This document shows, in pieces, positions 1 to 56,409 of a stretch of DNA of 56,409 nt (positions within the stretch are counted from its first letter, which is position 1; each line of letters begins with the position of its first letter). The notes beneath the pieces were generated by a model. It had not been told where the DNA came from, searched no databases, and was given only the letters and a program-made list of their open reading frames with translations. Source of the DNA: a virus (taxonomy: Duplodnaviria > Caudoviricetes); the IMG/VR virus record IMGVR_UViG_3300044681_000017, positions 1 through 56,409 of that record. One strand, written 5' to 3'. A program made the position numbers and the translations under genes.

Positions 1-1901
1 ACATAGTTTCCTTCAATGTAGATTTGCGGAACAGTTTTAACCTTACGTCCTGTTACTTCTGCAGCGGTCTTACCAATCTCCTGAAGGTCTATGTAGTCAT
101 AAGGAATACCCCTCAACTTCAGTTCTTCTTTTGCAAGTTGACAGAACGGGCAATCTTTCTTACCGTAGACAATAGTACGAGTATCGTCTTGCAGTGCAAC
201 TCGTTCTACCTTCTCTGAGACGTTCTCAGCACGTGATTTAGCCTCTGTTCTTAGATAGTACAGTCCCTTGAGACCATCAGTCCATGCCTTGAGGTGAACC
301 CTGTTTACATAAGACTTCTCTGCACCAGCAGGGAAGAAAAGATTCACTGACTGTCCCTGACAGATGTACGGTTGTCTATCCGCTGCGTGTTGAACCACCC
401 AAGACTGATCTAGTTCCTGTGCAGTCTTGAACACGGCCTTCTCACCCTCAGTAAGAAAAGGCAGATGTTGTACAGAACCCTTGTTGGTAATGATAGACTG
501 CCAATTCGATTCGTTGTTCTGACCCTTAGTTTCCAATAGGTCTTTCAGATAACTATTCTTAACCAAGAACGAACCGGCACGTGTACGGTGAGTATACGCA
601 TTTGCCTTCAGGGGTTCAATGGAAGGACTGGTCGAGAGTACAACCCCGCTGGAGGCATTGGGAGCAATGGCAAGTAGGTGTGCGAATCGCAGTCCAGTAC
701 CTTCTCCGTCCGGATATTCGCCTCGCAATCCAGCCAAGTGTCTGGATTGGGCGGTTGCTTCGGCCTTGATGTGTTGGAACACAACCTTATTAATTTCCTG
801 TGCCCTAACCGATTCCCAAGCCACACCGTGTTTTTGTAACAGACTGTGAAACCCCATCGCTCCCAGTCCGATACTTCTTTCTCGTTGTGCGGAATACTTG
901 GCTCGGGCAACGGTGTCGGGAGCGCTTTCGATGAAGTACTCCAAAACGTTGTCGAGCATAGTAACAAGATCACGAACAATAGATGTGTCTTTCCATTCAT
1001 CATAATACTCCAAATTAAGACTGGACAGACAACATACAGCAGTACGATCTGGCCCAGTAGGCAAGTGAATTTCATTACATAGGTTAGACCCATGAATCTT
1101 CAGACCTAAGTCCTTTAGGTTCTGTGGCAGTGCATTATTCGCCGTATCAATGAAGTTCAGATACGGTTCGCCTGTACGGAAACGAATCTCAAGAATACGT
1201 TCCCACAGTTTACGAGCGTTAATTGATTCCTTAACTGTCCCGTCTTTAGGATCACGTAGATCAAACGTAGTGTTATTCTTGACAGCCGTCATGAACTCAT
1301 CAGTGATGTTGATTGCATTGTGTAGGTTCAACGCCTTACGTTGTACGTCACCCGTAGGAATACGGATGTTAAGAAACTCTACAATATCAGGGTGTGAGAC
1401 ATTCATATACGCAGCATAAGAACCCTTACGAGTCTTACCCTGTCGATATGCAATCATATCTGCATCTACGGTGTGGAGGAATGGGATGGGGCCTGGCGCA
1501 ATATCCGAGACAGTTCGAACGTCACTCCAGTGGCCTCCCACACCACCACCATAAACGCTAAGCCAACGCAACTCACTAGTGTGATCGATAAGACCCTCAA
1601 GTGTATCGGGTACGTATGTAAGGAAGCAAGAGATTGGCATGCCTTTTCCTTTGCCATGGCCGTTAGGCGCATTAGACAAAACAGGAGATGCAAACATAAA
1701 CCATTTATTCGAAACATAATCATACAGCCTCTGTGCAAGTTGTTCGTCCATCTCACCCTTATACTGAGACCAAGCTTTAGCGGCACGTGCATACGCTTCC
1801 TGCGGACTGGATTCATAAGAGTTGAGGTAAAAATCTTTTAACATACCTACCGCATAATCCGCAAGTAGGTCATCCTTACTTTTGTTTATTTTAATTGTCA
1901 T
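1..1901 (-). CDS. nrdA: Class I ribonucleotide reductase alpha subunit with C-terminal glutaredoxin domain (runs off the window edge)
   Basis: Not in the ORF track because there is no stop in the window. Manual translation from ATG 1901 gives MTIKINKSKDD..., ISCF, GSNLCNEI, AVCCLSSLN, AIAPNASS, CQGQSVNL, KGLYYLRT, then IVYGKKDCPFC...TVPQIYIEG. Confidence 0.95.
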   Translation of the reverse strand, partial: MTIKINKSKDDLLADYAVGMLKDFYLNSYESSPQEAYARAAKAWSQYKGEMDEQLAQRLYDYVSNKWFMFASPVLSNAPNGHGKGKGMPISCFLTYVPDTLEGLIDHTSELRWLSVYGGGVGGHWSDVRTVSDIAPGPIPFLHTVDADMIAYRQGKTRKGSYAAYMNVSHPDIVEFLNIRIPTGDVQRKALNLHNAINITDEFMTAVKNNTTFDLRDPKDGTVKESINARKLWERILEIRFRTGEPYLNFIDTANNALPQNLKDLGLKIHGSNLCNEIHLPTGPDRTAVCCLSSLNLEYYDEWKDTSIVRDLVTMLDNVLEYFIESAPDTVARAKYSAQRERSIGLGAMGFHSLLQKHGVAWESVRAQEINKVVFQHIKAEATAQSRHLAGLRGEYPDGEGTGLRFAHLLAIAPNASSGVVLSTSPSIEPLKANAYTHRTRAGSFLVKNSYLKDLLETKGQNNESNWQSIITNKGSVQHLPFLTEGEKAVFKTAQELDQSWVVQHAADRQPYICQGQSVNLFFPAGAEKSYVNRVHLKAWTDGLKGLYYLRTEAKSRAENVSEKVERVALQDDTRTIVYGKKDCPFCQLAKEELKLRGIPYDYIDLQEIGKTAAEVTGRKVKTVPQIYIEGNY

Positions 1902-1915
1902 GTTCTTTTCCGTTG

Positions 1916-2266
1916 TCACTTGGTGTAGTCATAAAAATCCTGACCCTCAGTAAATTCGTATTGTTCGATAAAAAGTCTTTTTCCGGTACGAGCGAATTCC
2001 AAACACTTCTGTGTGATGTATTCACGTTCATCTTCTTCAGTGAACAGGTCATTATACAGAAAATGGCTCTTCATGTCAACATGATAATTCTCTACCAAAA
2101 ACCTGTCGGGGTAGAGGTACTTATCCGTTGTGCCACGAAGAGCCACGTAGATTAACTTTTCTCGTTGATTGTTATCTTGGATTTCATAAACCCATGAAAG
2201 ATCATCTTCGTCACCGTTGAAGATGACGACATTATAACCATAGTCTAATGCAGTTACGTTTGACAT
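1916..2266 (-). CDS. Hypothetical protein upstream of nrdA
   Basis: 116-aa ORF with AAGGAG RBS, downstream of a sigma70-like promoter. Confidence 0.7.
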   Translation of the reverse strand: MSNVTALDYGYNVVIFNGDEDDLSWVYEIQDNNQREKLIYVALRGTTDKYLYPDRFLVENYHVDMKSHFLYNDLFTEEDEREYITQKCLEFARTGKRLFIEQYEFTEGQDFYDYTK

Positions 2267-2288
2267 AATTTCTCCTTGTATGGAGACA

Positions 2289-2318
2289 ATTATATCAGGG
2301 GGAGGGAGTGTTTGTCAA
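2289..2318 (-). promoter_or_regulatory. Sigma70-type promoter for the nrdA unit
   Basis: TTGACA-18 bp-TATAAT with extended -10 TG. Confidence 0.75.
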
Positions 2319-2344
2319 TAGGGGAGTTTGTAAAGTGAGGTGAT

Positions 2345-2557
2345 TTATTTGATGTCATGTCCTGATCTCCCAGCGTATTCTTGTCTTTGACGATTGCCCC
2401 AAGTTTCCATGAAACGTTTGAGGACTGTTTCCATATCCTTACGTTTCTTCTTGCGGTCATATTTCTTTCGGACAATTACAGTAGATGAGTCATCCCCTGC
2501 GCCAGGCACAGCAGAAGTTCCAGTCATTTCTTCGTAGAACTTGTTGAAGGACTTCAT
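2345..2557 (-). CDS. Small basic protein with capsid-targeting-like N-terminus
   Basis: Starts MKSFNKFYEE; ATGA-type overlap with the upstream gene. Confidence 0.65.
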   Translation of the reverse strand: MKSFNKFYEEMTGTSAVPGAGDDSSTVIVRKKYDRKKKRKDMETVLKRFMETWGNRQRQEYAGRSGHDIK

Positions 2558-3153
2558 CTAAGAATTTCTCCGGTAGAGATATATATACGCTGGTTGGTCT
2601 TCAGATGGGTGGCTTCGTAAATTTTTATTCCTAAAACTTCACCCACAGGTGCATTCTTTTCTTCATGCACACGAATTTGATCGTGGCGGCCTACCATCTC
2701 TGCACCAAGAGATGTGATAGTGTCGTTCTTCATTCTATAGACGCCAGGCGATAGTTTGTCGCCCTCAATCATAAACCATTGTGTATCTTCTGCTAACACA
2801 TCAAGAATATCGATTCCCGTTTCCTTGTGAATCTTCTCAATATGTTCATCCTTCAGGTTACCGTGTTCTTTGATTAACCAAAGAGCGGCACCATAACGTG
2901 CAATTGTAGACTGTCCGCCAGGGATTTTGGACATCAGTCTTTTAATATTATACACGAGACGGTGAAACATTGTATAGTGTGTACTATACGCATCACGATC
3001 TCTCATGTCGTTGGTATTAAAATCTTTATTACGTGACCCGTCTGCATTGATGATACCGGCCTTATATGCGCCAGTTTCTTCCCACGGAGTAACGAGAAGT
3101 TTTAAGAACCTTATTGTGTAAACAAGATCAGCAGCACTTTTTAGAATTCCCAT
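2554..3153 (-). CDS. Conserved-type T4-like phage hypothetical protein
   Basis: 199-aa ORF tightly coupled to its neighbours (YTIRFLKLLVTPWEE motif). Confidence 0.75.
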   Translation of the reverse strand: MGILKSAADLVYTIRFLKLLVTPWEETGAYKAGIINADGSRNKDFNTNDMRDRDAYSTHYTMFHRLVYNIKRLMSKIPGGQSTIARYGAALWLIKEHGNLKDEHIEKIHKETGIDILDVLAEDTQWFMIEGDKLSPGVYRMKNDTITSLGAEMVGRHDQIRVHEEKNAPVGEVLGIKIYEATHLKTNQRIYISTGEILR

Positions 3154-3527
3154 TATGTTATCCTTTTGATTTCTCTTAGTCGCTCTACTGCGAGTCCATC
3201 CAATTCTATTTCCGGATATCCATCGTAGTCTATCGCTTTAAGGAAAATGAGAAATGGTTTAAGTGCGCTCCAATGTTCCAGTTCAATTTTTAGTTCTAAT
3301 ATCTTCAGTCCAGCATGAATGCCAAACACGTTGAAGATAACTATCAGATGATTAAGAATCAATCTCTCTGATAGTTCTCCAGCATCTCTATATCGGTTCA
3401 GTAGTCTTTTGACATACTTAAACCGTTTCAGGTCTTCGAAGAATTGTTCACTATCAATACAATTAGGTGTATAATAGTTTTTAGCCGCAAATACGACAAC
3501 ATTCTTATTGGTAAGTTCTATATCCAT
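3153..3527 (-). CDS. Conserved-type T4-like phage hypothetical protein
   Basis: 124 aa with FFEDLKRFKYVKRLL...ERLILNHLI motif, recalled from marine T4-like phages. Confidence 0.75.
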   Translation of the reverse strand: MDIELTNKNVVVFAAKNYYTPNCIDSEQFFEDLKRFKYVKRLLNRYRDAGELSERLILNHLIVIFNVFGIHAGLKILELKIELEHWSALKPFLIFLKAIDYDGYPEIELDGLAVERLREIKRIT

Positions 3528-3564
3528 AATATACCTTAGTAATTACAATTTCATTACTATGTAT

Positions 3565-3882
3565 CTAAATTACTGATAACTTTTCCAACAACGTTGTTTT
3601 CGTGTCCCTCGTGTTTACGTCAATTCCGTATTGTTCTGCCAATGCCATTAATTGAACCTTGGTCATTGCAGTTAAATCTTTATTGGGGGTAGGAGCTTCT
3701 GTGAGAGTCTGAACAGGCGTCTGTGTAATAGACGCCGGTGTCTCCAGAAGCGCACCACCATGATACTCTTCAATCTCTAGATCGCTGAGTCGTTGTGACT
3801 TCAAGAGTTCTCCCGTAATCGGGTCAATCCATCCTTTAGGGGTAGGTACAGCATGTCTGCACCAGCCGGGCGCTTCAATCAT
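3565..3882 (-). CDS. Hypothetical protein with C-terminal Rho_N/SAP-like helix-extended-helix motif
   Basis: DLTAMTKVQLMALAEQYGIDVNTRDTKTTLLEKL. Confidence 0.65.
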   Translation of the reverse strand: MIEAPGWCRHAVPTPKGWIDPITGELLKSQRLSDLEIEEYHGGALLETPASITQTPVQTLTEAPTPNKDLTAMTKVQLMALAEQYGIDVNTRDTKTTLLEKLSVI

Positions 3883-4637
3883 TAGTCAATATCCTTGAGT
3901 TCATCCACTACTTGTGCAATCTCAGCAAAGTTCTTACCTGAAAGAACATCCATGATCTTCTCTCTGTAAGTACGAGTATCTTCCTTCACCGCACCCTTAA
4001 CAGGATTGACAATATTCTTGTCACCCTTGGGGTTGTCGCCAGGACGTTTCGCAGCGGGTTTAGTCGCACGGCCGGCATCTGTTGCGGTTTGGTGTGTTTC
4101 TTCTTCGTCTTTCACATCCATGTTCTTGGTGTGAAGATCAATAAACTTTTTAGAACTTGAAGATTCTTTATCATCAATCTTCTCAGGTTCTTCTGCACCC
4201 TTCTTGGGGTTAGGTTTTGCGGCTTCTTGAATTGCTGACCACATTGTTTCGAAAGATTCGCCAATCTTAGAAATCTCGGCAGTCTTCTCGCCATCATTTC
4301 CAACGGGTTTCTTTTTCTTCTTGTCGTCTTTCTTGCCGTCACGAGCATCGATAGCATCAGAGGTTGCAGCACGTCTCTTGTGCAGATACTCATCTGACTT
4401 ATCCACATCACCATCGTTGTCGATGTCTTTGTCCTTACGCTTTGCGAAAGGTTTGTCGTTTTCTTTATCATCTACAGGATCAAGCTTCTTTGCTTCATCC
4501 ATTTCTTCTTCATCATCATCCATAGCACATTGGCCTTGTTCGTGCATCTTACCGCACTTCTCACACATGGTTTTCTTCTCGGAGACTACCGATTGATATG
4601 CCTCCATCAGTTTTTTGATGTCTTCGTTTGTCATCAT
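3882..4637 (-). CDS. Highly charged protein with DxDxDG (EF-hand-like) loop, possible internal virion protein
   Basis: DIDNDGDVDKSDE; K/D/E-rich; several hydrophobic-x-E sites. Confidence 0.7.
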   Translation of the reverse strand: MMTNEDIKKLMEAYQSVVSEKKTMCEKCGKMHEQGQCAMDDDEEEMDEAKKLDPVDDKENDKPFAKRKDKDIDNDGDVDKSDEYLHKRRAATSDAIDARDGKKDDKKKKKPVGNDGEKTAEISKIGESFETMWSAIQEAAKPNPKKGAEEPEKIDDKESSSSKKFIDLHTKNMDVKDEEETHQTATDAGRATKPAAKRPGDNPKGDKNIVNPVKGAVKEDTRTYREKIMDVLSGKNFAEIAQVVDELKDID

Positions 4638-4645
4638 TGTCTCCG

Positions 4646-4933
4646 TTACATGAACCAGAAAAATTTAATTAATGCGCCAATCATGGCGGTAACTACAACC
4701 ATAGTAATACGATTAATGATTCTAACTGTATGTGAATTATCATCAACCTTCTTATCAATCTCATCTAACTTCTGAGAGAACCTATTCATTCTTTCGAAAT
4801 TAGCATGATTGTTCTTTTCAATAGCAATTAACTTCTCTTCCGCACGGGCGAGACTGATCATTGCATCCGATAATTTATCGATCTTATCTTCGATACGATC
4901 AAGTCTTTGGTTTTGTGTCATACGTTCTGCCAT
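4646..4933 (-). CDS. Coiled-coil protein with C-terminal transmembrane helix (XhlA/holin-like architecture)
   Basis: Heptad-rich N-terminus, hydrophobic C-terminus; lies behind a TATAAATA late promoter. Confidence 0.65.
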   Translation of the reverse strand: MAERMTQNQRLDRIEDKIDKLSDAMISLARAEEKLIAIEKNNHANFERMNRFSQKLDEIDKKVDDNSHTVRIINRITMVVVTAMIGALIKFFWFM

Positions 4934-4970
4934 TTTAGGGACGCCCCATTGAAATAAAAGTTACTAGTTC

Positions 4971-4978
4971 TATTTATA
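4971..4978 (-). promoter_or_regulatory. T4-type late promoter
   Basis: Exact TATAAATA about 40 nt upstream of ATG 4933; gp55 is encoded in the window. Confidence 0.75.
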
Positions 4979-5261
4979 ATTCTTTTATTCTCAGAACAAG
5001 GTCACCTTCACCCTTTATAATTCGGTGATAGACCATTTCTGGAACATTAAAAATATCCCCAGTTTTTAATTCAACAGGGTCTTCATTGTCGAGTTGAAAC
5101 ATCCAACCATCACTGCCTTCGACATAAATCCTACGTGGATTTTTATCACGGTGCCAGATTAGTTCAGAAGAGTCAACTTCTTTTTTAAACAAACGGAGTT
5201 TATCCCCGTTCGCTAAATTGAAATCGTGGTAGGTATTACCAGAAGAAACTTCCGCCACCAC
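4974..5261 (-). CDS. Small cupin-fold protein
   Basis: WHRD...GDIFNVPEMVYHRIIKG cupin motifs. Confidence 0.7.
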   Translation of the reverse strand: MVAEVSSGNTYHDFNLANGDKLRLFKKEVDSSELIWHRDKNPRRIYVEGSDGWMFQLDNEDPVELKTGDIFNVPEMVYHRIIKGEGDLVLRIKEL

Positions 5262-5748
5262 TCAATCCTAATTGTTTTGCATATCTAGGCAATCTACAGG
5301 CCCAGTATGCAGCAGTTGTTTTGTCGTTCTGTTGAGCGCACTTATGACGTGCAGCAAAACTTTTACGTGCTTCCGGATCATTGATCTTTGATTTCAGACC
5401 AGTCGTATCACCCCAAGAAACCTTCTTGATATTACCGTTGGGAGCCTTGACGTATACGTAGTACTTCTTAGGGCCACCCGCTTTGGGTTTGTTGAGTTCC
5501 GGTTGCTTACCTTCTTCTTCAAAGATACAATCCAAGGCTACATTCTGTCCTTCATAGACTCCAAAATTGCCTAGGTCAGATTCCATGATGTCCACTTCAG
5601 AAGGATCGACTTCTAACTCACCTTTGTAGTATGCTTCACGGAGGTCTCTCCAATACGCATAGTACATCTCCGACCCAACACGGTAGACGTTATTCTCCAC
5701 CAACTTGGATTCAGAACCACACTCGCAATGTTCTTTGAATTTCTTCAT
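5236..5748 (-). CDS. Hypothetical protein, putative internal head protein
   Basis: Starts MKKFKEHCE; KKYYVYVK...RKSFAARHKC domain. Confidence 0.7.
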   Translation of the reverse strand: MKKFKEHCECGSESKLVENNVYRVGSEMYYAYWRDLREAYYKGELEVDPSEVDIMESDLGNFGVYEGQNVALDCIFEEEGKQPELNKPKAGGPKKYYVYVKAPNGNIKKVSWGDTTGLKSKINDPEARKSFAARHKCAQQNDKTTAAYWACRLPRYAKQLGLSGGGSFFW

Positions 5749-5750
5749 TC

Positions 5751-6059
5751 TTAACTCACGTACATGTTAAGTTCGTATTTATTACCCGTATTGTAGACTT
5801 GCATCTGAAGTCTCTGCTTCACGGGTTTACCATCCTTGGTAAGTTCGATGTTGTAACTATTGGTCTTATCCTTCGAAGGTTTACGAGGGCCGTTAGCAAC
5901 CTTGCGGAACCACTCATCGTCATCAACATCATAACCCTTCTTTTTGACTTGTGCAAGAGCGTGTTGAACCGCAGTACTGAAATCCTTGTGGTAGATATCG
6001 TATCCAGTGGCACTCTTACCAGCGTTACGTGCTTCTCTGAGTTCGAAAAAATCTCTCAT
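5751..6059 (-). CDS. Hypothetical protein, putative internal head protein
   Basis: Starts MRDFFELRE; 102 aa, abuts its neighbours. Confidence 0.7.
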   Translation of the reverse strand: MRDFFELREARNAGKSATGYDIYHKDFSTAVQHALAQVKKKGYDVDDDEWFRKVANGPRKPSKDKTNSYNIELTKDGKPVKQRLQMQVYNTGNKYELNMYVS

Positions 6060-6785
6060 TTACTTAATCCTGATTGCTTGTTTAAGACCATTAAGGGACG
6101 CACCAGCCATATCCTGAAACTTCTTCTTATCCATAGGTTTCTGGATGCTGTTGAACTTATCAACAATCTGTTTTGCCACCTGTTGAGTCAACTTGGTTTT
6201 CTTACCATCCTTGAACTCAATTGTACCGCCTTTGGGAAGGTCAGCGGCACTACGAATCTGCATTACAATGTTCTTGTCGGCTGCCTTGCGGTCATCATCG
6301 GTTGCCCTGATATCATCTTCGTCATCCTTCCTTTGGAAGTCTTTGTCTCTAGACATATCCTTGAAGGCTCTACCTTTTGCTGACTCTGCAACTGATTCGT
6401 TTCTTCCGTAGATTAACTTGCCAGTCATTCTATCAACTTTTTTCACGCCTTTATCGCCTTGACGCTTCTGTACGTGAGCACGTGCTTTATCTGCTTTCTT
6501 GTCAAGACGATCCATCTCTTTGTCGGCATCGGGGCCGTATGCAGAACTACCATACTCAAAATTCTTAGCCGCACTAGATGCAGCAGCTTTGCGAGCCAGT
6601 TTTGCAGAGATTTCATCGAGGTTCTTACCCTCGGCAACTTTCTTTGCCTGTGCAGTAGCGATTGCCATCTTCTTGTCCATAGGCATATTCGGATTATCTT
6701 TCTCCATTGCCTTGGCAATCTCTTCTCTCTTCTTTTTCTCAGCGGGAGTGAGTTTCTTCTCACGCAATTGCTTAATGGTTTTCAT
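6060..6785 (-). CDS. Lys/Ala-rich hypothetical protein, putative internal head protein
   Basis: Starts MKTIKQLRE; internal VAE, LDE, VAE sites resemble gp21 cleavage sites. Confidence 0.7.
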   Translation of the reverse strand: MKTIKQLREKKLTPAEKKKREEIAKAMEKDNPNMPMDKKMAIATAQAKKVAEGKNLDEISAKLARKAAASSAAKNFEYGSSAYGPDADKEMDRLDKKADKARAHVQKRQGDKGVKKVDRMTGKLIYGRNESVAESAKGRAFKDMSRDKDFQRKDDEDDIRATDDDRKAADKNIVMQIRSAADLPKGGTIEFKDGKKTKLTQQVAKQIVDKFNSIQKPMDKKKFQDMAGASLNGLKQAIRIK

Positions 6786-7031
6786 TTATGCTAAATCCTT
6801 GTCGTGGTTTAGGTTACCCTTTTTCTTTTTAACAATGAAGGCATTCACTCTTGCCATACCCCATTGTTGTGGTGTGGTGCCAGGACGGTGACCAGTCTTC
6901 CAAGCGGCAACCCCACGATTATAAACTTTCTTTAGAGTATCAGGAGAGATACCAGACTTCTTCGCCTTCGCAGCGATACCATCCGGCCCTTCCTTGATAT
7001 CTAATTCATCCCAGAGAGCATATCTTTTCAT
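6786..7031 (-). CDS. Small basic hypothetical protein
   Basis: LKKVYNRGVAAW...QQWGMARVNAF motif. Confidence 0.7.
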   Translation of the reverse strand: MKRYALWDELDIKEGPDGIAAKAKKSGISPDTLKKVYNRGVAAWKTGHRPGTTPQQWGMARVNAFIVKKKKGNLNHDKDLA

Positions 7032-8893
7032 CGTGTTGACCTATTCTGAGAACTTGTTCTATTAGAACGTGCAATGTTTGCACGGCGTGTACGAGCACTA
7101 CGGGCACGATCCAACATACGATCAAACTTCTTACGATCACTCTCACGTTCTTTACTGATCTGATCTTTTGCAACATCTACAGGATCAGTTGCTTCGGCTC
7201 TCATGAGTCTTCCCACAGTTCTAGGATCGATATGCAAACCAGTAGAACGTTTAATAGCATCAGCATAGTATTCTACACTATGACGATCTGAACCACCACG
7301 TTCCTTTCTCTTTCTGTCCATGATATCTTTGACTAACTTCTGAGCAGCATCATAGTGTTTCTTCTGCCAAGTTTTAGGCCCGATTCTATTAACAATATAC
7401 TGCAAAAGGTCTTCTTCTGTCAAGTCAAAACTCTCTTCCAGAGATTCATATCTTACCACAGGAGATGTTGTTTTGAAATCTTTTTTACGCATAATGGTCT
7501 TATTCACAACTTCGAACTCATCGTTCTTGAAGTTGACAACCACAGGTAAATTTAAGTCAGACTGAATGTCCTTAAGTACAGCTTCACCGTTTTTGTGTTT
7601 CTTGATGTTCTGACCCTTTTCTTTCGCAATCTTCTTGAACAACCTTTGAATCTCTGATACAGAGATGGCTGGTTTGTTGCGAGAGTCATTCATACGGTCA
7701 GCGAAGTGACGTGTGAATTCAATATCGATGTCGAACTTGTTGAGGAGACGATCACCGAACTTTTCTAGATCGTTGATCTGTTTTTGAGTTACTTCCTCAT
7801 ACATGTCCTTGAAGGCCTTAGTGTACTTGGAAGGTTCGGGGTCTTGTTTCTCTTCAAGGTCTTCTTTCCAATAATTATCATAAGATGACTTCTTAAAATA
7901 GTCAACCTCTTTTTCACTATAAATTTTATCATTATTTACAGTATGTTTAACTTTATAAAGTTTAGTTAGACGATCAGCAAGATGTGGAAGATTACGTTTA
8001 GTATAACCATACTTCTGAAGAAGTTTAGTGATATCACTATCCTTCATTGGTTTCCCTTTAACAGTAGTTTTCTCAACCAGTTCTACAGCGTCCAACCACA
8101 TACGTTTGCGGTCACCGTTAGACATTTCTACTATGACATAGTTTGCGCCTAATAGTGACACAATTGCGACATCATTCGTTTCTTTTATGACAACAGAGTC
8201 ACCAATACCATACAGTTCTCCCTGTACGTACTGTTCTCTTGTTTCAGAAACAGGAGCGAGTTCGATGTGATTCTTGAAGGAACGCTCTTCGGATAAACCC
8301 ATGCCCTTACGAACATCGTTAAAGAGTTTACGTGCATCCTGATTAGACATGGACTTAGGAACGCCCTGTGCGAATGTTACAAAGTCATTCTTCGATGCAT
8401 TCTCACGTTGCTTGGATGCAGACATACCTTCCACACCTTCAGCGTCCGGATCACGTTCACCAGCAGACACAACCTTGATCGATTCGAAGTTGTAGAATCC
8501 ATGACGAGCCTTAACACCGTTGTACTTGTTTAACAGAACATCAAACTCACGTAGACGGTCTGCACCTACCACCATAGTGATTTTTTTATAACCCTGTTCA
8601 TAGAGTCGAGACGCAACATCAAACACATTCTTGACGTTCTTGTCGATCATCACGTTACGTGCATGTTTTGGAAACATCTTACGGACGTGTTTGATCTTGT
8701 CAGAATATGAGAGAGGGTCTTTTTTTGGATTGGATACCTGAGACAGATAAACCTTATAGTCCGCCTTACCAGATTTGGTAGCGAGAGTATCCATTACTTT
8801 ACCATGACCAATCGTAGGAGGGTTCATTCTACCAAAGGTAAAATAAACTTCTCTTTCCTCTTCTACGAGGTATTGGGAAAAATTCTTAATCAT
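7028..8893 (-). CDS. Multidomain cytidylyltransferase-like (HxGH) nucleotidyltransferase with C-terminal RelE/BECR-like domain
   Basis: FTFGRMNPPTIGH, VVGADR, MSASKQR; later IEFTRHFADRMND...VNKTIMRK; starts MIKNFSQYLVE. Confidence 0.8.
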   Translation of the reverse strand: MIKNFSQYLVEEEREVYFTFGRMNPPTIGHGKVMDTLATKSGKADYKVYLSQVSNPKKDPLSYSDKIKHVRKMFPKHARNVMIDKNVKNVFDVASRLYEQGYKKITMVVGADRLREFDVLLNKYNGVKARHGFYNFESIKVVSAGERDPDAEGVEGMSASKQRENASKNDFVTFAQGVPKSMSNQDARKLFNDVRKGMGLSEERSFKNHIELAPVSETREQYVQGELYGIGDSVVIKETNDVAIVSLLGANYVIVEMSNGDRKRMWLDAVELVEKTTVKGKPMKDSDITKLLQKYGYTKRNLPHLADRLTKLYKVKHTVNNDKIYSEKEVDYFKKSSYDNYWKEDLEEKQDPEPSKYTKAFKDMYEEVTQKQINDLEKFGDRLLNKFDIDIEFTRHFADRMNDSRNKPAISVSEIQRLFKKIAKEKGQNIKKHKNGEAVLKDIQSDLNLPVVVNFKNDEFEVVNKTIMRKKDFKTTSPVVRYESLEESFDLTEEDLLQYIVNRIGPKTWQKKHYDAAQKLVKDIMDRKRKERGGSDRHSVEYYADAIKRSTGLHIDPRTVGRLMRAEATDPVDVAKDQISKERESDRKKFDRMLDRARSARTRRANIARSNRTSSQNRSTR

Positions 8894-9344
8894 TTTTATC
8901 CTGTCCTGAAGAGCCCCGTTTTCTAGCGAGTTCTGCCTTTCTAACTACGGGCAACAACTTACGGGCCAGTTTATCAATTTTAGGTTTCATCTTATCTAGA
9001 CGCTTCTCAATCTCCTGTCTACGGGCAAATGTGAGTTCGTCTTTAGGAATACCCTTGGTGATTTTCTTCATGAACGTCATTCTCGCTTGTTTGCGAGCAC
9101 GTCTCATCAGGACTTCTTGATTAGCGACTTTGCGGGCAGCACGCTTCCGACCCATGGCGATCTTCGCCTTGTTCTTTTTAATATTACGTGCCATTTTTCG
9201 GCGGGTTTGAATATCCACCGCTTCACCAGTGTTGCCTGTGGGAATATCCTTGCGGCGCTTCTGCGCTTGGTACGCAAGTTCATCGTCCCCAGACATGGTG
9301 GTATCTGTATTTACAAAATCTTTAAATCGTAATGGCTTTGCCAT
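8886..9344 (-). CDS. Very basic helical hypothetical protein
   Basis: 152 aa, R/K-rich, lies between the ligase-like and nucleotidyltransferase genes. Confidence 0.7.
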   Translation of the reverse strand: MAKPLRFKDFVNTDTTMSGDDELAYQAQKRRKDIPTGNTGEAVDIQTRRKMARNIKKNKAKIAMGRKRAARKVANQEVLMRRARKQARMTFMKKITKGIPKDELTFARRQEIEKRLDKMKPKIDKLARKLLPVVRKAELARKRGSSGQDKND

Positions 9345-9347
9345 CGT

Positions 9348-10571
9348 TTAATTCCTCGTTGGTTTATCCCATCCTTTAATAACATCTGGTGAAAAGTTGT
9401 TGTATGAAAACTCCATACGATCAACCAATTTCACCGCATCACCACCAAGATGATCAATCGCCACGTATCCTTCTTCACCAGTTACTTTGTAACCATTTTT
9501 GGTTTGTACGAACGTGCCGATTTGTTTCAATCTATCAAGTTTATTTATAAGTTTTAGTTTCGCTAAAACAATAACTTTTTGTAGTTCAAACATATTAACT
9601 AAAGATGTTTTATTGGTAGGAGAGAAGAATTTGAGAATTTCATCACGGGCAGCAACTTGAGTAGCCTTACCTTTTTCAGTACTTCTCTTATCAATCTCTT
9701 TCTGATACTTCTGATTAATCCACTTGATTAGACCGGCTGTGTGTTTCTTGGTGTCACCGATAACAGCACCTTGTCGAACAAAGGTGTTGTTGTACTGCTC
9801 AATCAATCGTGCAAGGTCTTGGTTTGCTTCTAGTTCACGAAGAGTTGAACCAGCGACCTTATTGAAAAGATAACCAGCTTGAGATAAGTAACCATTTACT
9901 TCCTCAGTGTCTTTTGCACTCATGGTTGCATTAGTAACGTCACGCAACATAGCGTCTTGTGACCATACGTTATTGGAATTCTTAAACTTGGACACATTGA
10001 CACCATATGAGGCTTTCATAGATTCAAAGTCGTTTCCAGAATAAGTTGTGTGCCATACAATCCCGATCTTCGCTTTCTTAATCGGTTGCGCTTGATTTAC
10101 AGGTACGGCATAAACAATTGTGTTGGGGTGAAAGGTAACGTATTTTACACCGTCAATTGTTTTAGTTGCAAGATCACCAGGCCCAAACAGGAAGTCTCCC
10201 TGAATGACGCCCTTGATTCCCAGTTCAGGAAGATACCTCAGTGCAGCCTTCATCTTGTCTGCAAGGTCACCCGACATCTCAGCATCGATTTCTGCATTGG
10301 TCTTGTACACCTTGGGGTTCTTTGCAAAGATACCTTTCTTCGCAACAAAGAACTTACCGTCACGTGGGTCTTGACCACAGAAGATAGCAGGCGCACCATC
10401 CCACTTCACAGAGATATTACCCTCCTTCTTACCAGCCAACATATCACGCATATCACGCAACGCAAAGATTGCCTGGCGAGTTCCACTCACACCACCATAG
10501 AGGACACGATCCTCAATATGGGTCATGTGAGTATTTTTTTGTTCCGTAATAAACTCTGAAAAGTTTTCCAT
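9348..10571 (-). CDS. Covalent nucleotidyltransferase (RNA-ligase-like) fold protein, DUF6267-like by recollection
   Basis: Motifs SVKWDG (I), IQGDFL (III), EGYVA (IV), VKLV (V); starts MENFSEFITE. Confidence 0.7.
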   Translation of the reverse strand: MENFSEFITEQKNTHMTHIEDRVLYGGVSGTRQAIFALRDMRDMLAGKKEGNISVKWDGAPAIFCGQDPRDGKFFVAKKGIFAKNPKVYKTNAEIDAEMSGDLADKMKAALRYLPELGIKGVIQGDFLFGPGDLATKTIDGVKYVTFHPNTIVYAVPVNQAQPIKKAKIGIVWHTTYSGNDFESMKASYGVNVSKFKNSNNVWSQDAMLRDVTNATMSAKDTEEVNGYLSQAGYLFNKVAGSTLRELEANQDLARLIEQYNNTFVRQGAVIGDTKKHTAGLIKWINQKYQKEIDKRSTEKGKATQVAARDEILKFFSPTNKTSLVNMFELQKVIVLAKLKLINKLDRLKQIGTFVQTKNGYKVTGEEGYVAIDHLGGDAVKLVDRMEFSYNNFSPDVIKGWDKPTRN

Positions 10572-11353
10572 TAGTTAAACTCTCTGTATGATTTTTCCCA
10601 CAACAGAAGATCGTCTTCGAACCACTCCATTATCTCCTGTTGCCTTGCTTCTGTCAAGAGAATTTTTTGATTCTCTTTGTTATTTTTAAAATGTTCTGGT
10701 TTGATGTATTCTACACCCTTCTCTTTGGAAAATCTTTCTAACCAATCATATGTGTTCTCAACATTAAAAAGTGTTGCACCTTCCGGAACAAAATAGTTCT
10801 GAGGGGCCTTAAATAGAGCATCCCACATAGAGAAGGTTACTTCACCTTCCTTGAACCTATCCCAAGCCGAATTCGGGTCTTCCGACAATACATAATCCGA
10901 CTTTTTACCAAAGGTTGTTAGGTATGATACAATAGACATAAACCTACTTACTGGATGTCTTATTGTAGATACACAAGGCATTCCTTCCTCAACTAATCCA
11001 ACCTCTACCATTTTGTGGTATGGGGTGTGCCAAATATGTTGTCTGTGAACTTTCGTATCATTGACAAATTGACCGAAATTAACCAAATTATGATCTAACA
11101 GGGGGTTTTGTGTTTTACTCCCCCCATAAGGATAATTGATAGGTAACCTACCCGATCCCCTACCTTCAGTTTTATTTTGTCCATGATCAGAACCCTCAAT
11201 ACCACTACAGATATCGCCTTCCGATTCAACTACCAATCCCATGTCATAAAGCCCAACTGCACATGTGGTAGATGCACACTTGGGAATTCTCACAAACACA
11301 AAATCATTACTATAGGATATAATCATCTCAAAAGTTTTCCATTTATCAATCAA
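10571..11353 (-). CDS. Sulfotransferase family protein
   Basis: 5'-PSB motif FVRIPKCASTT and 3'-PB motif IRHPVSRFMS. Confidence 0.8.
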   Translation of the reverse strand: MIDKWKTFEMIISYSNDFVFVRIPKCASTTCAVGLYDMGLVVESEGDICSGIEGSDHGQNKTEGRGSGRLPINYPYGGSKTQNPLLDHNLVNFGQFVNDTKVHRQHIWHTPYHKMVEVGLVEEGMPCVSTIRHPVSRFMSIVSYLTTFGKKSDYVLSEDPNSAWDRFKEGEVTFSMWDALFKAPQNYFVPEGATLFNVENTYDWLERFSKEKGVEYIKPEHFKNNKENQKILLTEARQQEIMEWFEDDLLLWEKSYREFN

Positions 11354-11933
11354 TCCCCATAGTTAGATGATAGAACATATCTTGTGTTGTTCCACCGTCC
11401 AATCTTCTAATTTCTAAGAACATCTCAATCCCACCATCTGTAAATGGAAACATCTTCATTTCTGGCGTCAAGTCTGAAGTTGATTTACCAACTAGTGCTT
11501 TGGAATGAACCATTGTATCAGATGCAATTTCGTTTGGTGTTCCATCAATATCATCAAACTTGACATATTGAATACCAGTTGAACCTAAGTCTACCCAAGT
11601 GTATGCTGAGTCAAGAGTTGGATTCATATGCCAACGATACCCAGCAACAACAGATGCACCACCATTCAGTGTAATAGAAAAGTCAAGTAGATGAAACTCT
11701 GTTCCACTATCTGGTTTTACTCGCAATCCAAATACTGGAATCCAATCATCTTGGAACTTCCACCCAACATTAGAACCGGCATCATCGTAGTTGTCGATAG
11801 CGGCAAATGCACTCGGTTGATGTCCACCAGATGGCGTTATAACATGACCACTTGCATCAGCAAGCATCACGACTTCGTAGATGTCTTTTCCGTTATTTAA
11901 TTGTGCGTTTTTTTCAGTACTAAACTGTGCCAT
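11346..11933 (-). CDS. Hypothetical beta-rich protein, possibly structural
   Basis: 195-aa ORF in the late unit. Confidence 0.6.
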   Translation of the reverse strand: MAQFSTEKNAQLNNGKDIYEVVMLADASGHVITPSGGHQPSAFAAIDNYDDAGSNVGWKFQDDWIPVFGLRVKPDSGTEFHLLDFSITLNGGASVVAGYRWHMNPTLDSAYTWVDLGSTGIQYVKFDDIDGTPNEIASDTMVHSKALVGKSTSDLTPEMKMFPFTDGGIEMFLEIRRLDGGTTQDMFYHLTMGID

Positions 11934-11934
11934 G

Positions 11935-13236
11935 TTACATTACCTTTAAGTGAACTGCTGATAGGGGAGTTTGGGATTTTGCCACACGATAGAGATAAGT
12001 CATAAAATCCTGTTCTCTACCCTTCACCATCACAAAAATAGTCGTAACATAATACTTGGATACCAACCAACCCATATCCTTTCGGGCTAATTCCTTGCCG
12101 AAAGTTTCTCTGTCTACAGGGTTAGTTACCGCAGAAGTATAGAATCCATAGAACTTGTCAAGGAAACCTTCACGATCTTTCTTAATGAAAGCTTCCAACT
12201 GTTTACGGTTTTCAGTCTTGTCTCGTGTCGCTGCATATAGTGCAGCATCAATGCCACCATGTGACACCTTACCGTGTTTCGCCTTCTTACCGATCACCTC
12301 ACATTGAAATGTGGGGTAGGTACGGAATTGCATTTCGACACCATTGGCGCCAAACAGGTAACCATCTTTTGATTTGAAGAAGTCCCGTTTACCATACGAC
12401 ACACTGGTGAACACGGGGGGTTTGAAAGGAACTCTATAGTTAACAGAAACCAACTTGGGTTTATTACCGGCCTGTTTCAAAGAGACACCAAGGATGTCTC
12501 GTTCAGTGTAGGCCTTGAGGAGTTCGTTGTTTAGATACTGAAGGGACTGTGCGCCTTCGATGTCATACTTGTTCTCTGCTCCACGTGCCACCAACCAGAT
12601 GTCAGCGGGAGTCCACTTGTTGACATTAGCAAAGGGACTACCGTCCGCTTTGTTGAGTTCTTTGAATTTGTTTTCAAGGGCATCAACCCATGAGGAACCA
12701 CGGTGAAAAGAATATTGTTTCTTTTTCAAGGCACGATGTAACAGACGGGCGGTATTGATAGATGAACTAATCCAAGATTCATCACCAAGCAGAACCTCGT
12801 TCAGACTCGCATCGGTATGTACTCTACGGTATGCGTTTCTAATATCGTCTGAGGTGAACTTTGTGTTGGGGTCATCCCAGATTGCTTGTAGGTAAACACA
12901 CTGAGCGGATTCGGTTGCACGAGTGTTATCTGATCCGCCACCCGAACCACGGCCGCCACCAAACTCCTGAGTCTTGGAGAGTTTACCAAACGAGATTTTT
13001 TCACCGGAGTGAGTCTCCAGTCCGATTTTATTAGCCGCCTTAGAATCTTTAGATTTAAGAGCTCTCTCAATTTCAGCATTGTACTTGAGTACAACTTGAC
13101 TACCGTCCGTAAGTTCGAACGGTTCGTTACCCTTATACTTTCGAAGAAAAAGTTCTAAGCGAAACTCTCTATCATCACGAGTAATCTCACCGAAAGTGAG
13201 AGAACCCTCTGCTAAAAAAGTTTTGAACCCTTGCAT
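11935..13236 (-). CDS. Putative PD-(D/E)XK-like nuclease with capsid-targeting-like N-terminus
   Basis: Starts MQGFKTFLAE; ATESAQ...TPADIW...GVSLK pattern. Confidence 0.6.
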   Translation of the reverse strand: MQGFKTFLAEGSLTFGEITRDDREFRLELFLRKYKGNEPFELTDGSQVVLKYNAEIERALKSKDSKAANKIGLETHSGEKISFGKLSKTQEFGGGRGSGGGSDNTRATESAQCVYLQAIWDDPNTKFTSDDIRNAYRRVHTDASLNEVLLGDESWISSSINTARLLHRALKKKQYSFHRGSSWVDALENKFKELNKADGSPFANVNKWTPADIWLVARGAENKYDIEGAQSLQYLNNELLKAYTERDILGVSLKQAGNKPKLVSVNYRVPFKPPVFTSVSYGKRDFFKSKDGYLFGANGVEMQFRTYPTFQCEVIGKKAKHGKVSHGGIDAALYAATRDKTENRKQLEAFIKKDREGFLDKFYGFYTSAVTNPVDRETFGKELARKDMGWLVSKYYVTTIFVMVKGREQDFMTYLYRVAKSQTPLSAVHLKVM

Positions 13237-13277
13237 TTAAATTTCCTATAAAGTGTTAACATCGGTGATCTTAACAC

Positions 13278-13285
13278 TATTTATA
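13278..13285 (-). promoter_or_regulatory. T4-type late promoter embedded in an inverted repeat
   Basis: Exact TATAAATA about 42 nt upstream of ATG 13236. Confidence 0.8.
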
Positions 13286-13299
13286 AGAATCGGCAAGTG

Positions 13300-13971
13300 T
13301 CAAAACATACCTTGTTCTGAATTATATTGAGCAATTGTTTCCTTCAAGGGGCGTACCCAATCATCACGATGTTCGATAAACACCTGTGGAGGGTTATCAT
13401 CAACTGCAATGATAGTCACCAACTGAGTGATAGGCATACCAGTACGTTCTTCCCACATGATTGCGTAGGCAGACTCTTGCATGAAATAGTTAGTGATGTT
13501 GCTTCGATACTTCTTCTTACGTGAGGTCTTGAAGTCGATGATACTCAACTTACCGGCAAATTCAGCAACACAATCAACACGACCAGCCACACCGAGATGT
13601 GTAGAGTATAGGGGGGCTTCTTGTGCATAGACTTTTCCAATGTTATCATCCAAGATAGGTTGTAGATCAAGAAAAGACTGAACAATATCAGGGGTGTAAC
13701 CATCACGGAAATTTTCTTTATTATCTATGTACTTCTCAATAATTTCATGGACGGCAGTACCACGAGTAGAAGCACGGTGAGAGATACGATTCGCTTCTTC
13801 TTCACCAACACGTTTACGCCATGCAGCAATGCCAGCACGTGAGAGGATGGAGAGAACCGTTGTGATAGAAGGAAGTCCAAGACCTTCGGGGGTCTTGTAC
13901 ACTCGACCTTCTTCGGTTGTCTCTGCAACCATCTCAGTGAGTTCAACGTTTACGTGTTCAAAGGTTTTCAT
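13300..13971 (-). CDS. PD-(D/E)XK (Cas4/RecB-like) exonuclease
   Basis: PSITTVL, RGTAVH, AGRVD, IIDFKTS, QESAY; start moved to MKTFEH at 13971. Confidence 0.85.
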   Translation of the reverse strand: MKTFEHVNVELTEMVAETTEEGRVYKTPEGLGLPSITTVLSILSRAGIAAWRKRVGEEEANRISHRASTRGTAVHEIIEKYIDNKENFRDGYTPDIVQSFLDLQPILDDNIGKVYAQEAPLYSTHLGVAGRVDCVAEFAGKLSIIDFKTSRKKKYRSNITNYFMQESAYAIMWEERTGMPITQLVTIIAVDDNPPQVFIEHRDDWVRPLKETIAQYNSEQGMF

Positions 13972-14201
13972 AGTAGACAACAATCCAATAGTCCCACACC
14001 TAACATCAGGGACATAACAATATTCAACAGAAACAACGCTCGATCTTTCCAGATGGCTGCGACAACAGTCCAAGCGACCGAACCGACAAAACCAAACCAC
14101 ATATCGAAAACGTAGTAATCTGTACCGTTACTGCGAAACGCAACCGCCGCAAGAATGCAGAAGGTTGCGAACCACTTTAATTTATGTGAGAACTCAAGCA
14201 C
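13968..14201 (-). CDS. Small membrane protein
   Basis: 77 aa with three hydrophobic segments. Confidence 0.65.
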   Translation of the reverse strand: MLEFSHKLKWFATFCILAAVAFRSNGTDYYVFDMWFGFVGSVAWTVVAAIWKDRALFLLNIVMSLMLGVGLLDCCLL

Positions 14202-14793
14202 TCAACTTCTCCCGCATCTTTTCCATACGATCCCGTGATGCCTTCCACTGTTCGAAGGTCATCGGTTTACGTGCGTCACCACACGCCAACTTCTGCTTCT
14301 TGAATTCTTCCTTGAGAACCTTCGCAGCGTCACGTCCCATGAAACGGGAAACCAGACTCAACAGGGTCTTACGGAAAGAACGTCCATGATGCATATTACC
14401 AAGACAGTGACTCAACTCATGGAGTAGAGTGTAGACGTTCAGACCACACATGGTATCCAGAGTCACAGAGTAACCGTTAGTCCAACCAGAAGTTCCACGA
14501 CCAGTGTTACGTTGCTTTGCGACAACCTTGGGCGTACTCCGTGCAAGGGCCATCACATCGTTCTGGACATTCTCAGACCAGAGTTTCTGCCAAGTCTTGG
14601 ACTTGTAAATCTTCTTGGCGTACTTCTGAGCATCTTCAATGGACTTGAAGTTGGGGTTCTGAACACGAGCCTGAAAGGCCCACTCAGCACGATAGGTCTT
14701 CTTGCGTTCCGTGTCTTGCCCACGGGCGCCCTTGTTTTGCTTGCGGGCGTGGTTCAGAAGATAGGTATCATATCTGATCTTGTCTAAATTCAT
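14194..14793 (-). CDS. HExxH zincin/SprT-like protein
   Basis: LLHELSH...HGRSF; has its own early promoter. Confidence 0.75.
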   Translation of the reverse strand: MNLDKIRYDTYLLNHARKQNKGARGQDTERKKTYRAEWAFQARVQNPNFKSIEDAQKYAKKIYKSKTWQKLWSENVQNDVMALARSTPKVVAKQRNTGRGTSGWTNGYSVTLDTMCGLNVYTLLHELSHCLGNMHHGRSFRKTLLSLVSRFMGRDAAKVLKEEFKKQKLACGDARKPMTFEQWKASRDRMEKMREKLSA

Positions 14794-14821
14794 AATAACT
14801 CTCTCATCAAATTACCTATAC

Positions 14822-14850
14822 ATCATACTACACGCCGCAAGGTTTGTCAA
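14822..14850 (-). promoter_or_regulatory. Sigma70-type early promoter
   Basis: TTGACA-17-TATGAT, followed by leader GTATAGGTAATTTGATGAGAGAG. Confidence 0.75.
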
Positions 14851-15017
14851 GACTTATTTTTAAATTCAGACCGCTCCTTGAACAGTTTCTTGATATTTTC
14901 TTTAAGCTCCTTCTGACGCTTTCGATCAAAGAAGTCACCTTCAAGCATCTTGTCTACTTCGTACTGAGTCCATGCAATATCGATTTCAATATCACGAACG
15001 GTTCGTACTTCAGTCAT
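14847..15017 (-). CDS. Small hypothetical protein (56 aa)
   Basis: Manual translation MTEVRTVRDIEIDIAW...; GGAGAG RBS; promoter upstream. Confidence 0.55.
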   Translation of the reverse strand: MTEVRTVRDIEIDIAWTQYEVDKMLEGDFFDRKRQKELKENIKKLFKERSEFKNKS

Positions 15018-15074
15018 TTTAGTCTCTCCAATAGAGTTTAAGAAAAATACCCTTAAGGGTCAGTTACAAGTTAC

Positions 15075-15103
15075 ATAATACAGGATTCGACATTCCTTGT
15101 CAA
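15075..15103 (-). promoter_or_regulatory. Sigma70-type early promoter
   Basis: TTGACA-17-TATTAT. Confidence 0.7.
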
Positions 15104-15111
15104 GCCCTATT

Positions 15112-15201
15112 TGGCGGAAGGGGTGGGATTTGAACCCACGGAGGGGGTTAACCCTCGCTGGTTTTCAAGACCAGTGCATTCAACCGCTCTGCCACCCTTC
15201 C
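15112..15201 (-). tRNA. tRNA-Ser (anticodon UGA)
   Basis: Cloverleaf with long variable arm, CT-TGA-AA loop, GTTCAAATC, encoded CCA. Confidence 0.95.
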
Positions 15202-15273
15202 TAACCGAATTGAAATAATTGTTACGCAATTGTCTACGTCTTGCTTCACAAGTATTTCTAAATCGTCTAATCA

Positions 15274-15657
15274 TCATTCCTCCGGTAACGGGATAGGTAA
15301 CTCAACCAAGTTGTGTTCTCTATCCAGATATTTCATTTCAATTAAAACGGGTTCCATCTCTTGGATGCTTGAAACCACATCATATGGGTCAAGTTGTCCG
15401 CAAGTGTAAACGTCAAGTTGCAACATTGCGGGTTCTTCTTCATCCCAGATATGTAATGCAATATGACTCGTTTCGATAATCGTAACCGCAGTCAGTCCAC
15501 GGTTACCTTCAACCTCACAATAGATCGAATATGGCCCACCAAGGATTTTCATCCCAATCTTTTCGATTAGGTTTGGAAGCCAAGTCTCACTCATATACGA
15601 GGGGTCAACAATTGGATTGTTGATCTCCGCTCTAACAATTAAGTGTTTATGAAACAT
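15274..15657 (-). CDS. speD: S-adenosylmethionine decarboxylase proenzyme
   Basis: GLTAVTIIETSHIALHIW...LDVYTCG (self-cleavage serine motif). Confidence 0.85.
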   Translation of the reverse strand: MFHKHLIVRAEINNPIVDPSYMSETWLPNLIEKIGMKILGGPYSIYCEVEGNRGLTAVTIIETSHIALHIWDEEEPAMLQLDVYTCGQLDPYDVVSSIQEMEPVLIEMKYLDREHNLVELPIPLPEE

Positions 15658-15677
15658 TATTATTATTATTCCTTATT

Positions 15678-15751
15678 TGGATGCCCCTCGTGGACTTGAA
15701 CCACGACTACCGGAATCAAAATCCAGCGTCCTACCATTAGACGAAGGGGCA
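15678..15751 (-). tRNA. tRNA-Gln (UUG)
   Basis: Cloverleaf, TT-TTG-AT loop, CCA. Confidence 0.93.
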
Positions 15752-15753
15752 AC

Positions 15754-15829
15754 TGGTGATCCCTGTTGGATTCGAACCAACGACCAATTGATTAAAAGTC
15801 AATTGCTCTACCTACTGAGCTAAGGGATC
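15754..15829 (-). tRNA. tRNA-Lys (UUU)
   Basis: Cloverleaf, CT-TTT-AA loop, CCA. Confidence 0.95.
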
Positions 15830-16211
15830 AAACCTTCTTATATCGATTAATAGTCCCATCAGGTTCGACAACCATCAGTTCATCCCGATAATTAGCCATC
15901 ACACGGTATTCCCCTTCAGCAATGATACGATCAAGTTCACGCAACTTACGCATCACAGCATTTGCAACACCAAACTTATTGCGGCCGGTTTCGATTGCTT
16001 CCTCTACCACTTCCGCACAACCATTATATACCTCATCGGGAATAGACCACGAATACTCTGTTGCAGCCTTAAGATCACCAACACGGCGAAGGTACTCCTG
16101 TCCACCATCTACTGAGATAGAACCACACTTACATGTTACAAAATCATGACGATGCTTCGAGAAGATAAAATCATCACAATTATTACAAACCACTGCATTC
16201 TGAACAATCAT
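15828..16211 (-). CDS. Zinc-ribbon hypothetical protein
   Basis: CNNC...CKCG..VDGG motif. Confidence 0.7.
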   Translation of the reverse strand: MIVQNAVVCNNCDDFIFSKHRHDFVTCKCGSISVDGGQEYLRRVGDLKAATEYSWSIPDEVYNGCAEVVEEAIETGRNKFGVANAVMRKLRELDRIIAEGEYRVMANYRDELMVVEPDGTINRYKKV

Positions 16212-16384
16212 TTCTTTGCCTCATATCCATAAATCATACTATCATTAAGTTTTTCATATATGATAGACCTAAGTTGTTGAATGTCTTCCGGAGGAATATA
16301 TCCAACCCTTGAAATCACTTCACCAAGAATTTCATTAACATCTTCAGCAAGTTTACACAACAACAAAATAAAGACTTTCTAAAA

Positions 16385-16460
16385 TGGTGCCCCCAGAGAG
16401 ATTCGAACTCCCGACCTACTGATTACAAATCAGTTGCTCTACCAGCTGAGCTATAAGGGC
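16385..16460 (-). tRNA. tRNA-Thr (UGU)
   Basis: Cloverleaf, TT-TGT-AA loop, CCA. Confidence 0.95.
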
Positions 16461-16464
16461 TATT

Positions 16465-16539
16465 TGGCTCCCTGAGATGGATTCGAACCACCGACCAATT
16501 GATTAACAGTCAACTGCGCTACCGCTGCGCCATCAGGGA
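16465..16539 (-). tRNA. tRNA-Asn (GUU)
   Basis: Cloverleaf, CT-GTT-AA loop, CCA. Confidence 0.95.
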
Positions 16540-16545
16540 ATAAGA

Positions 16546-16749
16546 TTAATTACGAAGTTCCAACATGATGTCACGAACCATTTCACGGTCTACCGAATCA
16601 GCATCCCATTGAATGTCGTTATGACGTTCCAGACGAATCTTGACAGCCTCTTCGACATTCTCCTTCGTAGCGCCAAAATCGTAGATACCACCCGTACCGT
16701 AGAAGTCCAGACAGTAGTCAACAAACTCATTCATATTCATACAAGCCAT
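16546..16749 (-). CDS. Hypothetical early protein
   Basis: Start moved to MACMNM, downstream of the promoter and GAGAG leader. Confidence 0.6.
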   Translation of the reverse strand: MACMNMNEFVDYCLDFYGTGGIYDFGATKENVEEAVKIRLERHNDIQWDADSVDREMVRDIMLELRN

Positions 16750-16781
16750 AACAAAACTCTCTTTTCTCAATTTACTGTTAT

Positions 16782-16810
16782 ATAGTACAGGACTCAGCAA
16801 AGATTGTCAA
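16782..16810 (-). promoter_or_regulatory. Sigma70-type early promoter (likely also drives the tRNA cluster)
   Basis: TTGACA-17-TACTAT. Confidence 0.7.
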
Positions 16811-17159
16811 GCATTTCTTTTCGAATTTTTGTAGCAGAGATGGACTCTACCTGTTCTCCAAGATGTTCCTGTTCAATCCGATACCCCACATCTCTCCCAT
16901 AGGTGATATGAGTGATGTTAGGAACCGCCAGAACTGAGTAGTGGACTTGATGCACAAACCCGTGTTTGGCCAGTTCCACGACAATTCGGTCTTTCCTCTC
17001 ATCGAAAGAGAATGGGTTTGAGGCGTCCTGCTCCATCTCACGGAGCATGATCACTACTTGACCAGTTTTGGAAATTGCTCGTTTAAATAGTTCTGTATGC
17101 CCGTCATGCCACGGTTGAAACCTTCCAAGGAGCTGCGTAGTTGGTTTAAATCGATCCAT
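16794..17159 (-). CDS. HxGH nucleotidyltransferase (cytidylyltransferase-like)
   Basis: LGRFQPWHDGH and ISATKIR. Confidence 0.85.
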   Translation of the reverse strand: MDRFKPTTQLLGRFQPWHDGHTELFKRAISKTGQVVIMLREMEQDASNPFSFDERKDRIVVELAKHGFVHQVHYSVLAVPNITHITYGRDVGYRIEQEHLGEQVESISATKIRKEMLDNLC

Positions 17160-17503
17160 TTTGTCACCCTTATAGTATAATCAAGTTGAGACTCTGGTCT
17201 TTCAAAGACTTTGTTTGTATCTTCAAATCGACCCTCATTGATCGTGTCCACCCAGATTGTAAAGTCCGGATTGAGTTCCTTTCGAAACTCTCTCTTGGGG
17301 CAAACAAAATCAACAATTCCAAACTCGTATGATTTCATCCTTGCTAGTTGACGTTTCCTACCCTCATCCGTAAAGTCCCAGTCATTATATGCTTCACGAA
17401 TCGTGTCCGCATTGTAATGTGGTACAAGGAAATGATAGGCAAGTTCTCTAGCGAGAGTTGACTTCCCCGAGCCTGGCAAACCAAAAATCAGTATCTTTTT
17501 CAT
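17054..17503 (-). CDS. Adenylyl-sulfate kinase-like P-loop kinase
   Basis: GLPGSGKST, NADTIR, DFTDEGR, DFVCP, FERP. Confidence 0.75.
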   Translation of the reverse strand: MKKILIFGLPGSGKSTLARELAYHFLVPHYNADTIREAYNDWDFTDEGRKRQLARMKSYEFGIVDFVCPKREFRKELNPDFTIWVDTINEGRFEDTNKVFERPESQLDYTIRVTKWIDLNQLRSSLEGFNRGMTGIQNYLNEQFPKLVK

Positions 17504-18066
17504 ATATCCCTACGTATAACATGCCAATCAACTACTAAGTGAATCCTATCACTCCCCCCGTTGATCACACTATGGGGCAAGGTATTATCTATAAGATAGA
17601 CTTCCCCCTCATCCATCCAAACGCAATCGGGTTCGTTATAGAAACTGACCGATTCGTTGGTGATGATTGGGACATGTACACGGTTATTATAAGCGATTGT
17701 GGGGAACATGTCAACATGTTTCACAATCTCTGATTGACCCTTTAATAGATCAAAGGTGATGTTGATGAAGTACCCATCTCCAAGAGTGTTCTTGAGCAGG
17801 GTTGTCAACTCCCCAAAAAACACAGGATCGTAGTACTTCTCAAAAAGTTCTGTGGGTGATGAAGGATAGGACATATCCTTCGATTGGATATCTGGATTAC
17901 TTACCATCGCAAGAGGAAGTGTCAGAACGTTTTCGTGAGACTTGGCCTTCATGCCATAACGATCTTCCCAATACAACCAATCGGATTCGTCTAGGGATTG
18001 GAAACGGTGGACATAGTTTCCTACATCCACCTCTCCAAGTTTTTTGACCGTTACGTAGTCAGTCAT
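17500..18066 (-). CDS. Aspartyl/asparaginyl beta-hydroxylase-type 2OG-Fe(II) oxygenase
   Basis: HVD...RVHVPIITN...DNTLPHSVIN...RIHLVVD. Confidence 0.8.
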   Translation of the reverse strand: MTDYVTVKKLGEVDVGNYVHRFQSLDESDWLYWEDRYGMKAKSHENVLTLPLAMVSNPDIQSKDMSYPSSPTELFEKYYDPVFFGELTTLLKNTLGDGYFINITFDLLKGQSEIVKHVDMFPTIAYNNRVHVPIITNESVSFYNEPDCVWMDEGEVYLIDNTLPHSVINGGSDRIHLVVDWHVIRRDI

Positions 18067-19022
18067 TAGGCAGCCATTGCGTATTCGACTGCCTTCTCAA
18101 CCGCACGTTGCTTACGAGTCTGGTTCGAACCAAACCAAGCGGAGGTCAAGCGGGTATCCGCTTCACGACCCATAACGTGGTCAGTGAGGTAGGTCACACT
18201 GTTCAGTGCTTGCCACCAAGAACCCTCACCGAAGTTAGCACCAGGCTGAGTTTCCAGAACCTCGTGTGCCTTCTTCGCATTCGAAGTGAGGTCTTCGAAG
18301 TTGAGGACGTTATCGCCCTTCTTACCAACGTAGGTACGAGGGAAGACTTCGTTGTAGTACTGAATGAGCGACTCAGGAGTGAAACGCTTCTTGGCGAGGA
18401 ACTCCGCCATCTCCTTGTACTGAGCAAACTTCTCGTGGGCGATACCCAGAGCTTCCTTAACCTTCTGAGGGTTAAACTCAGAACGGTGGTTCATCTTGCA
18501 AGAGTTTGCAACCTGCTGACCCAACGACATGGTAAGAGTGTTGTTGCAGACCACACGAATCGGAGTGAACCGAACGTCAATCGACTTACCATACTGGTGA
18601 GGGTTAGAGAAGAGAAGGTAGGAATCAACCTGATCACCACCAAGGATATCGAACGACTCCTTGATCTTGGCGAGTGCCCAAACCATCTGTCCACCCTTGA
18701 GTGAACCAGCGGTGTGCATTTCCATGTCACCAGCAAGGACGTACTCAGAGAAGAACTCAAACGCTTCTTCGTTCTGGACAGGGTTCCAGTTCTCACCAAC
18801 CTGAGTCAGAACCTTGTTGTCCGAAGAACGGACAAGGGCTTCAACCCCCGTTGGGATTTCCAGATCACCCACACGTGCATAGGTAGGAACCTTCTCGACT
18901 GTCCAATCAAGACCAGCCTTCTGCATCATCTGTGCGGGAGTGAGATCATTAGATACTGGTACACCAAGACCGTGCCAAGGAACTTCACCAGCGTATGCCA
19001 TCGTTTCAACCATATGAGCCAT
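18066..19022 (-). CDS. DUF932/DUF945-type phage/plasmid protein
   Basis: PWHGLG, AGLDWTV, PVQNEEAF, TPIRVVCNNTL; start moved to MAHMVE. Confidence 0.85.
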   Translation of the reverse strand: MAHMVETMAYAGEVPWHGLGVPVSNDLTPAQMMQKAGLDWTVEKVPTYARVGDLEIPTGVEALVRSSDNKVLTQVGENWNPVQNEEAFEFFSEYVLAGDMEMHTAGSLKGGQMVWALAKIKESFDILGGDQVDSYLLFSNPHQYGKSIDVRFTPIRVVCNNTLTMSLGQQVANSCKMNHRSEFNPQKVKEALGIAHEKFAQYKEMAEFLAKKRFTPESLIQYYNEVFPRTYVGKKGDNVLNFEDLTSNAKKAHEVLETQPGANFGEGSWWQALNSVTYLTDHVMGREADTRLTSAWFGSNQTRKQRAVEKAVEYAMAA

Positions 19023-19073
19023 AATATATTCTCCGAAGTTTCTGAAGAGACCATCTCCCCAGATCATGTTTAT

Positions 19074-19102
19074 ATAATAAGCGATGGGCCAGGAAAAGTC
19101 AA
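19074..19102 (-). promoter_or_regulatory. Sigma70-type early promoter with A/T-rich UP region
   Basis: TTGACT-17-TATTAT preceded by T-tracts. Confidence 0.7.
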
Positions 19103-19130
19103 GCGTTATTTTGAAAAAAAGTGAAAAAAA

Positions 19131-19328
19131 TTACGTTAGGAGGTTAACCCTGTGGCCACGTACCACGGTGGACTCCAATTGACCCCACTTGTTGTATGTA
19201 TATACAGTCTCTTGTTGAGTCTCCGTAGACGGGAGTAATCGGATGACAGTCTTGACAAGGGGAACCTCATAAGGATTCCGTCCATTAACTGGATAGACTG
19301 TGGCTGTTATTGGACTGATTTTGTCCAT
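19131..19328 (-). CDS. Small hypothetical protein
   Basis: 65 aa, TAATG coupling to the upstream gene. Confidence 0.6.
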   Translation of the reverse strand: MDKISPITATVYPVNGRNPYEVPLVKTVIRLLPSTETQQETVYTYNKWGQLESTVVRGHRVNLLT

Positions 19329-19558
19329 TAATAGAGAGAGATCAGGGTCTCCACCACTAGAATCATCTGGTTGGTGAGGACAGTCTTCTTAGACTTATCA
19401 GTGATCAACTTGGTATTGTGAATGTCTTCAAGAATCTCTTTGAATTCTTCTGGTGTCAAATCACCACTTTCTACACAACTCTGAGCTTCTGCGATCATAT
19501 CCGCCAGGGACTTCATCTCAGGATCGATGTTCTGTAACCTTAGTTCATTTAAATCCAT
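19328..19558 (-). CDS. Small helical hypothetical protein
   Basis: 76 aa, TAATG coupling. Confidence 0.6.
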   Translation of the reverse strand: MDLNELRLQNIDPEMKSLADMIAEAQSCVESGDLTPEEFKEILEDIHNTKLITDKSKKTVLTNQMILVVETLISLY

Positions 19559-19941
19559 TACTTAACCCTCCCCATAATAGCCTTAGCAATTTGGGCACTT
19601 TGTTCCTGTAATACGGTCTTCTTAAGATTGCAGTAGGTTTCGCTAATCTGTTCTCTCTTGACCATGCCATCAGTTGTATTTTTCATTAGTTCTAACATCT
19701 CTAGAATGTCTCTAGACTTCTTAAATTGGGCATAACTAATTAACCAGTCAACTTCATGATCAATCCACTGGACATGGAAGATCAAGTCTTCGTCACGGGA
19801 ACAGTCCAGCATATTGATGTTGTGGTGGATGTCAACGATTTTCGAAGACTCGTTATCATCGTAACGACTTGGGATAGACATACATCCAGCCAATATACTC
19901 ATCCCCAGCGTACAAGCTAATATTTTACCATAAAATTTCAT
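19558..19941 (-). CDS. Lipoprotein
   Basis: Signal peptide ending in lipobox LAGC. Confidence 0.75.
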   Translation of the reverse strand: MKFYGKILACTLGMSILAGCMSIPSRYDDNESSKIVDIHHNINMLDCSRDEDLIFHVQWIDHEVDWLISYAQFKKSRDILEMLELMKNTTDGMVKREQISETYCNLKKTVLQEQSAQIAKAIMGRVK

Positions 19942-19953
19942 ATTTGTCAAGCC

Positions 19954-20433
19954 CTAATTTGCTAAAGGATTATCTAGGAATGCCTGAATCTTAGCGTCTA
20001 ATCTAGACTCCAACTGTTGCAACTTCCTGTCAGTATCCACGACCAGAGCATCTCTCTTCGTATCAAAACGTTCATCTGCTCTGTCGATCATATCTTCCAT
20101 CTTGGTCTCTAGTATCCGATTCTGATCTTCGATTCTATCGACATTTCTTTCCATACGATTGAAGTCATCACGCAAATCGTTCTTGATTGTTCGTGAATAG
20201 TCTACAGCCGCATCAACCTGAACTAACGCATCAGTTAATTTCTGTTCAATTAACTTGTTTCTATTTTCAATCGCTGTCGTATCTATATTGGCAATGATCT
20301 CTTTCATGTCCATATAGTCTTTATATATCTCAAAACCACCCCATGCTGCGCCACCCAGAGTTGAAAGGGCGGTCAGCACAACCATCATTTTACCACCCTT
20401 GAAGGTCATGCCTCCAAATTCAAACTCTGCCAT
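19954..20433 (-). CDS. Membrane-anchored long coiled-coil protein
   Basis: N-terminal hydrophobic helix followed by about 120 aa of heptad-rich sequence; start MAEFEF. Confidence 0.75.
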   Translation of the reverse strand: MAEFEFGGMTFKGGKMMVVLTALSTLGGAAWGGFEIYKDYMDMKEIIANIDTTAIENRNKLIEQKLTDALVQVDAAVDYSRTIKNDLRDDFNRMERNVDRIEDQNRILETKMEDMIDRADERFDTKRDALVVDTDRKLQQLESRLDAKIQAFLDNPLAN

Positions 20434-20443
20434 GTTTAACCTC

Positions 20444-20929
20444 TTATTCTTCGAATCTAAGATTACGCAACTGTTCAATCTCAGCCTGTAATCTCATTAC
20501 CTCTAACCTTTTCTTTTCCAATTCCAACATGTACAAGGTGTTGCAATTGGGTCTTTCTCTTGGAGCCCCAATCGGAATAGTTATCCGTGCATACACACCA
20601 ACATCTCTTGTCATACCATTACTACCAAATCTGGTAGGCGGTTGAGTATAATCAACCGAACCAGAATATGTGGAGTAATATGGATCGTCTTGGTTTAGAA
20701 TACCAACAACGCCAAACTCCATGTTCGTTGCGGAACCAATGGCCGCAGAACATTCAAAATCTCCAGCCCTAACTCTATCCTGTTGATAACTCTGAGGAGA
20801 GCTAGGAATGTTCAAATTCAGAGAACTCGCACTATTACTAGTCGGAGCCCTTTCAATAATTGTTGTCTGTTGTGCATATGCATTTCCTGTACAACAAACA
20901 AGAAACGCTGCTAAAATATATTTTTTCAT
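20444..20929 (-). CDS. Secreted protein with amphipathic beta-hairpin and C-terminal coiled coil
   Basis: Signal peptide ...NAYA|Q; NMEFGVVG and VGVYARITIPIG strands; two Cys in the mature part. Confidence 0.75.
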   Translation of the reverse strand: MKKYILAAFLVCCTGNAYAQQTTIIERAPTSNSASSLNLNIPSSPQSYQQDRVRAGDFECSAAIGSATNMEFGVVGILNQDDPYYSTYSGSVDYTQPPTRFGSNGMTRDVGVYARITIPIGAPRERPNCNTLYMLELEKKRLEVMRLQAEIEQLRNLRFEE

Positions 20930-21300
20930 TTCAACCTTGAACATATTCTAGATGATATAGAAGTCCCTGTACTATTACCTTTTAACATCTTAGATCGTGA
21001 ACAGATATAATCAGCGGTATCTCTATCTTCTTCACGAATGTAAATAACAATTTCTCTTCTTTGTAAATAATCCACACGGATTATTCTTTCCGTGGTAGCA
21101 AACTTTACTGGATTCCAGTCCTTATCATATACATTGATTTCATAATAAGAAACTTCTTCTCTGCCATTAAATAGGAGCATTGTTGTTTGTAAAACACCAC
21201 TCATATAACTATTCTCTAAATGAGGATAGGTTGGTGTCCAAGAGTGGGCCATTACAGGCCCACTCATAAACAACGCAAATAATATCATAACAAAACGCAT
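20926..21300 (-). CDS. Secreted Ig-fold protein resembling a PapD-type pilus chaperone N-domain
   Basis: Signal peptide ...VMA|H; TPT...LFN...YEINV...RIIRV...IVIYI...YIC pattern. Confidence 0.55.
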   Translation of the reverse strand: MRFVMILFALFMSGPVMAHSWTPTYPHLENSYMSGVLQTTMLLFNGREEVSYYEINVYDKDWNPVKFATTERIIRVDYLQRREIVIYIREEDRDTADYICSRSKMLKGNSTGTSISSRICSRLK

Positions 21301-21308
21301 GTTAACTC

Positions 21309-21806
21309 CTAAAGGGCGATACACTCCGCAACAACTGTGGCACGGTAGATACCAGCGGGTAACGCCTTATCGTAACCATAGTCGGCTTGTGAAGAAACTT
21401 TAAACCATGTACTACCGGCAATTGTTAAATCTACCTCAGTCACATTGTTATATAGTCTCTTATCGTTATCGTATGCGGACATCCCTGCATCCGATACTTC
21501 AGCAACGGTAACTTCGCCAGTCCAGTTAACTACATCATCAAGAGCAGGACTCTCAACAAATTCGTCAGGAACCGAAATCATAGCCTTGTAGTAATTCGAT
21601 TGAATAACATCGTAACGAACGATAGGTTGAACACCCCCGTCCGCAGCCGCTGTACTTAATCTACTCGGTGATGGGTTTCCGTAAATACCAATAGTGTCAG
21701 TTGTCACCACACATTTAGAATCTACAGTGCCCGTAATATCAACATCTGCTGCTACTGCACTTGTGCTAAGCACTAATGCAATACCAGTAAATACTTTCTT
21801 GAACAT
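21309..21806 (-). CDS. Secreted fimbrial/pilin-like subunit
   Basis: Signal peptide ...AVA|A; VDITGTVDSKC N-terminal strand; PAGIYRATVVAEC C-terminal strand. Confidence 0.6.
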   Translation of the reverse strand: MFKKVFTGIALVLSTSAVAADVDITGTVDSKCVVTTDTIGIYGNPSPSRLSTAAADGGVQPIVRYDVIQSNYYKAMISVPDEFVESPALDDVVNWTGEVTVAEVSDAGMSAYDNDKRLYNNVTEVDLTIAGSTWFKVSSQADYGYDKALPAGIYRATVVAECIAL

Positions 21807-21832
21807 CAGTATGCTCCCTTTATTAAATTTTA

Positions 21833-22705
21833 TTATTTCTCATACTGTAGATTCACCAATTTCTGGTGCAATTGATCTTGTGCAAATTGATTTAATCTGA
21901 ACCTCGCATTATCTGGAAGGTCAGCATCAATTAACACAACTGTCTCTTCATATTTAGTATCTGGCAAAGTTGAATAGTAATTATTTGGAATAAAATTAAG
22001 AGAAAGTAATGCGGTCATATTTGCGACATCTGCTGCTGCAACTAGTGACGGATTGACAATACCAAGGATGTCTTCTATAGATTTTCTTTCTCGCCCCTTA
22101 CTATTTTCCTTGACTTTCTCACGATCCTTATCTTCTTCATCCTCATCAGAAGTTTCGGTTTTTTTATTAAGTTCGTCTTTGATATAAGGATCATCAAGGG
22201 GGTCTGTCACAGATAGATCAGGCATTGCCACAGGGGGAATATAGCCGGGACATTCTGGTTTATCTGTAACTTGATAACAGGGATCGTACTGATAGTTGTA
22301 CACCACCAGAGCATTTTCTACTGTACCAAACCCCTCGACTTGAATAGAACCGTCTCCCCAGTATTCACGGGGGATGCTCTGAACAGGAACTAACTTTCGG
22401 ATGGTATTGCCGGGCACACCAGACCAGTCATCTGCGCTTCTGAAGATATAACCACCATCGATGGCATTCTCGTTCTGCACATAAACGACCATATCGTCTT
22501 CTGTGTTCTTAACAGTGGTGTAACGATACAACACCCCGTTCACAGTCAGTCCTGCCTGTTGAGGCAGTATATTCGACATCACCCAATTCAGACCATTTGC
22601 GGCCGCATTGGGTGAACTCTCGTAGACATCTTGTGCGTTAGAGGGCGAGTAAAAGCAAAAGCAAACCAGCGACACCGCCAGCGCCAAGTAGTGTTTTACT
22701 ACCAT
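21833..22705 (-). CDS. Secreted protein (beta domain, Cys-Pro linker, acidic helical tail)
   Basis: Signal peptide ...SNA|Q; DPC...PECPGY. Confidence 0.7.
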   Translation of the reverse strand: MVVKHYLALAVSLVCFCFYSPSNAQDVYESSPNAAANGLNWVMSNILPQQAGLTVNGVLYRYTTVKNTEDDMVVYVQNENAIDGGYIFRSADDWSGVPGNTIRKLVPVQSIPREYWGDGSIQVEGFGTVENALVVYNYQYDPCYQVTDKPECPGYIPPVAMPDLSVTDPLDDPYIKDELNKKTETSDEDEEDKDREKVKENSKGRERKSIEDILGIVNPSLVAAADVANMTALLSLNFIPNNYYSTLPDTKYEETVVLIDADLPDNARFRLNQFAQDQLHQKLVNLQYEK

Positions 22706-23213
22706 TGTCTAACCCCTTATCTTCCTTTTTAGCTGAAGGTTGTTCTTCTTGATTAACTTCCCATGCAGCTTTAGCTTCCAGTCCGATAAGTCCGTCATAA
22801 GGACAAGGTGTACCAGCGTGCATCATTGCCTCAAAAACACGTTCGTCTTGACACATGATAGAAACTGCGGCAACCTTCATGCCCATATCATATGTGGTCT
22901 TAGCCAGTTTCAAACGTTCGCAGTTCTCATCGGTAACCTGAGTGCCTGTTGAGATACCCAAAATCTGAGTCTGAATAGCTCCAGCCACACCAAAGGTACA
23001 AAGGTCAGAATTTGACGTATTGATCGTGGGTGAGATTGCAGAAGCAGGAGGAGACCTGAGTGTGGTTGTAGTTCTACCGTTGGTAGTAACCGTACTCTCA
23101 GTGATAATAGGTTCGATAACCGTATCGGAAGTTGTATTTGTTTGTGTTTGTGCATACGCACCAACGCTGAATAACGATGTCATTAACATCAAAGTTGTAA
23201 TAATAAAACGCAT
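22638..23213 (-). CDS. Secreted Thr-rich protein with Cys-containing domain and C-terminal membrane anchor
   Basis: Signal peptide ...AYA|Q; SPPASAISP...DLC...DENCERLK...CQD...GTPCP; C-terminal GAGGVAGLLLLLLAL. Confidence 0.75.
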   Translation of the reverse strand: MRFIITTLMLMTSLFSVGAYAQTQTNTTSDTVIEPIITESTVTTNGRTTTTLRSPPASAISPTINTSNSDLCTFGVAGAIQTQILGISTGTQVTDENCERLKLAKTTYDMGMKVAAVSIMCQDERVFEAMMHAGTPCPYDGLIGLEAKAAWEVNQEEQPSAKKEDKGLDNGSKTLLGAGGVAGLLLLLLAL

Positions 23214-23225
23214 AAAATTCCCCAT

Positions 23226-23259
23226 AAAAAAACCCTGAAGACTTAGTGCCTTCAGGGTT
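23226..23259 (-). terminator. Rho-independent terminator
   Basis: AACCCTGAAG-9 nt-CTTCAGGGTT stem running into a U-tract. Confidence 0.8.
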
Positions 23260-23265
23260 ATTTAG
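23259..23265 (-). promoter_or_regulatory. Variant late promoter overlapping the terminator's 5' arm
   Basis: CTAAATA, matching the TAAATA core of TATAAATA. Confidence 0.45.
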
Positions 23266-23278
23266 TCTTTTTTAATCG

Positions 23279-24034
23279 TTAAGATTGATTGAATATGTGG
23301 TATAACAGTCCAGCATATTCGGTATGAGTGTCTTCGTCTGGATGACTGTTTGGTTTTAAAGTATATTTCTGTTCAGCCAAACTGTACATGTCAATCCAAG
23401 AAGTAAGTCCAATCTTACTTTCTTTTCGCAACAGACCCATCATATGGTCTACTTTTTTCTGCCAATTACCATATCGTTTCAATTTATGATTATCATTAAT
23501 GATATGTCGCAGACTTTCTTTGAGTTGTATATGAAACGCACCCTGCACTAACTTGATTCCCATGGCATCACATAGGGTTTGCATAGCGACCATCTTACTC
23601 AAGTGTTGAATTATAACTGTTCTGGTATCGTAAGCTTCGTCAAAATATTTGAACACAGGGCCCCATTTCTGAGGCATAAGGTTCCTTACCCTTTCTGGAG
23701 AAATTTGTGTGATATCATCAAATCTCTGTATAGGAAGAGGTTGTCCCCAATTATTAACCTCAGGCCTGGCTTCTGCAAACTCCAACCTCGACCAACCAGA
23801 CCACAAAATAACCATATGTGATGGTTTTGGTTTAGTGGGATCAGAGAGATAAACAATCGTATCTCTGAAAATTTTGTCGTTACCTCCACCACAAGTGGAT
23901 AGGTTCACATAGGGCATACCCAACAAGTTTGCCAACTTGTGAGTAAAGGTGTGTTCTTGGTGACTAGGGGGTTCAGTATCAAACCCCCGCAATTCATCAC
24001 CCCAAACAAAACTACATCCATTCGTTAAAAGCAC
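23279..24034 (-). CDS. SGNH/GDSL hydrolase-like protein
   Basis: NGCSFVWG (block I), NLSTCGGGN (block II), C-terminal HP. Confidence 0.7.
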   Translation of the reverse strand: MLLTNGCSFVWGDELRGFDTEPPSHQEHTFTHKLANLLGMPYVNLSTCGGGNDKIFRDTIVYLSDPTKPKPSHMVILWSGWSRLEFAEARPEVNNWGQPLPIQRFDDITQISPERVRNLMPQKWGPVFKYFDEAYDTRTVIIQHLSKMVAMQTLCDAMGIKLVQGAFHIQLKESLRHIINDNHKLKRYGNWQKKVDHMMGLLRKESKIGLTSWIDMYSLAEQKYTLKPNSHPDEDTHTEYAGLLYHIFNQS

Positions 24035-24561
24035 TAACTATTCTCTCTATCGTGTACGTACAAGGCGAGAAGGGCATAGTGAATAATCTTCAACAAGTCC
24101 TTACGATGATCGTCCTTTGTACCTTTGTTTCCATATCTTGCATTGTATTTATCAACATTTCCAAGAAAGAAACCAATACCACGACCACGATCAACAATTA
24201 CCTCACTGGACTGAATACCAGACTGGCAATAGTGAGCTGTGTATGTACTATCGATATAGTTCTTAACTTCATTGATCAGTTCGTCTTCACGGAACTTATA
24301 ATCAATCTGTTTAGTATTATCCGTCAGACCAAAACTAACATTATAATCGTTACTAACATTATATGTGTCCCACAAATCGTAAGTCACGTCCTCTAGATTA
24401 ATATCAACTGTAGAAACTTCAAAGTCCTCATAGTTCAGTGAAGGTGTCTGTGTAACTGTAATAGTTCCGCTGTTAGCGAGTTCGTCCAGATGTTTACGGT
24501 TCATTTCATTCCACTCTTCGGGAGTGATGTCATCAATACTGCCAGTCTTTTTCTTACTCAT
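24034..24561 (-). CDS. DUF3310-like protein
   Basis: HY...GFFLGNVDKYNARYGNKG...DLLKIIHY. Confidence 0.75.
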   Translation of the reverse strand: MSKKKTGSIDDITPEEWNEMNRKHLDELANSGTITVTQTPSLNYEDFEVSTVDINLEDVTYDLWDTYNVSNDYNVSFGLTDNTKQIDYKFREDELINEVKNYIDSTYTAHYCQSGIQSSEVIVDRGRGIGFFLGNVDKYNARYGNKGTKDDHRKDLLKIIHYALLALYVHDRENS

Positions 24562-25996
24562 CTTGATACCTCAATCTTTCTGTTTCATAATCATCAAAAC
24601 CATATTCCAACTGATTCTTTAAGTTAAACCAATATCGACATCTACCATTCTCAATACAATATGCTTTCTTGGATTGTTGTACGATATCTCTAAAGTAATT
24701 CATATCTTCAAGTTGTTGGAACTCTTTATCATCAAAGTCTTCATACACCACAAGATAATGTCGGCCATACTTGGATAGAATATCAAAGTTATCATGACCA
24801 AGGATTTGTTTTACCTTGATTGAATATGGAGATTTGAAAACTCTTTCTCCTTTAATATATTCACCATTATCCTTCTTGGTGTAAAAATTAGAAAGTTGTA
24901 CGTACTCTCGTCCAACATTTGACCGAACCAATACCACTTTCTCTTTATTATTATATACGAGATTGAAGAACTTGTCAAGCACCACACCAACATTTCCTTC
25001 CTCAAACACGGTATTCTTATCGACAACCTTGGTGAACAGGGTGAAACATTTGGCTCTCTGTTCTCCGGTCAGAATGCAAACCCTAATATCATACTTACGC
25101 ACAATACGCAAAAGGTTCTCAGTGAACTCTCCGTATGGGTAGATGAAGAAGGTATTCCTCTTACCTTCCTTTGTCATTCTCACAACAAGATTCTCTAGGG
25201 TCTCTTCGTTCTTGATCATGATCTTCTTCTCATATGGTTCGTTGAGAAGGTTGGTCATGAGAGTAGTCAAGGCAGGATTCCACATTGACAATCTGTCCCA
25301 GAAGTTGATCGTGACATGATTCTGACAATAGAGGTATGCGGGAATCAAATAGGTCATCAAAGATTCGGAATGAGACAGATTGAAGGTGTGTACCGCTAGA
25401 GTATCCTTAAGGTTAAAGATTGACCCGTTTCTTGCTGAGTATGCTGCAACTTCCTTATGAGTGTAGTAATTGAGTTTGAACATATCATCTTCAAGACCAT
25501 CGTCCCAAGTGATATACAATGGATCATTTGGGCCTGCAAACTCCTTGGGGAAGTCCTTCATCTCATAAGAATCAAGATCGACATCATCCACATTTACTAG
25601 AACGCCCGTGTTTCCAACCAGTTCAAATTCCTTTGGCACAACTTCCTTGGCAATACCATCACACATTCTAATAGCAATATTGTCCCAGAACCCAGCTTCG
25701 GGTTTAAGTACTGTGATGGGAGAATCTGTGATAATCTCCTTATTGAAACTCAGGACAGCAGGAACAATCTGAATTCCCAGTTCAGCAAGGGCAAAGACAA
25801 GAGCATGGGTCTTCACTCCACAGTTCATAAGTCCAAGACAGGCGATATTACCCTTTACAATCCCCATCTCATTATGAACGTAACTCTTCCACTTGTCAAT
25901 CAATTCACAGAAACGATCACGATCATAATCACTGCGATCACCACGTTGAATGTTTCTAATTGTAAATTGGTCTCTAATAATATCTCTATTAATCAT
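24554..25996 (-). CDS. Degenerate AMP-binding (ANL adenylation) superfamily protein
   Basis: Size and layout match (KGNIACL...FALAELG...DPLYIT...K....TH), but the TSGxTG loop is absent. Confidence 0.5.
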   Translation of the reverse strand: MINRDIIRDQFTIRNIQRGDRSDYDRDRFCELIDKWKSYVHNEMGIVKGNIACLGLMNCGVKTHALVFALAELGIQIVPAVLSFNKEIITDSPITVLKPEAGFWDNIAIRMCDGIAKEVVPKEFELVGNTGVLVNVDDVDLDSYEMKDFPKEFAGPNDPLYITWDDGLEDDMFKLNYYTHKEVAAYSARNGSIFNLKDTLAVHTFNLSHSESLMTYLIPAYLYCQNHVTINFWDRLSMWNPALTTLMTNLLNEPYEKKIMIKNEETLENLVVRMTKEGKRNTFFIYPYGEFTENLLRIVRKYDIRVCILTGEQRAKCFTLFTKVVDKNTVFEEGNVGVVLDKFFNLVYNNKEKVVLVRSNVGREYVQLSNFYTKKDNGEYIKGERVFKSPYSIKVKQILGHDNFDILSKYGRHYLVVYEDFDDKEFQQLEDMNYFRDIVQQSKKAYCIENGRCRYWFNLKNQLEYGFDDYETERLRYQDE

Positions 25997-26660
25997 CGCT
26001 TTCAATTTCTTCTATTAACATATCACGGAGTCTTTGGGCCTGTATGTCAGTTTCAGTACCTTCACCATACCCACAGAATTTATATGCAAGAGTAATCCTC
26101 TCACATCCAGCATATGCGGCGTGCCAACAAATGTTGTGAGGTTCTTCCAGTGGCCCAAAATGATACCATCTTGCCTGCCAGCCAGGTTTATCCTGAATGG
26201 TAATGATCTCTTTTGTTTCTAGATCATAATAACGGAAGTATCCATCGCCTGTCTTAGACCATGTGAATAACACTTGATATGCAGACGCATCCCAGTTAGT
26301 GTGCCACCCCACAAACCCGCCAGGCGGATAATACGACAACAGTGCAGAGGTGTGAGCGCCAATCTCCGCAGCAAAGTCATACTTGACTCTCTGCATATAA
26401 TCAGACCACTTAGCCTTGTCTTTTCTAACCATTGTGGCAATGGGTTGTGCAAAGTGTTTATCCGGAACACCATAAGGTCTGTCTCTACGCAAACACTCGT
26501 CCAGATATTCATCTGAACAGTAGTATTCGCCCTTTGTCATATCCTCTTTACTGGAATATGCGTAATACTTAGGATCATTATAACCCTCAGTATTCAACAT
26601 ATCTTCCGCTATAGTGTCAAGAGTTTTGAGAAACTCTTTATTTCGTATCGTTATTTCCAT
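25989..26660 (-). CDS. DSBH/2OG-Fe(II) oxygenase-like protein (paralog of 54982-55629)
   Basis: YYPPGGFVGWHTN...WHAA...RIT. Confidence 0.7.
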   Translation of the reverse strand: MEITIRNKEFLKTLDTIAEDMLNTEGYNDPKYYAYSSKEDMTKGEYYCSDEYLDECLRRDRPYGVPDKHFAQPIATMVRKDKAKWSDYMQRVKYDFAAEIGAHTSALLSYYPPGGFVGWHTNWDASAYQVLFTWSKTGDGYFRYYDLETKEIITIQDKPGWQARWYHFGPLEEPHNICWHAAYAGCERITLAYKFCGYGEGTETDIQAQRLRDMLIEEIESDD

Positions 26661-26808
26661 CGATCTTTCTAAACGAAACTTCGCCCTCTTCAGTAATATT
26701 CCATTCGATGTTATCACCCACCTTTAGATTCAGGGCTTCCATCAATTCGTCTGTGAACTCCAGACACATGTCACCATCAACTTCGATAACATTACATGTA
26801 TAAATCAT
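26638..26808 (-). CDS. AbrB/MazE-type small DNA-binding protein (56 aa)
   Basis: Manual translation ...DGDMCLEFTDELMEALNLKVGDNIEWNITEEGEVSFRK; ATGA overlap with thyX. Confidence 0.7.
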   Translation of the reverse strand: MIYTCNVIEVDGDMCLEFTDELMEALNLKVGDNIEWNITEEGEVSFRKIDGNNDTK

Positions 26809-27500
26809 GGTAATTTCCTCTCGGCTTGAATCTCTTCAATCGCTTGGACGATACTTGGGAAATGAATCTTGACAATATCCCAACACTTGTCAGCGACTTC
26901 CATATGTTCTTTTTGAGTACCGTTGCCTCTACGTAGATCACAGTAGTGAATCCAAGAACGAAGAGTTCCCGACATGTACAACGTGGTTTCGGTATTACCT
27001 TCGGGAAGGACGGCACGTGCCTGTTCCTTTGCAATACCATTCGCCAAGGCCCATTCATAAACTTCTTTAGATGTACGAATCACTTCAGCCTGTTTCATTC
27101 TCCAGAACTCACGCAAGTCTCGTGTATCTGCATTGACAGGCACATCGATTGAGTTCTGGCGGTTCTTGGTATCCTGAAGTCTCGCCTCACGGTATTCAAA
27201 GTTCTCCGACACAGCATAACGTTGTGAGAATTCCTGAAAGCTAAACGATCTGTGTCTGAGGATTTGTCTGGAAATGTCACGAGTTGTCTTGATCTCCATC
27301 GTCATACTAACCATCTCAAACGGTGACCAATGGTTCTCCCTGATAAGATACCCCAACAACTTAGAAGCCGTTCCCTTATTATTCTGATTAGCGGGATTAC
27401 TTACACGTGCAGCATATGCAATCAATTCTTCAGCAGAATGACAACCATCAACATATGCGCTGGGCTTCGTAACACCAATTAGACTCACTTCACTCATCAT
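26805..27500 (-). CDS. thyX: FAD-dependent thymidylate synthase
   Basis: HWSPFE, RHRSFSFQEFSQRY, EQARAVLP. Confidence 0.97.
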   Translation of the reverse strand: MMSEVSLIGVTKPSAYVDGCHSAEELIAYAARVSNPANQNNKGTASKLLGYLIRENHWSPFEMVSMTMEIKTTRDISRQILRHRSFSFQEFSQRYAVSENFEYREARLQDTKNRQNSIDVPVNADTRDLREFWRMKQAEVIRTSKEVYEWALANGIAKEQARAVLPEGNTETTLYMSGTLRSWIHYCDLRRGNGTQKEHMEVADKCWDIVKIHFPSIVQAIEEIQAERKLP

Positions 27501-27657
27501 CACTCTCCGTTTCAATTTTATCTTCTTTGATACAATCGTTTTCGATTAACCAAGTAACAGCATTATTAATACCTTCTAGCCTTCCCTGATATTTACCTAC
27601 AATGTAAGATATGAAGAGGCAAAGTGTAGCCAATAATGCGTGTTCTACATCTGTCAT
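27490..27657 (-). CDS. Small membrane protein
   Basis: MTDVEHALL..., one hydrophobic segment. Confidence 0.55.
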   Translation of the reverse strand: MTDVEHALLATLCLFISYIVGKYQGRLEGINNAVTWLIENDCIKEDKIETESDDE

Positions 27658-27658
27658 A

Positions 27659-29071
27659 TTAAACCTTAAATAGAGAGAAGTCTTTGAACCTCTTCTCATT
27701 ACTTATGCGTTTGCCAGAATCCGTCCTATCAAAGGCCGGCGTGTCATCGTCCCAAGGGACATCATCAGATTCTTTCTCTGAGGATTGATCACAATCATAC
27801 AGGCGCATCTTCGATCTGTCAACCCCTACGACAAACTTTTGATTTATAGTAGGATCGTTGTACCTATTCTTCAACTGTTTGACCAGAATCTTACCCTGTG
27901 CATTCAGTTCATTATTTGAGATGAGTGCGAACATGAAGTCAGCGGTTGCGGGTAGTCCAAAAGATTCGGACGTGTCTTCAAGCCCCACATCGTCATTAGA
28001 GTAACCAGAACGAGTCGTCTGTGTTGCAGACACAATCGGCACGTCAAATTCCACTGCAAGTCCACGTATCTCTTCAGCAATAGACTTGATATAAGAATAT
28101 GAGTTAATAGCACCACCCATCCCCTTCATCCTTGCAGATGCACAAATGTTCAGATAGTCAATGAAGATGATGTCCGGCATGAACTTCTTCTTCAATTTGA
28201 GTTCGTTCAACAACGCACGGAAGTGTGACGTGTTCGCCTGTCCGGTAGGGTATTCCTTGATGATCAGTTTACCCTGAGTCTTACGTGCAATCTCTGACAC
28301 ACGATCATGGAACATATCCTTGGACATATTCTCCAGTTGATCAATCGCAATGTTCAACAGGTTAGCGTCAATACGTTCTGCGATACGTTCCTCGGCCATC
28401 TCCATAGTGATATAGAGAACGTTCTTACCTAGACTAAGTGAACTACCAGCGCAATGGCACATAAAGAGAGACTTGCCCACGCCAGTACCAGCGAGAGCGA
28501 TGTTAAGAGTCTTGTTTGGTAGACCACCCTTTGTAATTCGATTAAAGTAATCAAGGTCAAACGGAAGTCGTTCCTCTTCCTCGTGGTAGAATTTGAATCG
28601 TTCATCAATGTTCTCCAGATAGTCGTGACCAATATTGGTATCAAAAGATACACCCAAGGCCTTACTAAGAATATCTGGAATACCGTTCTTAGTCAGAGTT
28701 TTGTGTTTACCATCAAGAATAGAAATAGATTCCATGACCGCATTGAATACAGCACGGTCTTGACACCACTTCTCAGTTCGATCAACCAACCAACTTAGGT
28801 CTACTTCTTCTTTTGAAAACACGTTTGGAAGGATTTCCATGGCGTGTCGATACTGCTCATCCGACAGACGGTCACCCTCATCGATCTCAATCTTGAAGGC
28901 TTCCATTGTCGGAAGTTTGTTATATTTTGCAATAAACTTTGTGAACTCTTTGAAGAGGTTTTGGTACACCCCCTGAAAGTAGTCCGGATTGATAAACGCC
29001 GCAACCTTGCGAGCGTATTCATCATTTGTAACTAGGTTTCTTAAAATTGTCTGTTCTAGATTAATATCCAT
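27659..29071 (-). CDS. 41: Replicative DNA helicase (T4 gp41)
   Basis: AGTGVGKS, ITMEMAE, IDYLNIC, SATQTTR, ESFGLPATAD. Confidence 0.97.
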   Translation of the reverse strand: MDINLEQTILRNLVTNDEYARKVAAFINPDYFQGVYQNLFKEFTKFIAKYNKLPTMEAFKIEIDEGDRLSDEQYRHAMEILPNVFSKEEVDLSWLVDRTEKWCQDRAVFNAVMESISILDGKHKTLTKNGIPDILSKALGVSFDTNIGHDYLENIDERFKFYHEEEERLPFDLDYFNRITKGGLPNKTLNIALAGTGVGKSLFMCHCAGSSLSLGKNVLYITMEMAEERIAERIDANLLNIAIDQLENMSKDMFHDRVSEIARKTQGKLIIKEYPTGQANTSHFRALLNELKLKKKFMPDIIFIDYLNICASARMKGMGGAINSYSYIKSIAEEIRGLAVEFDVPIVSATQTTRSGYSNDDVGLEDTSESFGLPATADFMFALISNNELNAQGKILVKQLKNRYNDPTINQKFVVGVDRSKMRLYDCDQSSEKESDDVPWDDDTPAFDRTDSGKRISNEKRFKDFSLFKV

Positions 29072-29391
29072 CAATTCCTCGGTTGAGTAACAAGCCACCC
29101 TTCTGCATAGGCACGTTCTAGTACATCCTCAAGGATGTCTGCTGCATACTCCTGTAGTTGAACATCATCGGATGTCAATAAAGGATCAGGTGAATATACT
29201 ACCTTATAATTGAACGTAAGGCAATCCTTAATTTCATTAAAGGCAACATTTCCATAACGAATAACGGTTTCGGTGAAATCACCACGTAGGATACGAATAT
29301 CCCACGCTTGATCATTAGGTGAATCGTCAACGGGGATCAACTGATAGTCAACCCCCTCTGACACCTTGTTTATATCAATCTTCTTCGCCAT
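29071..29391 (-). CDS. Hypothetical protein at the T4 gene 40 position
   Basis: 106 aa between uvsX and gene 41. Confidence 0.65.
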   Translation of the reverse strand: MAKKIDINKVSEGVDYQLIPVDDSPNDQAWDIRILRGDFTETVIRYGNVAFNEIKDCLTFNYKVVYSPDPLLTSDDVQLQEYAADILEDVLERAYAEGWLVTQPRN

Positions 29392-30430
29392 CTACAATAT
29401 CTTCCATAGCTACTTGTGAAGGTAGTCCGATCTTGTACTGCTTCTCAAGGAAGTCAGCAAAGTCAGTGAATTCGAAGATAGGAGTCCAGAACTCTTCTTC
29501 TAGCGTCTGAGCTTGTCTAACTTTTGGGTCAACCAGTTCACCAGTGTTACGGTCAACACGACAGTACCAGCCATTAGAAGGCTTAGCCACATAACCACCA
29601 GCCAGAGCAACGTCAAGAAGACCAGAATAACGCTGGACACCACCCTCCCAAGATACTGAGATAGGGATTTTAGACTTTTCTTTAACATAACGAGACTTCT
29701 CCACATTGATCACAAAGTGGTAACCCTTAATCTCCGTCCCCTGTTTGTCCTGTTGACGGCCAAGAATCCAGATGTTATCCGCAGAGTAGTAGATACCCGT
29801 ACCACCACCAACAATATCCTTCGGAAACAGACCGATCTCTTTATAGGTATGGTTTACGGCCAACATAGGAATGTTCTTCATTGCAAGGTACGGAGTACAC
29901 ATACGGAAGAGACCCTTGAGTGCCTTTGCACGAGACATGTCTGCAACAGACTTCTCGTTGATTGCATCCTCAAGTTCCTTCTTGGAAGCAAGGTTACCAA
30001 TCGAATCGATGACAACAATAACATTATCGTCACGATCCATTGCTTCAAGTTGACTGATCAGGTCAAACTTAAGTTCTTCTACATTCGTGATAGGAGTGTG
30101 CAACACCCTACTAGCATCAATTCCAAACTGTTCGAAATAAGATTGGGGGGAACCAAACTCCGAATCGTAAAATAGTAGTACAGCATCTTCTTTAGCCCTC
30201 AGATATGCACCCGCCATCAACAAGGCGAATGAAGTCTTGAAGTGTTTGGATGGGCCTGCCAGAACCGTAAGTCCTGGCGTAACCCCACCATTGATAGACC
30301 CCGAAAGTGCCACGTTAACCATAGGCACATCGGTAGGAACCATGTCCTTCTCAGTGAAGAACTTACTCTCCGACAGAATCTCCGTTGTCTTGATCTTTGA
30401 GTTCTTCTTCAGTTTCGCCATTACGCTCAT
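29375..30430 (-). CDS. uvsX: RecA-like recombinase
   Basis: AGPSKHFKT, YDSEFG, IDSIGNLAS. Confidence 0.97.
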   Translation of the reverse strand: MSVMAKLKKNSKIKTTEILSESKFFTEKDMVPTDVPMVNVALSGSINGGVTPGLTVLAGPSKHFKTSFALLMAGAYLRAKEDAVLLFYDSEFGSPQSYFEQFGIDASRVLHTPITNVEELKFDLISQLEAMDRDDNVIVVIDSIGNLASKKELEDAINEKSVADMSRAKALKGLFRMCTPYLAMKNIPMLAVNHTYKEIGLFPKDIVGGGTGIYYSADNIWILGRQQDKQGTEIKGYHFVINVEKSRYVKEKSKIPISVSWEGGVQRYSGLLDVALAGGYVAKPSNGWYCRVDRNTGELVDPKVRQAQTLEEEFWTPIFEFTDFADFLEKQYKIGLPSQVAMEDIVDGEED

Positions 30431-31394
30431 TATTCACATCTCCATAGGTAATATTGTTTGCTTTTTCACGTTCATCAAGCTCATAGTATGCACGATAACG
30501 GCTGTTGATGTCAAGCACTTTTTCCAACAGACTGAAACTTGCGATAAGTTCACCAGTCTCACGGTTTCTCGCTTCTGAGAACTTAAGGAATGCCATAGTG
30601 TCTTTAGGAAGACAAGCACCACCAAATCCACGTTTACGATCATAGCCAGGCACACGACTGTGACCGATACCGACACGAGGGTCAGCACCCACCGCACGAG
30701 TAACCACATTGTAACTACAACCAAACGCATTCACAAGATCATACAACTGATTAAAGAAGGTGACCTTAGTTGCAAGGTAAGAGTTAATCGCATACTTCAC
30801 AAATGACGCTTCAGCGGCTGACATACGATAGTAGTCATTAGACTTACACAGACTGAAGATATCATAGATTTCTGTTAGGTGAACCGTTGCCATTTCAGTA
30901 CCACCAAGTACATGGAACTCAGCATTAACAAACTGTTCTTCTGCATTCTTCTCAGTCAGGAACTCAGGATTGTAAACGAGTCGATCAACACCATCCTCAA
31001 ACATGGAATTGTACAGACGATCAATAACATCAGGAGTAACTGTTGATTTAACAACAACAAGAGCTTCGGTATGTTCGATCAACTTCAGTACTGCATCTTC
31101 AACAATAGAAGCATCAACAAACCCAGTTTCGGGATTCATAGGCGTAGGCGCACACACGAATACACAGTGAGGTTCGAAGTCAACTAGAGCATCGATTGTT
31201 GCTTTATCACCATACTTGGGGTCAGCGATCTGCAAGTCAACCAAGGGGTGACTAAAAGCATACTCAACTGCACGTCCCACAAAACCATGGCCCACGATAC
31301 CCAACTTAAAGGGATTCTCAGGACTAATCGGTTTCTGCTTATCCGCTAGGGACTTACCCTCTTGCGGAATGAACTTATCAAAATCATCGGCCAT
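30363..31394 (-). CDS. UDP-glucose/GDP-mannose 6-dehydrogenase family protein
   Basis: GHGFVG, KSTV, NPEFL, GFGGACLPKD. Confidence 0.92.
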   Translation of the reverse strand: MADDFDKFIPQEGKSLADKQKPISPENPFKLGIVGHGFVGRAVEYAFSHPLVDLQIADPKYGDKATIDALVDFEPHCVFVCAPTPMNPETGFVDASIVEDAVLKLIEHTEALVVVKSTVTPDVIDRLYNSMFEDGVDRLVYNPEFLTEKNAEEQFVNAEFHVLGGTEMATVHLTEIYDIFSLCKSNDYYRMSAAEASFVKYAINSYLATKVTFFNQLYDLVNAFGCSYNVVTRAVGADPRVGIGHSRVPGYDRKRGFGGACLPKDTMAFLKFSEARNRETGELIASFSLLEKVLDINSRYRAYYELDEREKANNITYGDVNNERNGETEEELKDQDNGDSVGE

Positions 31395-32380
31395 TATACA
31401 TTCTCCACGTTATAAAATTTCTTGTACCATTCATAAAATTTAGCAACACCTTCATTTATACTAGTCTCAGGACGATATCCAAAGGCCTGTAACTTTTCAG
31501 TATTACTCCAAGTTTCTTTAGTGTCAGCAGGATGTTTAGGTGCAAGGTTAATAATCGCATCCTTCCCGACATTCGTTTCAATAGCCTTAACAAAGTCCAT
31601 CAACTGAACCTGTTGACCTCTACCGATATTGAAGATTTCACCATCATCAATTTTACCATTCTCAATGTTCTCAAGTACAATAACGATACCATTAAGGATA
31701 TCCTCAATGTAGGTGAAATCTCGTTTCATGTCCCCATAATTATACACGTCTATGGGTTCTCCGTCAAGTATTTTTTTCGTGAATTGAAAGAGTGCCATGT
31801 CTGGTCTGCCCCAAGGGCCATACACAGTAAAGAAACGCAGACCAACCGCAAAACAATCTGCAATCTTGAATTGACATTCATTGACATATTTGGTATATGC
31901 ATACGCATTTAATTGGTGAGCTTGAACAAACTCTTCTGTCCAACCATTTTCGCCAATAGGAGTTCCACCATAGACAGAACTGGTAGAGGCATAAATCACT
32001 TTAGTTTCTGGACTATGTGTTTTAAGATGATTGATTAGAGTTTGAGTACCATCAATATTGTTCGAATGGTAGTCTCCCTCTTTACCAAAGGAATCACGGA
32101 CACCAGCGTGAGCAGCTAGATGAATCAAATAATCAATTTTATTGCCGTGATCTTTAATATGTTTGAAAATCTGTCTCATATGAACAGGATCACGGATGTC
32201 AGCCTCAGCAAGAGGGACACCAAAGTGATTGTGTCTTTTCATCTTTAAAATTGGATTATAAAGATGGTCGTTTAGATTATCAATACCAAAGACTTTATGA
32301 CCTAGACCCTGTAGTTTCAGAGAAAGTTGAGAACCGATAAAACCGGCTGCTCCAGTTATTACAATTGTTTTACTATCCAT
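31394..32380 (-). CDS. NAD-dependent epimerase (UDP-glucuronate 4-epimerase-like)
   Basis: TGAAGFIG, YAYTK, RFFTVYGPWGRPDMA. Confidence 0.92.
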   Translation of the reverse strand: MDSKTIVITGAAGFIGSQLSLKLQGLGHKVFGIDNLNDHLYNPILKMKRHNHFGVPLAEADIRDPVHMRQIFKHIKDHGNKIDYLIHLAAHAGVRDSFGKEGDYHSNNIDGTQTLINHLKTHSPETKVIYASTSSVYGGTPIGENGWTEEFVQAHQLNAYAYTKYVNECQFKIADCFAVGLRFFTVYGPWGRPDMALFQFTKKILDGEPIDVYNYGDMKRDFTYIEDILNGIVIVLENIENGKIDDGEIFNIGRGQQVQLMDFVKAIETNVGKDAIINLAPKHPADTKETWSNTEKLQAFGYRPETSINEGVAKFYEWYKKFYNVENV

Positions 32381-33311
32381 TTCGGTAAATATACTCCAAT
32401 GCTCTATCCGCTTCAACTATAAGCGGTCTATGTTCATACCAGTTTCCGGTCTCAGCATCAAACTGTTTACACATGTCTGCAATCTGTTGTGCTGTTATTG
32501 GATAACCACGTTCGGTAGCCTTGCCTGCCACTGCCACCATAATTTGATACATCTTGTGATACCAACCAGTACCACTAATCTGCATGTATTCTGCACCAAG
32601 ACTTTTTGGCCAGAATGGGCAGTCATGATAAGATGTCCAAGTGAAGTTAGTATTATCTAGTTGTGATTTACGATGTTCGATCACAGCCTTCTGCAACTCT
32701 TCAGGTAATCTATCTAGGAAAGAATTACCTGTCTTTTCACGGTAAGGGTGTTTTGCAATCAGTTCAGATACGTTAAGCGCCTCGCCTTCGTTCTCAAAGA
32801 AGAAAGAGAAAGCATTAGGGTATTCAGCAGGAACATAGAACATACGTGCAAGGTCTTTGGTTTGGGGATCACCATTCTCACCAAGTTCAGTGTTCAAGGC
32901 AAACCAGAAAGCTTTGATACGTCCATTCTCTACGGGTTCATCAAGACGAAACACGATTCGAAACTTTAAAGTACCTTCTCGGCTTGATGCTGTATTGTAC
33001 ACAACGTAGTCGTACTGCCCGAATCGTTCTCGCAACTGGAGTTCCAAGTTTCCCAAATCAGAACCAAAATCATGATCGTCAATATCAACGCAACACCAAC
33101 TACCCCAATACCTAGTAGATTTATTAGAACGTGTAGAATTTGTTTCGAAAATAGCAGGACTAATAAGAGGACTAGAATTATTTCCACCCTTCTCTCCCTT
33201 TAACTTAGATATCTTTTTCAACCAACCAACAAATGAAGGCCAAGACTTAAACGCCACGGTGTGGTTAGTCCTGTTATCATATTGGTTTTTGAACATTGTC
33301 AATTCATACAT
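32373..33311 (-). CDS. Archaeo-eukaryotic primase/PrimPol-like protein
   Basis: ISPA...VDIDD...YNTASS...KFRIVF...DPQTKDLARMFY, plus a helical C-domain. Confidence 0.7.
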   Translation of the reverse strand: MYELTMFKNQYDNRTNHTVAFKSWPSFVGWLKKISKLKGEKGGNNSSPLISPAIFETNSTRSNKSTRYWGSWCCVDIDDHDFGSDLGNLELQLRERFGQYDYVVYNTASSREGTLKFRIVFRLDEPVENGRIKAFWFALNTELGENGDPQTKDLARMFYVPAEYPNAFSFFFENEGEALNVSELIAKHPYREKTGNSFLDRLPEELQKAVIEHRKSQLDNTNFTWTSYHDCPFWPKSLGAEYMQISGTGWYHKMYQIMVAVAGKATERGYPITAQQIADMCKQFDAETGNWYEHRPLIVEADRALEYIYRNG

Positions 33312-33868
33312 TATAAACACATATTCTTATACAGTTGCACACCGTGAACCTTGGTCACGCCTTTGAATGTCGCAGTATAGTTCCATTCTTTTAATAGTTC
33401 TATTCTACCATCATCAACGAACTTTGTCAAGCCTTCTTGAACGGAAGAGAGTTCTGTGTTATCGTATAACATATAAGGTGTCTTGAATTTAATAGAGACT
33501 TCGGTATCTACCTGAACGTCTTCTGTCCCATGATTACCATCAATAAAGATGAAATCAAAACGAGTTCCACCCAGAAGATACAGTATGGTAGGTGAAGGGG
33601 TCAGATACACACTCACGTTAGGATATAGTTTCTCCATTATCGGGCCGTACTCAACACCACGGGGGTGATAAGGACAACACGAAGCTATCTTACAGTCCGG
33701 CATCTTCTCAGCAAAATAGGTTGTGGAGTGTCCGGCATAGAAACCAATCTCCAACATAGACTTTGGATTGATCATAGTCTTCACATCGTCAATCATAGCA
33801 AAGACTTCATCGGAGGGGGGAAGATACCCCCAACCATTCTCATCCCACATCAAATGATCTAAGTTCAC
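33311..33868 (-). CDS. Class I SAM-dependent methyltransferase
   Basis: [20 protein letters not shown]; GTGA overlap with the gp43 stop. Confidence 0.85.
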
Positions 33869-36342
33869 GCAAAAAAGTCCTCTAGTGTAGCCTTGGGTTC
33901 CGCTGACCAACCCACCGCATCAAGGATGGGAGTGAGAGGATCAAGGAACGTCTTGTCGAACATGAGATCATAATCAATGTAACTATGAAGTCCCAGTTCC
34001 GGTGGAAGATTCAATGGGTAGGAGATTACATTCTCGGTTAGACGGTTAGGCATTTTGAGGTAGACGAACTTAATCTTCTCACCATTCTTGACCAGTTCGT
34101 ACTGCTTGGTTAGGTCACTTTCCTTGATAGACTTGTTATAACACAAAGCGCCACGTACATGGATAGGACACCCCTTCTTGTAGACGGTGTTACGATCAGA
34201 CCACTTGTCGATCTCCGACACCCCACGAGGGAACGAAACCTCTTCAACGGGAAGAGACCTGAATTGGGTCTTAAAGTCCCTAATAAAGGTCTGTGTGTCT
34301 GATTCGGAACCTTCTACGATGACCCGAAAGATTTCCTGAAACTTATCACGAACAACCTGAGGCGTACTAGACTTGACCGCTTCGATACCCATCATCTTGA
34401 GTTTTGGTTGAGCGTACTGGACACCCTCGTTGTTGTGGACGTTCAGGATGTAACGTTTCTTGGCCATCCAGATACCACGGTCTGCGATAACCTCACGGCC
34501 CATCTCCATACGGTTGTCATAGGCAGATGTCACCCGTGCAAGTTCCGCATAGGATTTCTCCAGAACCTTTTCGAAGTGTTCAGAACAAATCTTGTCAAGA
34601 AACTTAACAGGGTCTTTAGGACTGAACTTCTCAACCAGAGAGCTCATCCGAATGTACAGAGAGTCAGTGTCAATCGCAACAACGTAGTCTTCATCAGTCT
34701 GGAGGAGTTTGTTCATCTCCGCATTGACAGCACGTTCTGCCCACTTGATTGACAACTGACCAGCAAGAGTGATAGACTCTGCAACACGTTGGTCAAAGTA
34801 ACGGAACCAACGATTACCCAACGCACCATAGAGGGAGTTCATCAGAATCTTGATGGCCATCTGCTGGTTGTTCAGTGAGGTGATCTTGTTATCCAGTTCC
34901 CGTGTAGGATTGGTCTGGTATTCTTGTTGTAGTTTCAACATCTCCTTCTTGATCACACGGCGTTCATCATAGTACTTCTTAATGATACTAGGGATCACAC
35001 CCTCACGATCATGAGAGAACTTAATGCCTGTGGGGGCCAGTGAAAAGGGAACACCGATACCACCAACATTGGTGTCACCATTCAGGAAAGAGTCTACCGA
35101 CACGTCATTATAGAAACCGTCCATGACAGTTTCGGGCGACATGTTGTACTGCACAATGATGTTGGGGTACAGAGAGTTCAAGTCAAACGACACCACCCAA
35201 TCATGGGAACCAACCTGTGGGTCTTTCACGTAACCGCCAGGATATTGTGTCTTGACCTTCTCAACCTTCGGAGGTACTGCAACCTTCTGTTCGTTCAGAA
35301 TGCGGTAGATGATGGTGTCCCAGATATTGGTAGTACCCATAGTGTCATTGTAGTTCACACCACCACGATAGGCCATGGTGAGAACCAGAGAGATCAAGTC
35401 GAGTTTCTCGTCAAGTTTCTCTACGAGTTCAACGTCCTTGATGTTGTAGTCAATGAACTTCTGGAAGTCAGTCTTGTACAGGGCGTATAGTGTACCATGT
35501 TCTTCATACGAGAGTTTACCCTCACCCAATACAACCTGTGCGATATGGTCAAGGCGATAGGACTCCTGTTGTCCCAGTGTGTTGTAGGTGAACTTCTTGA
35601 AGACCTCTAGGTAGTCGAGTTGTTCGATACCCTCAAGATTGTATTCCTGAAGTTTCTTACCATTGATGGTAGGATTGCCCTCACGCACCAGACCCCAAGG
35701 CGACATCTTCTTAACCATGTCTTCACCAAGGAGCTTACCAATACGGTTGACCAGATACGGGATATCGAAGAACCGTGTGTTCCAACCCGTAACAATGTCA
35801 GGAGAAGTTCGGTGCCAGTGATCAACAAACTTCATGAGCAGTTGTGCTTCCGAAGCGCACTTCTCATAGATCACATCTTCGGATGCCTTGTAGTCGTACA
35901 GACCCCAGACCCGATACGGGCCTTTGGTGTTCTTGACGGTGATGGCGATGACGGGATAGTTTGCGGATTCTGGTTCAGGGAAACCCTCATCAGAAGCCAC
36001 CTCAATATCGATGGTGCAGACATCCACCCACTCACGGTTGAACGTGATAGGTGCGGGGAAATTCTCAGCGATGTACTGAGAGATGTAGTTGTTCATTCCA
36101 AAGATTTTGAAGTTGGGTACGTCTTCGTACCGCTTCTGGAATTCTGTGGCTTCCTTCATGGATTCGAACTTGATAGGTTCTACATGAGTGCCATCGATTC
36201 CACGCCAACCAGACTGTTTCTTGTCGGATTGGACATATAGGGTAGGTTCGAAGGGAACCCGCTTTTGAATTCGTTTACCGTTTGAGTCGTATCCACGGTG
36301 AAGGATGTTGTTGCCATAACGGACTACGGAAGTATAAAACAT
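33865..36342 (-). CDS. 43: Family B DNA polymerase (T4 gp43)
   Basis: DIE exonuclease [29 protein letters not shown]. Confidence 0.98.
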
Positions 36343-36385
36343 GGATATCCTTGTATCATGTATGAGTCATTTCACTGTAATATGC

Positions 36386-36414
36386 ATTATACATGAGTCA
36401 ACATGTACTGTCAA
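36386..36414 (-). promoter_or_regulatory. Consensus sigma70 promoter of gene 43
   Basis: TTGACA-17-TATAAT. Confidence 0.85.
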
Positions 36415-36416
36415 GC

Positions 36417-37217
36417 TTAATCCAACACCTTCATATAGTGGTGCCGAACCCAAGGTTGTTCTATCCACAGGTCTTTGTACCTATGGTGATCTTGAGTAAC
36501 CTTCAATCGTTTTGATACACACTGTGTGGTGGGTACGGGTACAGTATCCGGATGGAATCGTCTAGGGTTTGGTCTGTTATATGGCTGAAATACATCCTTA
36601 CCAAAGTACAGGGTATCACACTCATTCCAAGGATGGACTACAGTATTATCCATAAAGTCGATATTTCTCTTTCTTAAATAATGTTCTGTATAGTTCTTAA
36701 ACAACCGCTCCATTATACCATATGGGCCACCATTAATCCAGAACTTTTGATCGTGTAATAGAGAATACATCCACCCCGCACAATGTTTACTCATACTATA
36801 ACACCCCATGAACAAACCGATATTTGCATAGTGAATGTTCTTTCTTGTTATGTAATCAAGAAGATTCTTAAAGGTGTCGATGTGTTCTTCCAAGAGATAG
36901 GTGTCATGTTCCATGATCAGGAAACGTTCATCAGATTGACCCTGTAACTTCATGAGTTCCCAGTGAGAACACATGCCAGCCTTTTCTGTGGGAGAATGGT
37001 CTTCTACAGGTTTTCCCAAATCCATCAAAGCGAGGGAAGGTCTCCAGTCATACTTTGCAACATAGTCATCAAAGTCTGGATGTTGTGGTGTGATAGCGTC
37101 AAAGGTGTGAAACTCAAGAGTGCCGTCATCGATCAAAGGTTTAAACGACTCACGAGATATATCCATGTACTCTAATGATATTGGATTGTCGGTACAGACA
37201 ATTTGATATACTTTCAT
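36417..37217 (-). CDS. Glycosyltransferase family 25-like protein
   Basis: FDAITP...EKAGMCSHWELM...LIMEHD. Confidence 0.7.
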   Translation of the reverse strand: MKVYQIVCTDNPISLEYMDISRESFKPLIDDGTLEFHTFDAITPQHPDFDDYVAKYDWRPSLALMDLGKPVEDHSPTEKAGMCSHWELMKLQGQSDERFLIMEHDTYLLEEHIDTFKNLLDYITRKNIHYANIGLFMGCYSMSKHCAGWMYSLLHDQKFWINGGPYGIMERLFKNYTEHYLRKRNIDFMDNTVVHPWNECDTLYFGKDVFQPYNRPNPRRFHPDTVPVPTTQCVSKRLKVTQDHHRYKDLWIEQPWVRHHYMKVLD

Positions 37218-37227
37218 AATATTCCCC

Positions 37228-37255
37228 TAAAAACGGGGAGTTTCCCCCCCGCTTT
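37228..37255 (-). terminator. Rho-independent terminator after the hsp20 unit
   Basis: GCGGGGG-GAAA-CTCCCCG stem followed by TTTTT. Confidence 0.8.
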
Positions 37256-37257
37256 AT

Positions 37258-37353
37258 TTAGATCGATGCAAGACTATGTACCATTATTGACAAAAAGGCA
37301 ATAAAAAGTACACACAGTCCCGCAGATTCAAAGTATGAATCTAGGTTTTTCAT
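37258..37353 (-). CDS. 31-aa membrane peptide
   Basis: MKNLDSYFESAGLCVLFIAFLSIMVHSLASI with GAGG RBS, between hsp20 and the terminator. Confidence 0.5.
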   Translation of the reverse strand: MKNLDSYFESAGLCVLFIAFLSIMVHSLASI

Positions 37354-37373
37354 CAGTTTCCTCGTTAAAAAGA

Positions 37374-37796
37374 TTATTTGATATCGATTTTACGAGGTCT
37401 CTTCTCTTCGGGAAGTTCAAACTTCAACTGAACGGACAGGATTCCATCCTTCAAAGAAGCACCGTCAACAAAGACGTATTCGGATAGCCTAAACACTCTC
37501 TTGAACTTCTTCTGCGAGATACCTTTATGGATGTAAGTATGTTCTGTAGAGAACTCCTTATCGATCTCACCTTTGACGGTAAGAGTACGTTCATCCTGTT
37601 CGATCTCCAGATCGTTCATAGTGAACCCTGCAACTGCGATTTCGATGAGGTAATCGTTATCACTCACCTTCACAATATTATGTGGAGGATATGTATCAGT
37701 GGCATGTTTGGCAACCCAATCAAGTTCTTGAAACAGGTGGTCAAAACCCACAAACGAAGAGCGAGGGAAAAGTGTGTTTGCTTTAAGATTAGTCAT
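37374..37796 (-). CDS. hsp20: Small heat-shock protein (Hsp20/IbpA family)
   Basis: YPPHNI, IEIAVAGF, HKGIS, ASLKDGILSV, PRKIDI. Confidence 0.95.
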   Translation of the reverse strand: MTNLKANTLFPRSSFVGFDHLFQELDWVAKHATDTYPPHNIVKVSDNDYLIEIAVAGFTMNDLEIEQDERTLTVKGEIDKEFSTEHTYIHKGISQKKFKRVFRLSEYVFVDGASLKDGILSVQLKFELPEEKRPRKIDIK

Positions 37797-37804
37797 TTTG
37801 TTTT

Positions 37805-37855
37805 CTCCTTAATTAAAAGCAAGATTAAATGTGAACCAGATTATTCTGCATTCAC
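37805..37855 (-). promoter_or_regulatory. ROSE-type RNA thermometer in the hsp20 5' UTR
   Basis: CUUGCUU pairs with SD AAGGAG leaving a bulged G; upstream hairpin GUGAA...UUCAC. Confidence 0.7.
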
Positions 37856-37862
37856 GCACATA

Positions 37863-37892
37863 TATATACCATAAACGAACATGTTCTGTCAA
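37863..37892 (-). promoter_or_regulatory. Sigma70-like promoter of hsp20
   Basis: TTGACA-18-TATATA. Confidence 0.5.
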
Positions 37893-37908
37893 TAGTAGGA
37901 AAATTTTT

Positions 37909-38496
37909 ATGTTACCATTTCAGAGTGTCACCGTAACAGCTGACTCTGCATCATTAGTCATTCCGAATAGTACAATTCAGTATGAGCCAGGGTTTGTAGA
38001 AGTCTATGTGAATAACGAAAAATATTCCACCGATAACTGGACAGCAAACCAACTGAGTACAGATTCGGATCAGAGAATTACAATTACTGGACTAACATCT
38101 GGTGATGTTGTTAAGGTTCGATCAAAGTACGTCACGTGTACCGCAGACCCCCAAGTCACCTTTCCTAAATTGGGGCAGAGTATGCAAGTCATTGAAGAAG
38201 GCACTTCTTCTTCACCCCCTAAGTTGGGTTACGCCTCGGCCGGAATGATTGGTGTTCCGTATTACTTCGATGGGATCATCACAGAATATCAGAACGTGAA
38301 CTGCCCGCAAGGAAGTTATATCTCAGGCCCGACAGGTGGATCAGTGACGGGTGGGGGTTTCACTGCTGAGTCATTAACAACAGGAACAGTCTTGAAATTA
38401 GACAGTGATAATGGGGTTAGAATTCAAGCCCCTAATGGAACGACAGTAATTGTCAATGTCCCATTAGGGCATTCGCCTGGCGGTACTGGTTTCTAA
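37909..38496 (+). CDS. Thr/Gly/Ser-rich beta protein in inverted orientation, possibly structural
   Basis: Fills a gap with no minus-strand ORF; AGGA RBS before ATG 37909. Confidence 0.7.
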   Translation: MLPFQSVTVTADSASLVIPNSTIQYEPGFVEVYVNNEKYSTDNWTANQLSTDSDQRITITGLTSGDVVKVRSKYVTCTADPQVTFPKLGQSMQVIEEGTSSSPPKLGYASAGMIGVPYYFDGIITEYQNVNCPQGSYISGPTGGSVTGGGFTAESLTTGTVLKLDSDNGVRIQAPNGTTVIVNVPLGHSPGGTGF

Positions 38497-39032
38497 AAAT
38501 AGACTGAGGGATCAGGGTGACCTTCAACACCAAATGAGAAACTAACTCTACTCTTGCGAGGAATCACTTGATGGTGTGTTCCTCGTGGAAGCCAGACATA
38601 TGAGCCTGGTTCAAAGTCAAACTCTTCATCGTTGTTATGACCCTCTACCCTTAGACCGACAGTACCAATAACTTGTACTAAAAACACGTCCATAGAGTCT
38701 TTGTGCCAAGGGTAACTATCAGACTCTTTACCAAATCCGGTGAAAGCAATATTGGTAATATTCCGTTTATCTCCATGAAGAGAAAACACATCAGCCATTT
38801 CATTCACAATATCTCTTGCAAATTCTGGCGCTGAGTTCCTCATATGGAAACTGTTTAACCCAATTCTAAACTTCTTACTATTAGCGTCAATCAAACTATC
38901 GGGATGATGATCTAACAAATCCATATGTTGATTCCAGTCATAAGAATCAACAGTTCCTTCTGGAAGTTTTCCAAGAAATGGAGTCTTCGATGAGATATAC
39001 TCATCCCTATCATAAAATATATCAAAGTTCAT
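38493..39032 (-). CDS. JmjC/cupin oxygenase
   Basis: WHKDSMDVFLVQVIG...LPRGTHH. Confidence 0.8.
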   Translation of the reverse strand: MNFDIFYDRDEYISSKTPFLGKLPEGTVDSYDWNQHMDLLDHHPDSLIDANSKKFRIGLNSFHMRNSAPEFARDIVNEMADVFSLHGDKRNITNIAFTGFGKESDSYPWHKDSMDVFLVQVIGTVGLRVEGHNNDEEFDFEPGSYVWLPRGTHHQVIPRKSRVSFSFGVEGHPDPSVYF

Positions 39033-39442
39033 TACTTGTTACCGATATTGTATTTGGGACATAACTCCCATTCGTCCTTTTCCTTAAAGCCAATGATCTT
39101 GATTTGTCTCATGGGCGCACAATCATTTGCCACTTCACGGTTGTGGATATCGACAAGACCCCAGTCCTGAAGAAGAGTTGCGATAGTGTTTCTTCTTTGT
39201 ACGTCCGACAATTCAAGATTGGACTTTTTACCATCTAACATAAACAGTTCCTTGAAGTGTACGATGAAGTACCGTCCCTGTTTATGAAGAATGTGACACG
39301 ATTGGAATAACTTCTTTTCTTTACGAGAAGCTACACCAATACGGGTAAGTGTTTCTCTAACCTTCAAAAAGTCATCTGGTTCTGTCAGAGTGACTTCCAG
39401 CATCTTTGCTGGATTCCATTCAACTAATTTATTTTCTTCCAC
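39032..39442 (-). CDS. regA: Translational repressor RegA
   Basis: PDDFLKVRETLTRIG...QSCHILHKQG.YFIVHFKE. Confidence 0.97.
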   Translation of the reverse strand: MEENKLVEWNPAKMLEVTLTEPDDFLKVRETLTRIGVASRKEKKLFQSCHILHKQGRYFIVHFKELFMLDGKKSNLELSDVQRRNTIATLLQDWGLVDIHNREVANDCAPMRQIKIIGFKEKDEWELCPKYNIGNK

Positions 39443-39821
39443 CTTTATTCACCTTATTTTTTATAAATTCTAATTGTTGGGAAGAGAGAAGAGGGATTAC
39501 TTGGCGGGCCTTTTCATTGTTATACCCATAATACTCTTTTACTACTTCCACGTCATTTTCAACTGTGGGTTTGACCCACTTAGAGAAACGCTTGCGTTTC
39601 CTAACAATATTTATAAAAAACTCATATTGTAAACGGTTGTCAATGTGGTGGTGAATATTCATTGCATTTGCGACACCAACGGTGTCTTGGAAGTATGACA
39701 GACTACGATTGACCACAAACGGTACGTACAGTTTCTCTTCGTCTGCCCCTTCCATGAGGTTTTTCTTGTTAGTGTTGATACTATTCAAGAAATCAAATGG
39801 ACTAATTTTCTGTCCAGCCAT
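39429..39821 (-). CDS. 62: Clamp loader small subunit (T4 gp62)
   Basis: YVPFVVNRSLS...KRFSKW...VKEYYGY; directly upstream of regA. Confidence 0.92.
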   Translation of the reverse strand: MAGQKISPFDFLNSINTNKKNLMEGADEEKLYVPFVVNRSLSYFQDTVGVANAMNIHHHIDNRLQYEFFINIVRKRKRFSKWVKPTVENDVEVVKEYYGYNNEKARQVIPLLSSQQLEFIKNKVNKGGRK

Positions 39822-40563
39822 AATCATAATCCTCTTCGTAAATTCTAATTATACGCTTTTTCTGGTCTGTTGTCAAGGAGTCTACGCCACCAAACCATTG
39901 TCCGCTAGTTCGGTTAGAGTGAATCCTATCAATCTTTTTAGTAGCGTTCGTCTTTACTCTCAACCATTCCAACATAACACCAAAATTACTCATCTTGAAT
40001 ATCTTATCATATTGACCAATGGCCCCATGATAATATGTCTGTGTGAAGAAGTGACTGTTCTGAATGTCACCTTTCCAAACACCATCAATGATATCATCAA
40101 TATTATCAGGAAGTTGATCAACATCCGATAGACTCTCAAGCACCTTTAAATTTTCAGGAGTCAAGTCTTCGTCACGAGTCAACAGTTGTGCATTTTTAAC
40201 ATACTCCTGTTTAATATATTCACATGCTGACATGAATCGTTTAATAGGATCACGTGCAACAGCTACTCTAAACGAATTCTGTCTAAAGGGGAGTTCTGGT
40301 TTATATCCAAATTCTTTGACCTGATCTACTCGCCAATTCTTGGTGGCAATCAACATCGATTCGGGGTTATTGTTACTGGTTTCCACACCTTTGATATACA
40401 ACAAAGCCCATTTAATGGTGCTAATACCATTCTTGGGACATATTCTAAAATCAATATCATTCGGGAAATACAGAACGTTTTCGGTAGGCCCCATAGTACC
40501 CTTTAATCTTTTACGCAAAATCTTTCTGAGTTCTTCTTGATACACTTTACTGACATTGTTCAT
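39802..40563 (-). CDS. Sulfotransferase family protein
   Basis: ICPKNGISTIK, ARDPIKRFMS, HFFTQ, IYEED. Confidence 0.78.
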   Translation of the reverse strand: MNNVSKVYQEELRKILRKRLKGTMGPTENVLYFPNDIDFRICPKNGISTIKWALLYIKGVETSNNNPESMLIATKNWRVDQVKEFGYKPELPFRQNSFRVAVARDPIKRFMSACEYIKQEYVKNAQLLTRDEDLTPENLKVLESLSDVDQLPDNIDDIIDGVWKGDIQNSHFFTQTYYHGAIGQYDKIFKMSNFGVMLEWLRVKTNATKKIDRIHSNRTSGQWFGGVDSLTTDQKKRIIRIYEEDYDYGWTEN

Positions 40564-41054
40564 ATACGATCTATTCCTATACCACACTTTTGCAGAAAGC
40601 TAACACCTAACGTGCCTCTCGGATAGTCGTTTCTGTAATACACTTTGGAAATGCCGCTCTGGTAGATCAACTTGGCACAATCTAGACAGGGTGCTACTGT
40701 TGTATATAGTGTGGCACCCTCACAAGATTCGTTACTTCTTGCAACTTTTGCTATAGCATTTGTTTCTGCATGTAGGACTTCGGGTTTTGTTTTCAAACCA
40801 AATAGACCCTTAGAGTCCTTGAACGGAAACCTCTCTTTGATTTCCTGAGCAGACATACCCTCAGTGGTTTCTTTATTCACGTACAGATTGTCTTCACAAT
40901 TGTTATCCCACCCACTAGGCATACCATTATACCCAATGGAGATGATACGATTGTCTTTCACAATAACACACCCAACATGAAGTCTACGAGCAGAAGATAG
41001 TTCCGCATAGTTCTCGGCCGACTTCATGTGGGCCAAATCCCACTTACTCATCAT
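40560..41054 (-). CDS. dCMP deaminase
   Basis: GYNG, HAETNA, PCLDC. Confidence 0.93.
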   Translation of the reverse strand: MMSKWDLAHMKSAENYAELSSARRLHVGCVIVKDNRIISIGYNGMPSGWDNNCEDNLYVNKETTEGMSAQEIKERFPFKDSKGLFGLKTKPEVLHAETNAIAKVARSNESCEGATLYTTVAPCLDCAKLIYQSGISKVYYRNDYPRGTLGVSFLQKCGIGIDRI

Positions 41055-41253
41055 CTACTCCAAATTTAACATACTTGTACCAAACCCTCTCGTGGGCATA
41101 GTACAATACAAATTTCAACACTAGGTCTACAAAAAAGACTGCCCCGATTACAGAGGGAGGCAATCCAAAAAACCAAGCAATCATGGCGGTGACAGTACTA
41201 GCGACCATTCGCCACGTAACAGCTTTAATTAGATGACGTTTCTTCGATACCAT
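41044..41253 (-). CDS. DUF2061-like small membrane protein
   Basis: KAVTWR...YYAHERVW. Confidence 0.75.
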   Translation of the reverse strand: MVSKKRHLIKAVTWRMVASTVTAMIAWFFGLPPSVIGAVFFVDLVLKFVLYYAHERVWYKYVKFGVDDE

Positions 41254-41662
41254 TCAATCCCAGAGCCTCCCTAATCTTGGGTTTAAAATAAGTTTCGGGT
41301 TTCATCACCTTTCCCGTCTCAGGGTTCTTGATCAACATGCCATCCTGAACCTTACTCATGTTAGACTGGTAGACTGCTTCCCAAACTTTATAGAAGTCAA
41401 TACCCAGAGTACTTGACAGTCCCATGATAACCCACACCATGTCTGCGATACCGTCAGCGACTTCCACAACATCCTTGTTGTTGAACGCTTCCTTCGTTTC
41501 GTTAAACTCTTCCTCAATCAAATCCATATAGAGTTTGGACTGAGGTTCATCAAACATAATCTTGGGATCGTTTGGAATTTTATACCGCATAGGTTGTTGT
41601 GCGGCCATCATAAACACATCTACATCTTCTTGGGGACTAAACCCCTTTTCGTTCTTTTCCAT
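41225..41662 (-). CDS. MazG/PRA-PH-like NTP pyrophosphohydrolase
   Basis: LIEEEFNE...EVADGIAD...SNMSK...GKVMKP. Confidence 0.85.
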   Translation of the reverse strand: MEKNEKGFSPQEDVDVFMMAAQQPMRYKIPNDPKIMFDEPQSKLYMDLIEEEFNETKEAFNNKDVVEVADGIADMVWVIMGLSSTLGIDFYKVWEAVYQSNMSKVQDGMLIKNPETGKVMKPETYFKPKIREALGLNGIEETSSN

Positions 41663-41663
41663 A

Positions 41664-41825
41664 TCAGTTCCAATTATGAATAATACCAACTACAATAAAA
41701 ACATTAGTTACGATTGCCTGTAGGATGATAAACGTCCTTACCCATGCAACCGCATCAGCATCCTTGTTATTAGGACTGGCCTTTTCTCCCAGTGCCTTAA
41801 ACCAAATCCTTTTGATTCTCGTCAC
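41664..41825 (-). CDS. Small membrane protein (53 aa)
   Basis: Manual translation: GTG start overlapping the gp44 stop; WFKALGEKA...AWVRTFIILQAIVTNVFIVVGIIHNW. Confidence 0.6.
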   Translation of the reverse strand: MTRIKRIWFKALGEKASPNNKDADAVAWVRTFIILQAIVTNVFIVVGIIHNWN

Positions 41826-42760
41826 TTGATTTCAACTCCTGCCATAATCTCAGTCATACATGCGACTAGGTTAAGTTCGTGGTCTGCCACAAAAGCATTC
41901 TTGTATTGATAATCAGCAAGGATCAATACGAGTTGTGGGATCGAATGTGGTTGAACGTGTTCCCCCATCATGTCGTAGATACCACGGAAAACCGCAGCTG
42001 GTTCCACGTCCATATTGTTCACTACCCAAGAACGCATCTTCTTGAAGTCCTTGTCCTTGAGGGCCTTGAAAAGGATGTTGTAGTTATCATTCGCATCATT
42101 AATGAGAATAGATGTTTCCAACTGGCCAGAGATAGAGTGACGTTGAAGTTCATTCAGCACACGCCTCCAGTCTGGTGCATGACGCATGATAACCTGTGCA
42201 AGAGTGTCCTTGTTATGGGCAACACCTTCACCTTCAAGAATATGAATTGTACGTATGAAGAAATCCTCGCACAACTTGGAGAGAACTTTCTTGCTGAAGT
42301 TAAACTCGTAATTGGAACAACGAGAGTGCAGAGGTTCGATGACACGGTTCTTGAAGTTACATGTCAGGATAAACCGACAGTTACTAGAGAACTCTTCGAT
42401 GAACCCACGGAGAGCGGGTTGCGTAGATTGGGGATTGAGGTAGTCCGCCTCGTCAAGGATAACCACCTTGTAACCACCAGAGAGAGAAATGGACGAAGCG
42501 AACTGTTTGATCTTACCACGAAGGGTATCGATGTTGCCTTCTTCTGAACCGTTGACGATGATATAGTCAAGTCCCAGTTCATCACAGATAGCACGTGCAA
42601 CTGTTGTCTTACCAGTACCAGCCGTACCGGAGAACAACATATTAGGAATCTCACCACCATCCACAATCTTCTGGAATGTTTCCTTCAGTTCTTTAGGAAG
42701 GATGGTTTCACTAACTTTACGGGGACGGTATTTTTCCACCCACAAGAATTCATCACGCAT
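41822..42760 (-). CDS. 44: Clamp loader large subunit (T4 gp44)
   Basis: LWVEKYRP, GTAGTGKTT, ILDEAD, SRC. Confidence 0.97.
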   Translation of the reverse strand: MRDEFLWVEKYRPRKVSETILPKELKETFQKIVDGGEIPNMLFSGTAGTGKTTVARAICDELGLDYIIVNGSEEGNIDTLRGKIKQFASSISLSGGYKVVILDEADYLNPQSTQPALRGFIEEFSSNCRFILTCNFKNRVIEPLHSRCSNYEFNFSKKVLSKLCEDFFIRTIHILEGEGVAHNKDTLAQVIMRHAPDWRRVLNELQRHSISGQLETSILINDANDNYNILFKALKDKDFKKMRSWVVNNMDVEPAAVFRGIYDMMGEHVQPHSIPQLVLILADYQYKNAFVADHELNLVACMTEIMAGVEIK

Positions 42761-42782
42761 GTATGTTCCTCACATAATATAA

Positions 42783-42845
42783 AAGATACACATAATGTAC
42801 CATAAGATATACAAAGTATACTATAAGATACACTCATTGTCAATA
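42783..42845. repeat. Three imperfect 21-bp direct repeats
   Basis: AAGATAYAC cores at 42783, 42804 and 42825. Confidence 0.65.
42815..42843 (-). promoter_or_regulatory. Sigma70-type promoter of gene 44
   Basis: TTGACA-17-TATACT. Confidence 0.75.
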
Positions 42846-42846
42846 G

Positions 42847-42868
42847 AAAAAGGGGACTTTCGTCCCCC
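42847..42868 (-). terminator. Rho-independent terminator
   Basis: GGGGAC-GAAA-GTCCCC-TTTTT. Confidence 0.85.
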
Positions 42869-42871
42869 TAA

Positions 42872-43165
42872 TCAGTTTGTGAAATTCTGAGAGACTAACT
42901 TGTAGACTTCAGACTTCTTCATACTAGACTTAACTCCAACGATTTCACAATCCTTTGCGACTTCAAGAAGTTCAGCCTTAGTCATTTCATTGAGCGGTTT
43001 AGCCGGTAGGTCATAAGAAGGAACTTCATGAACTTCCTCTTCCTTCGGTTCTGTCCTAATACCAGCGTCATCCATAGGAACAACATTCGGGTTCTTGGTA
43101 ATTAAATAAACAAAAACCAAAAATCCTACTGCTGCTAAAAATGCAATTACAAACGTAGTTTCCAT
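42872..43165 (-). CDS. Membrane-anchored protein with Rho_N-like C-terminus
   Basis: N-terminal TM helix; LNEMTKAELLEVAK...SSMKKSEV. Confidence 0.7.
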   Translation of the reverse strand: METTFVIAFLAAVGFLVFVYLITKNPNVVPMDDAGIRTEPKEEEVHEVPSYDLPAKPLNEMTKAELLEVAKDCEIVGVKSSMKKSEVYKLVSQNFTN

Positions 43166-43168
43166 AAT

Positions 43169-43393
43169 CTAGACTCCTTTGGGTCTTGCGGGTTTTTCAC
43201 GATTACCATTAATGTAATCGATGTATTCATTATATAGTGCAATAAAATGATCGTTTTCCTGAATCACAGCTTGTAACTTATGAGAAGCTTCTGCGCCACG
43301 CCGGTATACGTTACCATCGTCACTGTACATATAGTACCAGTCATGCTTCTCTAAAAGATCATACAACTCTATGATAGTCAGTTTACGAGTCAT
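43169..43393 (-). CDS. Hypothetical protein
   Basis: HDWYYMYSDD...YRRG motif. Confidence 0.7.
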   Translation of the reverse strand: MTRKLTIIELYDLLEKHDWYYMYSDDGNVYRRGAEASHKLQAVIQENDHFIALYNEYIDYINGNREKPARPKGV

Positions 43394-44009
43394 TCCTCAC
43401 ACTCCAGAAAATGTGTCTTCCAAGTTGGACTTCCTTGTCCATCCTTCGGTTCCATCGTGGGTTAACGTAGTCAGCATGATAGAACAGAGAACCCTTGGTG
43501 ATATCATTACCTTCACCAGTTGCACGATCTCTTGCTACATCCGACACGACTCTATAGATTGATGTATAGGCTTTCCAATTACGAGGAATGTCAGAACGTC
43601 CATCACAGTACCAACTAAATTGACACCTGTTCCTAATAGGTTGACCATCCCTGCCTTCTACGGCCTGAAAGACAACATCACACACAGAATCCGGAAAGAG
43701 ATCACTCTCTACCCGATTCAGTACAACTTGGGTCACACCGATTTGACCAGCAACAGGTTCATCCCTTGCTTCAAAATAAGCATTCGTTGCGAGACATTCG
43801 ATGTCCCTCTCAGAAAAATAGCCATCCCCGCCAATAGCTTCGGAATCAAGAGAGAGAGGTTGAGCCGAAGCAGAACCGTTGGCGGAGATGACCTCCTCCA
43901 GACTATCCAGTCTAGAAGAAACCGTATTAATCAAATATAATTCAAACCCAATAATGGATAAGAAAGCTGCAGCAGCTGCTGCGTATTGAAGTCTAGTCTT
44001 AGTAATCAT
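43383..44009 (-). CDS. SleB-like cell wall hydrolase (Hydrolase_2) with N-terminal membrane anchor
   Basis: CLATNAYFEAR, VLNRV, CQFSW, FYHA, GRHIF. Confidence 0.9.
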   Translation of the reverse strand: MITKTRLQYAAAAAAFLSIIGFELYLINTVSSRLDSLEEVISANGSASAQPLSLDSEAIGGDGYFSERDIECLATNAYFEARDEPVAGQIGVTQVVLNRVESDLFPDSVCDVVFQAVEGRDGQPIRNRCQFSWYCDGRSDIPRNWKAYTSIYRVVSDVARDRATGEGNDITKGSLFYHADYVNPRWNRRMDKEVQLGRHIFWSVRNDS

Positions 44010-44058
44010 GTTTTACCTTTCGTTACTAACCAGACGAGTAGATTAAACACTCAATTTA

Positions 44059-44541
44059 TTACGCTGCACGTTTCTGTTCAAGTTCGTTATACGTGAGGAT
44101 GCTGCCATCCTTCATCTCGTAGAAACACTTGTACGAACCTTCCTCACGGACGTTACCCTCAAGGATAACCCACGCTTCGGTCTTAACAGCAATATCGCCA
44201 CGCATGTAACCATACTCATCATTGATGGTGTGGCGAGTGGCAACCCAACCCAGTTCCTTGTTGTACTCAAGGATAATGGGAGTCTCCCACTTCTCCCAAG
44301 GGGTTTCGTCATCGGCGACTATTTCCCAGTCAAGGATGTACTCCTGATAATAATCGTTGTTCTCTTCAACGATCTTGGTCAGGTTAGGGATACCCTTCTC
44401 AAGAATGCGATTGACGTTCGCAGATGAGAGGTTGGGTACGACATAGGCGTTACCGCCCTTGTACTTCCAATAGTACTCCCCAGTGAAGCCGTTATGAGCG
44501 GCATAGTTTTCACGGATTTGGGTTTGGATTACAAGTTTCAT
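44059..44541 (-). CDS. Hypothetical early protein
   Basis: MKLVIQTQ.RENY...YWKYKGG; has its own early promoter. Confidence 0.7.
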   Translation of the reverse strand: MKLVIQTQIRENYAAHNGFTGEYYWKYKGGNAYVVPNLSSANVNRILEKGIPNLTKIVEENNDYYQEYILDWEIVADDETPWEKWETPIILEYNKELGWVATRHTINDEYGYMRGDIAVKTEAWVILEGNVREEGSYKCFYEMKDGSILTYNELEQKRAA

Positions 44542-44571
44542 AAGTCACCTCTCTCATCAGATTACGTATAC

Positions 44572-44600
44572 ACTATAACCTATCAGGCAGGGAATGTCAA
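44572..44600 (-). promoter_or_regulatory. Sigma70-type early promoter
   Basis: TTGACA-17-TATAGT, followed by leader GTATACGTAATCTGATGAGAGAG. Confidence 0.75.
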
Positions 44601-45352
44601 GCGTTTTTTTGTATTTTTTTCACTAATTCCTTAAAATCTTTCAGATGGAGACTGTTTGGCCCATCCGACAATGCATTGTCCGGATCAGGGTGAACCTCAA
44701 AGAAGAAGTTCTTCACCCCCAATGCAGCCCCAGCGGCCGCTAATGGGATGATAGCAGACCTGTCCGAAGTGTCTACTCGTGCTGGATTTTGAATACTGTG
44801 CGTTACATCAAAAACGACATCAGGATAATTATTTATCATATAATTAAGCCCCACGAAGTCAACGACCAGTCTGTTGTAACCAAAAGAAGTTCCACGTTCT
44901 GTCAACCAGACTTCCTTTGCGCCACTTGCCTTATCTAATACGTCTTGACAATCGTAGGGGGACATAAACTGACCCTTCTTGATATTGACGATCTTACCAC
45001 TGAGAGATGCCGCCTTGATCAGATCAGTCTGTCTAGAGAGTAGGGCAGGAATCTGTAGGACATCAACACAACCGTCATGGTTCTTACTGATATCCATAAC
45101 TTGTTGAACATCATGAACGTCCGTCAAAGTCTTAAGGTCACGGATGCAATCCTTCATCACCCAGAAGTGATTCATGGTCTCCCGAAGACCTACTCCACGA
45201 GGACTATCTTTCTTACTACGATTCGCCTTGTCATAGGAAGCCTTGAAGTAATAGTCAATACCATATTCATCACATACCGACTTACAGTAAGACGCAATCT
45301 CCATAGACATCTCTAGAGATTCGTGTTGACAAGGCCCTGCAATAATTCTCAT
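44597..45352 (-). CDS. kdsA: Kdo-8-phosphate synthase
   Basis: IAGPC, KASYDKANRS, QIPA, KKGQF, ERG, DVTH, ALSDG. Confidence 0.92.
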   Translation of the reverse strand: MRIIAGPCQHESLEMSMEIASYCKSVCDEYGIDYYFKASYDKANRSKKDSPRGVGLRETMNHFWVMKDCIRDLKTLTDVHDVQQVMDISKNHDGCVDVLQIPALLSRQTDLIKAASLSGKIVNIKKGQFMSPYDCQDVLDKASGAKEVWLTERGTSFGYNRLVVDFVGLNYMINNYPDVVFDVTHSIQNPARVDTSDRSAIIPLAAAGAALGVKNFFFEVHPDPDNALSDGPNSLHLKDFKELVKKIQKNA

Positions 45353-46038
45353 ACCAAATTGTTCCTCAGATGCCAAGAGTGTACGTCAGCCACTGTGTTA
45401 ATTTCCACACCATCAAACTGAGTCTCATATACAGATATTGGAACTTCGTTTTCAATCCATCGAAGTTGTTCCAGACTTTCAATTTCTTCATACAAACTCG
45501 TTTCCCAATTTAGGTAATCCTTCAACGTTTCATTTCGATATCCGTAAACACCAAGGTGTCGAACACCATAGGTGATATCACGAGCGAACCAATGAGCGAC
45601 ATAATTATTATGTACCATCTTAACGTTGTGACGGTTGTTTTGTTCCTGTTCCGTCATCTTGGTATATAGAGTGGCCACAAGTGCATCTTCATTATGCAAA
45701 CCGTGTACCAACATATCAATCATTGTTGTTGTGATGTCAGGCATATCTCCCTGAACATTAATAAAGTACTCGTATTGGTCTAGTTCACTAATAAAGGATG
45801 CAGAGGCACATCGTTCAGTTCCATTATTATAATAGACAGACGAATCAACAATTGTCTCAAAACCCTTTACCAGCTTTGCAACTTTGACATCATCTGTTAG
45901 AACATAGACTGGATACCCAGTCATTTCACATGCTTCCGCAACTCTCCTAATCATAGGAACTCCACCAAGTTTCACGGTAGGTTTATTAGGCAGACGCCTA
46001 CTACCAAGACGAGCGGGAATTAGAATTGCAGTGTTCAT
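45349..46038 (-). CDS. kdsB: CMP-Kdo synthetase
   Basis: IPARLGSRRLPNK, GTER, NVQGD, HLGVYGY, ESLEQLR. Confidence 0.92.
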   Translation of the reverse strand: MNTAILIPARLGSRRLPNKPTVKLGGVPMIRRVAEACEMTGYPVYVLTDDVKVAKLVKGFETIVDSSVYYNNGTERCASASFISELDQYEYFINVQGDMPDITTTMIDMLVHGLHNEDALVATLYTKMTEQEQNNRHNVKMVHNNYVAHWFARDITYGVRHLGVYGYRNETLKDYLNWETSLYEEIESLEQLRWIENEVPISVYETQFDGVEINTVADVHSWHLRNNLV

Positions 46039-46051
46039 AATATACTTTCAT

Positions 46052-46137
46052 TGGTGCGGGTAGCCGGAGTCGAACCGGCACACCATAAAGGCGAGAGATT
46101 TTAAGTCTCTTGTGTCTACCGATTCCACCATACCCGC
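46052..46137 (-). tRNA. tRNA-Leu (UAA)
   Basis: Cloverleaf with long variable arm, CT-TAA-AA loop, CCA. Confidence 0.95.
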
Positions 46138-46142
46138 AGAGA

Positions 46143-46210
46143 TGGAGCGGAGTGATGGAGTCTCACCACCCTACGGTACAGGGAATGTACCGCTGTCATA
46201 GACCCTCCGC
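46143..46210 (-). ncRNA. Non-canonical tRNA-Gly(UCC)-like RNA
   Basis: GCGGAG/CTCCGC acceptor stem plus U73-CCA; GGTAC-AT-TCC-CT-GTACC arm; T-arm with TGAGACT loop; shortened D-arm. Confidence 0.75.
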
Positions 46211-46215
46211 ATAAT

Positions 46216-46292
46216 TGGCGTCCCCTGAGAGATTCGAACTCCCGACCCTGTGCTTAGAAGGCACATGCTCTATCCAGCTGAGCTAAGAGGAC
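46216..46292 (-). tRNA. tRNA-Arg (UCU)
   Basis: Cloverleaf, CT-TCT-AA loop, CCA. Confidence 0.95.
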
Positions 46293-46810
46293 AATGATTC
46301 CAGAATGTTTTCCGGATTCGAAACTTCATAGGGATCAACAGGACAGTTATCACACATACCAGCTTCTACCCAATATTCTGTAATTACAAGGTTATCGATC
46401 ATGCTTGCGTAACGCCAAGAACGATTGCCGAAACCGAGATTGGATTTGTCAACCAACATACCCATACCCTTTGCAAAGTCTCCGTTACCATCAGGCAGCA
46501 TCTTAACATTCTTAATACCAAGTTGGCAAGCCCATTGGTACATAGAAAATGCATCGTTTACAGACGTACACCAAATTTCATCAATGCCCTTTGCAATGAA
46601 ATCATCATAGAGACGTTCAAAGTTAGGTAGTTGTTCGTTAGTACATGTGGGCGTGAATGCGCCTGGCAGACCGAAGACGAGTACCTTCTTACCACCAAAG
46701 AGTTCTGCCGTAGTCTTCCGAACCCATCGGAAGGGATTGGCCCCTCCGATAGACTCATCACGTTCACGCATATGGAAGACTACATCTGGTGCGTAGTCAG
46801 CCCACTTCAC
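46283..46810 (-). CDS. Peroxiredoxin (Prx5-like redoxin)
   Basis: LPGAFTPTC, SVND, DGNGDF, RSWRY. Confidence 0.92.
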   Translation of the reverse strand: MKWADYAPDVVFHMRERDESIGGANPFRWVRKTTAELFGGKKVLVFGLPGAFTPTCTNEQLPNFERLYDDFIAKGIDEIWCTSVNDAFSMYQWACQLGIKNVKMLPDGNGDFAKGMGMLVDKSNLGFGNRSWRYASMIDNLVITEYWVEAGMCDNCPVDPYEVSNPENILESLSS

Positions 46811-47019
46811 TTCGACTCACCATTCTGTTCAGACTGGAACGCTTCTGCCAACTGGATGACCTGTACAGCCTGATCACGGAGTTGGCCAATAGTAGAGAGT
46901 TCTTCTCCCTTAAATCCACCACGCTGTACAACAGTGTCAATCACTGCAATGGTAGAACGTGCCACACGGTTACCAAGTTCATAAATCTGAGTGTGGTCTT
47001 GGGTTGCTGCTTTAGTCAT
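46807..47019 (-). CDS. Small hypothetical protein
   Basis: RSTIAVIDTVVQRGGFKGEEL; start moved to MTKAA. Confidence 0.65.
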   Translation of the reverse strand: MTKAATQDHTQIYELGNRVARSTIAVIDTVVQRGGFKGEELSTIGQLRDQAVQVIQLAEAFQSEQNGESK

Positions 47020-47020
47020 T

Positions 47021-47698
47021 TTAGGCTCCATAAGTAGATGATTTTTCAAGTGCAATAAAATATTCAATTTCAGACTGTTTACTAGAGAAACGAGTAATCA
47101 ACTTCTTCGAAATCGACACATCGAAATCCTCGTTAACAATCTTAAGATTGCTCACATTCAGAATAAGGTTAAAATCAACCCCAGCTGGATATGACCCATC
47201 AACATCAATCGAGAACGTATTGCAAGTACTATCCTTGGAATCCACAACCGAAATCTGAATTGCACCATTGCTAGGCGTAATTGAGATTTGTGTGTGTCCA
47301 AGAGTCTGTGCAGCACGCTTGATTCGATTCAATGTGTCATTATCTAGTGTGAACTTAACTTCACTCTCAGGCATTATAATATCTTTCGATGGTGCCGTCA
47401 AGAGATCAGGATCAGAAAAGAAATACTTGATACGTGAACGACCAGTAGAGTCACCCACTACCACATAGTCCTTTTCAAACTTAAGGTTCGGCTTATCAAC
47501 CAAAGAGAGAACACCAAGGAACTCGTTAAGGTCATAGATTCCGAACCCTACCGGAAACGATTCCTCAATGGAAGTCTTCGAAAAAACATTCCGTGCAACA
47601 GAAACCGTATTCAGTACCTTCCCCTCATTGATAACAATGTTGGGATTAATTGTCGCATAATTTTTTAGTACCAGCATGGTACGATCAGAAAGTTGCAT
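47021..47698 (-). CDS. 45: Sliding clamp (T4 gp45)
   Basis: LKNYATIN, FGIYDLNEFL, YFIALE. Confidence 0.95.
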   Translation of the reverse strand: MQLSDRTMLVLKNYATINPNIVINEGKVLNTVSVARNVFSKTSIEESFPVGFGIYDLNEFLGVLSLVDKPNLKFEKDYVVVGDSTGRSRIKYFFSDPDLLTAPSKDIIMPESEVKFTLDNDTLNRIKRAAQTLGHTQISITPSNGAIQISVVDSKDSTCNTFSIDVDGSYPAGVDFNLILNVSNLKIVNEDFDVSISKKLITRFSSKQSEIEYFIALEKSSTYGA

Positions 47699-47710
47699 TA
47701 TATACTCCGC

Positions 47711-48298
47711 TTATAGTTTAGTCAACCAAATTTGTAAACTTTTTCTGAGGTTACCCTCAACCACTGGTGTGGTCTTGTGATGTACGTCAGCCTCTAAGAG
47801 AACCGCCCTGTTATACGAGGGTGTGACTCTTTCGATGGAATCTTTATCATCAATATCCATAGTATACAAGAACTCACCACCTTTGTCAAGCCCCCATTTA
47901 CGATTTAAATACACCGTCAATGCACCGTGTCGGTCAGGGGTAAGTTTTGGTGCATAATCACAATGCCAGTTAATCCTAGACTGTGGTGTCCATATGTGAA
48001 ACATAGGGCCGTAGATCACACGAAACCCATATGGTTCAACCAAGGCATTGACCCGATTCGTTACCCAATCTGAAAACCTAGCATGGTTCTTTTCTATCGT
48101 ATGGATCAGAACAAGATATGGGGTTTCAGTCTCTTTCCCATCAATGTAGTTCAGAGGACTACCCCAATCAAAGATATTACAATCAAACTTATGTCTTCCG
48201 GAAGCACCCTTCTCATACAAAACAGAATTCAGATAATGTGATATTTTTGACACGGTATCGTCATCAAAAAAATTATCGATCACATGTATCTTACCCAT
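47711..48298 (-). CDS. 2OG-Fe(II) oxygenase (prolyl-hydroxylase-like)
   Basis: WHCD...VYLN..W...GGEF...P.YNRAV...HHKT...RKS. Confidence 0.85.
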   Translation of the reverse strand: MGKIHVIDNFFDDDTVSKISHYLNSVLYEKGASGRHKFDCNIFDWGSPLNYIDGKETETPYLVLIHTIEKNHARFSDWVTNRVNALVEPYGFRVIYGPMFHIWTPQSRINWHCDYAPKLTPDRHGALTVYLNRKWGLDKGGEFLYTMDIDDKDSIERVTPSYNRAVLLEADVHHKTTPVVEGNLRKSLQIWLTKL

Positions 48299-50022
48299 TA
48301 TGCAGCTACCCGCATCTTACTAAAGTTCTTATCCTTAACAAACTCAATCTTACGTTGGAACTGTGCATCCTCCAGTTCAGACTTGTGAGAGATAACAAAC
48401 ACGTTGGTTTCTTCTCCCAGAGTATGAAGGATTTTCATCAGGTTGTCAACCCCATCATCATCCAAAGACGAATCAAATGTTTCATCAAGGATCAGTAGAT
48501 TGGTGGCCACTGAGTTCTTCATCTTTGCTACCTGTCTCCACGTGAACAGGAGTGACAAGTCGATACGTTGTTTCTCCCCTTCAGAGAATGAGTCATACGA
48601 GAAAGCGTCACGATACCGTGAACGAATAGTCTCATTAAACCCCTCATCAAGATCGAAGTGAACAAAGAAGTCTAGAATCTGTAGGTATTGGTTGGTCAAC
48701 TTATTGATCACAGGTAGGTACTGTTTAATGATCTTAGTCTTAATACCAGTATCCTTCAGAAGTTCTGCGCTTACCTGTTGATAAGAGTAGTCCTCATGTA
48801 GAGTATACTTGGCGTCTTGTTTTGATTCCAATTCAGAATTCAAAGATTGTAACTCAGAATTGGCCTTCTGTAGATCACCACTGTTCTCCGACAAGGAATC
48901 GATCTCTTCATGAATACGATCAATACGTTTATTCAAAGACGTAATCTGTTGATTGTTATTGTTGATCTCATTCTGCAATGCACGGACAGAATCCATCTCA
49001 ACATGAAGATCGTATAGTTGTTGATCAAATTCTTTCATCTGAGAGTCAGACTTGGCCATAGCGTCATTCAGTTCTTTTGCACGAGCATTCGCATCATTCT
49101 TCTTAGAGAGCCTCAACTCTTCCGCAATGTGTTGATCACATGTAGGACAGTGTTCGTTGCTTTCAAAGAACTGCGCTTCTTTCACCACAGACTTAATCTG
49201 AGACTTAAACGTGGACTGGTAGGACAACAGTTTCTCACGTGAGGAAGTAACCTTCTCCAACTTCTTACTAATCTGTTCAGACTTGGTTATCGTATCCTGT
49301 AGATTGAGGTTATTAAATGCCGTGAGTTCCTTGATCTCATCCAAAAGAGTTTGAATCTCAGTCTCTTTTTCTTTGCGATGAGCTGAGTTAACAGCAGAGA
49401 GATCACGAAGGTACTTCTTCTGAGCATTTATTTTGGTCTTGACCATATCAATGTCATATCCATTCTCACGGATTTTCTCCTTGAGAATTGACATCTTTTC
49501 CTTCAGAATTGTGTTCATCTTGGAGAACATGTTGATGTCAAGCAAATCCTCAATAACTTCTCTTCGTGATGTCGCTGCAAGCTGCATGAAGGGAACAAAT
49601 GAAGACGAACCCAGAACAACAATCTGGTGAAACGACTTATGGTTCAACTTCAAAATATTGGTCTCTAGAAGTTGTTGATATTCCTTGGCATGTGAATTCT
49701 GGTTCAACATATTATCATTAACCCAAATCTCAAAGATGTTGGGTTTGATACCACGGACGATCTTATACTTCAGAGAACCTACTGAGAAAAGAACCTCGAC
49801 CAGTGTACCCTTTCCATTAATAGAGTTCACTAGTTGAGGTTTGGATATTTTCCGGTGGGGTTTACCGAACAATCCAAAACTAAGGGCGTCAAGCATGGTT
49901 GACTTACCCGCACCGTTCTGACCCACTACCAGAGTAGTAGGTGATGATTCAAAATCGATTTCTGTAAAATTATTGCCGGTAGAAAGAAAGTTCTTCCAGC
50001 GAAGTTTCTCAAACTTTATCAT
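48298..50022 (-). CDS. 46: Recombination endonuclease ATPase subunit (T4 gp46, Rad50-like)
   Basis: GQNGAGKST, CPTC zinc hook, FSEGE, LDE. Confidence 0.97.
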   Translation of the reverse strand: MIKFEKLRWKNFLSTGNNFTEIDFESSPTTLVVGQNGAGKSTMLDALSFGLFGKPHRKISKPQLVNSINGKGTLVEVLFSVGSLKYKIVRGIKPNIFEIWVNDNMLNQNSHAKEYQQLLETNILKLNHKSFHQIVVLGSSSFVPFMQLAATSRREVIEDLLDINMFSKMNTILKEKMSILKEKIRENGYDIDMVKTKINAQKKYLRDLSAVNSAHRKEKETEIQTLLDEIKELTAFNNLNLQDTITKSEQISKKLEKVTSSREKLLSYQSTFKSQIKSVVKEAQFFESNEHCPTCDQHIAEELRLSKKNDANARAKELNDAMAKSDSQMKEFDQQLYDLHVEMDSVRALQNEINNNNQQITSLNKRIDRIHEEIDSLSENSGDLQKANSELQSLNSELESKQDAKYTLHEDYSYQQVSAELLKDTGIKTKIIKQYLPVINKLTNQYLQILDFFVHFDLDEGFNETIRSRYRDAFSYDSFSEGEKQRIDLSLLFTWRQVAKMKNSVATNLLILDETFDSSLDDDGVDNLMKILHTLGEETNVFVISHKSELEDAQFQRKIEFVKDKNFSKMRVAA

Positions 50023-50263
50023 TCTGCAATTTCTCTGCGATGCCTTCTCTTACTTCAATACCACAATTATCGCACACTCGGCCTATTTTGTCAATATAAA
50101 ATCCAGTGCCGTTATGGGGTTGGCCACAACGATTGCAGAAATCACCGATACCCAACTTCTCTTCTTTCTTCTTACCAAAGATAGCATCCCAGTTATCCGA
50201 AAACTTTTTCTTGTCTACCGGACGTGGTTTACTACCCTTGCCTCCGTGCCATTCCGACATCAC
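50009..50263 (-). CDS. Small hypothetical protein with CxxC pairs
   Basis: WHGGKGSKPR...NWDAIF; CNRC...CDNC. Confidence 0.65.
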   Translation of the reverse strand: MMSEWHGGKGSKPRPVDKKKFSDNWDAIFGKKKEEKLGIGDFCNRCGQPHNGTGFYIDKIGRVCDNCGIEVREGIAEKLQNDKV

Positions 50264-51318
50264 AAAACCTCCATAGTTTGTGCTTCAGTCATAAGAATGG
50301 ATATTTCTTTCTTAATCCTATTCTTATCTAAGTCTGTCACCACATTGTCAATGTATTGGTATACAAGTGTCTCGGTATCGTCAATGGATACGTTGACATC
50401 TCCAACATTCTCGCCAATAAATTCCTTAAAGTCTTCTACGATTTTCAGTTCATGAATCTTCTGGCTTTGAACACGATCAACAAAACGTTCAAACTCGTAA
50501 GGGTCACCCTTATCGACCACAATCAACTTGACAAACTTATTGTCAAGATAACGAAGGTCTTTGAACTTATTCATCTTACTATGGTCATAGTAAACCCTCT
50601 CAAAAATTGTTAAGGGGTTATGTACCGCAGTCAGTTCCCTTGTTTCAGTATCAAGAACATGGAAATACTTGGCGTCCCCACAATCGTTCCAGAAGAATTC
50701 CATCTGAGACCCAAGGTAGTAAACGTTACCCTGAGTAGACTTGGCATGGAAGTGTCCTGTCAGAACCATTTCGAACTTATCGAAATGCGAACGGGACATA
50801 CCATCATGACAGGGCATACCACGTTGCATATCAAAACCCTGCAACTCTAGGTGTGCGCCAACCACAGGAGCCTTACACGTCTCAAGAAATTTAAGTGTCG
50901 CATTCTCGTTCTCAGGGTTAATCCAAGGGATTAATGCGACATCTAAAGTGTCGTATTTCATCACCGTGGGTTCCATGATCACGTTCACCTCATTCATGTA
51001 GTGACCAAGAAGTTCCTTGAGTGAGTTTAGATTGTTGGTATTTTTGTAGTAGGTATCATGGTTGCCCGGAATGATATCCATCGTGATACCATGTTTACGC
51101 AACTGTTCTAGGAAAATTTTACGGTTGTGATTCAAGGCCTTGAAGTTGACTGTCTTACGGTTATCGTAATAGTCACCAAGGTGTAGAATCTGTTTGATGT
51201 CATTTTCTAACAAATATGGAAAGAACACCTCTGAGTAGAAGCGTTCTTGATAATCCATAAAAATGTCAGAAGAGTTACGAATACCCGCATGGGTATCGTT
51301 CAGGATTGCAATCTTCAT
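50260..51318 (-). CDS. 47: Recombination endonuclease nuclease subunit (T4 gp47, Mre11-like)
   Basis: DTH, GD, GNHD, GHFH phosphoesterase motifs. Confidence 0.97.
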   Translation of the reverse strand: MKIAILNDTHAGIRNSSDIFMDYQERFYSEVFFPYLLENDIKQILHLGDYYDNRKTVNFKALNHNRKIFLEQLRKHGITMDIIPGNHDTYYKNTNNLNSLKELLGHYMNEVNVIMEPTVMKYDTLDVALIPWINPENENATLKFLETCKAPVVGAHLELQGFDMQRGMPCHDGMSRSHFDKFEMVLTGHFHAKSTQGNVYYLGSQMEFFWNDCGDAKYFHVLDTETRELTAVHNPLTIFERVYYDHSKMNKFKDLRYLDNKFVKLIVVDKGDPYEFERFVDRVQSQKIHELKIVEDFKEFIGENVGDVNVSIDDTETLVYQYIDNVVTDLDKNRIKKEISILMTEAQTMEVL

Positions 51319-51349
51319 AATATATCCCTATTTGACTATAATACTTTAC

Positions 51350-51378
51350 ATTATATCAATAATATCACTATATGTCAA
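51350..51378 (-). promoter_or_regulatory. Consensus sigma70 promoter of gene 47
   Basis: TTGACA-17-TATAAT with extended -10 TG. Confidence 0.85.
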
Positions 51379-51383
51379 TTATT

Positions 51384-51974
51384 TTATACAAGAAAATCTG
51401 ATAGGTCAGAATCGACCTTGACAGTCCTCTTCTTGCGTTTCTTCTCTTCCTCAACATAGGTCTTGAACTCAGCATCTGCTTCCTTCACCACATCGATACG
51501 ATGTCGCAATACATCGACAAACGGAATGACGTTTGAGAAGTCAGCGTCTGCCTCTTCGGGGAGTTCAAGGAAATGTTCGATACCAGCTTCAGAGATATAC
51601 TTCAGTTTGATATCTTGTTGCTTCTTCTCACGTTGAATCCTACGTAGGAAGGCATACCAAGAGATTTGAGTGAAGTACGCAAATGCATTAGGGTTACCTG
51701 TACGAGTTGCAGTCTCGACATTATAGTTCTCAATCGCCTTGAGACAGTTCTCCACAGCATCCATCACCATCTCTTCCCGATAGGTGTATCGAACAAAGTT
51801 AGACTTATGGGAAAGACCCTCAGCAATCTTGAGAAAACATTCTGCGATATAATTGGGTACAATAGGCAACGGGGCCTTTGCAGAACGGGCCTGCTCAACT
51901 GTATTACAATATTCCACCACAGCCTGTGAGAATTGTTTGTTGTTCACATAATGTGGTTTTTCTTTTGCCTTCAT
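51384..51974 (-). CDS. 55: Late sigma factor (T4 gp55)
   Basis: HYVNN, KIAEGLS, NAFAYFTQI..YAFLRRI. Confidence 0.95.
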   Translation of the reverse strand: MKAKEKPHYVNNKQFSQAVVEYCNTVEQARSAKAPLPIVPNYIAECFLKIAEGLSHKSNFVRYTYREEMVMDAVENCLKAIENYNVETATRTGNPNAFAYFTQISWYAFLRRIQREKKQQDIKLKYISEAGIEHFLELPEEADADFSNVIPFVDVLRHRIDVVKEADAEFKTYVEEEKKRKKRTVKVDSDLSDFLV

Positions 51975-52001
51975 CAGGTGCTCCTTTTACACATTAGACA
52001 T

Positions 52002-52031
52002 ATTATATAACATTAGGTTGCACATTGTCAA
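52002..52031 (-). promoter_or_regulatory. Sigma70-type promoter of gene 55
   Basis: TTGACA-18-TATAAT. Confidence 0.65.
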
Positions 52032-52446
52032 GCCCATATTCAACGTCCGCAACTCGTTTGCGTAGTTCAGAGGAAGAGAATCGGTGTGATCTTTCATTGA
52101 AGTAAAGATCGATATCTCTCCTCTTGCATATGTCCTTTCCAGTGAAATCCTTCTCCCTGTACTCTTCCCCAAGGATACGAATGTCTATATGGTACATAGA
52201 CAGAATGTCCTCTAGGTCTCGTTCTGTGGAGTAAGGGATAATCTCATCAACATAACCAACAGCCTTAAGCTGTGTGTACCTTTCAACGATGGTTTGAATG
52301 GGTTGATTCTTTTCGGGTCTATCTAGTGTGGGATCAACTTGCAATCCACAGATAAGATAGTCACACTGTTCTTTTGCGTTTCGCAACATCTGAACGTGTC
52401 CGGAATGCAACAAGTCAAATGCGGAACAGGTAAATCCAACTTTCAT
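52003..52446 (-). CDS. TagD-like (glycerol-3-phosphate) cytidylyltransferase
   Basis: FDLLHSGH, VDEI, RSHRFSSSELR. Confidence 0.88.
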   Translation of the reverse strand: MKVGFTCSAFDLLHSGHVQMLRNAKEQCDYLICGLQVDPTLDRPEKNQPIQTIVERYTQLKAVGYVDEIIPYSTERDLEDILSMYHIDIRILGEEYREKDFTGKDICKRRDIDLYFNERSHRFSSSELRKRVADVEYGLDNVQPNVI

Positions 52447-52447
52447 C

Positions 52448-52476
52448 TTGACAAATCCTCAAATCTATGATATAAT
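52448..52476 (+). promoter_or_regulatory. Consensus sigma70 promoter pointing against the gene flow
   Basis: TTGACA-17-TATAAT with extended -10 TG on the plus strand. Confidence 0.7.
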
Positions 52477-52505
52477 CTATAAACTGCCTCAGGGGAGAAT
52501 ATACC

Positions 52506-52877
52506 CTAGTGATGGGTAGGTTTAAACGGAACCACGTTGGAGGTATCCGAATCCCCTTTGAATGTATGCTCGGTTTCATTATAAGAATTCTCTTCTTTCA
52601 ACTCATACATTTCTTTAAGAGCCTTCTTATATTCAATAATCAAATCACTAGGCGGTTCCGCATACCCAATAATAGCACCATCTCTAATGATGGTGAACGC
52701 ATTCGGATTGTCCTGAAAAACCATAAAGGATTTAAAGGTATAGTACTTATATCCATTTTGAATTTTTGAAACAATTTTTAATGCATGACGAATAGCAATC
52801 TCGTCTGATTCGCCATCATCATCAACTACGTCACACAACAGTTCTTCACCAGAAACTAATTTTAGATGTCTTATCAT
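52506..52877 (-). CDS. Hypothetical Sm-like fold protein downstream of uvsW
   Basis: LKLVSGEELLCDV; C-terminal NVVPF. Confidence 0.7.
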   Translation of the reverse strand: MIRHLKLVSGEELLCDVVDDDGESDEIAIRHALKIVSKIQNGYKYYTFKSFMVFQDNPNAFTIIRDGAIIGYAEPPSDLIIEYKKALKEMYELKEENSYNETEHTFKGDSDTSNVVPFKPTHH

Positions 52878-52883
52878 TATATC

Positions 52884-54362
52884 CTATACCATTTTAACGG
52901 GGTAGACCTTGTATCTAAACCCTTCTTTAGTATATATCTTAATTCTTTCTCCGCTATGATTGAGTGTGAAGTTACGATGACCCTTCATGCTTAAATCATC
53001 AGCGATGTCAAATAGATTTGTTGTAGAGCCATCGTCCGATAATCGTAAACCTCGGCCAATAGATTGTAAAACCTTAACCTGAGACTTGCTGGGTGTTGCA
53101 AAGATTATGTTGTGTAGGTTTTTGATATTAATTCCAGTGCTAAAAGTACCAAGAGAAGCAACAATGATAGCGTTGTGTTGTTTCTCAACAATCCCACGAA
53201 TTTGTTCACGATCACTCGCATCCACTTCTCCAGACACATAGAAGACTTTCCTACCTTCTTCTACTGCATCATTAATTAAGTCGAATAAAACCTTACCATG
53301 TTTCTCCACGAACTGAAACAGTACTAGTGTATTACCTTTCTGATCAACTGTCAAATTAGTAATGAACTTATTTCTACGTTCATTCTTAACAATATAGTCA
53401 ATTTCTTCCTGATATGTTTTACCTTTCATTGAGTAACACACATCATTATGATACTTCAAAAGAAGAATCTTAATATCTAGGTCTGCAAGTTGTTTATCTT
53501 TTTGCAGTTTCACGGTGCTGGTCACCGTAAACACAGGCCCGAATAAACCTTCCAATACCAGTTTGTTTGTCTCCGTACCGTCAAGAGTACCCGTAGTACC
53601 AAACCGATATTCTGCATTGCGACATTTGTCCATCAGTGTGGACAGAGACTTTGCCTTGAATAGATGGACTTCATCTCCGAATATGCAAGGGAACTGTTCG
53701 AACCACTCAGAACCTAACTTGTAGATTGACTGCCACGTTGAGATAATGACACGTTTGTCTGTGTTCTTATCCTTACCTGAGTAAACCTTGTGACACAGAT
53801 CATAGTCATAACCATAATCAGCAAAGTCCTTGTGCATCTGTTCCACCAGTGATGTTGTTGGTACAACAATAAGAACCTTGCCTTCATGATTGTCAAGGAA
53901 CCACCGCATGATATTATAGATGATAAATGACTTACCCGAACCCGTAGGTGACAGGAGGATTGCCCTCTTGTTTTCGATACCGTGTGTGATGGCATCGTAC
54001 TGATAATCACGGGGTTGAAAGGGGGTGTTGAGAGAACCTAGAAATTTAACCAACCCTTGATGGTCAATCTTATTCTTGGCGTTAGGAACGCCGTACTTCT
54101 TACTCTCTACGATTTGAAGAGGGTACATGCGGTCTGCACAGAATTTGCGGAGTTGGCTGTACAGACCGACATGTATCTCTCGTTTTACTTGATTGTATAG
54201 ACGCACCTTGCCGTCCCAAACCTTCCGTTTGAAGGCGGGCATGAAACGGTAGCCAGGGACAAAGAAAGAGAAATAGTCTCGTAGTTCCTGTTGTTGTGCG
54301 GGGTTAGATTCAACCGCCATTCTCGAATGATCTAACATTCGAATACGAATGGTATTCTCCAT
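52884..54362 (-). CDS. uvsW: SF2 RNA-DNA/DNA helicase
   Basis: PRDYQ, SPTGSGKS, DEVH, TGT, QSIGRGLR. Confidence 0.96.
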   Translation of the reverse strand: MENTIRIRMLDHSRMAVESNPAQQQELRDYFSFFVPGYRFMPAFKRKVWDGKVRLYNQVKREIHVGLYSQLRKFCADRMYPLQIVESKKYGVPNAKNKIDHQGLVKFLGSLNTPFQPRDYQYDAITHGIENKRAILLSPTGSGKSFIIYNIMRWFLDNHEGKVLIVVPTTSLVEQMHKDFADYGYDYDLCHKVYSGKDKNTDKRVIISTWQSIYKLGSEWFEQFPCIFGDEVHLFKAKSLSTLMDKCRNAEYRFGTTGTLDGTETNKLVLEGLFGPVFTVTSTVKLQKDKQLADLDIKILLLKYHNDVCYSMKGKTYQEEIDYIVKNERRNKFITNLTVDQKGNTLVLFQFVEKHGKVLFDLINDAVEEGRKVFYVSGEVDASDREQIRGIVEKQHNAIIVASLGTFSTGINIKNLHNIIFATPSKSQVKVLQSIGRGLRLSDDGSTTNLFDIADDLSMKGHRNFTLNHSGERIKIYTKEGFRYKVYPVKMV

Positions 54363-54365
54363 GAC

Positions 54366-54521
54366 TTATCGGCCTTGACCCCTATACTTCTTATAACCGG
54401 CCTTCTTGGACTTATTCATAGAACTAGTTTTAATCTTACCATTGCCAATAGACGTACCCTTACAATGCACGTCATTAATAACTTTCTTAGTAATACCACT
54501 GCCGGTTTTTTTAGCCACCAT
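54366..54521 (-). CDS. Small basic protein
   Basis: MVAKK...KKYRGQGR. Confidence 0.65.
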   Translation of the reverse strand: MVAKKTGSGITKKVINDVHCKGTSIGNGKIKTSSMNKSKKAGYKKYRGQGR

Positions 54522-54970
54522 TAACCTCCTGCATCGAATTTTCTCCACTCAATAATATTCTTGATAGTTTGGTGTCTCCACTTGAGACTATCCACTATCT
54601 CGACAAGAGTATCTATAACGGTCTTAAGGTATGCGATTTTTTCTTCGGAACGTTGAATTTCCGGATCGGACTCGTAATAATAATCCATCTCACCTTTGAG
54701 AACCTTAAGTCCATCAAAGGGATCGGGATTCCAGTTCTTTGACTTGATGTTCTCTTCGTCCATCTTGCCATTATAATAAAGCCACTTGTCCTTCAACAGA
54801 GTCTTCTGTGAGTTCTCTGCCCGCTTTAGATTGAGTTTGGTGAGGGACAAGTACTGAAGGTACTTGGCATGTAAACTAGGTGTGTTACGAGAAGTCTCAT
54901 CTAGTTGGTGTTGGGGAATTCTACAATCATCTTCCCACTCTTTCAAAATACTCTCAAGGTCTAACATCAT
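54521..54970 (-). CDS. uvsY: Recombination mediator
   Basis: LHAKYL...IKNIIEWRKF; adjacent to uvsW. Confidence 0.9.
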   Translation of the reverse strand: MMLDLESILKEWEDDCRIPQHQLDETSRNTPSLHAKYLQYLSLTKLNLKRAENSQKTLLKDKWLYYNGKMDEENIKSKNWNPDPFDGLKVLKGEMDYYYESDPEIQRSEEKIAYLKTVIDTLVEIVDSLKWRHQTIKNIIEWRKFDAGG

Positions 54971-54981
54971 ATCTCCATAAT

Positions 54982-55629
54982 CTATTCAGTTTGTATATAG
55001 TCTAATACTTCTTCCCAATATTCGGTGTCTATTCCAGCTAACTCTCTTTCGGACATAACATAAGAGATTGTTATTCTAGGACAGTTGGTCTTAGCACAAT
55101 GAAAGAATTCATCTTCACCTTGTTCCCCAAAATATCCAGCCTTCAAAGACCATCCAATCTTATCAGGCATAACAACAATTTCTTTTGTCTTTGGGTCTAC
55201 GTATTTAAAATACCCATCCCCAGTTTCAGACCACGTAAAGATTAAGTTGTGTCCTGCTGCATTCCAATTACTATGCCAATCGATGTAACCACCGGCCGGA
55301 TAATATTGTGCCAGTGCATTTATCTTTACACCAAGTTCCTGCATGAGTCTAGTGTTGAGATCATACCAAACATCACTATACTCTTGCCATTCGTCTGGAG
55401 GCCCTTTATACTTAGATGGTTTGATAGGATATGATTTTGCATAACTGGCTCCGCCTTCATGACCAACACTCATAATCTCTTTTAAATACTCATCAGAGAT
55501 ATAGTATTCCGTTGTGTTCTCACATATTAACCGTGTTAACTCTGGTATTCTATATCTCTCTGTGTAAGTATAACGAATTTCTTCAAGAATGTCAAGTACA
55601 TTCTTATTCATAATATTGTAGTTTTTCAT
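54982..55629 (-). CDS. DSBH/2OG-Fe(II) oxygenase-like protein (paralog of 25989-26660)
   Basis: YYPAGGYIDWHSN...FHCA...RIT. Confidence 0.7.
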   Translation of the reverse strand: MKNYNIMNKNVLDILEEIRYTYTERYRIPELTRLICENTTEYYISDEYLKEIMSVGHEGGASYAKSYPIKPSKYKGPPDEWQEYSDVWYDLNTRLMQELGVKINALAQYYPAGGYIDWHSNWNAAGHNLIFTWSETGDGYFKYVDPKTKEIVVMPDKIGWSLKAGYFGEQGEDEFFHCAKTNCPRITISYVMSERELAGIDTEYWEEVLDYIQTE

Positions 55630-56144
55630 ACTCTAATGATTTCAAAGTCCCTGAACTTAAAGTTGGCTGCAAAGGTGATGAAGGTTACGTCTTGTTGGTT
55701 TGCAGTCATTTCAACCTGTCCAAGATTGGTAATGATGCAGTCATTGTATTTAATGCGTAGATTTGCATTGTTGTGACTAGTCAGAATAGTGACTGTGATG
55801 TCCGCATAACTCTCTTGCAGAGAAGGCGACTGTACACGTTGGCGAGGCCTAACTTCCGGTTCGTTTACCAAAGACTCCATCCAGTCCTGCAATTCAGTGT
55901 ACGATTGCATGTCTTCGTCTAGGATGATCATGACAGTAAGATCAGAGTAGGTGATCTTTGAGGGGGAGAACGGGATACTAGACACACGAGGTGCAGCAAT
56001 CTCCACCGCATTGGCACTAGCGCCAGGGTGTGAGATAGACTGTGCAAAGAACTGCACGTTACCAAACCTAGTATGATCGATAGAAATTCTAAACCCTGTG
56101 GGTTGTAGAAAGTTCTTGTTTTGAGTCAAAGTTGTTCTTGCCAT
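55626..56144 (-). CDS. 3: Tail tube terminator/completion protein (T4 gp3-like)
   Basis: NFLQPTGF...QSISHPG...LDEDM..Y.E...W; late promoter upstream; syntenic with uvsY. Confidence 0.8.
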   Translation of the reverse strand: MARTTLTQNKNFLQPTGFRISIDHTRFGNVQFFAQSISHPGASANAVEIAAPRVSSIPFSPSKITYSDLTVMIILDEDMQSYTELQDWMESLVNEPEVRPRQRVQSPSLQESYADITVTILTSHNNANLRIKYNDCIITNLGQVEMTANQQDVTFITFAANFKFRDFEIIRV

Positions 56145-56167
56145 TAGGTTACTCCTGTGTACCTTTC

Positions 56168-56175
56168 TATTTATA
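56168..56175 (-). promoter_or_regulatory. T4-type late promoter
   Basis: Exact TATAAATA upstream of gene 3. Confidence 0.8.
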
Positions 56176-56178
56176 CGC

Positions 56179-56208
56179 TTGACAACTCCTGTTTCAATGC
56201 TATATAAT
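56179..56208 (+). promoter_or_regulatory. Sigma70-type promoter, divergent from the late promoter
   Basis: TTGACA-18-TATAAT upstream of ATG 56236. Confidence 0.7.
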
Positions 56209-56235
56209 AGGTGTTATTGAGTGAGGATATTATTA

Positions 56236-56409
56236 ATGCAACTTTCTTATAAAGACGCCATGTATGCGGCAGATGTGTTTACAGAGTTCTTTGCGAACTT
56301 TGAACGCATCGATGACTACATGCGTAAAATCAAACTAGAACGTATGGAGACATTTCCATACTCTCTGCCCGGCATGGGGCCTGAGACTGATCTATTCGAC
56401 AAGTTCGAC
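56236..56409 (+). CDS. 5' part of a hypothetical protein (runs off the window edge)
   Basis: MQLSYKDAMYAADVFTEFFANFERIDDYMRK...; GAGG RBS and promoter. Confidence 0.7.
   Translation, partial: MQLSYKDAMYAADVFTEFFANFERIDDYMRKIKLERMETFPYSLPGMGPETDLFDKFD

Follow-up and report, generated by a model that had tools for sequence, protein, structure and literature searches.

Animal mitochondria contain tRNAs without a D arm, in which the anticodon helix is lengthened. An acceptor stem, a short connector, a long anticodon helix, and a T arm are retained in them, and the T arm lacks the usual D-loop/T-loop contacts. We know of no D-arm-less tRNA in bacteria or phages, and a literature search found none. 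In staphylococci, the non-proteogenic tRNA-Gly species NP1 to NP3 act as glycine donors for Fem transferases and are described as having a T-loop TTC replaced by TGC or TGT, so that pseudouridine 55 is absent (PMC7826273). Two small RNAs of bacteriophage T4, RNA C and RNA D, also known as species 1 and species 2 RNAs, are described as having unknown roles (PMC3014915; PMC9697503). Phage tRNA variants are also described as rescuing infection from tRNA-targeting defenses (PARIS and retron effectors) (PMC11464382; PMC11555353).

Here, we analyzed a 68-nt tRNA-like gene, derived from tRNA-Gly, in a freshwater T4-like cyanophage. The whole 56,409-base record, about 33% complete, is referred to as the window. 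The gene, referred to as the element, lies on the minus strand at 46143 to 46210, and the 68-nt string singled out by a first-pass annotation is the reverse complement of exactly these positions. It is located between tRNA-Arg(UCU) upstream (46216 to 46292, minus strand; found by ARAGORN; Rfam, 64.2 bits) and tRNA-Leu(UAA) downstream (46052 to 46137, minus strand; found by ARAGORN; Rfam, 59.9 bits), from which it is separated by the 5-nt spacers ATTAT (46211 to 46215) and TCTCT (46138 to 46142), respectively. All three genes encode CCA. The annotation had predicted that tRNA finders would fail on the element, and this was borne out with ARAGORN and Rfam. ARAGORN under default settings reported seven tRNAs in the window, none at the element and no other tRNA-Gly among them. 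The element was not called in the default, -ps, -ps90, or -ps80 modes, nor with the mitochondrial models (-mt and -mtx), and none of seven option sets, among them -ps80, -mt, and -mtx, called it tRNA-Gly. One call made with -mt -ps80, a "Trp(cca)," was rejected, being in another register, overlapping the element only partly, and extending into tRNA-Leu. Rfam at the gathering score likewise gave seven tRNA matches in the window and none at the element, which stayed unmatched by RF00005 (gathering score, 29 bits) in a permissive scan of 46100 to 46250 at an E value of ≤10. The copy of the element in the nearest relative, L002, was also unmatched by RF00005. The predicted minimum free energy of the element is -28.1 kcal/mol (z = -2.2), a modest signal, with 6 of 200 shuffled sequences folding equally well. 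A covariance model built from the window element alone (R1) scored 103.5 bits on the element itself and 37.6 to 40 bits on the tRNA-Gly genes that related phages carry (E values of about 1e-8 to 1e-9). Because R1 matches canonical tRNA-Gly genes in related phages, the element is more than a chance resemblance.

The element retains six pairs of the acceptor stem, an intact T stem, an anticodon helix that is lengthened, U33, the anticodon UCC, U73, and an encoded CCA. The universally conserved core nucleotides U8, G18, G19, U55, C56, and purine 37 are absent, and with them the parts that keep a tRNA L-shaped. The losses claimed by the first-pass annotation (the D-loop GG, U55/C56, and purine 37) can thus be read directly in the sequence. 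The 5′ strand of the acceptor stem, GCGGAG (element positions 1 to 6; 46205 to 46210, minus strand), is the same in the window, in L002, and in the tRNA-Gly genes of relatives L032 and L028, and forms the pairs G1-C72, C2-G71, G3-C70, G4-C69, A5-U68, and G6-C67. The seventh pair is broken, G7 (46204) standing opposite A66 through a U-to-G change private to the element. A66, the 3′ acceptor strand CTCCGC, the discriminator U73, and the encoded CCA (46143 to 46153, minus strand) are the same in all four sequences. G8, U9, and a 9-nt D-arm remnant, CTATGACAG, occupy 46193 to 46203 on the minus strand. This D region measures 15 nt in the relatives; in the element it is without GG, and position 8 is G rather than U, again a private change. 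The remnant can make a 3-bp mini hairpin (positions 8 to 10 with 14 to 16), and a cloverleaf containing this hairpin is predicted at -27.7 kcal/mol, against the minimum of -28.1. The anticodon arm (46174 to 46192, minus strand) consists of C26:G44, the stem GGUAC/GUACC, and the loop AUUCCCU. With C26:G44 the helix comprises 6 bp and can be extended to 7 or 8 bp, in agreement with the 7-bp extension noted earlier. Its loop holds U33, the anticodon UCC (46182 to 46184), and C37 (46181), and an A32-U38 pair is possible. The T arm (46154 to 46170, minus strand) has the stem GGUGG/CCAUC, in common with the canonical relatives, and the loop UGAGACU (46159 to 46165), in which U54, R57, and A58 are retained and positions 55 and 56 read GA instead of UC. 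Of these two changes, C56 to A is private to the element and U55 to G is found also in L032. Where the window has a G50·U64 pair, L002 and L028 have G50-C64. The features that define a tRNA cloverleaf, namely, a D stem and loop with G18G19, U8, and a T loop of the form U54-U55-C56-R57-A58, were not found.

By sequence comparison, the element derives, with heavy remodeling, from a tRNA-Gly gene of the phage itself. The origin from a tRNA-Gly(UCC) gene that had been proposed for it is supported both by homology detected with R1 and by a shared genomic slot. A scan of 80 gp46 loci with R1, up to 6 kb on each side, gave nine matches at an E value of ≤1, among them the 74-nt canonical tRNA-Gly(UCC) of L028, L029, L030, L031, and L081 (37.6 bits; E value, 2.4e-8) and a gene of L032 that ARAGORN calls tRNA-Gly(CCC) (40 bits). 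Whole records were scanned for 49 relatives, which contained no copy beyond those in the loci, and 30 others were scanned at the loci. In the six contigs with these tRNA-Gly genes the slot is the same as in the window, directly downstream of tRNA-Arg(UCU) and after the gp45 region, with the order Arg-Gly-Thr in L028 to L031 and L081 and Arg-Gly in L032. Rfam scores the canonical gene at 58.6 bits and that of L032 at 54.4 bits, whereas the element is unmatched. The element has the same acceptor pairs 1 to 6, T-stem 5′ strand, 3′ acceptor strand, U73, encoded CCA, and UCC anticodon as the canonical tRNA-Gly(UCC) of Kyanoviridae-type cyanophages. It differs in a D arm shorter by 6 nt, in G7, G8, and C37, in its T loop (UGAGACU compared to UUCGAUU), and in three anticodon-stem pairs altered on both sides. 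The tRNA-Gly of L032 is an intermediate form, without the D-loop GG and with a UGC T loop. It shares with the element G55, the loss of GG, the anticodon helix CGGUAC/GUAC(Y)G, and the T-stem strand CCAUC, but, unlike the element, it has a full 74-nt cloverleaf, U8, C56, and A37, and the anticodon assigned by ARAGORN is CCC. The additions specific to the element are the 6-nt D-arm deletion, U8G, U7G, C56A, and A37C. In an alignment of the four distinct sequences, 98.8% of cells are paired. Five pairs are altered on both sides, four of them in the anticodon helix, a result matched by 6 of 500 shuffles. A segment-by-segment comparison of the window, L002, L032, and L028 identified only six clearly private substitutions, at 2 of 34 helix positions and 4 of 25 other positions. 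This avoidance of helices is not significant (P value of about 0.2 in a rough Fisher estimate by hand), and the D stem itself is destroyed.

Comparison with the described systems revealed partial likenesses. Staphylococcal non-proteogenic tRNA-Gly species are reported to have, as the element does, a UCC anticodon and unusual D and T regions (PMC7826273). The likeness to them drawn by the first-pass annotation holds for the change of U55 to G, which is of the same kind, and does not extend to the UGA triplet or the reduced D arm of the element, nor to a Fem gene. In the same source (PMC7826273), the staphylococcal RNAs are full-size cloverleaves, whereas the D arm of the element is cut down and C56 is lost as well; their partner enzymes are FmhB, FemA, and FemB, whereas no Fem-type gene was found in the approximately 33% complete record; and their lineage is confined to staphylococci, whereas the likely host of the element is a cyanobacterium. 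T4 RNA C and RNA D resemble the element as small RNAs in a tRNA cluster downstream of tRNA-Arg, the annotated order in T4 being tRNA-Arg, rnaD, rnaC and that in the window being tRNA-Arg, element, tRNA-Leu, and RNA C has, close to the 3′ end, a T arm like that of a tRNA. However, the T4 RNAs measure 119 and 139 nt, compared to 68 nt for the element, and are without a glycine-type anticodon arm. With filters off, R1 matched neither rnaC nor rnaD in the 5-kb T4 tRNA region, where its eight matches were weak and the best fell on tRNA-Gly (16.9 bits) and tRNA-Thr (16.3 bits). The outline of the D-arm-less mitochondrial tRNAs, as described above, is similar to that of the element, including a T arm without the usual loop-loop contacts. 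The phage tRNAs that rescue infection from PARIS and retron effectors also carry sequence changes that relate to tRNA-attacking host factors, but they are described as functional replacement tRNAs of normal cloverleaf form, whereas the core of the element is lost.

The element is located at a different site in each of two close relatives. In L002, the Arg-Leu spacer is empty, and a copy 65/68 identical to that in the window (R1, 97.3 bits) lies about 2 kb away between two protein genes, as the only copy in that genome. The three differences are a C-G pair changed to U·G, a G·U pair changed to G-C, and a substitution at T-loop position 59; none breaks a pair, and all are equally compatible with an alternative rod-like fold. 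The corresponding site is empty in the window (44010 to 44058, minus strand), between a 160-amino-acid open reading frame (ORF) (44059 to 44541), for which Pfam, PHROG, and Atlas gave no lead, and a cell-wall-hydrolase ORF (43383 to 44009). At this site, L002 has TT, the 68 nt, and TCTTTT inserted after "taaattg," at the junction of a block of 97 to 100% identity with a block of 65 to 79% identity. The flanks are alike at the two sites (T-[element]-TCT). Contigs of two runs from two other studies (X4 and X5) have no substitutions over 46102 to 46294 and 46092 to 46294, respectively, the sole change in this stretch being one base inserted in a spacer. Their kdsB-like flank differs from the window at 21 of 131 positions, and their likeness to the window is lost just upstream of tRNA-Arg. 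Three samples, and a second genomic background, thus contain the element without change. Among relatives the contents of the slot vary (Arg only, Arg-Gly-Thr, Arg-Gly(CCC), and Arg-Leu), and no copy of the element was found in G007 or G014 (records 46 to 65% complete). L020 and L033, which are without tRNA-Gly, keep no remnant of it, so dead copies seem to be cleanly removed.

From the sequence, we tentatively interpret the element as a retained, compact tRNA-like RNA that is not a normal elongator tRNA. A nearly tied reading, which we rank second, takes it for a tRNA-Gly pseudogene in decay, originally a redundant gene that underwent a D-arm deletion and core mutations and is heading for deletion. 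Its stems would then be intact only because too little time has elapsed, and its survival in a few genomes and at two sites would be explained because recombination shuffles tRNA cassettes in mosaic phages. The element combines homology to tRNA with the loss of conserved functional positions, as a pseudogene does: U8, GG, U55, C56, and R37 are gone, pair 7:66 is broken, and there is no tRNA score, compared to 54 to 59 bits for the tRNA-Gly of relatives. Against decay, the acceptor, anticodon, and T helices, CCA, U73, U33, and UCC are all intact. The small number of private substitutions, with their nonsignificant avoidance of helices, is in line with a pseudogene; that the three known differences in L002 break no pair is not. 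When 8 to 16 random substitutions were applied to the L032 sequence, a feature set of 16 helix pairs, UCCA, U33, and C35C36, chosen post hoc, was kept in 2.7e-2 to 6.3e-4 of trials. The slot downstream of tRNA-Arg varies freely among relatives, the nearest of them has deleted the element from the Arg-Leu site, and G007 and G014 are without any copy, all of which suits a relic. However, a 68-nt piece with about 8 nt of flank was cleanly inserted at a second site as the sole copy there, the element persists unaltered in three samples and a second background, and elsewhere in the clade tRNA-Gly genes were lost without a relic. The high identity between copies could be due to recent recombination. 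The mosaic nature of the genomes compromises the 65/68 identity as evidence of constraint: four-fold sites differ between the window and L002 at 148 of 461 positions overall and at 2 of 61 in the ORF beside the L002 copy. A rate argument for constraint, by which three or fewer differences in 68 nt have a probability of 8e-3 at the mean divergence of the flanks and of 2e-8 at the four-fold-site rate, was dropped because the ORF beside the L002 copy is itself only 1.5% diverged.

Two further explanations carry less weight. The element might still serve as a glycine elongator tRNA that reads GGA and GGG, pared down in the manner of mitochondrial tRNAs, the loop replacing the D arm and the lengthened anticodon helix preserving the distance between acceptor end and anticodon; we consider this improbable. 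The acceptor stem, U33, UCC, U73, CCA, and a T stem like that of the canonical relative are kept, C26:G44 lengthens the anticodon helix, and the seven tRNAs of the window include no other tRNA-Gly, although just about 33% of the genome is seen. On the other hand, the mitochondrial modes of ARAGORN do not call the element, and the elbow is contacted by bacterial ribosomes and modification enzymes. Bacterial elongator tRNAs are not known to have C37, G8, or a potential A32-U38 pair or to lack U55 and C56. A still smaller chance, and the least of those considered, is given to a cis-acting cassette, either a tRNA-like processing site in polycistronic transcripts or a module for recombination or mobility. 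Such a cassette could account for the L002 copy standing alone between protein genes where the 97 to 100% and 65 to 79% blocks meet, for the end of the X4/X5 likeness just upstream of tRNA-Arg, and for the similar flanks at both sites. However, the neighboring tRNAs already provide processing signals at the window site, no repeats, target duplication, or nuclease gene were found beside the element, and just two insertion sites can be compared.

If the element is a retained tRNA-like RNA, it would probably be cotranscribed with tRNA-Arg and tRNA-Leu and released by RNase P and 3′ trimming by way of its acceptor/T minihelix. Assembled contigs of one RNA run (X15) included none over the element, which is uninformative either way. 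Charging by glycyl-tRNA synthetase (GlyRS) may persist: the GlyRS identity nucleotides that the first-pass annotation had listed in the acceptor stem and anticodon are present in the element, and these we take to be the known bacterial identity elements. With the elbow and purine 37 absent, the element would be a poor ribosomal substrate, and any role would consequently lie outside ribosomal translation. It might, for example, sequester or decoy a factor that targets tRNA-Gly, or it might donate glycine, although any specific role is a guess. The glycyl-carrier or decoy role put forward by the annotation is neither supported nor excluded, and nothing shows such a role. The search it had suggested for Fem/GNAT-type transferases detected none in this approximately 33% complete record. 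Six-frame searches of the 56,409 bases with the profiles PF02388, PF13480, PF09924, PF03588, PF00583, and PF16715 gave no matches at an E value of ≤1 to FemAB, Acetyltransf_6, LPG_synthase_C, Leu/Phe-transferase, GNAT Acetyltransf_1, or cyclodipeptide synthase. We know of no glycine bridges in cyanobacteria and of no glycine-tRNA-directed defense in the host of the element. Affinity for EF-Tu resides in the T stem, which does not differ between the element and the canonical relative, so nothing points to selection against binding of EF-Tu. As for the slot, relatives do carry a normal tRNA-Gly there, which was half of what the annotation had held would count against it, the other half being random divergence of the element.

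A more elaborate version of this scheme, which we regard as unlikely, though less so than an elongator tRNA, is that a cyanophage tRNA-Gly lineage shed the D-loop/T-loop elbow stepwise and gave rise to a processed, glycine-accepting, mobile RNA acting off the ribosome. GG and U55 would have been lost first, as in L032, and the D arm and C56 thereafter; transfer from one intergenic site or phage genome to another would involve a cassette of about 76 nt; and the RNA would decoy or sequester a host factor that targets tRNA-Gly or Gly-tRNA-Gly, or would donate glycine. If true, this would be the first bacterial-virus counterpart of the mitochondrial minimal tRNAs and the staphylococcal non-proteogenic tRNA-Gly. 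More generally, if the RNA is produced and selection maintains it, a bacterial virus would have reduced a tRNA as animal mitochondria did, and a phage example would join the few tRNAs known to be diverted from translation. The element would then also offer a small, testable object for the tRNA-like cluster RNAs of T4-type phages, the use of which has been an open question since T4 RNA C and RNA D. If the element is a relic, it provides a snapshot of phage tRNA arrays gaining, remodeling, and losing genes, with a canonical gene, an intermediate, a derived form, and cleanly deleted copies in a single clade, and a caution that intact stems by themselves do not prove function.

The derived form is rare. 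Besides the window, it was found in just one other IMG/VR contig, and searches of GenBank phages and of 185,579 species genomes retrieved no copy. A BLAST search of GenBank phages with the 68 nt gave a best E value of about 2 and nothing spanning the element. A 22-mer of the anticodon arm had no matches in IMG/VR, an acceptor plus T-loop pattern gave four there, all chance matches inside non-tRNA sequence, and a permissive pattern gave none in JGI metagenome contigs. These three patterns overlooked the L002 copy because of C19U and C51U. No match to a D-arm plus anticodon-arm pattern was found in the species genomes, and R1 returned nothing new from 36 loci fetched by means of the kdsB-like protein. 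A 62-nt match in L052/L053 (18 bits; E value, 0.036) consists of two hairpins directly after an ORF stop and was not counted as homologous. A pattern for the G55-type T arm and tail retrieved none of the species genomes and, from IMG/VR, only the L002 and L032 contigs. Finally, a 26-mer of tRNA-Leu matched the known relative and two contigs of an unrelated phage in IMG/VR, and a 33-mer of the same gene recovered only the already known relative from JGI metagenome contigs.

The tRNA-Gly-derived element is a 68-nt sequence, the reverse complement of window positions 46143-46210 (-), located between genes for tRNA-Arg(TCT) (46216-46292, -) and tRNA-Leu(TAA) (46052-46137, -) with a 5-nt spacer on each side. 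A CCA end is encoded in the element, as it is in both flanking tRNA genes. Every structural feature listed for the element in the first-pass annotation was present in the sequence. Pairs 1-6 of the acceptor stem are formed, followed by a G7.A66 mismatch, and the 3' end carries U73 and then CCA. Position 8 is G (G8); the D region comprises 9 nt and lacks GG; the anticodon helix has 6 bp (C26:G44 plus GGUAC/GUACC), with extension to 7-8 bp possible; the anticodon loop, AUUCCCU, contains U33, UCC, and C37; and the T arm consists of the stem GGUGG/CCAUC and the loop UGAGACU. Folded like a cloverleaf, with a mini D hairpin of 3 bp, the element has an energy of -27.7 kcal/mol versus -28.1 for the MFE fold, a rod in which positions 7-11 are paired to the T loop, and the folding z-score is modest (-2.2). 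tRNA finders had been expected to fail on this sequence, and both ARAGORN and Rfam did miss it. ARAGORN called seven tRNAs in the window and none at the element, and Rfam at its gathering score returned the same seven. A permissive Rfam scan of 46100-46250 (E≤10) gave no tRNA match to the element, and ARAGORN did not call it a tRNA-Gly under any of seven option sets, among them lowered thresholds and mitochondrial modes.

The origin of the element was traced with R1, a covariance model made from the element only, in a set of 80 loci retrieved via the gp46-like protein. R1 gave nine matches at E≤1, with 97.3 bits for the copy in the nearest relative, 40 bits for a 74-nt sequence in locus L032, and 37.6 bits for one identical 74-nt sequence in L028, L029, L030, L031, and L081. 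ARAGORN, covering 23 of the 80 loci, identified the sequence of L028-L031 and L081 as tRNA-Gly(TCC), lying between tRNA-Arg(TCT) and tRNA-Thr in an array with 4-nt spacers, and that of L032 as tRNA-Gly(CCC), likewise immediately 3' of tRNA-Arg; eight loci (L020-L027) had tRNA-Arg only. The canonical tRNA-Gly gene scored 58.6 bits with Rfam and the L032 gene 54.4 bits. The latter (IMGVR_UViG_3300012920_000126, 8781-8854, +) is full-size at 74 nt, with a D loop (AAAAGTA) already without GG and a T loop (TGCGAAT) in which G55 is present. Segment by segment, all four sequences are identical in acceptor positions 1-6, the T-stem 5' strand, the 3' acceptor strand, and UCCA. At positions where both outgroups agree, the element alone carries U7>G, U8>G, A37>C, U42>C (G.U to G-C), G45>U, and C56>A, and its D region has shrunk from 15 to 9 nt. 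When the four distinct sequences were aligned by fitting to the model, 98.8% of cells paired, and in five pairs, of which four belong to the anticodon helix, both bases were changed, a result matched by 6 of 500 shuffles. Such compensatory changes set the canonical gene apart from the other sequences and demonstrate evolution of the lineage as a structured tRNA, but they are not proof that the final derived form stays constrained. It is firmly established that the element derives, by remodelling, from the tRNA-Gly gene of the clade and that it is not a standard tRNA.

R1 matches in L052 and L053 were weak (18 bits, E 0.036) and were not accepted as homologues. Each is a 62-nt stretch with a two-hairpin fold directly after an ORF stop (L052, 8664-8725, +; L053, 5215-5276, +), with no tRNA-Arg there; the preceding ORF is homologous to the ORF upstream of the L032 tRNA-Arg. 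Either a remnant at a more advanced stage of decay or a terminator with no relation to the element could account for the stretch.

A single contig of 22,648 bases, appearing as L002, L006, L013, and L019, represents the nearest relative; its gp46 and peroxiredoxin are 90% and 88% identical to those of the window. Its tRNA-Arg and tRNA-Leu are separated by a 5-nt spacer with no element between them. R1 placed its copy 2 kb downstream (L002, 5688-5755), between a 161-aa ORF and the hydrolase gene, and the homologous spot in the window (44010-44058, -) contains no element. The insert in L002 comprises the 68 nt with ~2 nt upstream and 6 nt downstream, and the immediate flanks are alike at both sites (T-[element]-TCT). 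The two copies differ at 3 of 68 positions, C19U (C-G to U.G), U56C (G.U to G-C), and C51U (T-loop position 59), differences as compatible with the rod-like fold as with the cloverleaf-like one. Every derived feature is common to both copies, and the element was therefore remodelled before they separated. tRNA-Arg, the element, and tRNA-Leu also occur in assembled contigs of two further runs, X4 and X5, from different studies; the runs containing this stretch are labelled freshwater metagenomes. X4 record 18 (spanning 46102-46294) and X5 record 28 (46092-46294) each show 0 substitutions, with one extra base in the spacer adjoining tRNA-Leu. Across the kdsB-like gene, X4/X5 contigs differ from the window at 21 of 131 positions, and past tRNA-Arg they are dissimilar to it. 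Searches of IMG/VR, JGI metagenome contigs, the whole records of 49 relatives, and 36 loci retrieved via the kdsB-like protein yielded no other copy of the derived form, and GenBank phages and bacteria and archaea (one genome per species) had none, in collections that may lack records of the window's own genome; R1 over the whole window gave no additional copy.

In a single contig of X5 (depth 8.7, short side 20 nt; window 46131-46222), the element is skipped and the tRNA-Leu start abuts the tRNA-Arg end, which is the arrangement of the nearest relative. This junction is weakly supported; if it is real, element-plus and element-minus forms of this site share one sample.

We tentatively read the element as a tRNA-like RNA that has been retained, is processed, and acts off the ribosome, at a little under even probability. 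That it is a pseudogene in decay is a substantial possibility, held with only slightly lower probability. Between the window and the relative, 534 of 3705 coding positions and 148 of 461 four-fold sites differ; the corresponding counts are 5/77 for tRNA-Arg, 3/86 for tRNA-Leu, and 3/68 for the element, which at face value would be evolving like a tRNA. The ORF adjoining the relative's copy differs at 7 of 480 positions (2 of 61 four-fold sites), and a block of 97-100% identity stops exactly at the insertion site. Because the genomes are mosaic in this way, overall divergence need not reflect the age of the copy split, and constraint from substitution rates was dropped as an argument. In simulations of random decay from L032, the 16 helix pairs plus UCCA, U33, and C35C36, a feature set picked after seeing the data, were kept in 2.7e-2, 4.2e-3, and 6.3e-4 of trials with 8, 12, and 16 substitutions, respectively. 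Clearly private substitutions occupy 2 of 34 helix positions versus 4 of 25 others, by rough estimate not a significant difference. In relatives without tRNA-Gly (L020 and L033), the next gene directly follows tRNA-Arg with zero remnant. The choice between retention and decay is close; retention is slightly favoured because a second site received a clean insertion of the fully remodelled form, kept as the only copy in that genome, the element is unchanged in a second genomic background, its helices, tail, and anticodon are intact, and lost tRNA-Gly genes in the clade have left no relics. Two minor rivals are a reduced but working elongator tRNA, which we consider improbable, and a cis-acting cassette, which is more improbable still.

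The sharp mosaic divergence lies at window 44060-44700 compared with L019, where the 97-100% block spans the 160-aa ORF together with the kdsA-like gene's end and the flanks are 65-85% identical.

A more specific role as glycyl carrier or decoy, put forward in the first-pass annotation, has no direct support. A six-frame search of the 56,409-base IMG/VR virus record, whose completeness is estimated at 33%, gave no match at E≤1 to FemAB, Acetyltransf_6, LPG_synthase_C, Leu/Phe-transferase, Acetyltransf_1, cyclodipeptide synthase, or the CCA-adding enzyme family; every family search gave matches in control genomes. The proposed Fem/GNAT-type aminoacyl-tRNA transferase was absent at this threshold from the portion represented. 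According to sections of one report, staphylococcal non-proteogenic tRNA-Gly species have a T loop with TGC or TGT replacing TTC, are poor binders of EF-Tu and the ribosome, and are preferred by FmhB (PMC7826273). On that description L032 (TGC, no GG, full cloverleaf) is closer to them than the element is, its G55 T-loop change being the same as theirs. In phage T4 (L141; NC_000866, 70908-71247), tRNA-Arg is followed directly by rnaD and rnaC (gaps of 1 and 6 nt), which parallels the position of the element, and rnaC ends in a canonical tRNA-like T arm (CCGGGTTCGAATCCCGG). What RNA C and RNA D do is described as unknown (PMC3014915, PMC9697503). R1 detected neither rnaC nor rnaD in T4, so they resemble the element in location and type rather than by common ancestry. 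The phage tRNAs known to restore infection in the face of tRNA-cleaving defences are functional tRNAs (PMC11464382, PMC11555353), and a limited literature search found no phage tRNA lacking a D arm.

The gene neighbourhood of the element contains a gp46-like SbcC subunit, followed by the gp45 sliding clamp, a 2OG-Fe(II) oxygenase, and a peroxiredoxin just before the three RNA genes; just after them come a cytidylyltransferase (kdsB-like), a DAHP-synthase-family protein (kdsA-like), a 160-aa ORF of no family, and a cell-wall hydrolase. The auxiliary genes around the RNA genes, namely, kdsB-like, kdsA-like, peroxiredoxin, and 2OG-Fe(II) oxygenase (window 44597-46038, 46283-46810, and 47711-48298, all -), also adjoin the gp45/gp46 replication and recombination genes. 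The closest GenBank phages are cyanophages, with C48C1 (Kyanoviridae) first, aligned to 18% of a 7-kb query at 69% identity, and Synechococcus phages next. A second tRNA cluster at window 15112-16539 (-) encodes Asn, Thr, Lys, Gln, and Ser tRNAs, with ORFs inside two ~0.5 kb gaps between tRNA genes. In two ~94 kb contigs of another phage (L007, 11921-11946, -; L008, 2721-2746, -), ARAGORN called no tRNA-Leu at a site where the first ~33 nt of tRNA-Leu are near-identical to those of the window and then give way to unrelated sequence and an ORF; this tRNA-Leu may be interrupted by an intron or endonuclease gene, or truncated.
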